From assembly GCA_049320885.1 (NCBI GenBank), contig JBMORA010000062.1:1-45204 (forward strand): 45,204 bases of DNA, given 5' to 3'. Origin of the DNA: Thermodesulfobacteriota bacterium. Its GTDB lineage: Bacteria > Desulfobacterota > Desulfobacteria > Desulfobacterales > SURF-7. Below the pieces are notes generated by a model. That model ran no database searches, was not told the origin of the DNA, and saw only the letters and a program-made list of their open reading frames with translations. Shown here in pieces: positions 1 through 45,204 of the stretch (its first letter is position 1; every line of letters starts with the position of its first letter). The translations under genes were made by a program, and so were the position numbers.

Positions 1-543
1 GGCGAACGGTTCAAAAGCCTGATCGTGGAAAACGGCGAGACCCTGATCAACTGCCTGGCCTATATCGATCTCAATCCCATCCGCGCCGGTCTCGCGGCCC
101 GGCCGGAAGAATACCGCTGGAGCTCCATGGGCCATCATTTCCAGACCGGCAACCGGGATGATTTCCTGTCCTGGGAGTTCGGGCTGACCGAGTTCGGCGT
201 GGCCGCCGGAGAGGAGCGCCTGCTGCTCTACCGGAAATACGTCTATGAAGCCGGAGCCTTACCGAAGGGTGAAGGGCAAAGTTTGAAGGGTGAAAATACA
301 CGGATAATCAAGAGGGAAACCCTGGAAAAGGAACGGGGAAAAGGGTTCCATGTGTCGCGGGTGGACCGGTTTCTGTTCCGCACCCGCTATTTTTCCGATT
401 CCGGCATCATCGGCAGCAAGGCCTTTGTTTCCGGACTCTACCAGCGGTTCAAGGATCATTTTCACACCACCCGGGTGAAAAAGCCCAAGCGCATCAAGGG
501 TCTTGATGGAATTTATTCCCTGAAACGGCTTGCGGAAGCATAA
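1..543 (+). mobile_element. REP-associated tyrosine transposase (RAYT, Y1/IS200-like family), 5'-truncated by the window edge
   Basis: Frame is open from base 1 (GERFKSLIVE...). It carries the RAYT signature RFKS...LAYIDLNPIRAGL...PEEYRWSS, including the catalytic Tyr. The HUH motif would lie upstream of the window. Confidence 0.85.
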
Positions 544-583
544 AACCTGGCGAAAAAAACCTGAAGAAAGCGACCCGTGCGAG

Positions 584-1561
584 CTACGAAGAAACCGATT
601 CCAGCAGCAGTTGGACCTGTTTTTTGATCTCGTCCCGCACGGAGCGCATGAATTCGATGGATTTTCCCGAAGGGTCAGGCAGGGCCCAGTCCTGGCGCGC
701 GGCCCCGGGGACAAAGGGACATTGCTCGGCGCAGCCCATGGTGATCAGCAGGTCCGGTTTCACCCGGGAAAGTACATCGCCCAGGGACCGGGGCGTTCGA
801 TACATCATATCGATCCCCTCTTCCGCCATCACGGCTTCCATCAGGGGATTGACGCTGTCGGCCGGCGTACTCCCGGCACTGTAGGCGGCGATCCGGTCTC
901 CGCCGAGCAAACTGGCGTAGGCCGCCGCCATCTGGCTGCGGCAGGCGTTTTCCCGGCAGGCGAAAATCACCGTCTTCCGGTTTTCCAGGGAACCGGTCAG
1001 GGTCGGCACCGCCTGATCCACATCCGTTGCCAGTGCGGGATGGGCGGCCATGTCACCGGGATGTTCGATGCGCCGGTAGGTCAGGCTGCCCATGTAAGCG
1101 GCGCCAATGGCATCGAAAAAATACTTGGCGGTGAGTTCCATGCCTTCAAACAGGTTTTTGCCCTTGGTGGCGCCCACGGCCAACAGATACCCTTTGCGGA
1201 TCCGCCGTTTGGGATCGGTCAGGTTCAGCTTGTATTTCCGGGACCAGAGGGCCTGGGACCTGTCGATGAGCGCTTTCAGCTGGGCCGGGGCATTGTAAAA
1301 ATAGATCGGCGTCGCCAGCACCACGGCATCGGCCATGCGCAGGAGCGGGTAGATGTTCCGGACCATGTCATCGTCCTCGATGACGCACCGGCCTTTCTTT
1401 TCGCAAAACCCGCATCCACGGCAGGGTTCCAGGTTCAGTTTCGGGACTTCTACTACGGAAGTATCGGCACCCCGCTTGTTCGCGGTCGCCATGAAAGCAG
1501 ACAGCAGATGCGCCGTATTGCCTTTCAGCCGGGGGCTTCCCTGCAAACCGAGAATCATCAT
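584..1561 (-). CDS. Iron-sulfur flavoprotein (NADPH-dependent FMN reductase family) fused to a thioredoxin-type arsenate reductase / LMW-PTP domain
   Basis: N-terminus GSPRLKGNT, Isf-like CRGCGFC...C, ATPIYF, LKALIDR. C-terminus VIFACRENACRSQMA (CX5R), SAGS, MGCAEQCP, DWALPDP. Start placed at MMILG. Confidence 0.85.
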   Translation of the reverse strand: MMILGLQGSPRLKGNTAHLLSAFMATANKRGADTSVVEVPKLNLEPCRGCGFCEKKGRCVIEDDDMVRNIYPLLRMADAVVLATPIYFYNAPAQLKALIDRSQALWSRKYKLNLTDPKRRIRKGYLLAVGATKGKNLFEGMELTAKYFFDAIGAAYMGSLTYRRIEHPGDMAAHPALATDVDQAVPTLTGSLENRKTVIFACRENACRSQMAAAYASLLGGDRIAAYSAGSTPADSVNPLMEAVMAEEGIDMMYRTPRSLGDVLSRVKPDLLITMGCAEQCPFVPGAARQDWALPDPSGKSIEFMRSVRDEIKKQVQLLLESVSS

Positions 1562-1566
1562 CCGTG

Positions 1567-1911
1567 CTACCCCTTGATGTTGTGACACTGTTTACAGCTG
1601 GTGGGTCCGGTCTTGCCGCCTTCCTTGGCCTTCTGGCGGTGGCATTTCACGCAGGCATTCATGACCGCCTTTTTGGCCAGTTTGCCGTCCTTCTTGAGCC
1701 CCTCGACGGCCCCGGCGGTCTGGGGAAACTGGGCATGGCAGAGATTGCAGTCCGCAAGGGCGTTCTGATGCCGGTGATGCGGAAAAGCGACATTTCCGCT
1801 GGCACCGCCCTGGAGGACCATTTCCTCCGCCCCCTTGTTTTCGGCCATGGCCATGGCGGCAATACCGGCCATCAGCACCAGACCCCCATAGATCACCTGT
1901 TTCCATTTCAT
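1567..1911 (-). CDS. Periplasmic class III triheme cytochrome c (c7/c3-like)
   Basis: Signal peptide MKWKQVIYGGLVLMAGIAAMAMA, FPHHRH, three CxxCH motifs (CNLCH, CVKCH, CKQCH). AGGAGG RBS upstream of ATG 1911. Confidence 0.9.
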   Translation of the reverse strand: MKWKQVIYGGLVLMAGIAAMAMAENKGAEEMVLQGGASGNVAFPHHRHQNALADCNLCHAQFPQTAGAVEGLKKDGKLAKKAVMNACVKCHRQKAKEGGKTGPTSCKQCHNIKG

Positions 1912-2023
1912 ACGTTCCCGCCTCCTTGCTTCCTGATCATCGCCGGGCTGGACATGCGACAGCGGCCGATCACGAGGATCGACCGCTGTTGTCAACCGCA
2001 CGCCGTCTTCCGGAACATACCGT

Positions 2024-3052
2024 TCAATAGGCCTCTTCGTATGCCAGATCGGCCGCCGTTACTTTTCCGGTGAACAGTCTATACGCCCAAATCTGATAAA
2101 TCAAGACGATGGGAATGAAAATCGCCACCACCACCAGCATGATGGTAAGGGTCAGGGGGCTGGAGGAGGCGTTGTAGGCCGTCAGACTGAATTCCGGATT
2201 CAGGCTGGAGGGGAAGAGGTTGGGGAACAACCCCGTCACACCGAAAAACGTGCAGGCGACGATTGTCAAAGCCGAAGCCAGCCATGCCTTGAAATAAGCC
2301 TCTCTTGCCAGCAGCAGGCGCACGGCCAGCAGGGCGACCACCGCAATCAACGGAATACCGAACAACACCGGATGAGCCAGGTAGTTATCGTACAATTTCG
2401 TGGAGAACCAGGTAAGCGTCAGGAACAGCACCGCGGCGGCCGTCAACACCGGCCACAGCATGCCGGCCGTTTTCCTGGACCTTTCCTGGAGTTCGCCTTC
2501 GGTCCGGATGGTCAACCAGAGGGCCCCGTGTTGCAGGAACAACAACAGAAACAGAAGTCCGCCGGCCAGCCCGTAGGGGTTGAGCAGGGTCAGCAGTGTC
2601 CCGTGGTAGACACCCTCCTTGTCGACGGGAATCCCCTGGAAGATATTGGCGAAGGCCACGCCGAAGAGCAAGGCCGGGGTGAAACTGCCGATGAAAATCG
2701 CCGTGTCCCATAATTTCCGCCAGGCGGGATTCGCCACCTTGCCCCGGAATTCGAAGGACACCCCGCGGAGAATCAGGGCGAACAGAATCAGCATCAGGGC
2801 CGAATACAACGAGGAGAACATCACCGCGTAGACCGTGGGAAAAGCGGCGAAGGTCACGCCGCCGGCGGTGATCAGCCAGACTTCGTTGCCGTCCCAGAGC
2901 GGCCCCAGGGAATTGATCATGATCCGTTTCTCCTGATCGTTCTTCCCCAGAAAGGGATACAGGGTTCCGACCCCCAGATCGAACCCGTCGGTGATGAAGA
3001 ATACCGCCCACAGCAAGCCCCATAGAAAAAACCAGATTGCCTGTAAATCCAT
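2024..3052 (-). CDS. cydB: Cytochrome bd ubiquinol oxidase subunit II
   Basis: DGFDLGVG, GPLWDGNEVWLI, LRGVSFEFR motifs; follows cydA. Confidence 0.97.
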   Translation of the reverse strand: MDLQAIWFFLWGLLWAVFFITDGFDLGVGTLYPFLGKNDQEKRIMINSLGPLWDGNEVWLITAGGVTFAAFPTVYAVMFSSLYSALMLILFALILRGVSFEFRGKVANPAWRKLWDTAIFIGSFTPALLFGVAFANIFQGIPVDKEGVYHGTLLTLLNPYGLAGGLLFLLLFLQHGALWLTIRTEGELQERSRKTAGMLWPVLTAAAVLFLTLTWFSTKLYDNYLAHPVLFGIPLIAVVALLAVRLLLAREAYFKAWLASALTIVACTFFGVTGLFPNLFPSSLNPEFSLTAYNASSSPLTLTIMLVVVAIFIPIVLIYQIWAYRLFTGKVTAADLAYEEAY

Positions 3053-3115
3053 TCAATACCTCCTTCATTGCCGGGACAAGGCCGCGCCTGCCCGCGCCGT
3101 ATGCGACCTGAATTC

Positions 3116-4429
3116 TTAGGATACCTCAACCGTCGCCGGACCTTTTTTCGCGTTCTGATAGATCAGGTAAAACCCCATTGCGCCGAGCAGGCCGTACAGC
3201 AAGACAAAGCCGATCAGGGTCACGAGCACCTGGGAGCCGGCGATGGGCGAGGCCGCGTCGGCGGTGCGCATCAGCCCGTAGACGATCCAGGGTTGCCGGC
3301 CGACCTCGGCCAGCACCCATCCCAGTTCCAGGGCGATATAGGGCAGCGGGATGGAAAACACCATGGCCTTCAGCAGCAGCGGACTCTCCAGCAGCTTGTT
3401 GCGGCGGAACCAGGCTACCGTCATGAGCAGGATGAAATACGTGCCCAGGCCCACCATCCCCCGGAAGGCCAGGAAGGTGATCCACACCGGCGGCCGCTCG
3501 TCCTTGGGAAAGGACTTCAGGCCCCGCACCTCGGCGTTGAAGTCATGATAGCCGAGGAAGCTGAGCAGACCGGGAATGGAACCGATCTCGATGCGGTTTC
3601 GCTCATTTTCCTCATCGGGAATGGCGAACAGGTGAATGGGGGCCTGACGGGCGGTTTCCCAATGGGCCTCCATGGCGGCCAGCTTGGCCGGCTGCACCTC
3701 GCTGACATGGACGCCGTGCATGTCCCCCTCGATGGCCACGAAAAAGGCCGCCGCGACGCCGAAAACCAGGGCGATCCGGAAGGAACGGGTGAAAAAGTCC
3801 GTCTGGTTTCGTTTCAAAAGGTGATAGGCGCTGATCCCCATGACGAAAAAGGCGCTGAGGACAAAGGCGCCGCCGAGGGTGTGAAGCAACTGAAGGATGG
3901 CGAATTTATTGAAAACCACCGCCGTGAAGTCCAGCAATTCGGCCCGGCCGTTGCGGATGGTGTAGCCCACCGGATGCTGCATCCAACCGTTGGCGATGAT
4001 GATCCAGAGGGCGGATAAATTGCCGGCCAGGGCCACCAGCCAGATGACAACGGCATGGGCTTTCTTGGATAGTTTTTTCCAGCCGAAAATCCAGACTCCC
4101 AGCAGGGTGGATTCCAGGAAAAAAGCCACGGAGGCCTCGATGGCCAAAAGCGACCCGAAAATATCCCCCACATAGGCGGAATAGCGGGACCAGTTGGTGC
4201 CGAACTGGAATTCCAGGGTGATGCCGGTGACCACCCCCAGGGCGAAATTGATCAGAAATAATTTACCCCAGAATTTGGTCATGCGCAGGTAGGTTTCATC
4301 TCCGGAACGGACATATTTCGTCTCCATTACCGCCACGATTACCGCCAATCCAAGGGTCAGGGGAACAAACAGAAAATGGAACATCGTTGCTGCGGCGAAC
4401 TGCAGGCGGGAAAGCAGCACAACATCCAT
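3116..4429 (-). CDS. cydA: Cytochrome bd ubiquinol oxidase subunit I
   Basis: LSRLQFA..HFLFVPLTLG, GITLEFQFGTNWS, QPAKLAAME, EVGRQPW. Confidence 0.98.
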   Translation of the reverse strand: MDVVLLSRLQFAAATMFHFLFVPLTLGLAVIVAVMETKYVRSGDETYLRMTKFWGKLFLINFALGVVTGITLEFQFGTNWSRYSAYVGDIFGSLLAIEASVAFFLESTLLGVWIFGWKKLSKKAHAVVIWLVALAGNLSALWIIIANGWMQHPVGYTIRNGRAELLDFTAVVFNKFAILQLLHTLGGAFVLSAFFVMGISAYHLLKRNQTDFFTRSFRIALVFGVAAAFFVAIEGDMHGVHVSEVQPAKLAAMEAHWETARQAPIHLFAIPDEENERNRIEIGSIPGLLSFLGYHDFNAEVRGLKSFPKDERPPVWITFLAFRGMVGLGTYFILLMTVAWFRRNKLLESPLLLKAMVFSIPLPYIALELGWVLAEVGRQPWIVYGLMRTADAASPIAGSQVLVTLIGFVLLYGLLGAMGFYLIYQNAKKGPATVEVS

Positions 4430-4497
4430 CGGCGCCTCCTATGGTTTCTGTATTGATTTATGATTTGAGAAGAAAGATGACGTTCCGATCCGTCCGA

Positions 4498-4686
4498 TCA
4501 GGCGCCGCCCTCCAGTTTGCATTTTGTGAAGTCGATGGGTTTGCCGCAGCCCTTGCAGTTGTGGGGCTTGTCGAATTCATCGGAAAAAATTTCCAATTCC
4601 TTCCCGCAGCCCGGACATTTGCAGGAGAAAGTCTTCAGGCTTTTGAACTGTTCGAATCCGGGGCAATGCTTGGGGGTCGTGGTCAT
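4498..4686 (-). CDS. Small Cys-rich zinc-ribbon-like protein (62 aa)
   Basis: CPG..CKCPGCG..CKGCG..C; AGGAGG RBS; co-oriented within the cluster. Confidence 0.75.
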   Translation of the reverse strand: MTTTPKHCPGFEQFKSLKTFSCKCPGCGKELEIFSDEFDKPHNCKGCGKPIDFTKCKLEGGA

Positions 4687-4730
4687 GCTGTCCTCCTTTC
4701 GGTCATGGTTTTTATACGGTTATTTTTTGA

Positions 4731-5168
4731 TTACAAACCCATTTTCTTGGCGATCTCACGTCCATAATCCTGGGCCATTTTCATCCCGCCGCCGAGGCTG
4801 CTCGACTTGAGCATCAGCGGAGCCGCCACCATCTCCATCCGGAAGATGTTTTTCATGGTGTCGAAGATGCGTCCCGGGGCCTCGCCGCTCCAGCCGAAAG
4901 CGCCGAAAGCGCCGCCGATCTTGCCGGAAAGGCCGGCTTTCTCAGCCAGAAACAGCAGGGTTTTCATCGCCTGCATCATGTCCCCGTGGTAGGTCGCGGA
5001 GCCGAAAACCACCGCATCGTATCCCGTCAACTGGTCTTCCTTATTGATCGCGACGGCTTTCTCGAAAACGGCCTCCCCCCCGGAAAACCGGATGCCCTCG
5101 GCGATCAATTCGCCGATGCGATCGGTTTCCCCGGTTCGGGAGGCGCTGACAATCAACGCTCTTGCCAT
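4731..5168 (-). CDS. Flavodoxin (resembles the FprA C-terminal domain)
   Basis: SASRTGETDRI FMN loop, FGSATYHG, AFGAFGWSGEA. Confidence 0.9.
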   Translation of the reverse strand: MARALIVSASRTGETDRIGELIAEGIRFSGGEAVFEKAVAINKEDQLTGYDAVVFGSATYHGDMMQAMKTLLFLAEKAGLSGKIGGAFGAFGWSGEAPGRIFDTMKNIFRMEMVAAPLMLKSSSLGGGMKMAQDYGREIAKKMGL

Positions 5169-5181
5169 GAATCAAACCCTT

Positions 5182-5337
5182 TCACTTGATCCGCTTGTCC
5201 ACTCCCGAATCGGAACAATCGGGAGTATAGCAGGAATTATCGACGAATTCACATTTGGCCTTGCAGGACGGACATTTCTCCGGCGGCTGGGCGGCCGTGA
5301 ACGTATATCCGCAGTTGGTGCATTTCCAGCTAGTCAT
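5182..5337 (-). CDS. Rubredoxin-like small protein (51 aa)
   Basis: WKCTNCGY...PPEKCPSC plus a CEF..SCYTPDC tail; AGGAGG RBS before ATG 5337. Confidence 0.85.
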   Translation of the reverse strand: MTSWKCTNCGYTFTAAQPPEKCPSCKAKCEFVDNSCYTPDCSDSGVDKRIK

Positions 5338-5406
5338 GGTGCCTCCTGATGATGCATGGTTGCCCACGGCCGCTTCCGACCATGGGCAACATCCAGTTGT
5401 CGGTCT

Positions 5407-5781
5407 TCAAGCCTTCCAGAGTCCATGCAGGTTGCAGTACTCGCGGGCGCTGACGCTGGCGGCCTTGATGGTAAAAACCGCCTCCGGCGCTTCGCCCGGT
5501 TTCAGGAACTGACGGTAGACTTTGCCGTCGGCGATGAGTTCCACCCATTCGATATAGTGTTTCTCCTCCATGGGATGGGCCACGGAGCCGACCTTGACCT
5601 TGAATCCGCCTTCGATTTTTTCAATGACCGGCACATGTTTTTCCTTGGCCGCGTCCACCGTGTTTTCCGTCATCAGCTTCATGGGCTTGCCGCAGCAGAC
5701 CAGTTCCCCCGCTCCGCCGTGAAGCACCTCGACGATGTTGCCGCATACTTCGCATTTATAGACTTCCAGTTGCTTGGCCAT
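5407..5781 (-). CDS. dfx: Desulfoferrodoxin (2Fe superoxide reductase)
   Basis: [35 protein letters not shown]. Confidence 0.97.
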
Positions 5782-5862
5782 TCCGCTCTCCTTTCTGAAA
5801 AATTGTCAATGAACCCGAAGGTCCGGTCCTCATTCCGTCATTGGGTTGTTGCCTGAGCGGGG

Positions 5863-6438
5863 TTAGTAATTTTCCCCGAGCAGTTCGAAATGGGCCTGGG
5901 GATGGGCGCAGGCCGGGCAGGCACCGGGCGCTTCCTGACCGTCATGGAGATAACCGCAGTTGCGGCAACGCCACGTGACCGCTTTTTCCCGTTTGAAAAC
6001 ACGGCCGGCCTGAATGTTGGCTGCAAGGTCGTTATAGCGTTTTTCGTGTTGTTTTTCGGCCACGGCGATCTTTTCGAAAACCATGGCAACGGCCTCGAAT
6101 CCTTCCTGACGGGCGGTCTTGGCGAAGCCCGGATACATTTCCGTCTGCTCGTAGTGTTCACCGGCGGCCGCGGCCTTCAGGTTTTCGAGGGTGGTGCCGA
6201 CAACGCCGGCGGGGAAAGCGCCGGTGATCTGGAGCTCGCCGCCCTCCAGGAAACTGAAGAACCGTTTGGCATGTTCCTTTTCCTGGTTGGCGGTTTCCTC
6301 GAAAATATCGGCGATCTGGACATAACCTTCTTTTCTGGCTTTGCTGGCGAAATACGTGTAGCGATTTCTGGCCTGGGATTCTCCCGCGAAAGCGGTCAAC
6401 AGATTTTTCTCGGTTTGGGTTCCTTTCAGATTAGCCAC
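5863..6438 (-). CDS. rbr: Rubrerythrin
   Basis: [28 protein letters not shown]-terminal CRNCG..CPACAHP. GTG start at 6438 with GGAGGAG RBS. Confidence 0.97.
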
Positions 6439-6481
6439 GTTTGCTCCTCCTCTCATCCGTTTTTTCAGGACATACCTGAAT

Positions 6482-6838
6482 TTATGATTGGGTTTCCTTT
6501 TCTTCCTTCCACCAGCCTTTGCGGATATGCGCCTTCTTTTCCGCCTCCGCGAGCTGCCTGAGCTTGAAGGCATAGTCGCGCAAGAGGCCGAACAACACGC
6601 CGCATCCCGTATCCTCCCGATGGATATCGCCGTCATCGGCCAGCGTCATCATCTCATTCGTCAATCGCAAAATGCGCCGAATGTTTTCATCACAGGCTTT
6701 CAAGTATTCATCGCTCCGGTGAGATGCGCTGGTATTGGATACGTTCCGGAAGGACCGGCACGGCAAAAATAACCGGCCTTGATCCATCCGGCGGATACAG
6801 GACGATATCGGACTGCTCCTATTCAAATGACGTGCCAA
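6482..6838 (-). CDS. Small helical hypothetical protein; true start uncertain, probably shorter than this ORF
   Basis: Protein-like C-terminal 75 aa ([39 protein letters not shown]...GWW) directly upstream of rbr. Confidence 0.6.
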
Positions 6839-6885
6839 ATTTCAAATACCGCGCCGAACCGAACAACCGGTTTCGCATCATCGCA

Positions 6886-6910
6886 AATTGATTTGATATT
6901 ACAATCAATT
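6886..6910. promoter_or_regulatory. AT-rich inverted repeat AATTGATT-N9-AATCAATT; candidate operator for the oxidative-stress cluster
   Basis: Perfect 8-bp arms in the AT-rich intergenic region upstream of the rbr cluster. Confidence 0.45.
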
Positions 6911-7245
6911 AAAAAGGAAGCGCCGCTTGTATTCGGGTCGGTTACCATCCGGTTGTCCAGGGCACTGTTTCAATTCAGGCTACATAGCACAAGCCGCAAC
7001 CAAACACAATTCCGTATCCGCCGGTGGCCACCGGATTGTTTTACGCCGGGTTCATGTCATGATAACCATATGATTTATTAAAATAAATTTGTGAATAACA
7101 CCATACCGGAAACCGGCGTCCGGGCGCCTTCCGGCTCGGCCCTTGCAACGCCTCGAAACGAATCGAGACAGATGCGTCTCAGGATACACTCCGCCAGGAA
7201 AAACAGGCCGTGCTTCGTTGTTTTTCTCCTGCGACGGGAAGCCGG

Positions 7246-7695
7246 TCATTCGATGGAGACCGTCACCTGGGTCGGTTTCTGCTCCTCCGGCTTGGGAATC
7301 CGGACTTCCAGGACCCCGTCCTTGAAGGCGGCCTGGATGGATTCCGGAGCAACATATTCCTGCAGGGTGAAAGCTCGGTAGAACGGGCCGAAAATCCGCT
7401 CCCGCCGGTAATAGCGGTTATCCGGGATGTCCGACTCCGGCAGCCGGGTTCCCCGCAGCACCAGCGTGTTGTCTTTCACATCAACGGAAATGTTTTCCTT
7501 TTTCACCCCCGGAAGCTCCACTTTGATGACGATGCCGTCGCCTTCCTGGTAGATGTCCACCAGCGGTTTCCATGTACCGGTGGCCATGTCCTCGTGACGG
7601 CTTTCCGGATGGGCGAAAGCCTCTTCAAACATCCGGTTGATGCGGCTCTGCAGTGACGCCACGTTGCCGAAGGGATCCCATTTGATGATGGTCAT
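7246..7695 (-). CDS. Hsp20 / alpha-crystallin small heat-shock protein
   Basis: KWDPF, PLVDIY, ELPGV, YYRRER.FGPFYRAF, AFKDGVLEVRIPK; AGGAGG RBS. Confidence 0.95.
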   Translation of the reverse strand: MTIIKWDPFGNVASLQSRINRMFEEAFAHPESRHEDMATGTWKPLVDIYQEGDGIVIKVELPGVKKENISVDVKDNTLVLRGTRLPESDIPDNRYYRRERIFGPFYRAFTLQEYVAPESIQAAFKDGVLEVRIPKPEEQKPTQVTVSIE

Positions 7696-7757
7696 GCGCG
7701 TACCTCCTGATGGCTTGAATGGGTGGATCGGTTGATGGGTGATTCCAACGCACCTAA

Positions 7758-7785
7758 ACCATAACCACTTGGTTTGACCTGTCAA
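7758..7785 (-). promoter_or_regulatory. Possible sigma70-type promoter of hsp20 (TTGACA-N16-TATGGT)
   Basis: Perfect -35 hexamer and a partial -10, about 60 bp upstream of the hsp20 start. Confidence 0.35.
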
Positions 7786-7986
7786 GGCGCCATTCTCCGT
7801 TCGCATTGTGGAGCGGCTTCCAGCCGCCTTGGGGCCATGGCAAGGACAAGAGCTGCAAGCAATGCCGATGGTTCTACAATAAAAAAATTGAGTACCCGGC
7901 GCCGTCATGCTATTAGCGATCAATTTCGCTATGGAACAACCGGCGCGGCGGTATCATTTAAAACCCGACCGAAACAAGGAACGAAC

Positions 7987-9111
7987 ATGGAAAACCGCAA
8001 AAACCCGTTGAAAAAACTGAGCGTCGTCATCCCCTGCTACAATGAGGAAAGAACCCTGGAAAAATGCGTGGAGCGGGTGCTCCGGATCGCGGACGAAACC
8101 CTCGCCCTGGAAATCGTCATTGTGGATGACTGTTCCTCGGACCAAAGCGCCGCCATCGCCGAAAAGCTGGCAGCGGGACATCCGGAAATCCGGCTTTTCC
8201 GCCATGAAAACAACCGGGGCAAGGGAGCGGCCCTCAAAACCGGTTTCCGGAACGCCACCGGGGATTACGTCGCGGTTCAGGACGCGGATCTGGAATATCA
8301 TCCCGATGATTTGAGGCGGCTCATCGTACCCTTGCTGGAGGATCACGCGGATGTGGTCTTCGGATCGCGCTTTCTCACCGCCGGGGCCCATCGGGTACTG
8401 TATTTCTGGCATTACATGGGAAACCGGTTTCTCACGATCCTGTCCAACATGTTCACGGACCTCAATCTCACGGATATGGAAACCTGTTACAAGGTATTCC
8501 GGCGGGAATTGATCCAACAGGTGGATATCGAGGAAAACCGCTTCGGCATCGAACCGGAGATCACGGCCAAGATCGCTCACCTGCGTCCCCGGATTTATGA
8601 AATGGGAATATCCTACTACGGCCGCACCTATGAGGAAGGCAAAAAAATCGGGGTCAGGGACGGCTTCCGGGCCCTGTACTGCATTTTCCGGTACAACGCC
8701 CCCCATGCGCCGCTGCCCGTCCAATTTCTGATCTACTCCACCATCGGCACCCTGTCAGCGGTGATCAACCTCCTGCTGTTTCTGGTGCTGTATTATTCCG
8801 GTCTGGGACTGGGGTTGGCAGCGCCACTGGCTTTTTTCGCCGCCGCCGCCCTCAATTACCAGCTATGCACCATCCTGCTGTTCCGGCAGCATGTGAAATG
8901 GAAATCACGCTCGGAGCTCCTGGTGTATTGCACCTTCGTGGCGGTCATGTCCCTGTTCGACCTCTTTTTCACCGGAATGTTCCTGAAATGGGATTTTTCC
9001 CCGGCAATGGCCAAGATTCTTGCCTCCGTCCTGGGTTTCCTGTTCAATTTCAGCGGCCGGCGTTTCCTTGTTTTTCCGGAAAAAGCCACCCGCCCCTGGG
9101 GCCGAAGTTGA
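7987..9111 (+). CDS. GT2 polyprenol-phosphate glycosyltransferase (DPM1/GtrB-like) fused to a GtrA membrane domain
   Basis: LSVVIPCYNE, VDDCSSD, NRGKGAA, QDADLEY, FGSRF, DMETCYK; C-terminal 4-TM GtrA-like segment. Confidence 0.9.
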   Translation: MENRKNPLKKLSVVIPCYNEERTLEKCVERVLRIADETLALEIVIVDDCSSDQSAAIAEKLAAGHPEIRLFRHENNRGKGAALKTGFRNATGDYVAVQDADLEYHPDDLRRLIVPLLEDHADVVFGSRFLTAGAHRVLYFWHYMGNRFLTILSNMFTDLNLTDMETCYKVFRRELIQQVDIEENRFGIEPEITAKIAHLRPRIYEMGISYYGRTYEEGKKIGVRDGFRALYCIFRYNAPHAPLPVQFLIYSTIGTLSAVINLLLFLVLYYSGLGLGLAAPLAFFAAAALNYQLCTILLFRQHVKWKSRSELLVYCTFVAVMSLFDLFFTGMFLKWDFSPAMAKILASVLGFLFNFSGRRFLVFPEKATRPWGRS

Positions 9112-9797
9112 GGCCGCCAGCCATCTCCGTCATTATCCCGGTGTATAATGAATGCGCGTACATTCGAAGCACCCTTGATTATATTTGCGAAATGCCTTCG
9201 GCCGTGAAGCGCGAGATGATTGTATCCGACGGGCATCCCCTTGGAACCACGCTGGCATGCATTCACCGGGAAAACGTGCTCAAAGTGTTGTCGCCCAGGG
9301 GTCGGGCCGTACAGATGAACACGGGGGCGGCCCTTGCAAGCGGAGACATTCTGCTGTTTCTGCATGCCGACACCCTCCCGCCCCCCGATGCCTTTCAATG
9401 CATCCTGTCCGCCTGCCGGGATTCCCGCATAGCAGGGGGCGCCTTCCACCTGGGCATCCGATCCCGGCGCCGCATCTACCGGATCATTGAAGGGGCGGCA
9501 TCCCGGCGTTCCCGCCTGACGCGCATCCCCTACGGCGACCAGGCCATTTTCATGCGGGCAAGAATCTTCCGGGAAATCGGCGGCTATGCCGCCCTGCCGA
9601 TCATGGAAGATATCGAACTGATGAAGCGGATCAAAAAAGCGGGTAAACGGATCGTCATCCTGCCGTCCAGGGTCCAGACCTCCCCCCGGCGCTGGGAAAC
9701 GGAAGGCCCCCTGTTCTGCACCCTGCGCAACTGGGCACTGGCCGGCCTGTATGCCGCCGGCGTGCATCCCCGGCATCTGGCCAAATTTTATAGGTAA
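9108..9797 (+). CDS. GT2 glycosyltransferase, TIGR04283-like
   Basis: ISVIIPVYNE, GRAVQMNTGA, LFLHADT, PYGDQAIF, IMEDIEL, TSPRRW. TTG start overlaps the upstream TGA. Confidence 0.88.
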   Translation: MRPPAISVIIPVYNECAYIRSTLDYICEMPSAVKREMIVSDGHPLGTTLACIHRENVLKVLSPRGRAVQMNTGAALASGDILLFLHADTLPPPDAFQCILSACRDSRIAGGAFHLGIRSRRRIYRIIEGAASRRSRLTRIPYGDQAIFMRARIFREIGGYAALPIMEDIELMKRIKKAGKRIVILPSRVQTSPRRWETEGPLFCTLRNWALAGLYAAGVHPRHLAKFYR

Positions 9798-9800
9798 AAC

Positions 9801-9874
9801 ATTTGAAATTTGAAATTTGAGATTTGAAATACCAGCGGTTGTATCTCAAATCTGAAATTTCAAATCTGAAATCT
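9801..9874. repeat. Imperfect palindrome built from 7-bp units, (ATTTGAA-like)x4 / loop / (CTCAAAT-like)x4; REP-like element or bidirectional terminator
   Basis: ATTTGAA ATTTGAA ATTTGAG ATTTGAA ATAC-CAGCGGTT-GTAT CTCAAAT CTGAAAT TTCAAAT CTGAAAT, lying between two convergent stop codons. Confidence 0.85.
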
Positions 9875-9877
9875 TCC

Positions 9878-10198
9878 TCACAGTTTCCCCGCGAGCCAGT
9901 AGAGCAGCATCCCCGCCACCACCGTGCCGCCCAAGGATTTTGTCCGGAGGGCGAACAAAAAGGTGGGCACGGCCACGAAAAGCTCGGGCCGCCACAGGTC
10001 GAGGCGCCTGGGGTCGCCGGCGGTGATCAGACCGGGGATCAGCAGGGCGCTGAGGATGGCGGCGGGAATGAGGTCCAGCCATTCCACCAGCCAATCCGGC
10101 AACCGTCGATTGGAAAGGAAAAACAAGGGAATCCATCTTGGCAGAAAGGTAACCAGACCCATGCCCAGGACCGTCCAGATATAGGCCTCGTGGTTCAT
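9878..10198 (-). CDS. azlD: AzlD-family branched-chain amino acid exporter, small subunit
   Basis: GMGLVTFLPRWIP, WLDLIPAAILSAL; start overlaps the azlC stop. Confidence 0.88.
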   Translation of the reverse strand: MNHEAYIWTVLGMGLVTFLPRWIPLFFLSNRRLPDWLVEWLDLIPAAILSALLIPGLITAGDPRRLDLWRPELFVAVPTFLFALRTKSLGGTVVAGMLLYWLAGKL

Positions 10199-10941
10199 CC
10201 GCCCCCCTGTCCGGCGGCTTTCTCCCCCCTCTTCCGCAACGCGGGAAGGCGGGTTTTCAAGACCACCCCCAGGGAGGCGGCGGTTACGGCGGCAATCAGG
10301 ATGTAACCGTTCCCCGGAACCATCAGGGAGACGGCCACGGCCGTCACCGCGGCGATCAGGGCCGTCAGCACATAAATGCGCCCCCGCAGCTGAAACACCA
10401 GCAGACAAATGAACATGGCGGTCAACGCATAATCCAGCCCGCAAGCCCCCTCGGGAATGAAACGGCTCCCATAGCCGCCGGCCGTCGTGCTGAGGATCCA
10501 GACGGCATTGGCGCTCTGATTCACCACCAGGGCCCGCTGGATATCCCATTGCCGGCGGTGAAACCGGCCCAGATTCACGGCAAAACTCTCATCGGTGACG
10601 CCGTAGGCCAGCAGGCTCAACTTGAAACGGTCCGTGTTTTTCAGGAACACCGACAGGGCGGAACTCATCAGCAGATGGCGGATGTTCACCATGAATGTGG
10701 TCGCAATGACGGCCAGATCGGCCGCCCCGGCCGACAGCATGGAGACGGCGATGAATTGGGAACTGCCGGCAAACACGAACAGGGACATCAGGGCGATCTC
10801 CGCCGGCGCCAGGCCTGCCTTCTGGGCCAGGACACCGAAAGCCAGCCCGATGGGAACGTACCCCAGACAAATGGGCCAGGCCGCCGACAATCCTTCCCTT
10901 AGGATCACGGGCATTGTATTTTCTTGTTTTTTTCCAAGCAT
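10195..10941 (-). CDS. azlC: AzlC-family branched-chain amino acid exporter permease
   Basis: PICLGYVPIGLAFG, FAGSSQF, VNIRHLLMS, VTDESFA, GLDYAL. Confidence 0.93.
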   Translation of the reverse strand: MLGKKQENTMPVILREGLSAAWPICLGYVPIGLAFGVLAQKAGLAPAEIALMSLFVFAGSSQFIAVSMLSAGAADLAVIATTFMVNIRHLLMSSALSVFLKNTDRFKLSLLAYGVTDESFAVNLGRFHRRQWDIQRALVVNQSANAVWILSTTAGGYGSRFIPEGACGLDYALTAMFICLLVFQLRGRIYVLTALIAAVTAVAVSLMVPGNGYILIAAVTAASLGVVLKTRLPALRKRGEKAAGQGGG

Positions 10942-11010
10942 TATCGTAGCATGTCATCTTTCAGTACGGGAAGCATCACCTTAATGAAAAAAGACCGACT
11001 TGTAAAGACG

Positions 11011-11072
11011 GTGTTATAATCCGGTTAAACACGCTAAAATCTCTTGACAATCGGATTCAATTTCATTATTTG
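11011..11072 (+). promoter_or_regulatory. Candidate promoter elements upstream of fusA: extended -10 TGTTATAAT, and TTGACA at 11044
   Basis: TGnTATAAT at 11012-11020; TTGACA at 11044-11049 with only a weak -10. Confidence 0.35.
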
Positions 11073-11396
11073 CATCCCGTTTTGTGAACAGATGTGAATG
11101 CGCCGCGTTCGTCGCATTCATCTTATTCATCCATAACGCATACGAATACCGTATACGAATCGAGCAAAAGGAAAAACACACCGGAAATCAAAATGAATCG
11201 GAGTTCGCAACGGCTGCGAAACGCCTGAATTTCACTTCGTCTCCTGCATCTTCGTCCAACACCTTCGTTTGCTGTGACTTTTTGTTGAAAAACAACCGTC
11301 TGGCGATAGTCGACACCGGATAGCGGCCGGCCGACGGGGTATGGGCCGCCGGGCAGGCTTTCCGGACAGTATGGTTTGCAATTTAGGGGAAATACA

Positions 11397-13484
11397 ATGA
11401 AATTCGATTTAAAAAAAGTCCGAAACATCGGCATCAGCGCCCATATCGATTCCGGCAAGACCACGTTGACGGAGCGGATCCTGTTTTACACCAAGAGGAT
11501 TCACGCCATTCACGACGTCAAGGGCAAGGACGGGGTCGGCGCCACCATGGATTCCATGGAACTGGAAAAGGAACGCGGCATCACCATCGCCTCGGCAGCC
11601 ACCTTCTGCTCCTGGCAGGGACATGAAATCAATATCATCGATACCCCGGGACACGTGGATTTCACCATTGAGGTGGAACGCTCCCTGCGGGTGCTGGACG
11701 GCGCCGTTCTGGTGCTCTGCGCCGTGGGCGGGGTCCAATCCCAATCCATCACCGTGGATCAACAGATGAAGCGGTACCATGTTCCCTGTATCGCTTTTGT
11801 GAACAAACTGGATCGCAACGGCGCCAATCCCCATCGGGTCATCGAACAGTTGAACGAGAAGCTGGGCCACACGGCGGTGGCCATGCAGATCCCCATGGGA
11901 TTGGAGGGCGATCTCAAAGGCGTTATCGACCTGGTGGAAATGCAGGCGCTATATTTCGACGGCGATAACGGCGAAATCATCCGCCGGGAAGACATCCCGG
12001 CCGAATACCGGGAAGAAGCCCGCGCCAGACGCGAAGGGCTGATCGACAAGGCCTCCCTGTTCTCCGATGAACTGACCAATGCCATTCTGGAGGAAGCCGA
12101 AATTTCCAACACCCTGCTGATCACCGCCATCCGCCAGGGAACCCTGAGCCGGAAGCTGACCCCGGTATTCATGGGCTCCGCTTACAAGAACAAGGGAGTC
12201 CAGCCGCTTCTGGACGGTGTCAACCTGCTGCTCCCCTGCCCGACCGATGTGGAGAACGAGGCCCTGGACATGGACCGGGACGAGGCGCCGGTAATCCTTT
12301 CCGGCAATCCGGATGATCCCATCGTGGCCCTGGCGTTCAAGCTGGAAGACGGTCCCTACGGCCAACTGACCTATATCCGGGTGTACCAGGGGACCCTTAC
12401 CAAGGGAGCCACCATTATCAATATCCGGAGCGCCAAAAAAACCAAAATCGGCCGCCTCGTGCGGATGCACGCCGACCAGATGGAAGACATCGAGGCGATT
12501 CCGGCGGGCTATATCGGCGCCCTGTTCGGCATCGACTGCGCTTCGGGCGACACCTTCGTTTCTCCCGGCCTTAATTACAGCATGACCTCCATGTTCGTGC
12601 CGAAACCGGTGATCTCCCTTTCCATTGTTCCCACGGACAACAAATCCCAGCTCAACATGTCCAAGGCCCTGAACCGCTTCACCAAGGAGGACCCCACCTT
12701 CCACAGCTATGTCAACGAAGAAACCAACGAGACCATCATCGAGGGCATGGGAGAACTGCATCTGGAAGTATATGTGGAACGCATGCGCCGGGAGTACAAC
12801 GCCCAGGTCAACACCGGCCAGCCCCAGGTGGCCTACCGGGAAACCATTACCAAACGGGCGGATTTCAATTACACCCATAAAAAACAGACCGGCGGTTCCG
12901 GTCAATATGGACGCATCGCGGGGTTCATGGAGCCCGTGCCGGATGAGGATTTCGTTTTCGAGAACAAAGTCACCGGCGGATCCATTCCGACCCAGTATAT
13001 TCCGGCCTGCGAAAAAGGCTTCCGCAGCTGTCTGGCCAAGGGACCGAAAATGGAATTCCCGGTCACCGGCATCAAGGTGACCATCAACGACGGGGCCTCC
13101 CATTCCGTCGACTCTTCGGATATGGCGTTTCAGGCGGCGGCCCATGGAGCCTTCAAGGAGGCTTACGCCAAAGCCGGCGCGGTCATTCTGGAGCCCATCA
13201 TGAAAGTGGTGGTGGAAACCCCCACGGAATTCCAGGGAAACGTCATGGGCTCCCTGAACCAGCGGCGTGGAATGATCCTTGGCTCCCAGGAAGACGGCCC
13301 CCAGTGCACCATCGAGTCCCAGGTTCCCCTGGCCGAGATGTTCGGGTATTCGACGGTGCTGCGTTCCCTGACCCAGGGGAAGGCCCAATTCACGATGGAA
13401 TTCGCCATGTACAAGCAGGTTCCCCAGGCCATCGGTGAGGAACTGATGAAAAAGGTCCAGGAAAAGAAAAGCAAAGTGGCATGA
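11397..13484 (+). CDS. fusA: Elongation factor G, stand-alone, probably the spirochete/planctomycete/deltaproteobacterial EF-G1 type
   Basis: [61 protein letters not shown]. Confidence 0.97.
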
Positions 13485-14203
13485 CAAAACAGTTCGATCA
13501 GGAGTATTCTATGCAGCTCAATGAAAACATTCTTCGGAATCCCTTGCGTGGCCTCGGATACGGGGCGGACGACATTCTGTCGGTGGGCGCCTTCGGCGCG
13601 GTGGCCGCCAGGGCCGGCGTCGGTAAAACCTCTTTCTTGGTCCAGATCGCTCTCAACGCCATGCTGCGGAATAAAAGAGTCCTGCACATCAGCCTGGAGC
13701 ATCCGGTGAAAAAAGTGAACCTGTGGTATCAGGATGTGTTTCAGCACCTGTCCGAATACCACGGCCTGAAAAACACCCATCCGCTGTGGGAAGCGATTCT
13801 GCCCTTCCGGTTCATCATGACCTTGCAGGTGGATGGGTTCAGCGTGCCGCGGCTGGTGGAGCGCCTGAAGGATCTCACCGAACAGGGGATTTTCAAACCG
13901 GATATGATCATCATCGACGGGCTGCCGTTCGACGGGACCGCCCGCGGAATTCTGGCGGAACTGAAACCCATCGCGGAAGACGGCATGAGCGTCTGGTTCA
14001 CGGTCCGCACCCACCGCCATGAGGCCCCGGCCCCGGATGGGCTGCCCGCCCAGTTGACGAACATAAAGGATTTCTTCGAGGTCATCATCGCCCTGCAGCC
14101 GGAAGGCGGCGACATCCTCGTGCGCAATCTGAAAGGGGGCAATGGAATCGCCGAATCGGTGGTGCGCCTGAATCCCTCCAGCATGCTCATACAGACCGGT
14201 TGA
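13481..14203 (+). CDS. RecA/KaiC-fold P-loop ATPase-like cytoplasmic protein
   Basis: Walker [16 protein letters not shown], Walker B MIIIDG. ATGA overlap with the fusA stop; alternative start at 13511. Confidence 0.8.
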
Positions 14204-14261
14204 GGATATGCGTCCACCGTCCACCGGTTTGCGGCAGCCGGGGTGAACCGGCGCCGCCGGT

Positions 14262-15875
14262 TTATCCGGCGTGAAGTATCCGGCGGATCTTCAATGAGAC
14301 TTCATTCAAGCTGAAGGGTTTTTGAATGAAACCGTTGCAGCCCCGGCTCAGGATATCCGTGGCCTGGCCGTCGATGCTGTAACCGCTGGAAAGCAGCACC
14401 TTGACCCGGGGATTGATGGATTTCAACAGGTCGTACACCGCCCCCCCGCCCATATCCGGCATGATCATGTCCAGGATCACCAGATCGATTTCGGCTCCCC
14501 TGCGGCGGTAAACGTCCACCGCCTCCCGCCCGCCGCTTGCAAGGACCGTTTTATATCCCAATAAGTTCAGCAGTTCATTCCCCAGGGACCGGACCGTATC
14601 GTCATCATCGACGAAAAGAACGGTCCCCTCTCCCCTGACCGCCGCTTCCGGTTGATCCTCAGCACTTTCAACGGATTTTCGGACCGCCGGCAGATAAACG
14701 GAAAAAATGGTGCCTTCGCCTTTTCGGGAATGGACATGAATATAACCGCCGTGGGCCTTCACGATACCGTAAGCGGAAGCAAGCCCCAGACCCGATCCCC
14801 TGCTGATGTCCTTGGTGGTGAAAAACGGTTCGAAGATGTGGTCCAGGGTTTTGGCATCCATCCCGATGCCGGTATCCTGGACCGTCAGACAGACATAGGA
14901 ACCTTCCTTGGGAACCAGATCGTCGACCCGGATATCCAGGTGGGTCTTGTTTTCCGTTTTCAGCACCAGGTTCCCGCCCGCGGGCATGGCGTCGGCGGCG
15001 TTGACCAGGAGATTCATCAGCACCTGCTCCAACTGGCTGCGGTCCGCGATAATCCCCCGCAGCTCGGCTTCCAACACCTGATGAACGCGGATTTCCTTGC
15101 GGGTCACGGCAAAGGTTTCGGCGGTTTCCCGCACCAGGTGGTTCAGGTTGAGCGGTTTGATTTCGTATTTGCCCTCCCGGGCATATCCCAGCAGCTGACC
15201 GGTGAGGCGTGATCCGGCCTCCACCTGTTTTTCAATGCTCTGGAGCATCCGGTGGCGCTTGTCCGACGGCTCGGTCTGCAGCAGCATGATGGTGGTGTAG
15301 CCCTGGATCGCCATCAGCAGATTATTGAAATTATGTGCTATACCGCCGGCAAGGGTTCCGATGGATTCCATTCTCAAGGCATGCTGAAGCTGTTTCTCGA
15401 TCTGCTCCCGTTCCTCTTCCGCCCGTTTGCGCGCCGTGATATCCCGGGCGAGACCGCGGAATCCGATGCCCTCGTTTTTGGCATTGCGGATCAGGGAAAC
15501 GGAGGTCTCGATATAGCATTTGGTCCCGTCTTTCCGGATCAGAACCCAATCCAATCCCTGATAACTGTTTCCGGTGGTAAAGACTTCGTTGAAGGCATGG
15601 TACACTTTCCTGGCGTTCTCATCATCCATGAAGCGCCGGTTGTTCATCCCCGTCATTTCCTCTCTGGTATAACCGAGCATGGCGCACATGCTGTTGTTGA
15701 AGAAGAGGAGATTCCCCGCGATGTCCACCTCATAATAGCCTTCAACGATGTTATCCAGGATCGTCCGGTATTTCGCCTCGGTTTCCCTCAGGGATTCGAT
15801 AACCTCAAGCAGGATCCGGGAAAACCATTCGATCGGGTTGTTTTGGATTGTCGCTGGAGTCGGGCTGGTCATCAC
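14262..15875 (-). CDS. Cytoplasmic PAS hybrid sensor histidine kinase / response regulator (CckA-like architecture)
   Basis: [18 protein letters not shown]-box, [26 protein letters not shown], receiver VDDD..LDMIMP..QKPF. Confidence 0.95.
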
Positions 15876-16000
15876 ACGTCCTTGGTTGCATGTTGCCGAT
15901 GCATATAGCGATTCCCGCCCGGGGAGTCAAATGATTATTCGCTTGATTCCAGGAGGGCTTTTCCGTTATGGTTTCCCGACAGTTCATCCGACGGAGTGAA

Positions 16001-16858
16001 ATGGCAGTCATGAAAAAAATAACCATCCCGGTGCTGCTGGCAGCCCTTACGATATCGGCCTGCACCTTCAAATTGATTTACAACCACCTCGATTGGATCA
16101 TCCCCTGGTATGTTTCCGATTACATCAACCTGAATGATGAACAGGACGGATTTCTCGGCCAGCAGATCGCCCAACGGTTGAAATGGCACCGGGTGACCCA
16201 GCTGACCCTCTACGCCCGGACGGTGCGGGATTTCCGCTGCGCCGCCGAAAAGGGGCTGACCCGGGAAAATCTCGACGACATGCACGATATCCTGCGCCTG
16301 TACTGGCAGGATCTGGTGACCCAGATCACGCCGGATGTCGTTGAGCTGCTTTCTTCCGCCACCGAGGACCAGCTGGCGGAGCTGCTGGCCAATCTGGAAA
16401 GAAAAAACCGTGAATTCAAGGAAAAATACATCGATCCCGAACCGGAAACGCTGCGCCGCCTGAAAGTGGAACGGATGGAACGCTTCCTGGAATATTTTCT
16501 GGGTTCCCTGGATGAACGCCAGGATGCCATCATCGCCGACTGGTCCGCCAGGCTGGCGCCCATCGGCGAGGAACGCCTTGTCTATATCAAGCAGAATTTT
16601 GCGCGCTTCAAGGAAATGCTGGCCTTCCGGAACGACAAAAACCGGTTTCGGGAACAATTGCGCGATCTGCTGTTTTTCAACCGGGAGGACTGGCCCCCGG
16701 AATTCAGAATCAAGGCGGAACACAACCGGGAATTGACCAAGACCGTCTTCCTGGAACTCGACCAGACCCTCAACGCCGACCAGCGGAGCCATTTCATCCG
16801 GAAATTGGAATCGGTGGGCGGGATCCTGGATGAGCTGGCCGCCCAGGCCGTGCCATAA
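16001..16858 (+). CDS. Alpha-helical lipoprotein (DUF6279-like)
   Basis: MKKITIPVLLAALTISAC lipobox, then YNHLDW..WYVSDYINL..Q, WHR..QL..Y pattern. Confidence 0.75.
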   Translation: MAVMKKITIPVLLAALTISACTFKLIYNHLDWIIPWYVSDYINLNDEQDGFLGQQIAQRLKWHRVTQLTLYARTVRDFRCAAEKGLTRENLDDMHDILRLYWQDLVTQITPDVVELLSSATEDQLAELLANLERKNREFKEKYIDPEPETLRRLKVERMERFLEYFLGSLDERQDAIIADWSARLAPIGEERLVYIKQNFARFKEMLAFRNDKNRFREQLRDLLFFNREDWPPEFRIKAEHNRELTKTVFLELDQTLNADQRSHFIRKLESVGGILDELAAQAVP

Positions 16859-16983
16859 CCCCGCCATCATCATCCGAAATTCTCAAAAAAAATCTACGAA
16901 TTTTACGAATATTCGCTTTATCCGCTTGCAAATCATCATTCGGCATGCAATAAAATCTCTCGTTTATAACAGGAGAAAACCCC

Positions 16984-19053
16984 ATGCCCGTACCATCGAT
17001 CCGGATAGAAGCCTATCCGCTCCGGATTGCCCTGAAATCCACCATCCGTCATGCCGCTGCCGCGCGGAACCGGGGCGAGAGCGTCTGGGTTCAGGCACAG
17101 CGGGGCGGGCTGACCGGATTCGGGGAAGGCTGTCCGCGATCCTACGTCACCCATGACGACCTGACATCCAGCGTCGAATGGGTGAAGGACCGCTTCGGGG
17201 ACGGACAGCTGCGTTTCCGGGACGTCGGGGAAGTCATTCAATGGACGGATGCGAACAGTTGTGAGATCGATGAGTTCCCGTCCGCCTGGTGCGCCGTGGA
17301 GCTGGCCGTCCTGGACCTGCTGGCCAGGGAGAACCGCTGCAGCATCGAAAAACTGCTCGGCCTGGAAGACGGTGTCCGCGGGGGCCGGTATACCGCCGTT
17401 CTCGGCAATGACAAGACCTGGAAATTCACGCATCTGGTGGATCATTACCTGGTGCGCGGTTTTTCCGAATTCAAGTTGAAACTGAGCGGCGACCTGGATC
17501 AGGACATTCTCCGGCTGGACATTCTCCGTCAATCCGGGATCCGGCACCGGATGACCGATATGCGCATCCGGGTGGACGCAAACAATTTATGGGCGGGCCG
17601 CGCCCCGGACGCCCTGGAATACATGAAGGAACTGAACGGGCGCATCGTTGCGGCGGAGGAACCGCTGGGACCGCGTGATATCGAAGGCCTGTGCGCCTTG
17701 ACGGCGGCGACGGGTCTGGCCGTCATTCTGGATGAAAGCCTGTGCACCCGAAACGATCTGGAGCAGTACACCGGCCGTTCCGGAAAATTCATCGCCAATA
17801 TCAAGGTGTCGCGAATGGGCGGGCTGATCCGGTCCCTGAACATCATCGAAAAACTGAAAAGCCTGGACTGGCCCGTCATCATCGGCTGCCATGTGGGCGA
17901 GACCTCCCTCCTGACCCGTGCGGCGCTGGTTCCCGGGATTGCGGCGGGAAACAGTCTCATCGGCCGGGAAGGCGCTTTCGGCGACTACCTGCTGGCCCGG
18001 GAGCCGGCGGAACCGGTGCTGAAATTCGGCCGCCACGGCATCCTGGATCTCCAGTCCGCCTATTACCTCAAAACCGCCCGGGGACTGGAAGTCATTCCCA
18101 GCGACAACTGGGCCATGGGCACCGGCATGCGCTGCCGGATGCCGAAAACCTGCGACGACGGTTCTCCGGATATTTCGATTCTTCCCATGCCGGACGGATA
18201 CGACATCCATTATCGGACCTGGGGGCCGGCCGAAGGCGATGATGCGCTGCTGATCCTGCACGGCGGCATGAGCCATTCCGGATGGCAGGCGCCGCTGGCC
18301 ACGGCCGTCCGAGCCCTGTCCGACGGGGTGACGGTGGTGGCCGCCGACCGGCGGGGATGCGGCCTCAATGCCAACCGGGGCGATCTGGCTTCCGTGCACG
18401 CCGTCATCGACGATGTCGTCCGGCAGGTGGAATTCCTGAAACGCTCGTTCACCCGTGTTCACCTAAGCGGATGGTGCCAGGGGGCCCAATACGCCTCCGT
18501 CGCCGCCCATCAACTGGGGGAATCCCTTGCCGGCCTGATTCTGCTGACACCCGGCTTTTTTTGGAACGAGCGCTTCCGGTCGGTGATCCAGGTCACGGAA
18601 AGGATCATCCTGAAACTGCTGTCCGAATTCCGTCTGAATCCCGATCCGGACCGGCCTTACGTGCCCATTCCCATGGAGCCCGCCGATTTCACCCTGTCGG
18701 AGGAATGGCTCGATTATATCGAGAACGATGATCTCAAAACCACCATGGTCACCATGAAAACCGTCTACATCATGGATGAAATCCAGGAAATGTCCTGGTC
18801 CGCCATTCTGCGGAACCGGCTTCCTTTGCTGATGATCCTGGCGCAACAAGACCGCATCGTGGACAATCACAAGATTTTAAGCTTCCTCCAGAACCGTTTT
18901 CCCGAATCGGGCCGGAACCGTCTGGTCACCATCAACAGCGCCCACGCCGTCCAGTTCGAGAAAGCAGCGGAAATCGCCGCGGAAATCCTGGCCTTCATTT
19001 CCGCCCGACGGGCTGAGGAAATATTTGTATGCCGACGGGAAAATGTGCTATGA
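16984..19053 (+). CDS. Enolase-superfamily (MLE / dipeptide epimerase / OSBS-like) domain fused to an alpha/beta hydrolase
   Basis: GFGEGCPR, KLK, DAN, EEP, DES, NIKVSRMGG. C-terminal ILHGGMSHSGW, DRRGCG, GWCQG elbow, QDRIVD, SAH. Confidence 0.85.
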   Translation: MPVPSIRIEAYPLRIALKSTIRHAAAARNRGESVWVQAQRGGLTGFGEGCPRSYVTHDDLTSSVEWVKDRFGDGQLRFRDVGEVIQWTDANSCEIDEFPSAWCAVELAVLDLLARENRCSIEKLLGLEDGVRGGRYTAVLGNDKTWKFTHLVDHYLVRGFSEFKLKLSGDLDQDILRLDILRQSGIRHRMTDMRIRVDANNLWAGRAPDALEYMKELNGRIVAAEEPLGPRDIEGLCALTAATGLAVILDESLCTRNDLEQYTGRSGKFIANIKVSRMGGLIRSLNIIEKLKSLDWPVIIGCHVGETSLLTRAALVPGIAAGNSLIGREGAFGDYLLAREPAEPVLKFGRHGILDLQSAYYLKTARGLEVIPSDNWAMGTGMRCRMPKTCDDGSPDISILPMPDGYDIHYRTWGPAEGDDALLILHGGMSHSGWQAPLATAVRALSDGVTVVAADRRGCGLNANRGDLASVHAVIDDVVRQVEFLKRSFTRVHLSGWCQGAQYASVAAHQLGESLAGLILLTPGFFWNERFRSVIQVTERIILKLLSEFRLNPDPDRPYVPIPMEPADFTLSEEWLDYIENDDLKTTMVTMKTVYIMDEIQEMSWSAILRNRLPLLMILAQQDRIVDNHKILSFLQNRFPESGRNRLVTINSAHAVQFEKAAEIAAEILAFISARRAEEIFVCRRENVL

Positions 19054-19173
19054 TGCTGCGGCTCGAAAGGGAGGATTTCGGTCCTTCCGCACCGGCAAGG
19101 CGTTGGCATCCATTGCATCGATAACGAGGTCCCGGTGGGTCGGGAGCTCATTTCATCCCAAGGAGCGGCAATC

Positions 19174-20349
19174 ATGGCAAGCGTATTGATCATCGGCGCC
19201 GGCGGCGTCGGCAATGTCGTGGCGCACAAATGCGCCCAGGCGTCCGACATATTCACCAACATCTGTCTGGCCAGCCGCGACATCGCCAAATGCGACCGGA
19301 TCGCGGAACGCGTGGGCAAACCCATTGAAACCGCGCAGGTGGACGCGGATAAGACGCCCGAGGTCGTTGCCCTGATCCAGCGCGTGAAGCCGGATCTGGT
19401 GCTCAACGTGGCCCTGCCCTATCAGGACCTTGCGATCATGGAGGCCTGCCTTGCCACCGGCGTCGACTACCTGGACACGGCCAATTATGAACCCCCCGAC
19501 GAGGCCCGGTTCGAATACAAATGGCAGTGGGCCTTCCACGACCGCTTTCGGGAAAAAGGCATCATGGCCCTTTTGGGCAGCGGCTTCGACCCGGGGGTCA
19601 CCAACGTCTTTTGCGCCTACGCCCAGCGGCATCTCTTCGATGAAATCCATTTCATCGACATCGTGGACTGCAATGCCGGCGATCACGGTCATCCCTTTGC
19701 CACCAATTTCAATCCGGAAATCAACATCCGCGAAATCACCCAGAAGGGCAAATACTGGGCAAACGGGGAATGGATCGAAATTCCGCCCATGTCCGAATCC
19801 AGGGAATTCGACTTTCCCGGGGTGGGGCCGCGCAAGGCCTACCTGCTGTACCATGAGGAAGAAGAATCCCTCGTGAAACACATCAAGGGCTTGAAGCGGA
19901 TCCGCTTCTGGATGACCTTCGGCGAGGAATACCTCACCCACCTGCGGGTATTGCAGAATGTCGGCATGACCCGCATCGATCCGGTACGTTTCGAAGGCCG
20001 GGACATCGTCCCGCTGAAATTCCTCAAAGCCCTGCTGCCGGACCCGGGCTCCCTGGGAGTCACCTATTCCGGAAAGACGTCCATCGGCTGCATTTTCGAG
20101 GGGCTCAAAGACGGGCGCACGAAAAGAATGATGGTCTACAATGTCTGCGACCATGCGGAATGCTACCGGGAAACGGGCGCCCAGGCGGTTTCCTACACCA
20201 CGGGGGTGCCGGCCATGATCGGCGCGGCCATGATGCTGACGAAGACCTGGAGGGGCCGGGGCGTTTTCAACATGGAAGAGTTCGACCCCCTGCCCTTCAT
20301 GGACATGCTCAACCGCCACGGGCTGCCCTGGGAGGAAAAAGAGCTGTGA
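19174..20349 (+). CDS. Carboxy(nor)spermidine dehydrogenase (saccharopine dehydrogenase family)
   Basis: IIGAGGVG, NVALPYQDL, YLDTANYE, GFDPGVT, FATNFNPEINIRE, SYTTGVP; coupled to nspC. Confidence 0.93.
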   Translation: MASVLIIGAGGVGNVVAHKCAQASDIFTNICLASRDIAKCDRIAERVGKPIETAQVDADKTPEVVALIQRVKPDLVLNVALPYQDLAIMEACLATGVDYLDTANYEPPDEARFEYKWQWAFHDRFREKGIMALLGSGFDPGVTNVFCAYAQRHLFDEIHFIDIVDCNAGDHGHPFATNFNPEINIREITQKGKYWANGEWIEIPPMSESREFDFPGVGPRKAYLLYHEEEESLVKHIKGLKRIRFWMTFGEEYLTHLRVLQNVGMTRIDPVRFEGRDIVPLKFLKALLPDPGSLGVTYSGKTSIGCIFEGLKDGRTKRMMVYNVCDHAECYRETGAQAVSYTTGVPAMIGAAMMLTKTWRGRGVFNMEEFDPLPFMDMLNRHGLPWEEKEL

Positions 20350-21485
20350 TCCCGGATATCGCCGGCCTCCGGACGCCCTGCTATATCATCCACCTGGGCT
20401 TGCTCCGGAACAACCTGCGGATCCTTTCCCGGGTCCAGAACGAGGCAGGCTGCGAGATTCTCCTGGCCCTGAAGGGCTTTGCCGCCTGGAGCACGTTTCC
20501 CCTGATCCGGGAAACCCTTCGCGGGGTGACGGCCAGTTCCCTGCATGAGGCCATGCTGGGCCGGGAGGAATTCGGCGGCGAGGTGCATCTGTGCGCCCCG
20601 GCCTATCGGGACGATGAGATGGACGAAATCCTGGCCTGCGTCGATCATATCGTCTTCAATTCCTTTACCCAGTGGCAGCGGCATCGACATCGCGTCCGCT
20701 CGAACCCGCGCGACATTTCCTGCGGCCTGCGGGTCAATCCCGAGCATTCGGAAGTGGCCACGGCGATCTACGACCCCTGCGCCCCGAAGTCCAGGCTGGG
20801 TATCCTGCCCCGGGCCTTCGAGGGACAGGACCTGGATGGAATCGAAGGCCTGCATTTTCATAACCTCTGCGAACTGAACGCCGACTCCCTCGAAAGAACC
20901 CTGGCCGCCTTCGAGGCCAAATTCGGCCGGTACATCCGGCGGATGAAATGGATCAATTTCGGCGGCGGGCATCATATCACCCGCAAGGATTACGATGTGG
21001 AGCGTCTCTGCCGGCTGGTCCGGGATTTCCGGACGGCCTACGGTGTCCGGGTATATCTCGAACCGGGCGAGGCCGTGGCCTTGAACACCGGTTACCTGGC
21101 GGCCGAGGTGCTGGACATCCTTCATAACCGGATGGACATCGCCATCCTGGACACATCCGCGGCCGCGCACATGCCCGATGTGCTGGAAATGCCCTACCGG
21201 CCCGTGATCGAGGGCGCGGGCCTGCCGGGAGAACATCCCCATGAGTATCGCCTGGGAGGCCTCACCTGTCTTGCCGGGGATGTCATCGGGGATTATTCGT
21301 TTCCGGAACCGCTGCAGGTCGGACAGCGGCTGATCTTCCACGACATGGCCCATTATTCCATGGTGAAGAACAATACCTTCAACGGGGTGCGCCTGCCGGA
21401 CATCGTGCTGTATGAGCCCGACACGGAAACGTTCCGGGTGGTGCGGGAATTCAGTTATCCGGATTACAAGAACCGTCTTTCCTGA
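20346..21485 (+). CDS. nspC: Carboxy(nor)spermidine decarboxylase
   Basis: LLALKGF, LRVNPE, YDPCAPKSRLG, NFGGGHHIT, EPGEA, HMPDVLEMPY, TCLAGD, MVKNNTFNG. GTG overlaps the upstream TGA. Confidence 0.95.
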   Translation: MIPDIAGLRTPCYIIHLGLLRNNLRILSRVQNEAGCEILLALKGFAAWSTFPLIRETLRGVTASSLHEAMLGREEFGGEVHLCAPAYRDDEMDEILACVDHIVFNSFTQWQRHRHRVRSNPRDISCGLRVNPEHSEVATAIYDPCAPKSRLGILPRAFEGQDLDGIEGLHFHNLCELNADSLERTLAAFEAKFGRYIRRMKWINFGGGHHITRKDYDVERLCRLVRDFRTAYGVRVYLEPGEAVALNTGYLAAEVLDILHNRMDIAILDTSAAAHMPDVLEMPYRPVIEGAGLPGEHPHEYRLGGLTCLAGDVIGDYSFPEPLQVGQRLIFHDMAHYSMVKNNTFNGVRLPDIVLYEPDTETFRVVREFSYPDYKNRLS

Positions 21486-22419
21486 AGACCTCCTTGGAAA
21501 ACGTCACGCGTTCCTCCACCCCCGGCATGGCGCCGGAGCGGTTTTCTATGCAGCGCAACCGCGGCAGCAGCCCCCGCTGGTTGGCGATCTGGATGCTCAG
21601 ACCGGGACGCGCATTCAACTCCAGGATCAGGGGGCCCCTGACCTTGTCCAGCACGATGTCCACCCCCATGTACCCCAGCCCGGTCAGTTCATAACAGCCG
21701 GCGGCCAGCCGCAGCAGCTGGTCCCAATGGGGGATCACCACATCGCGCACGCTTTCATAGGTATCGGGATGTTCGTCGATGATCATGTTTTTCCAGACCG
21801 CCGACCCGGTAACACCGGTGGCGATGTCGATTCCGGCCCCGATGGCCCCCTGGTGCAGGTTGGCCCGGCCCTTGGAATCCCGGGTGGGCAGCCGCACCAT
21901 GGACATCACCGGGAAGCCCTGGAAAACGATGATGCGGATATCCGGGACGCCCATATAGCTGATCCGCTCGAAAATCGGATCGAACTGCACCCGGTATTCG
22001 ATCATGGCGTTGTCCGGCTGGCCGCCCAGGCTGTACATGCCGCTGAGGATATTGGACACATGGTAGCCCACCTCCTCGCCTTCCAGAATGGTCCCGCCCA
22101 CGGTGCGGTAACGGTCCCGGAAACGACCGGCCAGCACCATGATCCCGTTTCCGCCGGAACCTTTGGACGGTTTGATGACCGCATCCGGATGGGCACCGAG
22201 GATATCGTACAGCTTGTGCCGGATCTGGTATTCCGAGCGGATCACGCCGTACAGCTCCGGCACCGACAACCCCGCTTTCAGGGCCAGGGCCTTGGTTTTG
22301 AGCTTGTCATCCACCAAGGGATAGAGACTGCGCCGGTTGTATATCAGCGTGTACTCGGCGTTCCGTTGATTCAATCCCAGAATACCGATGCGCCTGAGTC
22401 GGGCGACCGCCTTCTTCAT
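21451..22419 (-). CDS. Alpha-L-glutamate ligase-like ATP-grasp protein (RimK-related)
   Basis: GLNQRN, YPLVDDKLKTK, IKPSKGSGGNGI, GVPDIRII, ANLHQG, LELNARPGL. Confidence 0.92.
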   Translation of the reverse strand: MKKAVARLRRIGILGLNQRNAEYTLIYNRRSLYPLVDDKLKTKALALKAGLSVPELYGVIRSEYQIRHKLYDILGAHPDAVIKPSKGSGGNGIMVLAGRFRDRYRTVGGTILEGEEVGYHVSNILSGMYSLGGQPDNAMIEYRVQFDPIFERISYMGVPDIRIIVFQGFPVMSMVRLPTRDSKGRANLHQGAIGAGIDIATGVTGSAVWKNMIIDEHPDTYESVRDVVIPHWDQLLRLAAGCYELTGLGYMGVDIVLDKVRGPLILELNARPGLSIQIANQRGLLPRLRCIENRSGAMPGVEERVTFSKEVFRKDGSCNPDN

Positions 22420-23969
22420 GCATCGCTCTCTTTTCGTTTAAACACCTTGAAGCGCATCAATTCCGTTATCCGGTAACCGGAATACCGGCCCAGCAGCAGG
22501 ATGGCGGCCAGCAGCACCAGGTTCAACTCGGGGAACACGAATACCAGGTGGGCCAGAATTGGACTCGACATGACCAGATAGATCATCGAAGCCGCGGCCA
22601 GGGTCCCGGCGCCCTGTTTCAGCGCATCGGTGGGACCGGTCTCCTCCCAAAGGATGGACATTCTTTCGATCGCCATGGTGATGATGACCATGGGAAACAG
22701 GGCGATGGAAAGTCCCTGTTCCAGACCCAGCAGATGGCTGACCACGCTGAAAGAGGCCATCATGAGGACCACCGCCGTCAGCACCGCGGCCAGACGGGGC
22801 ACCACCAGCAGTTTGAGCTGTTCCAGGTAGCGCCGCACGCTGAGCCCCAGACCCACCAGAACGATGAACAGAATGATCCCGGCGGTCAGCTGGGTTTCCC
22901 GCATGGCCAGGGCGATGAGGACCGGCATGAAGGTGCCCAGGGTCCGCAGCCCGATAACGTTGCGCAGCAGCACGATCAGAAACGCCCCGATGGGCACCAA
23001 CAACAGAATCCGATACACCGACTGGGTGGGCAGGGGCAGGCTGAAGAGGGAAAACCGCTGCAAAAAAGGCATCCCGGCCGGGTCCTGATCCGAGATGACG
23101 AACAGGGTTTCCTCCTGGTTGCGCACCAGGGAGACGTCCACCTTGAGGTTCTCTCCCCCCTTGAACTTCACCAGCGGCATGGCCCCCCGCCACCAGACCA
23201 GATAATCGGCGGGGATGCCTTTTTCCTGGGTTTCCGGATTGAAGGCATACCATCGGCCGTTTTCAAACACCTCGATCCAGTGCACCAATTTGGGTTTCAC
23301 CCATTTCATCTCCTGGGTGAGCCGGACCCCATGGACTGCCCGGGCCGGTATATCCGCGAGACCCAGGAGTTGAACCGCCAGGTCGGCCTTGTCCTCGGAA
23401 GTCTTCATGCGATCCGTCAGGAATTGAACCGACGTCATGGAACTGGGACGGTTGAGACGGCGCAGGAGGTTGAGGACAAACCCTTCCAGATCGGCGGATT
23501 TGTCGAACATCTCGGCGACCATTTCCTCGGAGGCCTCCAACTGGGTGCCGATGAAACTGGGCTTGATCAACTCGGCCTTCTCGTGGCGGTCGAAGGGGAT
23601 TTCCATGGTCTGCTCGTTGCCCACAAGCCGGATAACACCTCTATAATACAAGTGAAATTTACCACCGCCCTTGCGCTTGGACCACACCGCCTTGCGGTTG
23701 CCGCCCTCGATTTCCGTATTCAGGCCGAATTCCCGGGAAATAAAACTTTCATTGGTGATGGCGATATTGGGATTGTTTTTGGGGATGAACAGTTCGACCT
23801 TGATGGGCCCTTTCCGGGATTCAAAATGGACATCCGCTTCCAGGGTCCAGAGCATGGTCTGAAGGTTGGGCTTCAAGGGCAGTTTCAGCTTGTGGGCCTT
23901 GTAAAAAAAACAGCCCAAGCCGCTTATGGTCAGGCAAAGCGCCAGGATGTAAAGGTGTTTTTGTTTCAT
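22416..23969 (-). CDS. Inactive transglutaminase fused to a 7TM domain
   Basis: IPARAVHG..HWIEV transglutaminase-like core; LRNVIGLRTLGTFMPVLIA, VPRLAAVL, FPMVIITMAIER, GRYSGYRITEL. Confidence 0.9.
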   Translation of the reverse strand: MKQKHLYILALCLTISGLGCFFYKAHKLKLPLKPNLQTMLWTLEADVHFESRKGPIKVELFIPKNNPNIAITNESFISREFGLNTEIEGGNRKAVWSKRKGGGKFHLYYRGVIRLVGNEQTMEIPFDRHEKAELIKPSFIGTQLEASEEMVAEMFDKSADLEGFVLNLLRRLNRPSSMTSVQFLTDRMKTSEDKADLAVQLLGLADIPARAVHGVRLTQEMKWVKPKLVHWIEVFENGRWYAFNPETQEKGIPADYLVWWRGAMPLVKFKGGENLKVDVSLVRNQEETLFVISDQDPAGMPFLQRFSLFSLPLPTQSVYRILLLVPIGAFLIVLLRNVIGLRTLGTFMPVLIALAMRETQLTAGIILFIVLVGLGLSVRRYLEQLKLLVVPRLAAVLTAVVLMMASFSVVSHLLGLEQGLSIALFPMVIITMAIERMSILWEETGPTDALKQGAGTLAAASMIYLVMSSPILAHLVFVFPELNLVLLAAILLLGRYSGYRITELMRFKVFKRKESDA

Positions 23970-23989
23970 GCCGTTTGTACCGGTGACGG

Positions 23990-24496
23990 TTATTTGGCCT
24001 TGGGATTCTGGGACGATTTGCAATCGGGCAGCATGGTGTATTTCGCATCCGGATCGATGGCGTAGGCCCCTTTGATGAAACTGCGGCCGATGAGGAATTC
24101 ATACAGGAAGCGCCGGCGATCCACCAGGTTCACTTCCGCTGTCCGGATGGTGTTCCCGACGCAGATATCGAGAAACACGACGGGACGTTCCTGGGGTTTG
24201 CCGTTTCTCATCTTCACCTTGGCCGTGCGGACGACGGGGCGCTCCAGGACCACCTCCCGGTTCTTCCGGTCCAGCACGGTGAAGCGCACGAATTGTTTTC
24301 CATCTTTCACAAACCGTTCCACATGGCTGGAATTCAGGGAGGAATGCAGGGCGCCGGTGTCCATCTTGGCCTTGAAGAGCAGGTTCTCCGGCATCAGCAC
24401 CACTTCCTCCAGCCAGCCGATGACTTTAATTTCATTGGAGAAGCATACGGATTGACTCAGCAGTAAAAACAGGATAATGCCAAGGATTGAACGCAT
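23990..24496 (-). CDS. Secreted retropepsin-like aspartic protease (RimK-associated, usually annotated ATP-dependent zinc protease)
   Basis: Signal peptide, IGWLEEV, AKMDTGA, ERPVV, VNLVDR, LIGR. Confidence 0.9.
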   Translation of the reverse strand: MRSILGIILFLLLSQSVCFSNEIKVIGWLEEVVLMPENLLFKAKMDTGALHSSLNSSHVERFVKDGKQFVRFTVLDRKNREVVLERPVVRTAKVKMRNGKPQERPVVFLDICVGNTIRTAEVNLVDRRRFLYEFLIGRSFIKGAYAIDPDAKYTMLPDCKSSQNPKAK

Positions 24497-24649
24497 ATGG
24501 GTTACTCCCGGTTTTGTTGACCAATATGGCTGCTATGGCTGTTGATGGAAAGCCCCTGGATCGGTCAGCCGCTCCGGGGCGATGAACAAGGTGATCTATT
24601 TATACATTATGAAAACAGAAAACAAGAGTTTTTATCCAAAGGAGCATCC

Positions 24650-25471
24650 ATGAACTTTTCCGCCATCGTCCGGCTGGAAGAACGCGGCCGGATCGCCGTC
24701 GTCACCTTGAACCGTCCGGAACGCCTGAATGCCTTCAACGATGATATGTTGCTGAATCTTCAGACCGTTACGAATACATTGAAGAAAAGCCCGCCCTGGG
24801 TCGTGATCCTCACCGGCTCCGGGGACAAGGCCTTCAGCGCGGGATTCGATGTCAACCCGGACAACCCCATGGTCGCGGATTTTCTCCTTTCCGCTGAAAA
24901 GCACGACCGGGGGCCGGCGGCGGAAGCCATGGGCCGGCTTCGAGGGATCGTGGACGACTTCGTTTCCCTGCCGGTTCCAATCATTGCCGCCCTGAACGGC
25001 GTGGCGTTCGGCGGCGGAGCTGAAATCGCCGTACGATGCGATCTGCGGATCATGGATCCCCGGGCCGTCGTCTGTTTTTCAGAGGTCCGCCTCGGTCTGA
25101 TGCCGGACTGGGGCGGTGGTGCCACCCTGAGCCGGCTCATCGGCCCCTCCCGGGCCGCGGATCTCATTCTCACCGCGCGGGAAATCGGCGCGGAGGAAGC
25201 CCTGGCCCTGGGCATGGTCAATCGCATCAGCCGTCCGGGAACGGTTCTGGAGGAGGCCCTGGTCCTGGCCGAAGCCATCGCGTCCAACGGTCCCCGGGCT
25301 GTCCGCCATGCCCTTACAGTCATCCGGCGCAGCCGGGATCTGTCCCTGCGGGACAACCTGGCGCTGGAACTTTCGCTGGCCGCGGATCTCATCGCCTCCG
25401 GGGAATGCATCCACGGTGTATCCGCCTTTCTGATGAAAAAGAAGCCCGATTTCCCGGACATCGTCCCGTAA
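24650..25471 (+). CDS. Enoyl-CoA hydratase / isomerase (crotonase family)
   Basis: TLNRPERLNA, AFSAGFD, PIIAALNGVAFGGGAE, FSEVRLGLMPDWGG; both catalytic Glu present. Confidence 0.93.
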   Translation: MNFSAIVRLEERGRIAVVTLNRPERLNAFNDDMLLNLQTVTNTLKKSPPWVVILTGSGDKAFSAGFDVNPDNPMVADFLLSAEKHDRGPAAEAMGRLRGIVDDFVSLPVPIIAALNGVAFGGGAEIAVRCDLRIMDPRAVVCFSEVRLGLMPDWGGGATLSRLIGPSRAADLILTAREIGAEEALALGMVNRISRPGTVLEEALVLAEAIASNGPRAVRHALTVIRRSRDLSLRDNLALELSLAADLIASGECIHGVSAFLMKKKPDFPDIVP

Positions 25472-25575
25472 AATCGTTTTTGCTTTTCGTTTGTGGAAGC
25501 GGTATAGTCCCAGACGATCATCCGGGTTTTCCTTCATCGTGAATCCATCCTTAATTTTTTATGAGAAGAGGCGGC

Positions 25576-26739
25576 ATGGAATTTTTATACCTTTCCCCCG
25601 AGTTTCCCCCCAATTACGCCAATTTCATCATTCAGCTGGACAGGATCGGCGTCAACGTATGGGCCATAGGAGAAGCGGACTTCTTTTCCATGCCCCCCGA
25701 ACTGCAATCCGCCATCAAATGGTATATCCGCGCGCATCTCGGGTCACCGGAGATGATCGACCAGGTCATCGACGAGTTGATCCGGTCCAAACAGGCCATG
25801 GGCAAACCACCGCATTTCGATATCGTGGAATCCCATAACGAGCAATGGCTGTCCCTGGAGGCTTTCATCAACCGAAAACTGGACATGGACGGTATTCGTC
25901 CGCACCAACTGCCGCGGTTGAAGAAAAAATCGGTCATGAAAGAACAGTTCCGGGAATGCGGCTTGCGGACGGCCCGGGGGGAACTCGTCCGGAATCCCCA
26001 ACAGGCCCTGGAACTGGCCGATGCCCTGGGCTATCCCGTGATTTTGAAACCGGATGAAGGCGTGGGCGCCGGCGGTATCCACCGGGTTGAAGACGAGTCC
26101 GCCCTGCGGCGGATTCTGCCCGAATTGCACGGCGACTACTTCCTGGAGGAATTCATCGCGGCCCGGATCGTCAGCTATGACGGCCTGACGGATTACGACG
26201 GCGGGATCATTTTCGAAAACACCCTGATATACGGCGACGGGGTCCTGGAGTACATCCATGGGAAGGACACGTTTTTTTATACCGCCCGGATCATCCCCCC
26301 CGGGCTGTCGGATATAGGCGAACGGCTGGTCCGGCATTTCGACATCCGGCGCAAGTTTTTCCATTTTGAATTCTTTGATCTGGACGGCCAGTATCTGCCC
26401 ATTGAAATCAACTGCCGCCCGCCCGGCGGGGCCATTCTGGACATGATGAACTACAGCGTGGACGACGATCTGTATGCCGGCTACGCCCGCATGATCGCCG
26501 GCGGAAAGGCGCAGATGGCGGAGGAAAAGAAATACTATTGCGCCTATGTGGGCCGGCGGGACAGGGCCTATGCCCTGAGCCACGACGACATCCTGGCCCG
26601 CTGCGGGGCCTGTCTGACGGAATTCGGGGAAAATCCTCCCATTTATCGTCAGGCCATGAGCGACCGGAGGTATATCCTGCGCTCGCCGTCCGAATCCGAC
26701 CTGCTTTCGATGGCCGCCGATATCCAGCGACCATTGTGA
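25576..26739 (+). CDS. ATP-grasp (carboxylate-amine ligase-like) protein
   Basis: SPEFPPNY, ESHNE.WL, KKKSVMK, YPVILKPDEGVGA, FFHFEFF, EINCRPPG. Confidence 0.88.
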   Translation: MEFLYLSPEFPPNYANFIIQLDRIGVNVWAIGEADFFSMPPELQSAIKWYIRAHLGSPEMIDQVIDELIRSKQAMGKPPHFDIVESHNEQWLSLEAFINRKLDMDGIRPHQLPRLKKKSVMKEQFRECGLRTARGELVRNPQQALELADALGYPVILKPDEGVGAGGIHRVEDESALRRILPELHGDYFLEEFIAARIVSYDGLTDYDGGIIFENTLIYGDGVLEYIHGKDTFFYTARIIPPGLSDIGERLVRHFDIRRKFFHFEFFDLDGQYLPIEINCRPPGGAILDMMNYSVDDDLYAGYARMIAGGKAQMAEEKKYYCAYVGRRDRAYALSHDDILARCGACLTEFGENPPIYRQAMSDRRYILRSPSESDLLSMAADIQRPL

Positions 26740-26776
26740 TCATTCCGTCATTCAGGCAACAGGAGCAAGACCCGCC

Positions 26777-27532
26777 ATGCACATGGAAGAACATCACTGG
26801 TACAGCCCCCAGCTCGACCGGGAAATGCGGCTGAAACTATACGGCCACTGGGGGGATCCCCTCATCGTCTTTCCCTGCTCCCGGGGACGGTATTTCGACT
26901 ACGAGGGCATGGGGATGACCGACGCCATCGCCGGCTTCATCGACGCGGGTAAAATCAAACTGTTCTGCGTGGACGGAATCGACGGCGAAACCTGGTATGA
27001 TTTTTCCATCTCGCCTTCCGAACGCAACGCCCGCCATGGAGCCTACGAACGCTATATCCTGGGGGAGGTGGTTCCCTTCATCCGGGATCAATGCCGCCTG
27101 CCCCATGTGCGGGTGATGACCAACGGATGCAGCATGGGCGCCTTTCACGCCCTCAATTTCTTCCTCAAACACCCGGATGTTTTTTCAGGGGTCATCGCCC
27201 TGAGCGGTCTGTACGGCCTGGACCGGCCAGAGTTCGGCCTGTCCTCCGCGGATATGCAATGGGTTTTTTACAACTCCCCGTTGAATTACCTGCCCGGTCT
27301 GGCCATCCCCTGGTACCTGGAACAATACCGCAACAGCCGGATCATCGTCTGCGTGGGACAAGGCGCCTGGGAACAGGAGGCCCTGGAAGATACCGGGAGG
27401 CTCCGGGATATCCTGCGCACCAAGAACATCCCGGCCTGGATCGATTTCTGGGGGCCCGACGTCCATCACGACTGGCCGTGGTGGTACCGGCAGATGACCT
27501 ATTTCCTCGGCCATCTGTACGGACCAGTTTGA
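26777..27532 (+). CDS. Esterase-family alpha/beta hydrolase
   Basis: YGHWGDP..FP, GCSMG elbow, IALSG, CVGQGAWE, WG.DVHHDWPWW. Confidence 0.88.
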   Translation: MHMEEHHWYSPQLDREMRLKLYGHWGDPLIVFPCSRGRYFDYEGMGMTDAIAGFIDAGKIKLFCVDGIDGETWYDFSISPSERNARHGAYERYILGEVVPFIRDQCRLPHVRVMTNGCSMGAFHALNFFLKHPDVFSGVIALSGLYGLDRPEFGLSSADMQWVFYNSPLNYLPGLAIPWYLEQYRNSRIIVCVGQGAWEQEALEDTGRLRDILRTKNIPAWIDFWGPDVHHDWPWWYRQMTYFLGHLYGPV

Positions 27533-27792
27533 TCCGACCTCGGACTGGTTTGCAATTGTTTCCCTGCAAAAACCATTTGGAATGGCAGATCTCGGGTTGA
27601 ACGGGATCATTGACCGGATCGGAACAATTTTGTATATGACGTATGCGGAATACAGAAGCATCGGCGGCGTCTCCGCCGCTCATCGGACCTTCCATCCGGC
27701 CGATGGAACACAGCGGACTGTGGTTACCTACAACCCCTTCGGACCGGCTGTTTCAGGGTTCGAAACACCAGGCAGGGCCTGAAAGAATCGAC

Positions 27793-29238
27793 ATGCTGGA
27801 CTCAAAAAAAACCATCACCCTGATTTTGATCTATTCCCGCCCGCCCCTGGTATTCGCCGGGATGATCTGCGCCATCCATGTGATGCTGACCCGTCATCCG
27901 GTGGCTTTCTTATTGGGCGTGCTGTTCCTGTTCATCTCCATGTCCTTTGATGTCATTGACCGGTGGTTCGCCGCCCGGTTTCATCCGGACAGCCGCTTCG
28001 TGGACCTGGCCGATCGGATCATGGACAAGATCGTTTTTTCCATCGTCTTCCCGCTGTTGTCCGTCGGGATGATGTGGCGCATGCTGTATTTTCCGTCCGG
28101 AGCCAGAAAAACCGAATTGCTGCACGCCCTGTTCGTATTGTTTTTGTGCATCACGGTGCTCATCCGGGACCATTTCGCCGCCTTCATGCGCGGATTCGCC
28201 ATCCGCCAGGGACTTGAACCGGAACCGAAGGAATTCACCCGCTTGCGCACCATCGTGGCTGCACCCCTCAGCGCCCTCCTCTACGCCAGGGCCTTTTATA
28301 TTCCGGAAGGCCCCTGTATCCCGCTTTATTCATGGACCGCCTGGCTGGGAACCATTTCCACCCGGGTCTTCTTTGTCTGTGAAATCCTCTTTCTGATCAT
28401 CAATTTCGGCTCCATTGCCGGGTATTGTAAAAAATACGGCACCTATTGTCTGGACGAACTCTGCCTGGACGACGATCAGCTCCGTCGGAGGATTCTGGCC
28501 TTTCTGCCCAACGCCCTGACGGTGATGAATGCCATGATGGGTCTTCTGGCGGTTTTTTTCGCCCATCAGGATAAAATCAAGGAGGCCTTTCTGATCATGA
28601 TCGGCGCCGCCATATTCGACAAACTGGACGGCGCCATGGCCCGGAAACTCGGCCTTACGGACTCGACCCCCACCGCGGACGGAAAACCGCGGATCACCTT
28701 CGGCGGCATCATGGATGATATCGCCGACACGGTCAGTTTCTGCATCGCTCCGGCCTGGATTTATTATATGTGTCTGTCGGACGCCCCGGCTTCCTGCAGC
28801 CCGGTAAAACTTCCCATCGGACTGCTGGCCTGCGCCTACGCCGTGCTGGGTGTTTCACGGCTGATATATTTCACCCTGGACAAGAACCCCATTCCCGGTT
28901 ATTTCAAAGGCATGCCGACCCCCGCGGCCGCGCTTTTCGTCACCTCGCCGCTCATCATCTATTTTCAGGCAGCCGCCAAGGGTTCCGTGCATGTCTGCTT
29001 CTGGTATTATTTCTGTTCGGCGATGATGGTGGTCGCCTCGCTCTTGATGAATCTGTATCCGGCTAAATACATCCATGTGGGCCGCTTCATGGACCGCCAC
29101 CGCTGGTTCGGACGCATCAATATTCCCCTGGTGGTGCTCTTTTCGTTTACCCCCTACCTAGGATATTTCGCTTTCGGGCAGCTGTTTCTGTACGCGCTTT
29201 CCCCGCTGTTCGTTCCGAAAATTAAAACAAAGCCTTGA
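27793..29238 (+). CDS. Membrane protein with two tandem CDP-alcohol phosphatidyltransferase domains
   Basis: Domain 1: FDVIDRWFAAR..DLADRIMDK. Domain 2: PNALT..FDKLDGAMAR..GGIMDDIAD..FKGMPTPAAA (PssA-like). Confidence 0.85.
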   Translation: MLDSKKTITLILIYSRPPLVFAGMICAIHVMLTRHPVAFLLGVLFLFISMSFDVIDRWFAARFHPDSRFVDLADRIMDKIVFSIVFPLLSVGMMWRMLYFPSGARKTELLHALFVLFLCITVLIRDHFAAFMRGFAIRQGLEPEPKEFTRLRTIVAAPLSALLYARAFYIPEGPCIPLYSWTAWLGTISTRVFFVCEILFLIINFGSIAGYCKKYGTYCLDELCLDDDQLRRRILAFLPNALTVMNAMMGLLAVFFAHQDKIKEAFLIMIGAAIFDKLDGAMARKLGLTDSTPTADGKPRITFGGIMDDIADTVSFCIAPAWIYYMCLSDAPASCSPVKLPIGLLACAYAVLGVSRLIYFTLDKNPIPGYFKGMPTPAAALFVTSPLIIYFQAAAKGSVHVCFWYYFCSAMMVVASLLMNLYPAKYIHVGRFMDRHRWFGRINIPLVVLFSFTPYLGYFAFGQLFLYALSPLFVPKIKTKP

Positions 29239-29590
29239 TACCACAGTGTGGAAGGGCTGCTTCATGAGAATTCCCAAGGCGATTGATAGCAGACCAGTCA
29301 TCAGGTCCGTCACGGTTGCCCATATCGTTTTTTTATTTTTTTTCAGTCACTTGTTCCAGAAATGAAATTGTATTGACACCCATGGCCTTTTTGGGCATAG
29401 TCGGCCCTGCAAAATCCAGGACGGACGGATTGTCGGAATCCCGTCGGTCCTTGGGGTAACGCACCGTAATTGATATACAATAATATATCCATGGCAAATG
29501 GACAGTGAACGACGGCCCATGATAAAGACGTCAACCGGCCGCGGGGGCGGCGCCCATGTGGGTCCAAATTCCGACAGGGAATAGACTATA

Positions 29591-30538
29591 ATGAAAGCAA
29601 TGCGTTGGTTATCCATCTGGTGTTTCTTGCTTCCGGTGATCGCCTGTGCCTCCTTTCCTTCCATCAACGGCCCGAATGAATTCGGTTTGAGGAATTGTGA
29701 CGAAAAATTTCAGGCGGAATACCGGTTGATGAAGAACAATCTCAACCTCGCCATGCGGGAAAACGAGGTTGTCAAAGGAGAAAACGGTCAACTCAAGGAC
29801 AACGTCAGCGCCCTTCAGACGGACCTCGCATCCCTGCACCAGAAATACGATCAGGACATGGCGTCCATGACCGGCAAGCTGGAATCCCTGCAGGTCCGGT
29901 TTCAGGACCTGGAAACCCAGAGCAATGCGAAAATCCAGGAATTGACCGACCTCCATCTGGCAGTTGAAAACAAACTCGCCCAGGAAACAACCAGGTTTGA
30001 AGAGACGCTGAAAACCCAACAGGAAAAATCTAATTCGGAACGTCAGGCCATGGAATCCGATTTCGCCGCCCAAAAAGCGGACTATGAAAACCGCCTGGCG
30101 TTGTTGTCGAAAGACCTGAACGAAAAGCAGACCGCCTTGACGGCCCTGAAGAAAGACCACACCAAGGCCAAGTCGAAGATCGAAACCATGCAGAAAACCA
30201 TCGCCGACAACCAGAAGATGATGGGAACCATGCAAAAGAGCATCGACGACTATAACGCCACCCTGGCAACCATGCGAAAAAGCCTGGATGAAAACCAGAC
30301 CGCTTTGGCCGCCAAACAGAAAACCATCGACGAGAACCAGGCCGCACTAGCAGCCAAGCAAAAATCCATCGATGAATACAAGGCAACCGTGGCGGCCTTG
30401 CAGCAGACCATTCAGAGCAACCGGACCGCCATGGCCGCCATGCAGCAAACCATTGACGACCAACGGGCGATGCCTGAAAATCAGGCGCCGCAAGCATCAC
30501 CGGTCCCGGCAGCAACCCAACAGACGCCGGCGGAATAG
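29591..30538 (+). CDS. Coiled-coil lipoprotein with 14-aa repeats
   Basis: Lipobox-like LLPVIAC, long heptad-rich body, Pro/Ala/Gln tail. Confidence 0.75.
   Translation: MKAMRWLSIWCFLLPVIACASFPSINGPNEFGLRNCDEKFQAEYRLMKNNLNLAMRENEVVKGENGQLKDNVSALQTDLASLHQKYDQDMASMTGKLESLQVRFQDLETQSNAKIQELTDLHLAVENKLAQETTRFEETLKTQQEKSNSERQAMESDFAAQKADYENRLALLSKDLNEKQTALTALKKDHTKAKSKIETMQKTIADNQKMMGTMQKSIDDYNATLATMRKSLDENQTALAAKQKTIDENQAALAAKQKSIDEYKATVAALQQTIQSNRTAMAAMQQTIDDQRAMPENQAPQASPVPAATQQTPAE
30188..30481 (+). repeat. Seven imperfect 42-bp coding repeats (xQKtIDdnqaalAa)
   Basis: MQKTIADNQKMMGT / MQKSIDDYNATLAT / MRKSLDENQTALAA / KQKTIDENQAALAA / KQKSIDEYKATVAA / LQQTIQSNRTAMAA / MQQTIDDQRAMPEN. Confidence 0.85.
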
Positions 30539-30567
30539 CATCCACCGGCAAAAGGCCGACAATAACT

Positions 30568-32709
30568 ATGAAACCCGAAGCCCTCATCGTGAAATTACCG
30601 ACTTATGCACTTCTGAGCATCTTGCTGCTGTTTCCGGCCCTCTCCGCGGCCGAAACAACTACCGAAACCGTCACCCTGCTTTTGACGTCCAACCTGAAAG
30701 GGAAATTCACCGTTTCGACGGAAAACCAGGATCAGAACGATCCCATGCTGGTGATGGCCCAGTCGCTGATCAACGAACGCAACAATAAAGGCGCCGACCT
30801 GTTGATCGATCTCGGCAATGCCTTTTACCCCGGACTGCTCTCCCGGTTTTCCTATGGGTCCCTGATGATGGACTACCTGGATTACATCGGATTTTCCGCG
30901 ACCCTGGTATCCTCCCAGGATCTCAACATCGGCATCAACAACCTGGAATTCCTGAGCCAGAGGAAAAAAACGGCCCTGCTTTCGGCCAATATCGAAAAAA
31001 ACGGCCAACCGGTTTTCGCGCCCTACATGAAAGCCCGCATCAAGGGCAAAACCATCGCCTTCGTCGGCATCACCAACCCGTCGGGTTTTTTTGACATTGC
31101 GGAAAAAGAACTCTTCGACGCATCCTTCAGCGACATCAACACCACGCTGTCCATCACCATCGACAAGCTCCGCCTGGAACAGACGGACCATATCGTGCTC
31201 CTCTCCGGTCTTTCCTATGAAGACAATGTCAAAATCATGAAAAAGAACAAGGATGTCTCCCTCTGCATCAGCGGTGGCGACAACCGGGGCCAAATCTATA
31301 CCGCAAAGGCCAAGCGGGTGGATCTGGATTCCGGCAGATCCTTGGTGACATTGACCAATACCCGGGATTATCACTTGCTGACCTTGGCGCTGGGTGAAAA
31401 ACTGGAAGTCGGCAGGCTGGTCTCCAAAACCCCGCGAGGCGGCCCGACGGATACCCAGAACTACATCGGTCTCGTCAAGCGGCTGAGTCTCTGGAAATCC
31501 CGTTTCGCGGTCGAGGGAGACGAAACCGTGGCGGAAGAACTTCCCGGAGAAGTCCAGGTGGATGTCACCAAGGTGGCGGAACTCCTCCGCCATCGGTTCG
31601 CCGTGGAAATCGTCATGCTGGGGAAAAACACGATAACCCCCGGAACCTTCTCGGGAAGGGTGACGTATTCGGATGTCATCACCATGGTGAACAACGAGTT
31701 GCCCATATTCACCTACCGGCTTTCCGGCAAGGAGCTCAAAACCGCAGTCACGGATTTGAAACAGATCGTCGTCACCGGCACCGATGGCAAATCCGTCCAG
31801 GGCTATCCCATCGATGACAAACGGAATTACCTGATCTGTTCCACCCAGCAGATTTACGACCGCTTGACCCGGAAATTCAACCGGGCCATCCCGTTTAAAA
31901 ATTCCTGGAAGACCGTTCCCGATGAAATCCGGGCGGATCTGAAGGGCGAACGGATCATCACCCGGAAGGATTTCAGCTATCTCGATAGACGCTTCGCGTT
32001 GCTGGTGGATGTATATCTGTCGAATTTTTATGAGCAGTCCGACGTATCCCGGGGCGACAAGAAAGATGTCCCTCCGGGCAAGCCCGCCGATTCCTACACC
32101 AAGTGGGGGATTGAGGACCAGATCGATTTTACCATCTACAATCGCTATCACAAACTGATCCTGACCCCTTACATTTACTTCGTCAGCAAGGACGATGATT
32201 ATTTGCAGAACATCCTGAGGGGCACGCTTTTTTACACCTACAATTTGAACACCCTGCTGAAGCCCTACCACAAATCCCAGGTGGACACGGTGGTTCAAGT
32301 GGTGGATGAACAACGGCCGGTGATATTTCGGGAAACCGTTGGCGCCTTCTTTGAAACCCAATACCTCACCGGCAAACTGGGTGTCGGTTTTGAAAAGCAG
32401 ACCCGGGATCCCGAAAAGGAAGTTTTCAACGGTTTTGAAGCCGTGGCCGACGCGGACATCGACCTGTGGCAGAATATTTCCTATGTGTTCAACCTGGATT
32501 CCTTCTACGGCTTTGAACGCATCGATACGAGCAAGCGCCAGTTGCGCTCGAGCATCACCAACGGCCTGTCCTTCAAGATCAATTCGTTCCTGGCCCTGTC
32601 GGCCAAGCACAAATGGACTTTTTTCGACGCAACGGAATATAAAGAAAAATACACCGAGTCCCTTGTTCTGCTGGGGCTCGATGTCACCACGGATTTCAAG
32701 GTGTTCTGA
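30568..32709 (+). CDS. Exported degenerate 5'-nucleotidase/metallophosphoesterase-like protein with a probable C-terminal outer-membrane beta-barrel
   Basis: Signal peptide; LLTSNLKG, LIDLGNAF, LLSANI, IAFVGIT, IVLLS; 5'-nucleotidase C-domain-like LSGKELK; C-terminal amphipathic strands ending in Phe. Confidence 0.7.
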   Translation: MKPEALIVKLPTYALLSILLLFPALSAAETTTETVTLLLTSNLKGKFTVSTENQDQNDPMLVMAQSLINERNNKGADLLIDLGNAFYPGLLSRFSYGSLMMDYLDYIGFSATLVSSQDLNIGINNLEFLSQRKKTALLSANIEKNGQPVFAPYMKARIKGKTIAFVGITNPSGFFDIAEKELFDASFSDINTTLSITIDKLRLEQTDHIVLLSGLSYEDNVKIMKKNKDVSLCISGGDNRGQIYTAKAKRVDLDSGRSLVTLTNTRDYHLLTLALGEKLEVGRLVSKTPRGGPTDTQNYIGLVKRLSLWKSRFAVEGDETVAEELPGEVQVDVTKVAELLRHRFAVEIVMLGKNTITPGTFSGRVTYSDVITMVNNELPIFTYRLSGKELKTAVTDLKQIVVTGTDGKSVQGYPIDDKRNYLICSTQQIYDRLTRKFNRAIPFKNSWKTVPDEIRADLKGERIITRKDFSYLDRRFALLVDVYLSNFYEQSDVSRGDKKDVPPGKPADSYTKWGIEDQIDFTIYNRYHKLILTPYIYFVSKDDDYLQNILRGTLFYTYNLNTLLKPYHKSQVDTVVQVVDEQRPVIFRETVGAFFETQYLTGKLGVGFEKQTRDPEKEVFNGFEAVADADIDLWQNISYVFNLDSFYGFERIDTSKRQLRSSITNGLSFKINSFLALSAKHKWTFFDATEYKEKYTESLVLLGLDVTTDFKVF

Positions 32710-32711
32710 TA

Positions 32712-32748
32712 GAGCCGCCCCCGCCTTCAAGAGGCGGAGGCGGCTTTT
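32712..32748 (+). terminator. Intrinsic terminator hairpin between convergent genes
   Basis: GAGCCGCC-C-CCGCCT / TCAAG / AGGCGG-A-GGCGGCTTTT. Confidence 0.7.
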
Positions 32749-34166
32749 CCGGCCAACCGGTAGTCTTCCTTCGACAGCCCGAATTTTTTCATTTTTTCAT
32801 AAAGACCGCGCGGATGGATGCCGGCCTTCAGGGCGGCCTTGTTGAGATGGCCGTTGGTTTCCGCCAGCACCATTTTCAGGTAGGCGTGTTCCACCAGGTC
32901 GATGATTTCATCGCGGACCTCGGGAAGGCTTTTATAACGCCATTCCGGATGAACGGTTTCCGAAATCGAGTCCAGGAAGGATATCTTGCCGTTCTGGGCA
33001 TGGATTCCCTGGGGCAAATCCTTGGCCGTAATGGTGTCGCCGTGGCAGAGAATCACCGCCCGCTCGATGACGTTGATCAGCTCACGCACATTCCCCGGCC
33101 ATTCGTAGTGCATGAGTTTTTCCAGGGCCTCCTGGGAGATCTGGTTGCTCTCGCGGTTCATCTTGATGCAAAGACGCTCCAGATATTGGTCAACCAGAAT
33201 GGGAATATCCTCGCGCCGGCTGCGCAGCGGCGGAACCGTCAGGGTGATCACGCCCAGCCGGTAGTAAAGGTCGCGGCGGAAAAGCCCTTTTTCGATTTCC
33301 TCTTCCAGGTTGCGGTTGGTGGCGGCGATCACCCGGATATCCACCCAGGTCGCCTTTTCGCTGCCCACCGGACGGACTTCGTATTCCTGCAAGACCCGCA
33401 GGAGCTTGGCCTGAAGATGCAGCGGCAGATCTCCGATTTCATCCAGGAATATCGTTCCCCCATGGGCCAGCTCAAACGCTCCGCGGCGCGGGCGCACGGC
33501 GCCGGTAAAGGCGCCCTCCTCATGGCCGAACAATTCGCTTTCCAAAAGGGCTTCCGGCAGCGCAGCGCAATTCACCGGCAAAAAAGGCCCGGTGGAACGC
33601 GGGCCCTCGGCATGAATCACCTTCGCGAGGTGCTCCTTACCCACTCCGGTCTCGCCGAGAATCAAAACCGGCGCATTGCAGGGAATGACTTTCTTGACCA
33701 TGTCCATGAAAATCTGCATCTGGGGGCAATCCGAAACAAAAGTGCTGAGCTTGGGCTGTGAATCGGTGCGCCTGTCCAGCCATGATTTTTGCACCAGTTG
33801 ACGCCGCGACTCCAGGGTCGTTTCGATGGCCTCGGCCAGCGTCTTGCGCGGCAAGCCGGCGAAAAGCACCACATCCGCCCCCCAGGCCACCAGATTGGCG
33901 TGTTCTTCCGGAGAATCGCTGTTGTGCAGCACGATGGTCGTCGGGTTTTCCGGCAGGTCATTGATCAAGGCGATGGCCGATTCGGGTGGTTTCGGCATCA
34001 GCTTCGTGTTCAATACAAAAATGTCGCCGCTGGTCTTGACCGCCTTCTGAAACGGATTGGCGCAGTTACCCACGGACTCGACGCGCACGTCCGGCTGGGC
34101 GAAACGTTCGGTCAGAAAAACTTCCAGGCTTTTGTTTTTTATGGCAAGAACAAGACGCAGCAGCAT
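32727..34166 (-). CDS. Sigma54-dependent enhancer-binding transcriptional activator (degenerate receiver-like N-domain, AAA+, Fis HTH)
   Basis: [45 protein letters not shown]-terminal HTH. AGGGAG RBS before ATG 34166. Confidence 0.95.
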
Positions 34167-34202
34167 ATCCTTCTCCCTTCTTGGCGGTCGTTTTTCTTTT
34201 TC

Positions 34203-34395
34203 CGGTAAAAATTTACCGATTCTTTTTTCCAGAAATCCAGCGACGGCCAGCATCCACCATGGGTAAATGAAATTCTGCAAATCGGCCCGCTTTTTTCCAT
34301 CGCATCTGACGCTAAAAAGCACCGGTTGTCAATCCTTTTCCGTAATTTTTTACCGGTTTTTCCGATCACAACCGAATTTCGGTATCCGGTTACCA
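34203..34395. promoter_or_regulatory. Three copies of the palindrome CGGTAA-N4-TTACCG; candidate upstream activator sequences
   Basis: 34203 CGGTAA-AAAT-TTACCG; 34340 CCGTAA-TTTT-TTACCG; 34380 CGGTAT-CCGG-TTACCA. Confidence 0.65.
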
Positions 34396-34481
34396 TTTTA
34401 TCCCAATACCGGCGGCGCCAGCACCGATTTAACCAGCTATTTTACTTATATTTAATTAAAATCCGTCCCCATCAAACCTGC

Positions 34482-34497
34482 TGGTATGTTTTTTGCT
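34482..34497 (+). promoter_or_regulatory. Sigma54 (-24/-12) promoter TGGTATG-TTTT-TTGCT
   Basis: GG at 34483-84 and GC at 34495-96 with exact 10-bp spacing. AT-rich tract at 34426-34460 upstream. Adjacent to a divergent sigma54 activator. Confidence 0.8.
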
Positions 34498-34514
34498 GTC
34501 AGTCCTGGCAATCC

Positions 34515-34781
34515 ATGGCGGTATCCTTGTCCACGAATACGGACAAGCCCGGACGGAAAACTTCCCACTTCAGGAGACTGCGAATCTTGGGCGACGACGA
34601 ACTTGATTTTCATGCCGACGATGAGAAAGAGGCGGATTTCGAAGACGGAGACGACAAGCGCGCTCGACGGAAAAACCGTTCGGAGAGAGGGAACCGGTAC
34701 GAAGACATGGAGAAATTGGATCGTGAACGCACTCGAAGAAAAGCCCGTCGCGAAAAGCGCCGGAAAGGTGACTTGGGGTGA
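34515..34781 (+). CDS. Small highly charged, probably disordered protein (84-88 aa)
   Basis: First ORF after the sigma54 promoter. ATG 34515, or TTG 34527 after a GGCGGT RBS-like site. Acidic centre and Arg/Lys-rich tail. Confidence 0.55.
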   Translation: MAVSLSTNTDKPGRKTSHFRRLRILGDDELDFHADDEKEADFEDGDDKRARRKNRSERGNRYEDMEKLDRERTRRKARREKRRKGDLG

Positions 34782-34783
34782 AC

Positions 34784-34811
34784 TTGGATTGATTCGATTG
34801 GATTGATTCGA
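34784..34811 (+). repeat. Exact tandem duplication of TTGGATTGATTCGA (2 x 14 bp)
   Basis: Read directly between the small ORF and the SpeD-like gene. Confidence 0.85.
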
Positions 34812-34884
34812 AGGGGGACCGACCGATAGGCAATTCGGCCATGATCTGAGATCATCAACACACATCTTGCGGAAAGGAAACAAC

Positions 34885-35283
34885 ATGAGACTGGAAAGCA
34901 CGAGCGCCATACGGGAAACAGCGATTGCACTGGGCGTCTGGGGCATTTCTTCAAGCATCGACATTTACGACTGCAACCCCGAACTGATCCGGGACGCGGA
35001 AGCCATCCGCCGCTTTGTTGTCGAGCTGTGCGATCTCATCGAGATGAAACGGTTCGGCGAAACCCTGGTGGTCCATTTCGGCGAGGACGAAAAGGTCGCC
35101 GGCTACTCCATGGTCCAATTGATTGAAACATCGCTGATCTCGGCCCATTTCGCCAATCTGACCAATACGGTGTATCTGGACGTTTTCAGCTGCAAACCCT
35201 ATGTGCCGGACGTCGTCAAGGACTTTGCCGAAACATTTTTTAAAGGCGGCCGCAGTGTCATGCATGTGACCCTGCGTCAATGA
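34885..35283 (+). CDS. Pyruvoyl-dependent decarboxylase proenzyme of the S-adenosylmethionine decarboxylase (class 1B SpeD) family; substrate uncertain
   Basis: IDIYDC, HFG..GYSMVQLIETSLISAHF, YLDVFSCK; AAAGGA RBS. Confidence 0.85.
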   Translation: MRLESTSAIRETAIALGVWGISSSIDIYDCNPELIRDAEAIRRFVVELCDLIEMKRFGETLVVHFGEDEKVAGYSMVQLIETSLISAHFANLTNTVYLDVFSCKPYVPDVVKDFAETFFKGGRSVMHVTLRQ

Positions 35284-35318
35284 ACCGCACCGGAGCAATG
35301 CATTCCCATGGATGAACC

Positions 35319-36278
35319 ATGCTGAATATCCGTATTGAAAACGATATCGACCGGTGCGGAGTTCTGTGGCAGCGGCTGTGGCCGGATCAGTGCCTGTTCG
35401 ACCGCTGGGACGTCCGGTTGGCCTTTCATCGGCATTTCGGCCGGCCGCCGCATTTTATCGTGGCCGAGAGAGCCGGCCGGCCGGTGGGCCTGCTGCCCCT
35501 CAGCTGGATTGAAGAGGAAGGATATTACGGCTGTTTCCCGGGGGAAACCTGGAAGGGGAAAACCTGGCTGGAGCAAAACCGGGTTCCCGCCGAATCCCAT
35601 GACATCCGGCAGCAGCTCTGGCTCGCCGGTCCCGATGATATCCGTATGCGCTATCTGCTTCCCGAAGAATCCCCCGGCAGCGCGGAAACCGATGAAACCG
35701 GTTATCTGTTTCATCCGTTGAAATACGGCGGGAACATAGATGCCTATTGGGCGGAATTCTCCGGAAAGTCGAGAAAACAGCTCAAACGGGAAGCTTCCGT
35801 CTATGCCGACAGGGACTGCCATTTTCAGGAAAACGCCTTCGATGACATCGACTGGATGTTCGAAACCAATCTGGCCAATTTCGGCACCAACTCCTATTTC
35901 CACGACCCCCGTTTTCAGAACGGGTTCGATGTCATGCTGACCCTCTTGCGCGACCTGAAGTCCCTGCGCACCGTAACCGTCCGGGTGAACGGGAAAAAAG
36001 CGGCCGTTGACGTCGGCGCCGTTTACCACGGTCGTTACACCGTCCTGGCCGGGGCCACGGATCCGGCCTTCCCGGGAATCGCCAAAACCATCAACCTGTT
36101 TCATCTGGAATGGGGCTGCGGCCGGAAATTTGACGAAATCGATTTTTTGTGCGGCGACTTTGGCTGGAAAACCAGATTTCATCTTCATCCCCGCCCCCTG
36201 TGCATCGCCCGAAAAAACGCCGCGGAACATTATGAAATAAAGCATACAGCAAAGGCGGCCGTCCTTGAGGCATCCTAA
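35319..36278 (+). CDS. GNAT-superfamily acyl/aminoacyl transferase (Fem/BcsL-like double GNAT)
   Basis: VGLLPL, YWAEFSGKSRKQLKRE, VRVNGKKAAV, IDFLCGDFGWKTRF. Confidence 0.8.
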   Translation: MLNIRIENDIDRCGVLWQRLWPDQCLFDRWDVRLAFHRHFGRPPHFIVAERAGRPVGLLPLSWIEEEGYYGCFPGETWKGKTWLEQNRVPAESHDIRQQLWLAGPDDIRMRYLLPEESPGSAETDETGYLFHPLKYGGNIDAYWAEFSGKSRKQLKREASVYADRDCHFQENAFDDIDWMFETNLANFGTNSYFHDPRFQNGFDVMLTLLRDLKSLRTVTVRVNGKKAAVDVGAVYHGRYTVLAGATDPAFPGIAKTINLFHLEWGCGRKFDEIDFLCGDFGWKTRFHLHPRPLCIARKNAAEHYEIKHTAKAAVLEAS

Positions 36279-37533
36279 TCGCGTTCTGGTGGTGGGCACC
36301 ACGCCGGATTATATCGATCATATCCGCCGCAGAAAACCCGGGCGGGCTGTTTTCATCACCGACCCGGACACGCTTCCCTCATCGACGCCGGCCGCGACAA
36401 CCGCGGAGGACGAACTGATCTGCCCGTTGCGGGAAGAAGATCGGGTGATCGCGGAGCTGCAATCCTTTCTGGATGCCCGCCACATCACACCCAGCGGCGT
36501 GGCCTGTTTCGACTGCGAATCCCTCGCCATGGCCGCGGCCATCGCCGCAAACTGGAAGCTGCCGTTTCCCTCAAGCCGGACCGTCCTGCTCTGCCGCGAC
36601 AAACTGGTCTGCAAACAACGCTGGTACGCTTACGGGGTGCCGTGCCCCAAGGTGATGGAAATCGGCGGTCCGGAAGACCTGGAGTCGTTGCTGGCGGAAA
36701 CCGAATCCGGCATCATCGTGAAACCCCTTTCCGGCAGCGGCAGCGAGTTGGTCTTTCGGTGCAATACGCCGGCGGAAGCCACGGACGCCTATCGAATCAT
36801 AACGGCAGGACTCGCAACCAGAAGCGGCCACCGGATGTACCAGCCGTCTGCCGGCAGGGGCCGCCCCCCCATCATCGCGGAAGAATTCATTCATGGTGAA
36901 GAATACAGCTGCGATGTCCTCATCAAATCAGAGCAAGTGAAAATCATACGGACGGCCAGGAAATATTTCCCGGAAAAAGGTCCTGTCGGCACGACCCGGG
37001 CCTATGAAATTCCGGCAGAGCTTCCGGTCACGACCGACGTCTCTGCGTTCATGGCATATATTTCCGCCGCCGTCAAAGCGGTGGAAATGACGGACGGCCT
37101 GTGCATGCTCGACTTCATCGTCCGCAACGGACGACCCTATTTCCTGGAAATCTCTCCCCGTCCGGGGGGCGATTGCCTTCCGTCCCTGATCGAGGAAAGC
37201 TGCGGTTTCGATATGATCAGCGCGGCCATCGATCACGCCGAAGGCCTGTGGCTGATGATTCCACCCGGGAATGCCTGGAAACGCCTCTTGGGGGTGCGAC
37301 TGCATGCCGAGCGTCCCGGCCGGCTGAAAGCCATCCGCCCGCTGCTGAACGGTTATGAAAACCGAATCCGTTCCATGGTCTGGTTGAAACAGCCCGGGGA
37401 TCTGATCCGGGTTCCCCCGGAAGATTATGGTTCCTGGCTGCTGGGATTCGTCATTTTCGAGCCGCTCAACGGCCAACCCGTCCCGCACCAGATACGCGAT
37501 CTGCAAAAACGGATCGAGGTGGATATCCAATGA
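36265..37533 (+). CDS. ATP-grasp amide/peptide ligase (L-amino acid ligase-like)
   Basis: CRDKLVCK, IVKPLSGSGSELV, AEEFIHGEEYSCD, FLEISPRPGG. TTG start overlaps the GNAT end. Confidence 0.88.
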   Translation: MRHPNRVLVVGTTPDYIDHIRRRKPGRAVFITDPDTLPSSTPAATTAEDELICPLREEDRVIAELQSFLDARHITPSGVACFDCESLAMAAAIAANWKLPFPSSRTVLLCRDKLVCKQRWYAYGVPCPKVMEIGGPEDLESLLAETESGIIVKPLSGSGSELVFRCNTPAEATDAYRIITAGLATRSGHRMYQPSAGRGRPPIIAEEFIHGEEYSCDVLIKSEQVKIIRTARKYFPEKGPVGTTRAYEIPAELPVTTDVSAFMAYISAAVKAVEMTDGLCMLDFIVRNGRPYFLEISPRPGGDCLPSLIEESCGFDMISAAIDHAEGLWLMIPPGNAWKRLLGVRLHAERPGRLKAIRPLLNGYENRIRSMVWLKQPGDLIRVPPEDYGSWLLGFVIFEPLNGQPVPHQIRDLQKRIEVDIQ

Positions 37534-37596
37534 GCTTCCACTGGTCCGACGCCGGAAGCCGGAGCGGCGGTTCATCCCGGCCGCCATCGAAGGCAG

Positions 37597-38940
37597 GTGA
37601 GAACACGCATGGATGATCTGCTGCAAAAAGCCCGTGGGCTGCTGACTTCCCCAAGCCCGGCCATGAATGAAAACCATCTGGAGGTATTTGTCCGGTCCTG
37701 CCTCCGGCATCGCGACCTCTTCCTGGATCTCGCCCAAGGGAACAGCTCGCCTTTGTATGCCCTGGATGAAATCCGCCTGATCTCCAAGGCCCATCGCTTC
37801 CGCCGGGTGTTCGAGGAGGCCGTTGGCGCCGTGGACGTATTTTTCGCCATGAAAAGCAACAACATGCCCGATATCTCGCGCATCCTTACCGGCGCGGGCC
37901 TCGGCCTGGATGTATCCAGTGGATTGGAGCTGGAACAGGCCCTGGCAGTCAATGCGCAGCGCATTATCTTCAGCGGTCCCGGAAAAACCGACGACGAATT
38001 GCGCCTGGCCCTGGAACATGCGGGACGGGTGACGGTCCTCCTGGACAGTTTCGGCGAACTGGAGCGTCTGGCGCACCTTTCGGACAAACAAAACCAAACC
38101 ATCCATGCCGGTGTCCGCCTGACCACCAACCCCCATGGACTGTGGCGAAAATTCGGCATCCCCCTGGACCGCCTGGGTGATTTCATGGAGCAGGCGCGGC
38201 AGCATGAGAGGATTTCCCTGTGCGGTCTTCAGTTTCATACCAGCTGGAACCTGACCCCCACGGCCCAGACCGATTTTCTCAAGCAACTGGGGCGGAAACT
38301 TCACGACATGGGGCCGGAATCCAGAAAAAGCCTCCGATTCATTGACATTGGCGGCGGCTACTGGCCGGAACAGGGCGAATGGCTGCGGACCTGCGGCACG
38401 CCGGAAGGCCGGCTGCTGGAGCTGCTGGCGCCGGAGCGGCTGAATCCCCGCCTCCGCCATTGCCTGCGGAGTTCCCCGCTGGAGTTCTTCGCCCAAGCCG
38501 TCGCCACCGTCATCCGCGAGCATTTTCCCAAAGACATGGAGCGCCGCATCTGGCTGGAACCGGGGCGCTGGCTCTGCCATGAAGCCCTGCATCTGCTGAT
38601 GAGGGTGGTGGACGTGAAGGCGCCGGACCTCGTCATCACCGACTGCGGCACCAACGCCGTGGGCTGGGAACGGTTCGAGCAGGATTATTTTCCGGTCATC
38701 AATCTGACCCGTCCGGGGGTTACGGAAAACCCCTGCCACATTTTGGGCTCCCTGTGCACCCCTCATGATGTCTGGGGCTTTTCCTATCATGGGACGGACA
38801 TCCAACCCGGCGACCTGTTGTTGATTCCCACCCAGGGGGCTTACACCTACAGCCTGCGCCAGAATTTCATCAAGCCCCTGCCCCGGATCGCCCGTCTTCC
38901 CGTTGAAGTGGTCCTGGACTGGCCGCCGAATTTTTCCTGA
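37597..38940 (+). CDS. Group IV (alanine-racemase fold) PLP-dependent decarboxylase of the LysA/ODC family
   Basis: FFAMKSNN (PLP Lys), DVSSGLEL, SGPGK, KFG, FH, DIGGG, EPGR, GSLCTPHD, GAY. Confidence 0.9.
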   Translation: MRTRMDDLLQKARGLLTSPSPAMNENHLEVFVRSCLRHRDLFLDLAQGNSSPLYALDEIRLISKAHRFRRVFEEAVGAVDVFFAMKSNNMPDISRILTGAGLGLDVSSGLELEQALAVNAQRIIFSGPGKTDDELRLALEHAGRVTVLLDSFGELERLAHLSDKQNQTIHAGVRLTTNPHGLWRKFGIPLDRLGDFMEQARQHERISLCGLQFHTSWNLTPTAQTDFLKQLGRKLHDMGPESRKSLRFIDIGGGYWPEQGEWLRTCGTPEGRLLELLAPERLNPRLRHCLRSSPLEFFAQAVATVIREHFPKDMERRIWLEPGRWLCHEALHLLMRVVDVKAPDLVITDCGTNAVGWERFEQDYFPVINLTRPGVTENPCHILGSLCTPHDVWGFSYHGTDIQPGDLLLIPTQGAYTYSLRQNFIKPLPRIARLPVEVVLDWPPNFS

Positions 38941-39106
38941 AGGCGGTCCCGGAGTCTTCATCCCCTGTCTGTCCCCTGATTCCGGCTTCCGGATACCGAG
39001 TAGTTACGTGCGGTGATTGACATCCGGACGCCTTTCGGATATTCAGTTGAACCTTGAGATGCGTTTTCATCAAGCAGACCGGTTTCAACATGCAAGGACA
39101 AGGATC

Positions 39107-39856
39107 ATGAGTGACAACCGCGAAGGCCGCCGGGTGGGCATTGCTCAATTCTTTGAAAGCCATCAGCTCGGTTCCTATTTTATCAAATACGTTTATCTGC
39201 TTTTTTTTCTGGAGGCCTTCATCTTTCTGGCGGCTTTTTTGGGGAATCTGGGACCGGACAAGGGACCCTTCCCCTGGAAATTCTATTTCATAGTCTCCTT
39301 TGCGGCGCCCATCGGCATCACTTTCCTGCTGGGCGTCAGCGTCGCAGCCTTCAACCACTATATTTTCGACAAGGACGACGGTCCGGAAACACCCGCCGGC
39401 GCCGATGAACCCGGGCCGAAAAAAAACCGGATCACCTTCCGGCACGCCCTGTTTTCCCTCCGCAGGGCGCCTTTTCTGGCAATCCTGTTCTTCATCCTCA
39501 TCGGCTCCATCCTTTTCTACCATTCCGGCGTCATCTATGTGTATCTCGCCAATGCCGGTGAAAAAGCCGTCCGTTATCTGCTGGCGGCTCTCGGGGCCGC
39601 CCTTTTTCTGGGCGCCGGCGTGGCCGTCGCCTGGATCATCGCCAGCTACAAGCTGAAAAAGAGGCATCTGGACCATGCCTACGAATACAAAAAGGAAGTC
39701 ATGAAGACCATGGGGCTTCTGATCATGGAAGACAATCAAATCCTCGACTCCCACGGCAACCTGATCGCGCCGAAGCAGCCGAAACTCGTCGCCATGGATC
39801 CGGGCGACAGCCGCTATGGCACCATTTCACCCAACAAGAGGCAGATTGCTTCCTAA
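39107..39856 (+). CDS. Uncharacterised integral membrane protein (about 4 TM)
   Basis: Four hydrophobic segments; AAGGA RBS before ATG 39107. Confidence 0.7.
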   Translation: MSDNREGRRVGIAQFFESHQLGSYFIKYVYLLFFLEAFIFLAAFLGNLGPDKGPFPWKFYFIVSFAAPIGITFLLGVSVAAFNHYIFDKDDGPETPAGADEPGPKKNRITFRHALFSLRRAPFLAILFFILIGSILFYHSGVIYVYLANAGEKAVRYLLAALGAALFLGAGVAVAWIIASYKLKKRHLDHAYEYKKEVMKTMGLLIMEDNQILDSHGNLIAPKQPKLVAMDPGDSRYGTISPNKRQIAS

Positions 39857-39893
39857 CGCGGAACCCCGCTCCTTCTGAACGCCGGCGAAATAA

Positions 39894-41381
39894 TCAATGC
39901 ATCTTTTGAAACACCACCATTTGCCGGCAATCTCTGCCCAGTTTTATCAGACTGATGATCACCACGACGAATTCCAGACGCCCCAAAAACATGGCCAGGG
40001 TTTCCGCCCACAGGGCGGTATCCGGCATTGCGGCGGACGTCACGCCGATGGAGATCCCCACCGTTCCGAGCGCGGAAGCGAACTCAAAGAGCGACTCACC
40101 GATACCGAAACCGCAGGCGCACAGAATCAGAACGCCGAAAAGGTAGGTCACCAAGTACAGGAGTACAAAAAACGCGACTTGCCGCACTTTGGCGTCATCC
40201 ATGAAAACACGGCGATTGCCCTCCCAGAGGGAATATTCCAAAACCGCGCTTTGCGGCAGGAGAGAACGTTTCATTTCCCAGACGAACAGTTTCCACAAAA
40301 AGTAGACCCGAAACTGCTTGATACCGCCCGCCGTGGAACAGGTGCCGCCGCCGATCAGCATTAATACGATCAGGATCATCACCCCGAATCCGTTCCAGTC
40401 GCCATAGCCCACAGTGGAAAATCCGGTGGTGGTGATCGCCGATACCGTCTCAAACAAGGCGACGCGCAATGATTTTCCGAGCTGCGGATAAAGCGCGCGG
40501 CAGGTAAAAAAGAACACCGCCGCCGTCGACAAGGGAATGAGCAAACCCAAAAGACGGACTTCGCCGTTGCGTGCAACGAAGCGCAGCCTGCCGCGCCATA
40601 GATACCAGGCGGTGACGAAACTGAGGTTTCCGACCAGCATGAGAGCGATGGTTACCGCTTCGACGGCCGCCGAATTCCAATAGCCGATACTCTCGACATG
40701 CGTGGAAAACCCTCCGGTGGATACGGCGGCAAAGGCATGGTTGACGGCGTCGAAAAACGACATGCCCGCCAGCCGGTACGCCAATGTCCCGACAACCGCG
40801 TAGCAGGTATAGATGATCAAGACCAGCCGGGCCGATCGGCGGACGTGCGGGACGAGTTGATCGCCGCGTCCTTCGGCGCTCGAGATGCCGATTCCGGTGG
40901 GGCCGACAATGGCCGACATCATGATGATGGCCAGCCCGGCTCCACCCGCCAGTTGGACGATGCTGCGCCAAAGCAGGATCATGGGGCCTGCGCCGGCCAC
41001 ATCCAACACCGAAAGTCCGGTGGTAGTCCAGCCGCTCATCGATTCAAACACGGCCCGCGAGAAAGGAAGCCCGGAAACGGCGACAAAGGGCCATGCGGAA
41101 AAGAGAATGACCACGATCCAGCCGATCAGGACGATGATGCCGCCCTCTTGGATCGAAAGGGTTACGTTGTAGGGGGTACGGAACAGTTTCCGCAACACCA
41201 TTCCCGAAATGACGAGACATCCGGCGGGCAGGAGGAAGGCCGACGCGTTTGCCGCTTCCGCCGGATATGCCGGGATGGCCAGGAGCGGGGTCAACATCAG
41301 CAAGCCGGAGGGCAGGAGGATCATGCCGACGAAGGAAAAGACCGCTGTGTAGCGCAGTTTGAGATATTCGTTTTCCCGCAA
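39894..41381 (-). CDS. trkH: TrkH-family potassium uptake membrane protein
   Basis: FESMSGWTTTG, STGGFS, TTTGFS, GGGTCSTAGGIK, SALGTVG, LGRLE. Confidence 0.95.
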   Translation of the reverse strand: MRENEYLKLRYTAVFSFVGMILLPSGLLMLTPLLAIPAYPAEAANASAFLLPAGCLVISGMVLRKLFRTPYNVTLSIQEGGIIVLIGWIVVILFSAWPFVAVSGLPFSRAVFESMSGWTTTGLSVLDVAGAGPMILLWRSIVQLAGGAGLAIIMMSAIVGPTGIGISSAEGRGDQLVPHVRRSARLVLIIYTCYAVVGTLAYRLAGMSFFDAVNHAFAAVSTGGFSTHVESIGYWNSAAVEAVTIALMLVGNLSFVTAWYLWRGRLRFVARNGEVRLLGLLIPLSTAAVFFFTCRALYPQLGKSLRVALFETVSAITTTGFSTVGYGDWNGFGVMILIVLMLIGGGTCSTAGGIKQFRVYFLWKLFVWEMKRSLLPQSAVLEYSLWEGNRRVFMDDAKVRQVAFFVLLYLVTYLFGVLILCACGFGIGESLFEFASALGTVGISIGVTSAAMPDTALWAETLAMFLGRLEFVVVIISLIKLGRDCRQMVVFQKMH

Positions 41382-41392
41382 GGGATCGTCTC

Positions 41393-42055
41393 CTATATCC
41401 GTTGACCCGTAAACACCCTCAATACGGAACCGTGGTTTTCCGGCAGGGTGATAAGCACCACCCGGTCCCCGGCCAGCAATTCGTTGGCTCCCCGGGGAAC
41501 GATGGGGTGATTGTCGCGGATGACCACCGCGACCAGCGCATTCTCGGGCAGGACAATATCCTTCAAAAGCTTCCCCGCCACTGGAGAAGCGGCGTCAAGC
41601 ACAATCTCCGTCACATTGACCCGTCCTTCACCCACCGGCAACAGGTTGATGATCTGATCCAGGGACGCCCGCTGTTCGATCAGGCTGCCGACAATGTGGG
41701 TTGTGGAAAAAGCGGAGACGCCTAATTTCTCGAAAATCTCGGCGTTATCCGGATCATTGGCCAAGGCGATGGCCCGTGGCACGCCGAATTGAATGGCGGA
41801 AAGCTGGCAGATGACCAGGTTGTCCTGATCGTTGGGGGTGATGGCGAGCACCACATCCGCGGACATGGCGCCGGCTTCCTTGAGGGTCGCGGCATCGCTG
41901 CCGTCGCCGCAGACCACCATGGCGGAAAGCTGCCGGGCCAACTGGACACACTCCTGCTGGTTGCGGTTGATGATGACCACCTCGTATCCCTTGGCGGTGA
42001 AGTTCCGGCACAGAAAATACAGGGTCTTGCCGGCACCGACGATCAGCACCTTCAT
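41393..42055 (-). CDS. trkA: TrkA-family RCK-N / RCK-C potassium uptake regulator
   Basis: IVGAGK, GDGSD..L.EAG, TPNDQDN, TrkA_C domain. Confidence 0.92.
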   Translation of the reverse strand: MKVLIVGAGKTLYFLCRNFTAKGYEVVIINRNQQECVQLARQLSAMVVCGDGSDAATLKEAGAMSADVVLAITPNDQDNLVICQLSAIQFGVPRAIALANDPDNAEIFEKLGVSAFSTTHIVGSLIEQRASLDQIINLLPVGEGRVNVTEIVLDAASPVAGKLLKDIVLPENALVAVVIRDNHPIVPRGANELLAGDRVVLITLPENHGSVLRVFTGQRI

Positions 42056-42492
42056 GATTCGGTTGATCCTTTCTCCGCCCGGCCGCTGGCGACTGCCAGA
42101 AAAAACATCTCCGCAGCCACCGATGTCGGGCAGATCGTCTCGATGCCGAGCTGCTCGTAAACCTGCTCCCGCCGGGGATCAAAAACCCTGGCCAGCACAT
42201 GCGGAACGTTGAACAATTTTCGGGCGATCTGGGCCACCATCAGGTTGACGTTGTCCTCGTGCGTCGTAGTGAAACAGACATCGGCCTGTTTCAACTTCGC
42301 CTCCTTCAGCACCGCGATCTGGGTGGCGTCTCCCACGATCCGGAAGCCGCTGAAGTCGGGCGACAGATCTTTGAAAGTGCCCTCGTCCGAATCAATCACC
42401 ACTACCGAATGACCGACACGACTCAACTGGTTCGCCAGATTCGACCCCAGACGCCCGCAGCCGATGATGGCGATGTACAGGTTACGTTTCAT
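42052..42492 (-). CDS. Short TrkA-N (RCK-N only) protein
   Basis: IIGCGRLG, GDAT..LKEA, TTHEDNVN, ARVFDP. Confidence 0.9.
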   Translation of the reverse strand: MKRNLYIAIIGCGRLGSNLANQLSRVGHSVVVIDSDEGTFKDLSPDFSGFRIVGDATQIAVLKEAKLKQADVCFTTTHEDNVNLMVAQIARKLFNVPHVLARVFDPRREQVYEQLGIETICPTSVAAEMFFLAVASGRAEKGSTES

Positions 42493-43208
42493 TCCCTTCC
42501 CCCTTTGCCGCTTGTATCCTCGAGGTTCCTGTCCCTTGTATTCGGTCCGAAATCGATCTTCCCGATCTTGTGCCAGGATGAGATCCGTTCCAGGTTCGTC
42601 CAGGCCGGTTTATAGGTGGGCTCGATGTCCAGAGCCGCTCGATAGAATTTCTGGGCTTCCAGCCGGTCGCCCCTGATCTCATGTAACGCTCCGAAAAGGT
42701 TGTATGCCTCCGGTTGGGCCGGGTCGACGGCGATGGCCTTCCGGACCGTTTCACGGGCGACGGCGAAATCGCGCTCCGAGATGTGCCGCTTGGTCAGCTC
42801 GATCCATTCATGATAATCGGGGTTTCCTGTTGCTTCCAACTTCTCCCGTTCCAGGACCCGCTTCGCCAGCTCGCGGATTTCTCCGGGACTGAAGGGCTTC
42901 TGGATGAAATCCACGGCACCGAGTTTCATGGCCTCCACCGCGGATTCGATGGTTCCGTGTGCCGTAATGATGATCACCCGGGTTTTGGGCCAGTCGTTCT
43001 TGATTTGGCGTAGAACCTCCATGCCGTTCATCCCCGTCATTTTCAAGTCTAGGAAGACCAGCTTGAAGGGACCTTCGCGAAGCTTTTGCAGCGCCTCTTC
43101 ACCGTTCACGGCCGTTTGGACCGGGAGCCCCAACGGCTCCAGGGACTGCGACATGGTAAGACGGATGTTTTTCTCGTCGTCCACGATGAGCATGCGTTTT
43201 TCTTCCAT
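42489..43208 (-). CDS. Response regulator receiver with C-terminal TPR-like helices
   Basis: LIVDDE, FLDLKM, ITAHG, QKPF; then AIAVDPAQPEAYNLFG..A..FYRAALDIEPTY. Confidence 0.9.
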   Translation of the reverse strand: MEEKRMLIVDDEKNIRLTMSQSLEPLGLPVQTAVNGEEALQKLREGPFKLVFLDLKMTGMNGMEVLRQIKNDWPKTRVIIITAHGTIESAVEAMKLGAVDFIQKPFSPGEIRELAKRVLEREKLEATGNPDYHEWIELTKRHISERDFAVARETVRKAIAVDPAQPEAYNLFGALHEIRGDRLEAQKFYRAALDIEPTYKPAWTNLERISSWHKIGKIDFGPNTRDRNLEDTSGKGGRE

Positions 43209-43218
43209 TGGCTTCCTC

Positions 43219-45051
43219 CTATTCGGGTACCGGCAGCGTGAAGGTGAACGTACTGCCCCGACCGGGGGTGGATTCCACCCAGATGGCCCCGCCATGAGCG
43301 CGCACGATCTCTTTACAGATCGCAAGCCCCAGACCCGTTCCGCCGGCGGCCCGCCCTTCCACCTGAACGAATTTTTGAAAAATCCTGGATTGATATTCCA
43401 GGGGGATCCCCGGTCCATCGTCGCGCACGGACAAATGGACATGCGGGCCGATTTTATTCGCCGCAAGCTGGATCCGACCGCCCTTGGGTACATATCGCAA
43501 CGCATTGGAAATCAAGTTGGTCAGCACCCAGGTGATCTTGTTGGCGTCCGCTCGGACCTTCGGCAGTGTCCCGGTGGTCTGTAACGTCAGCGCGACCTCC
43601 TTCATGTCCGCCTGGCTCCTGAAAACCGCCTGGACATGCTCAAAAAGCGTCGTAATCGGTACATTTTCGAACTCCAACTCGATTCTGCCCGCTTCTATCT
43701 TGGACAGATCCAGCAAATCATTGACCAGGGCCTTCATCCGGTGAACTTCCTCATGGGCTGCCTGAAGAAGTTCACGATCCTTTTCGGAAAGGTCCCCGGC
43801 AGTGTGTTCCAGAAGCAGATCCACGCTCATCCCCAGGCTGGTCAACGGCGTACGCAATTCGTGGGAGGCGGCCATGACGAATTCATTCTTGAGCCTTTCC
43901 ACTTCCTTCAGACGAGTGACGTCCCTCAGCAGCAGAACGATCCCGGATAGATGCTGGTCCCGCCCGCGAACCACCGTGATGGAAAAAAGGTAGTGACGTT
44001 CCCCATCCGCTTTGGAGAGGGTGATGATCCGTTGTTCATCCGGAACATTGGGTTGCATACCGGTTTCCACCGTTTTTTGGATCAGCCGGCAGACTTCCGA
44101 GTTCGGAAAAAGGTCGCGGCAATGCAATCCGGGAGGTTCGGAAAAAACCGATTCCAGCATCCGGCGGGCGGCCGGGTTGATGCCGGTGGTCTTGAGCGAC
44201 GGATCGAAAACCACCAGTCCATCCTCGATACTGGTAAGAATGGCCTCCCCCTTGTTTTTTTCCGCGATGATCTGCTCGATGTTGATTTCGTGGTAACGGG
44301 CGAGTTGAGTGGCCATTCGATTGAATTCAGCTGCCAGGCGGCCCAATTCATCGCCGGTTTCCGCCGATACCTGGACAGTGTAGTCACCCGTCGAAATCTT
44401 TCGGGAAGCATCCATGAAACGACGAATCGGCCCGACGATCCGCTCCGCGAGGAACAGGCTGAATATCATGGCCACAATCAATGCCGCCGCCGCTACCAGC
44501 GCCGTGGACCAGATAGCGCGCTCGGCCACAATGCCGGCCCGCACACTGGCCGCGTACATGGTCTCCTCGTTTAGATTGCGCAAACCGATGCAAGATGCGC
44601 GGGCTTTGTTGAACAGAGGATAGACGGTTTCCAGATATAGGGAAGTCGACAAAGGCGGTCTGGCTGCATCGCGCAAGTCGGTCAGCTCGGAAAAGCGGCG
44701 CCGATAGGCCGCGTAATCCTCCTCTATGGATTGGACGAGTTTCGCTTCACCGGCAACCGTGATGTTGTCCTCGGCCCGGGCCAGCCATTCAAGAAAGGCC
44801 GCCTCATGCTCACGAAATCGGGCCACCCCCGCCTCCGCATCTCCAAGAAACATCAGCAAAATTCCGCTGTCCTGACGCTCCAATGCATCCACCATATTCT
44901 CGGCGGCAAGGATGCTCCGGTAATTCTCACTCAGGATCGCGTTGGTGGCATTGCCGAGGGAGACAAGATTGGTGATGGCCCAAACGACCACAAGTCCCAT
45001 GAGGGCAAAAGCGAAGCCGTATCCGATCAATATTTTCTTTTTCAGTGTCAT
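43219..45051 (-). CDS. Membrane sensor histidine kinase (periplasmic helical sensor, HAMP, PAS, HisKA, HATPase)
   Basis: Two TM segments, GDELGRLA HAMP, ASHELRTPL, NLISNA, DDGPGI, GTGLGL; start at MTLKKKIL. Confidence 0.95.
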   Translation of the reverse strand: MTLKKKILIGYGFAFALMGLVVVWAITNLVSLGNATNAILSENYRSILAAENMVDALERQDSGILLMFLGDAEAGVARFREHEAAFLEWLARAEDNITVAGEAKLVQSIEEDYAAYRRRFSELTDLRDAARPPLSTSLYLETVYPLFNKARASCIGLRNLNEETMYAASVRAGIVAERAIWSTALVAAAALIVAMIFSLFLAERIVGPIRRFMDASRKISTGDYTVQVSAETGDELGRLAAEFNRMATQLARYHEINIEQIIAEKNKGEAILTSIEDGLVVFDPSLKTTGINPAARRMLESVFSEPPGLHCRDLFPNSEVCRLIQKTVETGMQPNVPDEQRIITLSKADGERHYLFSITVVRGRDQHLSGIVLLLRDVTRLKEVERLKNEFVMAASHELRTPLTSLGMSVDLLLEHTAGDLSEKDRELLQAAHEEVHRMKALVNDLLDLSKIEAGRIELEFENVPITTLFEHVQAVFRSQADMKEVALTLQTTGTLPKVRADANKITWVLTNLISNALRYVPKGGRIQLAANKIGPHVHLSVRDDGPGIPLEYQSRIFQKFVQVEGRAAGGTGLGLAICKEIVRAHGGAIWVESTPGRGSTFTFTLPVPE

Positions 45052-45204
45052 GGACTTTCCATCCTTGCATCCGGTTACCGAATATGCGGAGCAACGAGCA
45101 TGCCAGGATTCGTTACCATATTTACAATAGGTTACAATAAAATAGCCTGGGATGGTCTTGAAAATTGAAAGGTCGGAGAGAAGCGGCCTTGCAAACTGCA
45201 AGGC

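Follow-up and report, generated by a model that had tools for sequence, protein, structure and literature searches.

The window, meaning the whole 45,204-nucleotide stretch of Thermodesulfobacteriota DNA that was analysed, carries a short gene of the S-adenosylmethionine (SAM) decarboxylase fold family followed on the same strand by three larger enzyme genes, with a divergent regulatory gene and a promoter-like site upstream. The features on which the argument draws are the following.

19135-21485, + strand: CASDH-like and CASDC genes of the SAM-independent spermidine route (CASDH-like gene at 424 against a cut-off of 800)
32727..34166, − strand: divergent sigma-54 enhancer-binding activator with GAFTGA motif (PF00158, PF02954; likely start ATG 34166)
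34482..34497, + strand: sigma-54 -24/-12 promoter-like site upstream of speDC (motif scan)
34587..34781, + strand: small, highly charged (acidic/basic) ORF between the promoter-like site and speDC, 64 aa from TTG 34587
34885..35283, + strand: speDC, predicted pyruvoyl-dependent L-ornithine decarboxylase proenzyme (PF02675, diagnostic residues)
35319..36278, + strand: Fem-like double-GNAT transferase (Acetyltransf_6), 319 aa (PF13480; weak TIGR03019 FemAB match at 20 bits, below cut-off)
36265..37533, + strand: ATP-grasp ligase of the L-amino-acid ligase type, ~420 aa (PF02655/PF13535)
37597..38940, + strand: fold-III (alanine racemase fold) PLP decarboxylase (PF02784/PF00278)

The speDC ORF runs from ATG 34885 to a stop at 35283 on the + strand, encodes 132 amino acids behind a good ribosome-binding site and matches PF02675 at 77 bits (cut-off 25), the family to which all 30 of its 30 Atlas feature matches belong. 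A sequence-only reading of this DNA had pointed to a self-cleavage motif with the pyruvoyl Ser, the downstream His and the Cys of DVFSC retained, and we confirm these residues as S83, H88 and C103 (L79-I-E-T82-S83-L-I-S-A-H88-F-A-N-L92, then D99-V-F-S-C103). Self-cleavage is predicted at Thr82/Ser83 (codon 35131), with computed chains of 9.3 and 5.7 kDa. Of 4059 candidates in a protein search, 4052 were matches, and the best 120 were all at least 71% identical to the query. In an alignment of 115 of these 120, Q78, L79, I80, E81, T82, S83, H88, F89, Y97, D99 and C103 were invariant (115/115), as were the conserved glycines G20 and G73. This invariant core excludes a pseudogene, decay or a chance ORF, and the protein belongs to a large conserved family rather than being a one-off. 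When the protein and its profile were searched against PDB sequences, there were chance matches only and no AdoMetDC structure among them.

Pyruvoyl-dependent L-ornithine decarboxylases derived from AdoMetDC were named SpeDC by Li, Liang, Phillips and Michael in 2023 (PMC10407285), with Gln, Thr, Phe and Tyr as diagnostic residues. All four are present here as Q78, T82, F89 and Y97, in the same order and around S83, H88 and C103; their positions were inferred from that order and from Fig. S5 of the paper, to which the Ser, His, Cys and glycines of the ORF were also aligned by eye. The rewired active site noted earlier is thus not new; it is this published signature. The same study assayed EMS77273 of Desulfotignum phosphitoxidans, a SpeD-SpeDC fusion whose C-terminal domain is an ornithine decarboxylase (ODC), not an AdoMetDC, and whose activity is abolished by S229A. 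An alignment with such neofunctionalised homologs, proposed earlier as a check, gives 79 of 114 residues identical to the assayed domain (~69%, from W19 on, hand count) and 75/114 to a stored fusion of the Desulfotignum type. In the core columns (78-86, 88-91, 97, 99 and 103) the operon group (48-50 of 50 rows) agrees with the fusion C-domains (13/13), whereas 11 canonical-type SpeD rows carry Ala-Glu-Ser-His and Pro where the operon group differs; T82, L84 and N91 of the ORF face E, H and P in 11/11. In a quick tree with 99 rows (one in three of the 80 genome loci described below, 39 phylum loci and the stored fusion proteins, the assayed proteins being absent), the operon clade (support 84) grouped with the C-domains of 11 SpeD-SpeDC fusions as its sister (joint support 94), and canonical SpeD was separated from this operon/fusion group at support 100.

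PF02675 homology, the Ser/His/Cys set with its glycines, the full signature, the position in the quick tree and a genome without canonical SpeE all agree with membership in SpeDC. Very probably, then, the ORF is a SpeDC that would decarboxylate L-ornithine to putrescine, an activity shown for close homologs and inferred here from likeness to them. The kind of enzyme was already published in 2023, and the ORF adds one member to the family. SpeDA, the pyruvoyl arginine decarboxylase (ADC) derived from AdoMetDC, is described in PMC10407285 as having a central motif that stays close to that of AdoMetDC and does not carry the SpeDC signature; judged by this description it is a poorer match, given that the full SpeDC signature is present. 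That paper uses the absence of an agmatine-to-putrescine route as a search heuristic for SpeDC and links agmatinase to SpeDA rather than SpeDC genomes; the present genome encodes an agmatinase beside a pyruvoyl ADC, and one assayed SpeDC host also carries SpeB (PMC10407285).

A change of substrate in the SpeDC of the operon clade, whether to arginine, lysine or diaminobutyrate or to an acylated ornithine that the ligase would provide, is improbable. The clade is distinct in the quick tree, Ala87 stands for Gly in 42/50 rows and Thr60 for Cys, the genome encodes an agmatinase, and a pelagiphage ADC falls inside the published SpeDC clade, with one phage enzyme taking both ornithine and arginine (PMC10407285, PMC9992855); however, every core active-site column agrees with the fusion-type ODC domains, Ala87 also occurs in 6/6 SET-fused SpeDC outside the operon, and among the homologs assayed in PMC10407285, as far as its available text goes, none accepted lysine. 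A distinct SpeD-like subgroup (L122, L123, L125 and L126; such labels are ours) keeps Gln, Thr and Tyr, but its residue at the diagnostic Phe position is Ala. The fused relatives include SET-domain/SpeDC proteins (P0126, P0130, P0136, P0138, P0154 and P0222, with Leptospira names) and a methyltransferase/SpeDC protein (P0216).

The Trp and Glu of the HTWPE motif have roles in SAM binding, and their loss was the argument from which the sequence-only reading concluded that the protein is probably not a SAM decarboxylase. The substitutions are real, since alignment with 11 canonical-type SpeD sequences shows Ala90 facing Trp, Tyr or Phe and Leu92 facing Glu in 8/11; position 92 is itself variable in the SpeDC family (Leu 30, Gln 12 and Ala 4 of 50 rows). 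As a deciding argument, though, the loss is weak: the SpeD homolog of Sinorhizobium phage phiN3 (L135:1492-1908), 33% identical to the ORF, lacks the Trp, Pro and Glu of the motif, and the phiN3 protein, which we assume to be this annotated homolog, reportedly brought spermidine back in E. coli delta-speD (PMC9992855). Because the Trp/Glu loss does not decide the substrate, the case for an ODC rests on the full signature together with the identity to the assayed domain. The phiN3 protein also has Gln, Phe and Tyr, and a true AdoMetDC with three of the four SpeDC residues calls for caution in motif-based assignments. The conclusion itself fits the evidence. The ORF shares the PF02675 fold family and the self-processing residues with class 1b AdoMetDC (SpeD/SpeH, TIGR03330), but it scores 25.9 bits on that equivalog, far below the cut-off of 75.65, has Thr-Ser-Leu for Glu-Ser-His, and is without the conserved Pro and a SpeE partner. 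That it is nevertheless a divergent true SAM decarboxylase, as its being the only SpeD-fold gene of the genome, the phiN3 example, three membrane-fused spermidine-synthase-like proteins in the genome and speE in 8/19 operon genomes might suggest, is extremely unlikely given this score, the Thr82 and Glu81 that phiN3 lacks, the ~69% identity to a domain shown to act as an ODC rather than an AdoMetDC (PMC10407285), and a genome in which canonical speE was not found.

Downstream of speDC, the Fem-like GNAT has an Atlas model with TM 0.78 to a FemAB_like cluster, and PDB sequence searches with it gave no match; FemAB-like aminoacyl-tRNA transferases are its nearest relatives, too remote for their substrates to be transferred. 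The ATP-grasp gene starts within the end of the GNAT gene, overlapping its stop, and its profile matches 4DIM, the L-amino acid ligases 3VOT and 4WD3, and BacD; L-amino-acid ligases (BL00235, BacD) are likewise remote as nearest relatives, and their substrates are not transferable. The PLP decarboxylase scores 141.7 on LysA TIGR01048, below the cut-off of 297.9, and keeps its catalytic residues (K86, H214, EPGR and a C387-T-P-x-D loop) in columns invariant across 48 homologs; the loop aligns with SbnH 6KNH. An Asp directly after the catalytic Cys holds small substrates by their side-chain amine, and FigC has another residue there (PMC7857480). In the operon enzyme this position is Thr, from which we predict that its substrate is a bulky acylated amino acid. 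For the three downstream enzymes together, PDB matches were weak or partial, and a close characterised relative was not found. A membrane protein at 39017-39856 was rejected as an operon member (0/80 loci). The window also encodes a second, unrelated ATP-grasp protein at 25561-26739 (+ strand), between enoyl-CoA hydratase and esterase genes.

We next asked how far this arrangement is conserved, using the best 80 of 437 genome loci, chosen by similarity, and 19 phylum loci, which after removal of 3 duplicates gave 96 loci. Among the best 80 of 437, the GNAT was found in 78, the ATP-grasp enzyme in 72 and the PLP enzyme in 71, the misses lying near contig ends; where the downstream DNA suffices, the three genes were adjacent in 93/93, 87/87 and 85/85 loci, respectively. 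These adjacency counts leave out 21 loci whose SpeD homologs are below 60% identity; the downstream genes occur in none of them, and the two that were inspected are speD/speDC/speE clusters like those described in PMC10407285. By record titles the operon is present in at least nine phyla, including Thermodesulfobacteriota, Planctomycetota, Lentisphaerota, Zixiibacteriota, Sumerlaeota and Hydrogenedentota. In 401 genomes of the phylum, sampled without such selection, the SpeDC query matched 54 genomes, 20 of them at 63% identity or more, while the GNAT and the PLP enzyme matched the same 22 genomes (~5%; 22/401), 20 of which carry an operon-type speDC. The two exceptions are a genome in which the contig breaks inside the GNAT gene (G085) and a complete single-contig genome (G257; L136, C1:1070000-1084000) that has the operon and its activator without speDC. 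In G257 the activator faces the GNAT gene across 470 bp, in which a speDC remnant was not found, and speD, speE and, in the speD-speE cluster (L138), a Vibrio-type PLP Lys/Orn decarboxylase (E 1e-131 to 2PLJ) are encoded elsewhere; this single case fits a putrescine-supply role for speDC. Four further proteins (P0125, P0131, P0132 and P0162) fuse SpeDC to a PLP decarboxylase 47% identical to the operon enzyme. The SpeDC part of these fusions is intact, so that one chain is predicted to hold both a PLP and a pyruvoyl cofactor.

The genome (G000; 5.6 Mb, 98.2% complete) has a single gene of the PF02675 (SpeD) fold. The absence of a nearby speE had been noted from the window, and it extends to the whole genome, where canonical speE was not found (TIGR00417 below cut-off, PF17284 without a match); three PF01564 matches, membrane or TPR fusions of 713-1131 aa below cut-off, were rejected as speE. 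Searches of G000 found neither a PF01276 decarboxylase nor an agmatine deiminase, and three matches to PF02784, none of them SpeA-sized. Within the window, 14 kb separate speDC from the CASDH-like and CASDC genes upstream of it, and the organism is thus predicted to make spermidine without decarboxylated SAM. On contig C25 a pyruvoyl ADC gene adjoins an agmatinase gene (above cut-off), so the cell is predicted to have a second putrescine route, from arginine, apart from speDC; an arginase-family gene lies on contig C64. The genome also holds a second, divergent pyruvoyl ADC-like gene (G000:C32:30706-31185) and an additional fold-III decarboxylase (G000:C25:102134-103690). Among 19 other operon genomes, a pyruvoyl ADC was found in 7 and SpeA in 4 others, giving 11/19 with another arginine decarboxylase, and speE scored above cut-off in 8/19. 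In the remaining 8/19 neither of the two arginine decarboxylase families searched was found, so speDC may also serve housekeeping there.

The separate arginine route in this genome, the other arginine decarboxylases in 11/19 operon genomes and the G257 case argue for a dedicated supply, and SpeDC heads a regulated four-gene operon to which its putrescine would probably go, for an amide-linked conjugate rather than for housekeeping polyamines. The converse, that the putrescine serves mainly ordinary spermidine synthesis via CASDH and CASDC while the three downstream genes have a different target, is unlikely, although the CASDH-like and CASDC genes share the window, speDC stands beside casdh/casdc in one deltaproteobacterium (PMC10407285) and 8/19 operon genomes had no other arginine decarboxylase in the two families searched. 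In 80 + 40 flanking regions there was no CASDH match, and the two weak CASDC matches both fell on the operon's own PLP gene; moreover, the gene order is fixed, speDC is found fused with the PLP enzyme, and the arginine route is separate.

The longest ORF of the sigma-54 activator starts at 34322. Such an activator lies upstream in 59/97 loci, and a TetR-type regulator in 19. The window contains 2 matches to the sigma-54 motif where 0.17 were expected. With the sigma-54 consensus loosened to admit the 34482-34497 site, a scan of up to 700 nt upstream found the motif in 44/59 activator loci (1.4 expected, Markov resampling), 0/19 TetR loci, 4/15 loci with neither regulator and 2/4 with short upstream DNA. 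Since the motif tracks the activator loci and is absent from all TetR loci, the operon has two alternative regulators. Sigma-70 and terminator scans gave nothing beyond chance. The second sigma-54-like site of the window (45090-45105, − strand) lies near the start of histidine kinase, response regulator and Trk potassium-uptake genes (39894-45201).

The small charged ORF, 88 aa long if started at ATG 34515, had no match in a Pfam scan. Similar charged ORFs precede speDC on the sense strand in 35/94 loci and on the other strand in 0; by locus type they accompany 31/59 activator, 0/19 TetR and 6/16 other loci. A subset ends in a recurring basic motif, and in P0063, P0067 and P0121 the charged ORF is fused to the SpeDC N-terminus. 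Possible roles are those of leader peptide, partner of the activator and substrate; an obligate substrate is ruled out because the ORF is missing in 19/19 TetR loci and poorly conserved in sequence.

In the pathway that we propose, SpeDC would cleave itself at Thr82/Ser83, converting Ser83 into the pyruvoyl cofactor, and turn L-ornithine into putrescine for the operon. The ATP-grasp enzyme would couple an amino-acid carboxylate to the putrescine amine, the side-chain carboxyl of Glu or Asp being the simplest guess, the fold-III enzyme would strip the free alpha-carboxyl from the bulky acylated intermediate, as in SbnH and BtrK, and the Fem-like transferase would attach an aminoacyl group, from aminoacyl-tRNA, or an acyl group. 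These steps would yield a small, cationic conjugate holding putrescine in amide linkage, made without SAM or SpeE. The butirosin pathway likewise pairs an ATP-grasp ligase, BtrJ, with a fold-III decarboxylase. We lean, if only somewhat, towards the four enzymes forming such a SAM- and SpeE-independent route to an amide-linked amino-acid/putrescine conjugate, with SpeDC drawn from primary polyamine metabolism as its dedicated diamine source; if so, the conjugate may serve as a polyamine substitute or stress solute, the hosts being mostly uncultured anaerobes. Any single product structure would be doubtful at best. The earlier suggestion that the protein supplies a diamine to neighbouring ligases fits this evidence, which narrows the choice of substrate to L-ornithine.

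Macromolecules can be substrates of Fem-like and ATP-grasp enzymes, and the operon might then modify a protein or envelope polymer rather than yield a free metabolite, with the charged ORF as candidate acceptor of putrescine-derived chains. The sense-strand bias of this ORF, its fusion to SpeDC in some proteins and the failure to find a recurring exporter are in keeping with that idea; its absence from every TetR locus and its poor conservation speak against it and leave it very unlikely. No recurring transporter or carrier-protein gene was found among the neighbour clusters. In three loci (L018, L098 and L104) small zinc-ribbon proteins with acidic tails, which presumably resemble LysW-type carriers, lie upstream of speDC, and similar ones are absent elsewhere; a carrier link to the ATP-grasp enzyme is possible there.

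Downstream of the PLP gene and on the same strand, a citrate synthase of one of two different types occurs in 11/77 loci (L010, L014, L016, L025, L046, L051, L052, L058, L078, L105 and L108), in 8 of them within 350 nt, which suggests repeated recruitment and is a minority hint of a citryl product or of glutamate supply. There is accordingly a slim chance that the product is a citrate-containing, rhizoferrin-like putrescine conjugate, with the ATP-grasp ligase replacing an NIS synthetase. The PLP enzyme, like FigC and SbnH (PMC7857480), has no Asp after the catalytic Cys; yet the citrate synthase is missing in 66/77 loci, this one included, a recurring siderophore exporter or receptor was not found, and citrate synthase could merely boost glutamate and ornithine supply. 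For NIS siderophores of the rhizoferrin or staphyloferrin B kind, neither the four genes nor the recurring neighbour clusters contain an NIS synthetase or exporter. The operon PLP enzyme and SbnH have the Cys-Thr-Pro-x-Asp loop in common (PMC7857480), but its similarity to SbnH, FigC and BtrK is distant only, and the operon, without NIS synthetase or carrier protein, adds the Fem-like transferase and SpeDC.

Compared with the published SpeDC proteins, the ORF has the same fold family, Ser/His/Cys residues and Gln-Thr-Phe-Tyr signature, ~69% identity and a genome without canonical speE. The difference is one of context: the published genes stand alongside speD/speE, casdh/casdc or hss (PMC10407285), whereas here SpeDC heads a ligase/transferase/decarboxylase operon in a host with another putrescine route. 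The words ATP-grasp, GNAT, ligase and sigma do not occur in the available text of PMC10407285. Our literature search for the operon, which reached few subscription papers, found no paper on it, only Li 2023 being relevant, and the operon context of SpeDC is undescribed as far as that literature was searched.

SpeDC is usually mis-annotated as SAM decarboxylase. More important than the enzyme, however, is the operon, a compact, self-contained and highly conserved set of four enzymes. If the proposed pathway is true, it would extend SpeDC from polyamine supply to specialised metabolism and would give functions to three enzyme subfamilies, namely the Fem-like transferase, the ATP-grasp ligase and the fold-III decarboxylase.
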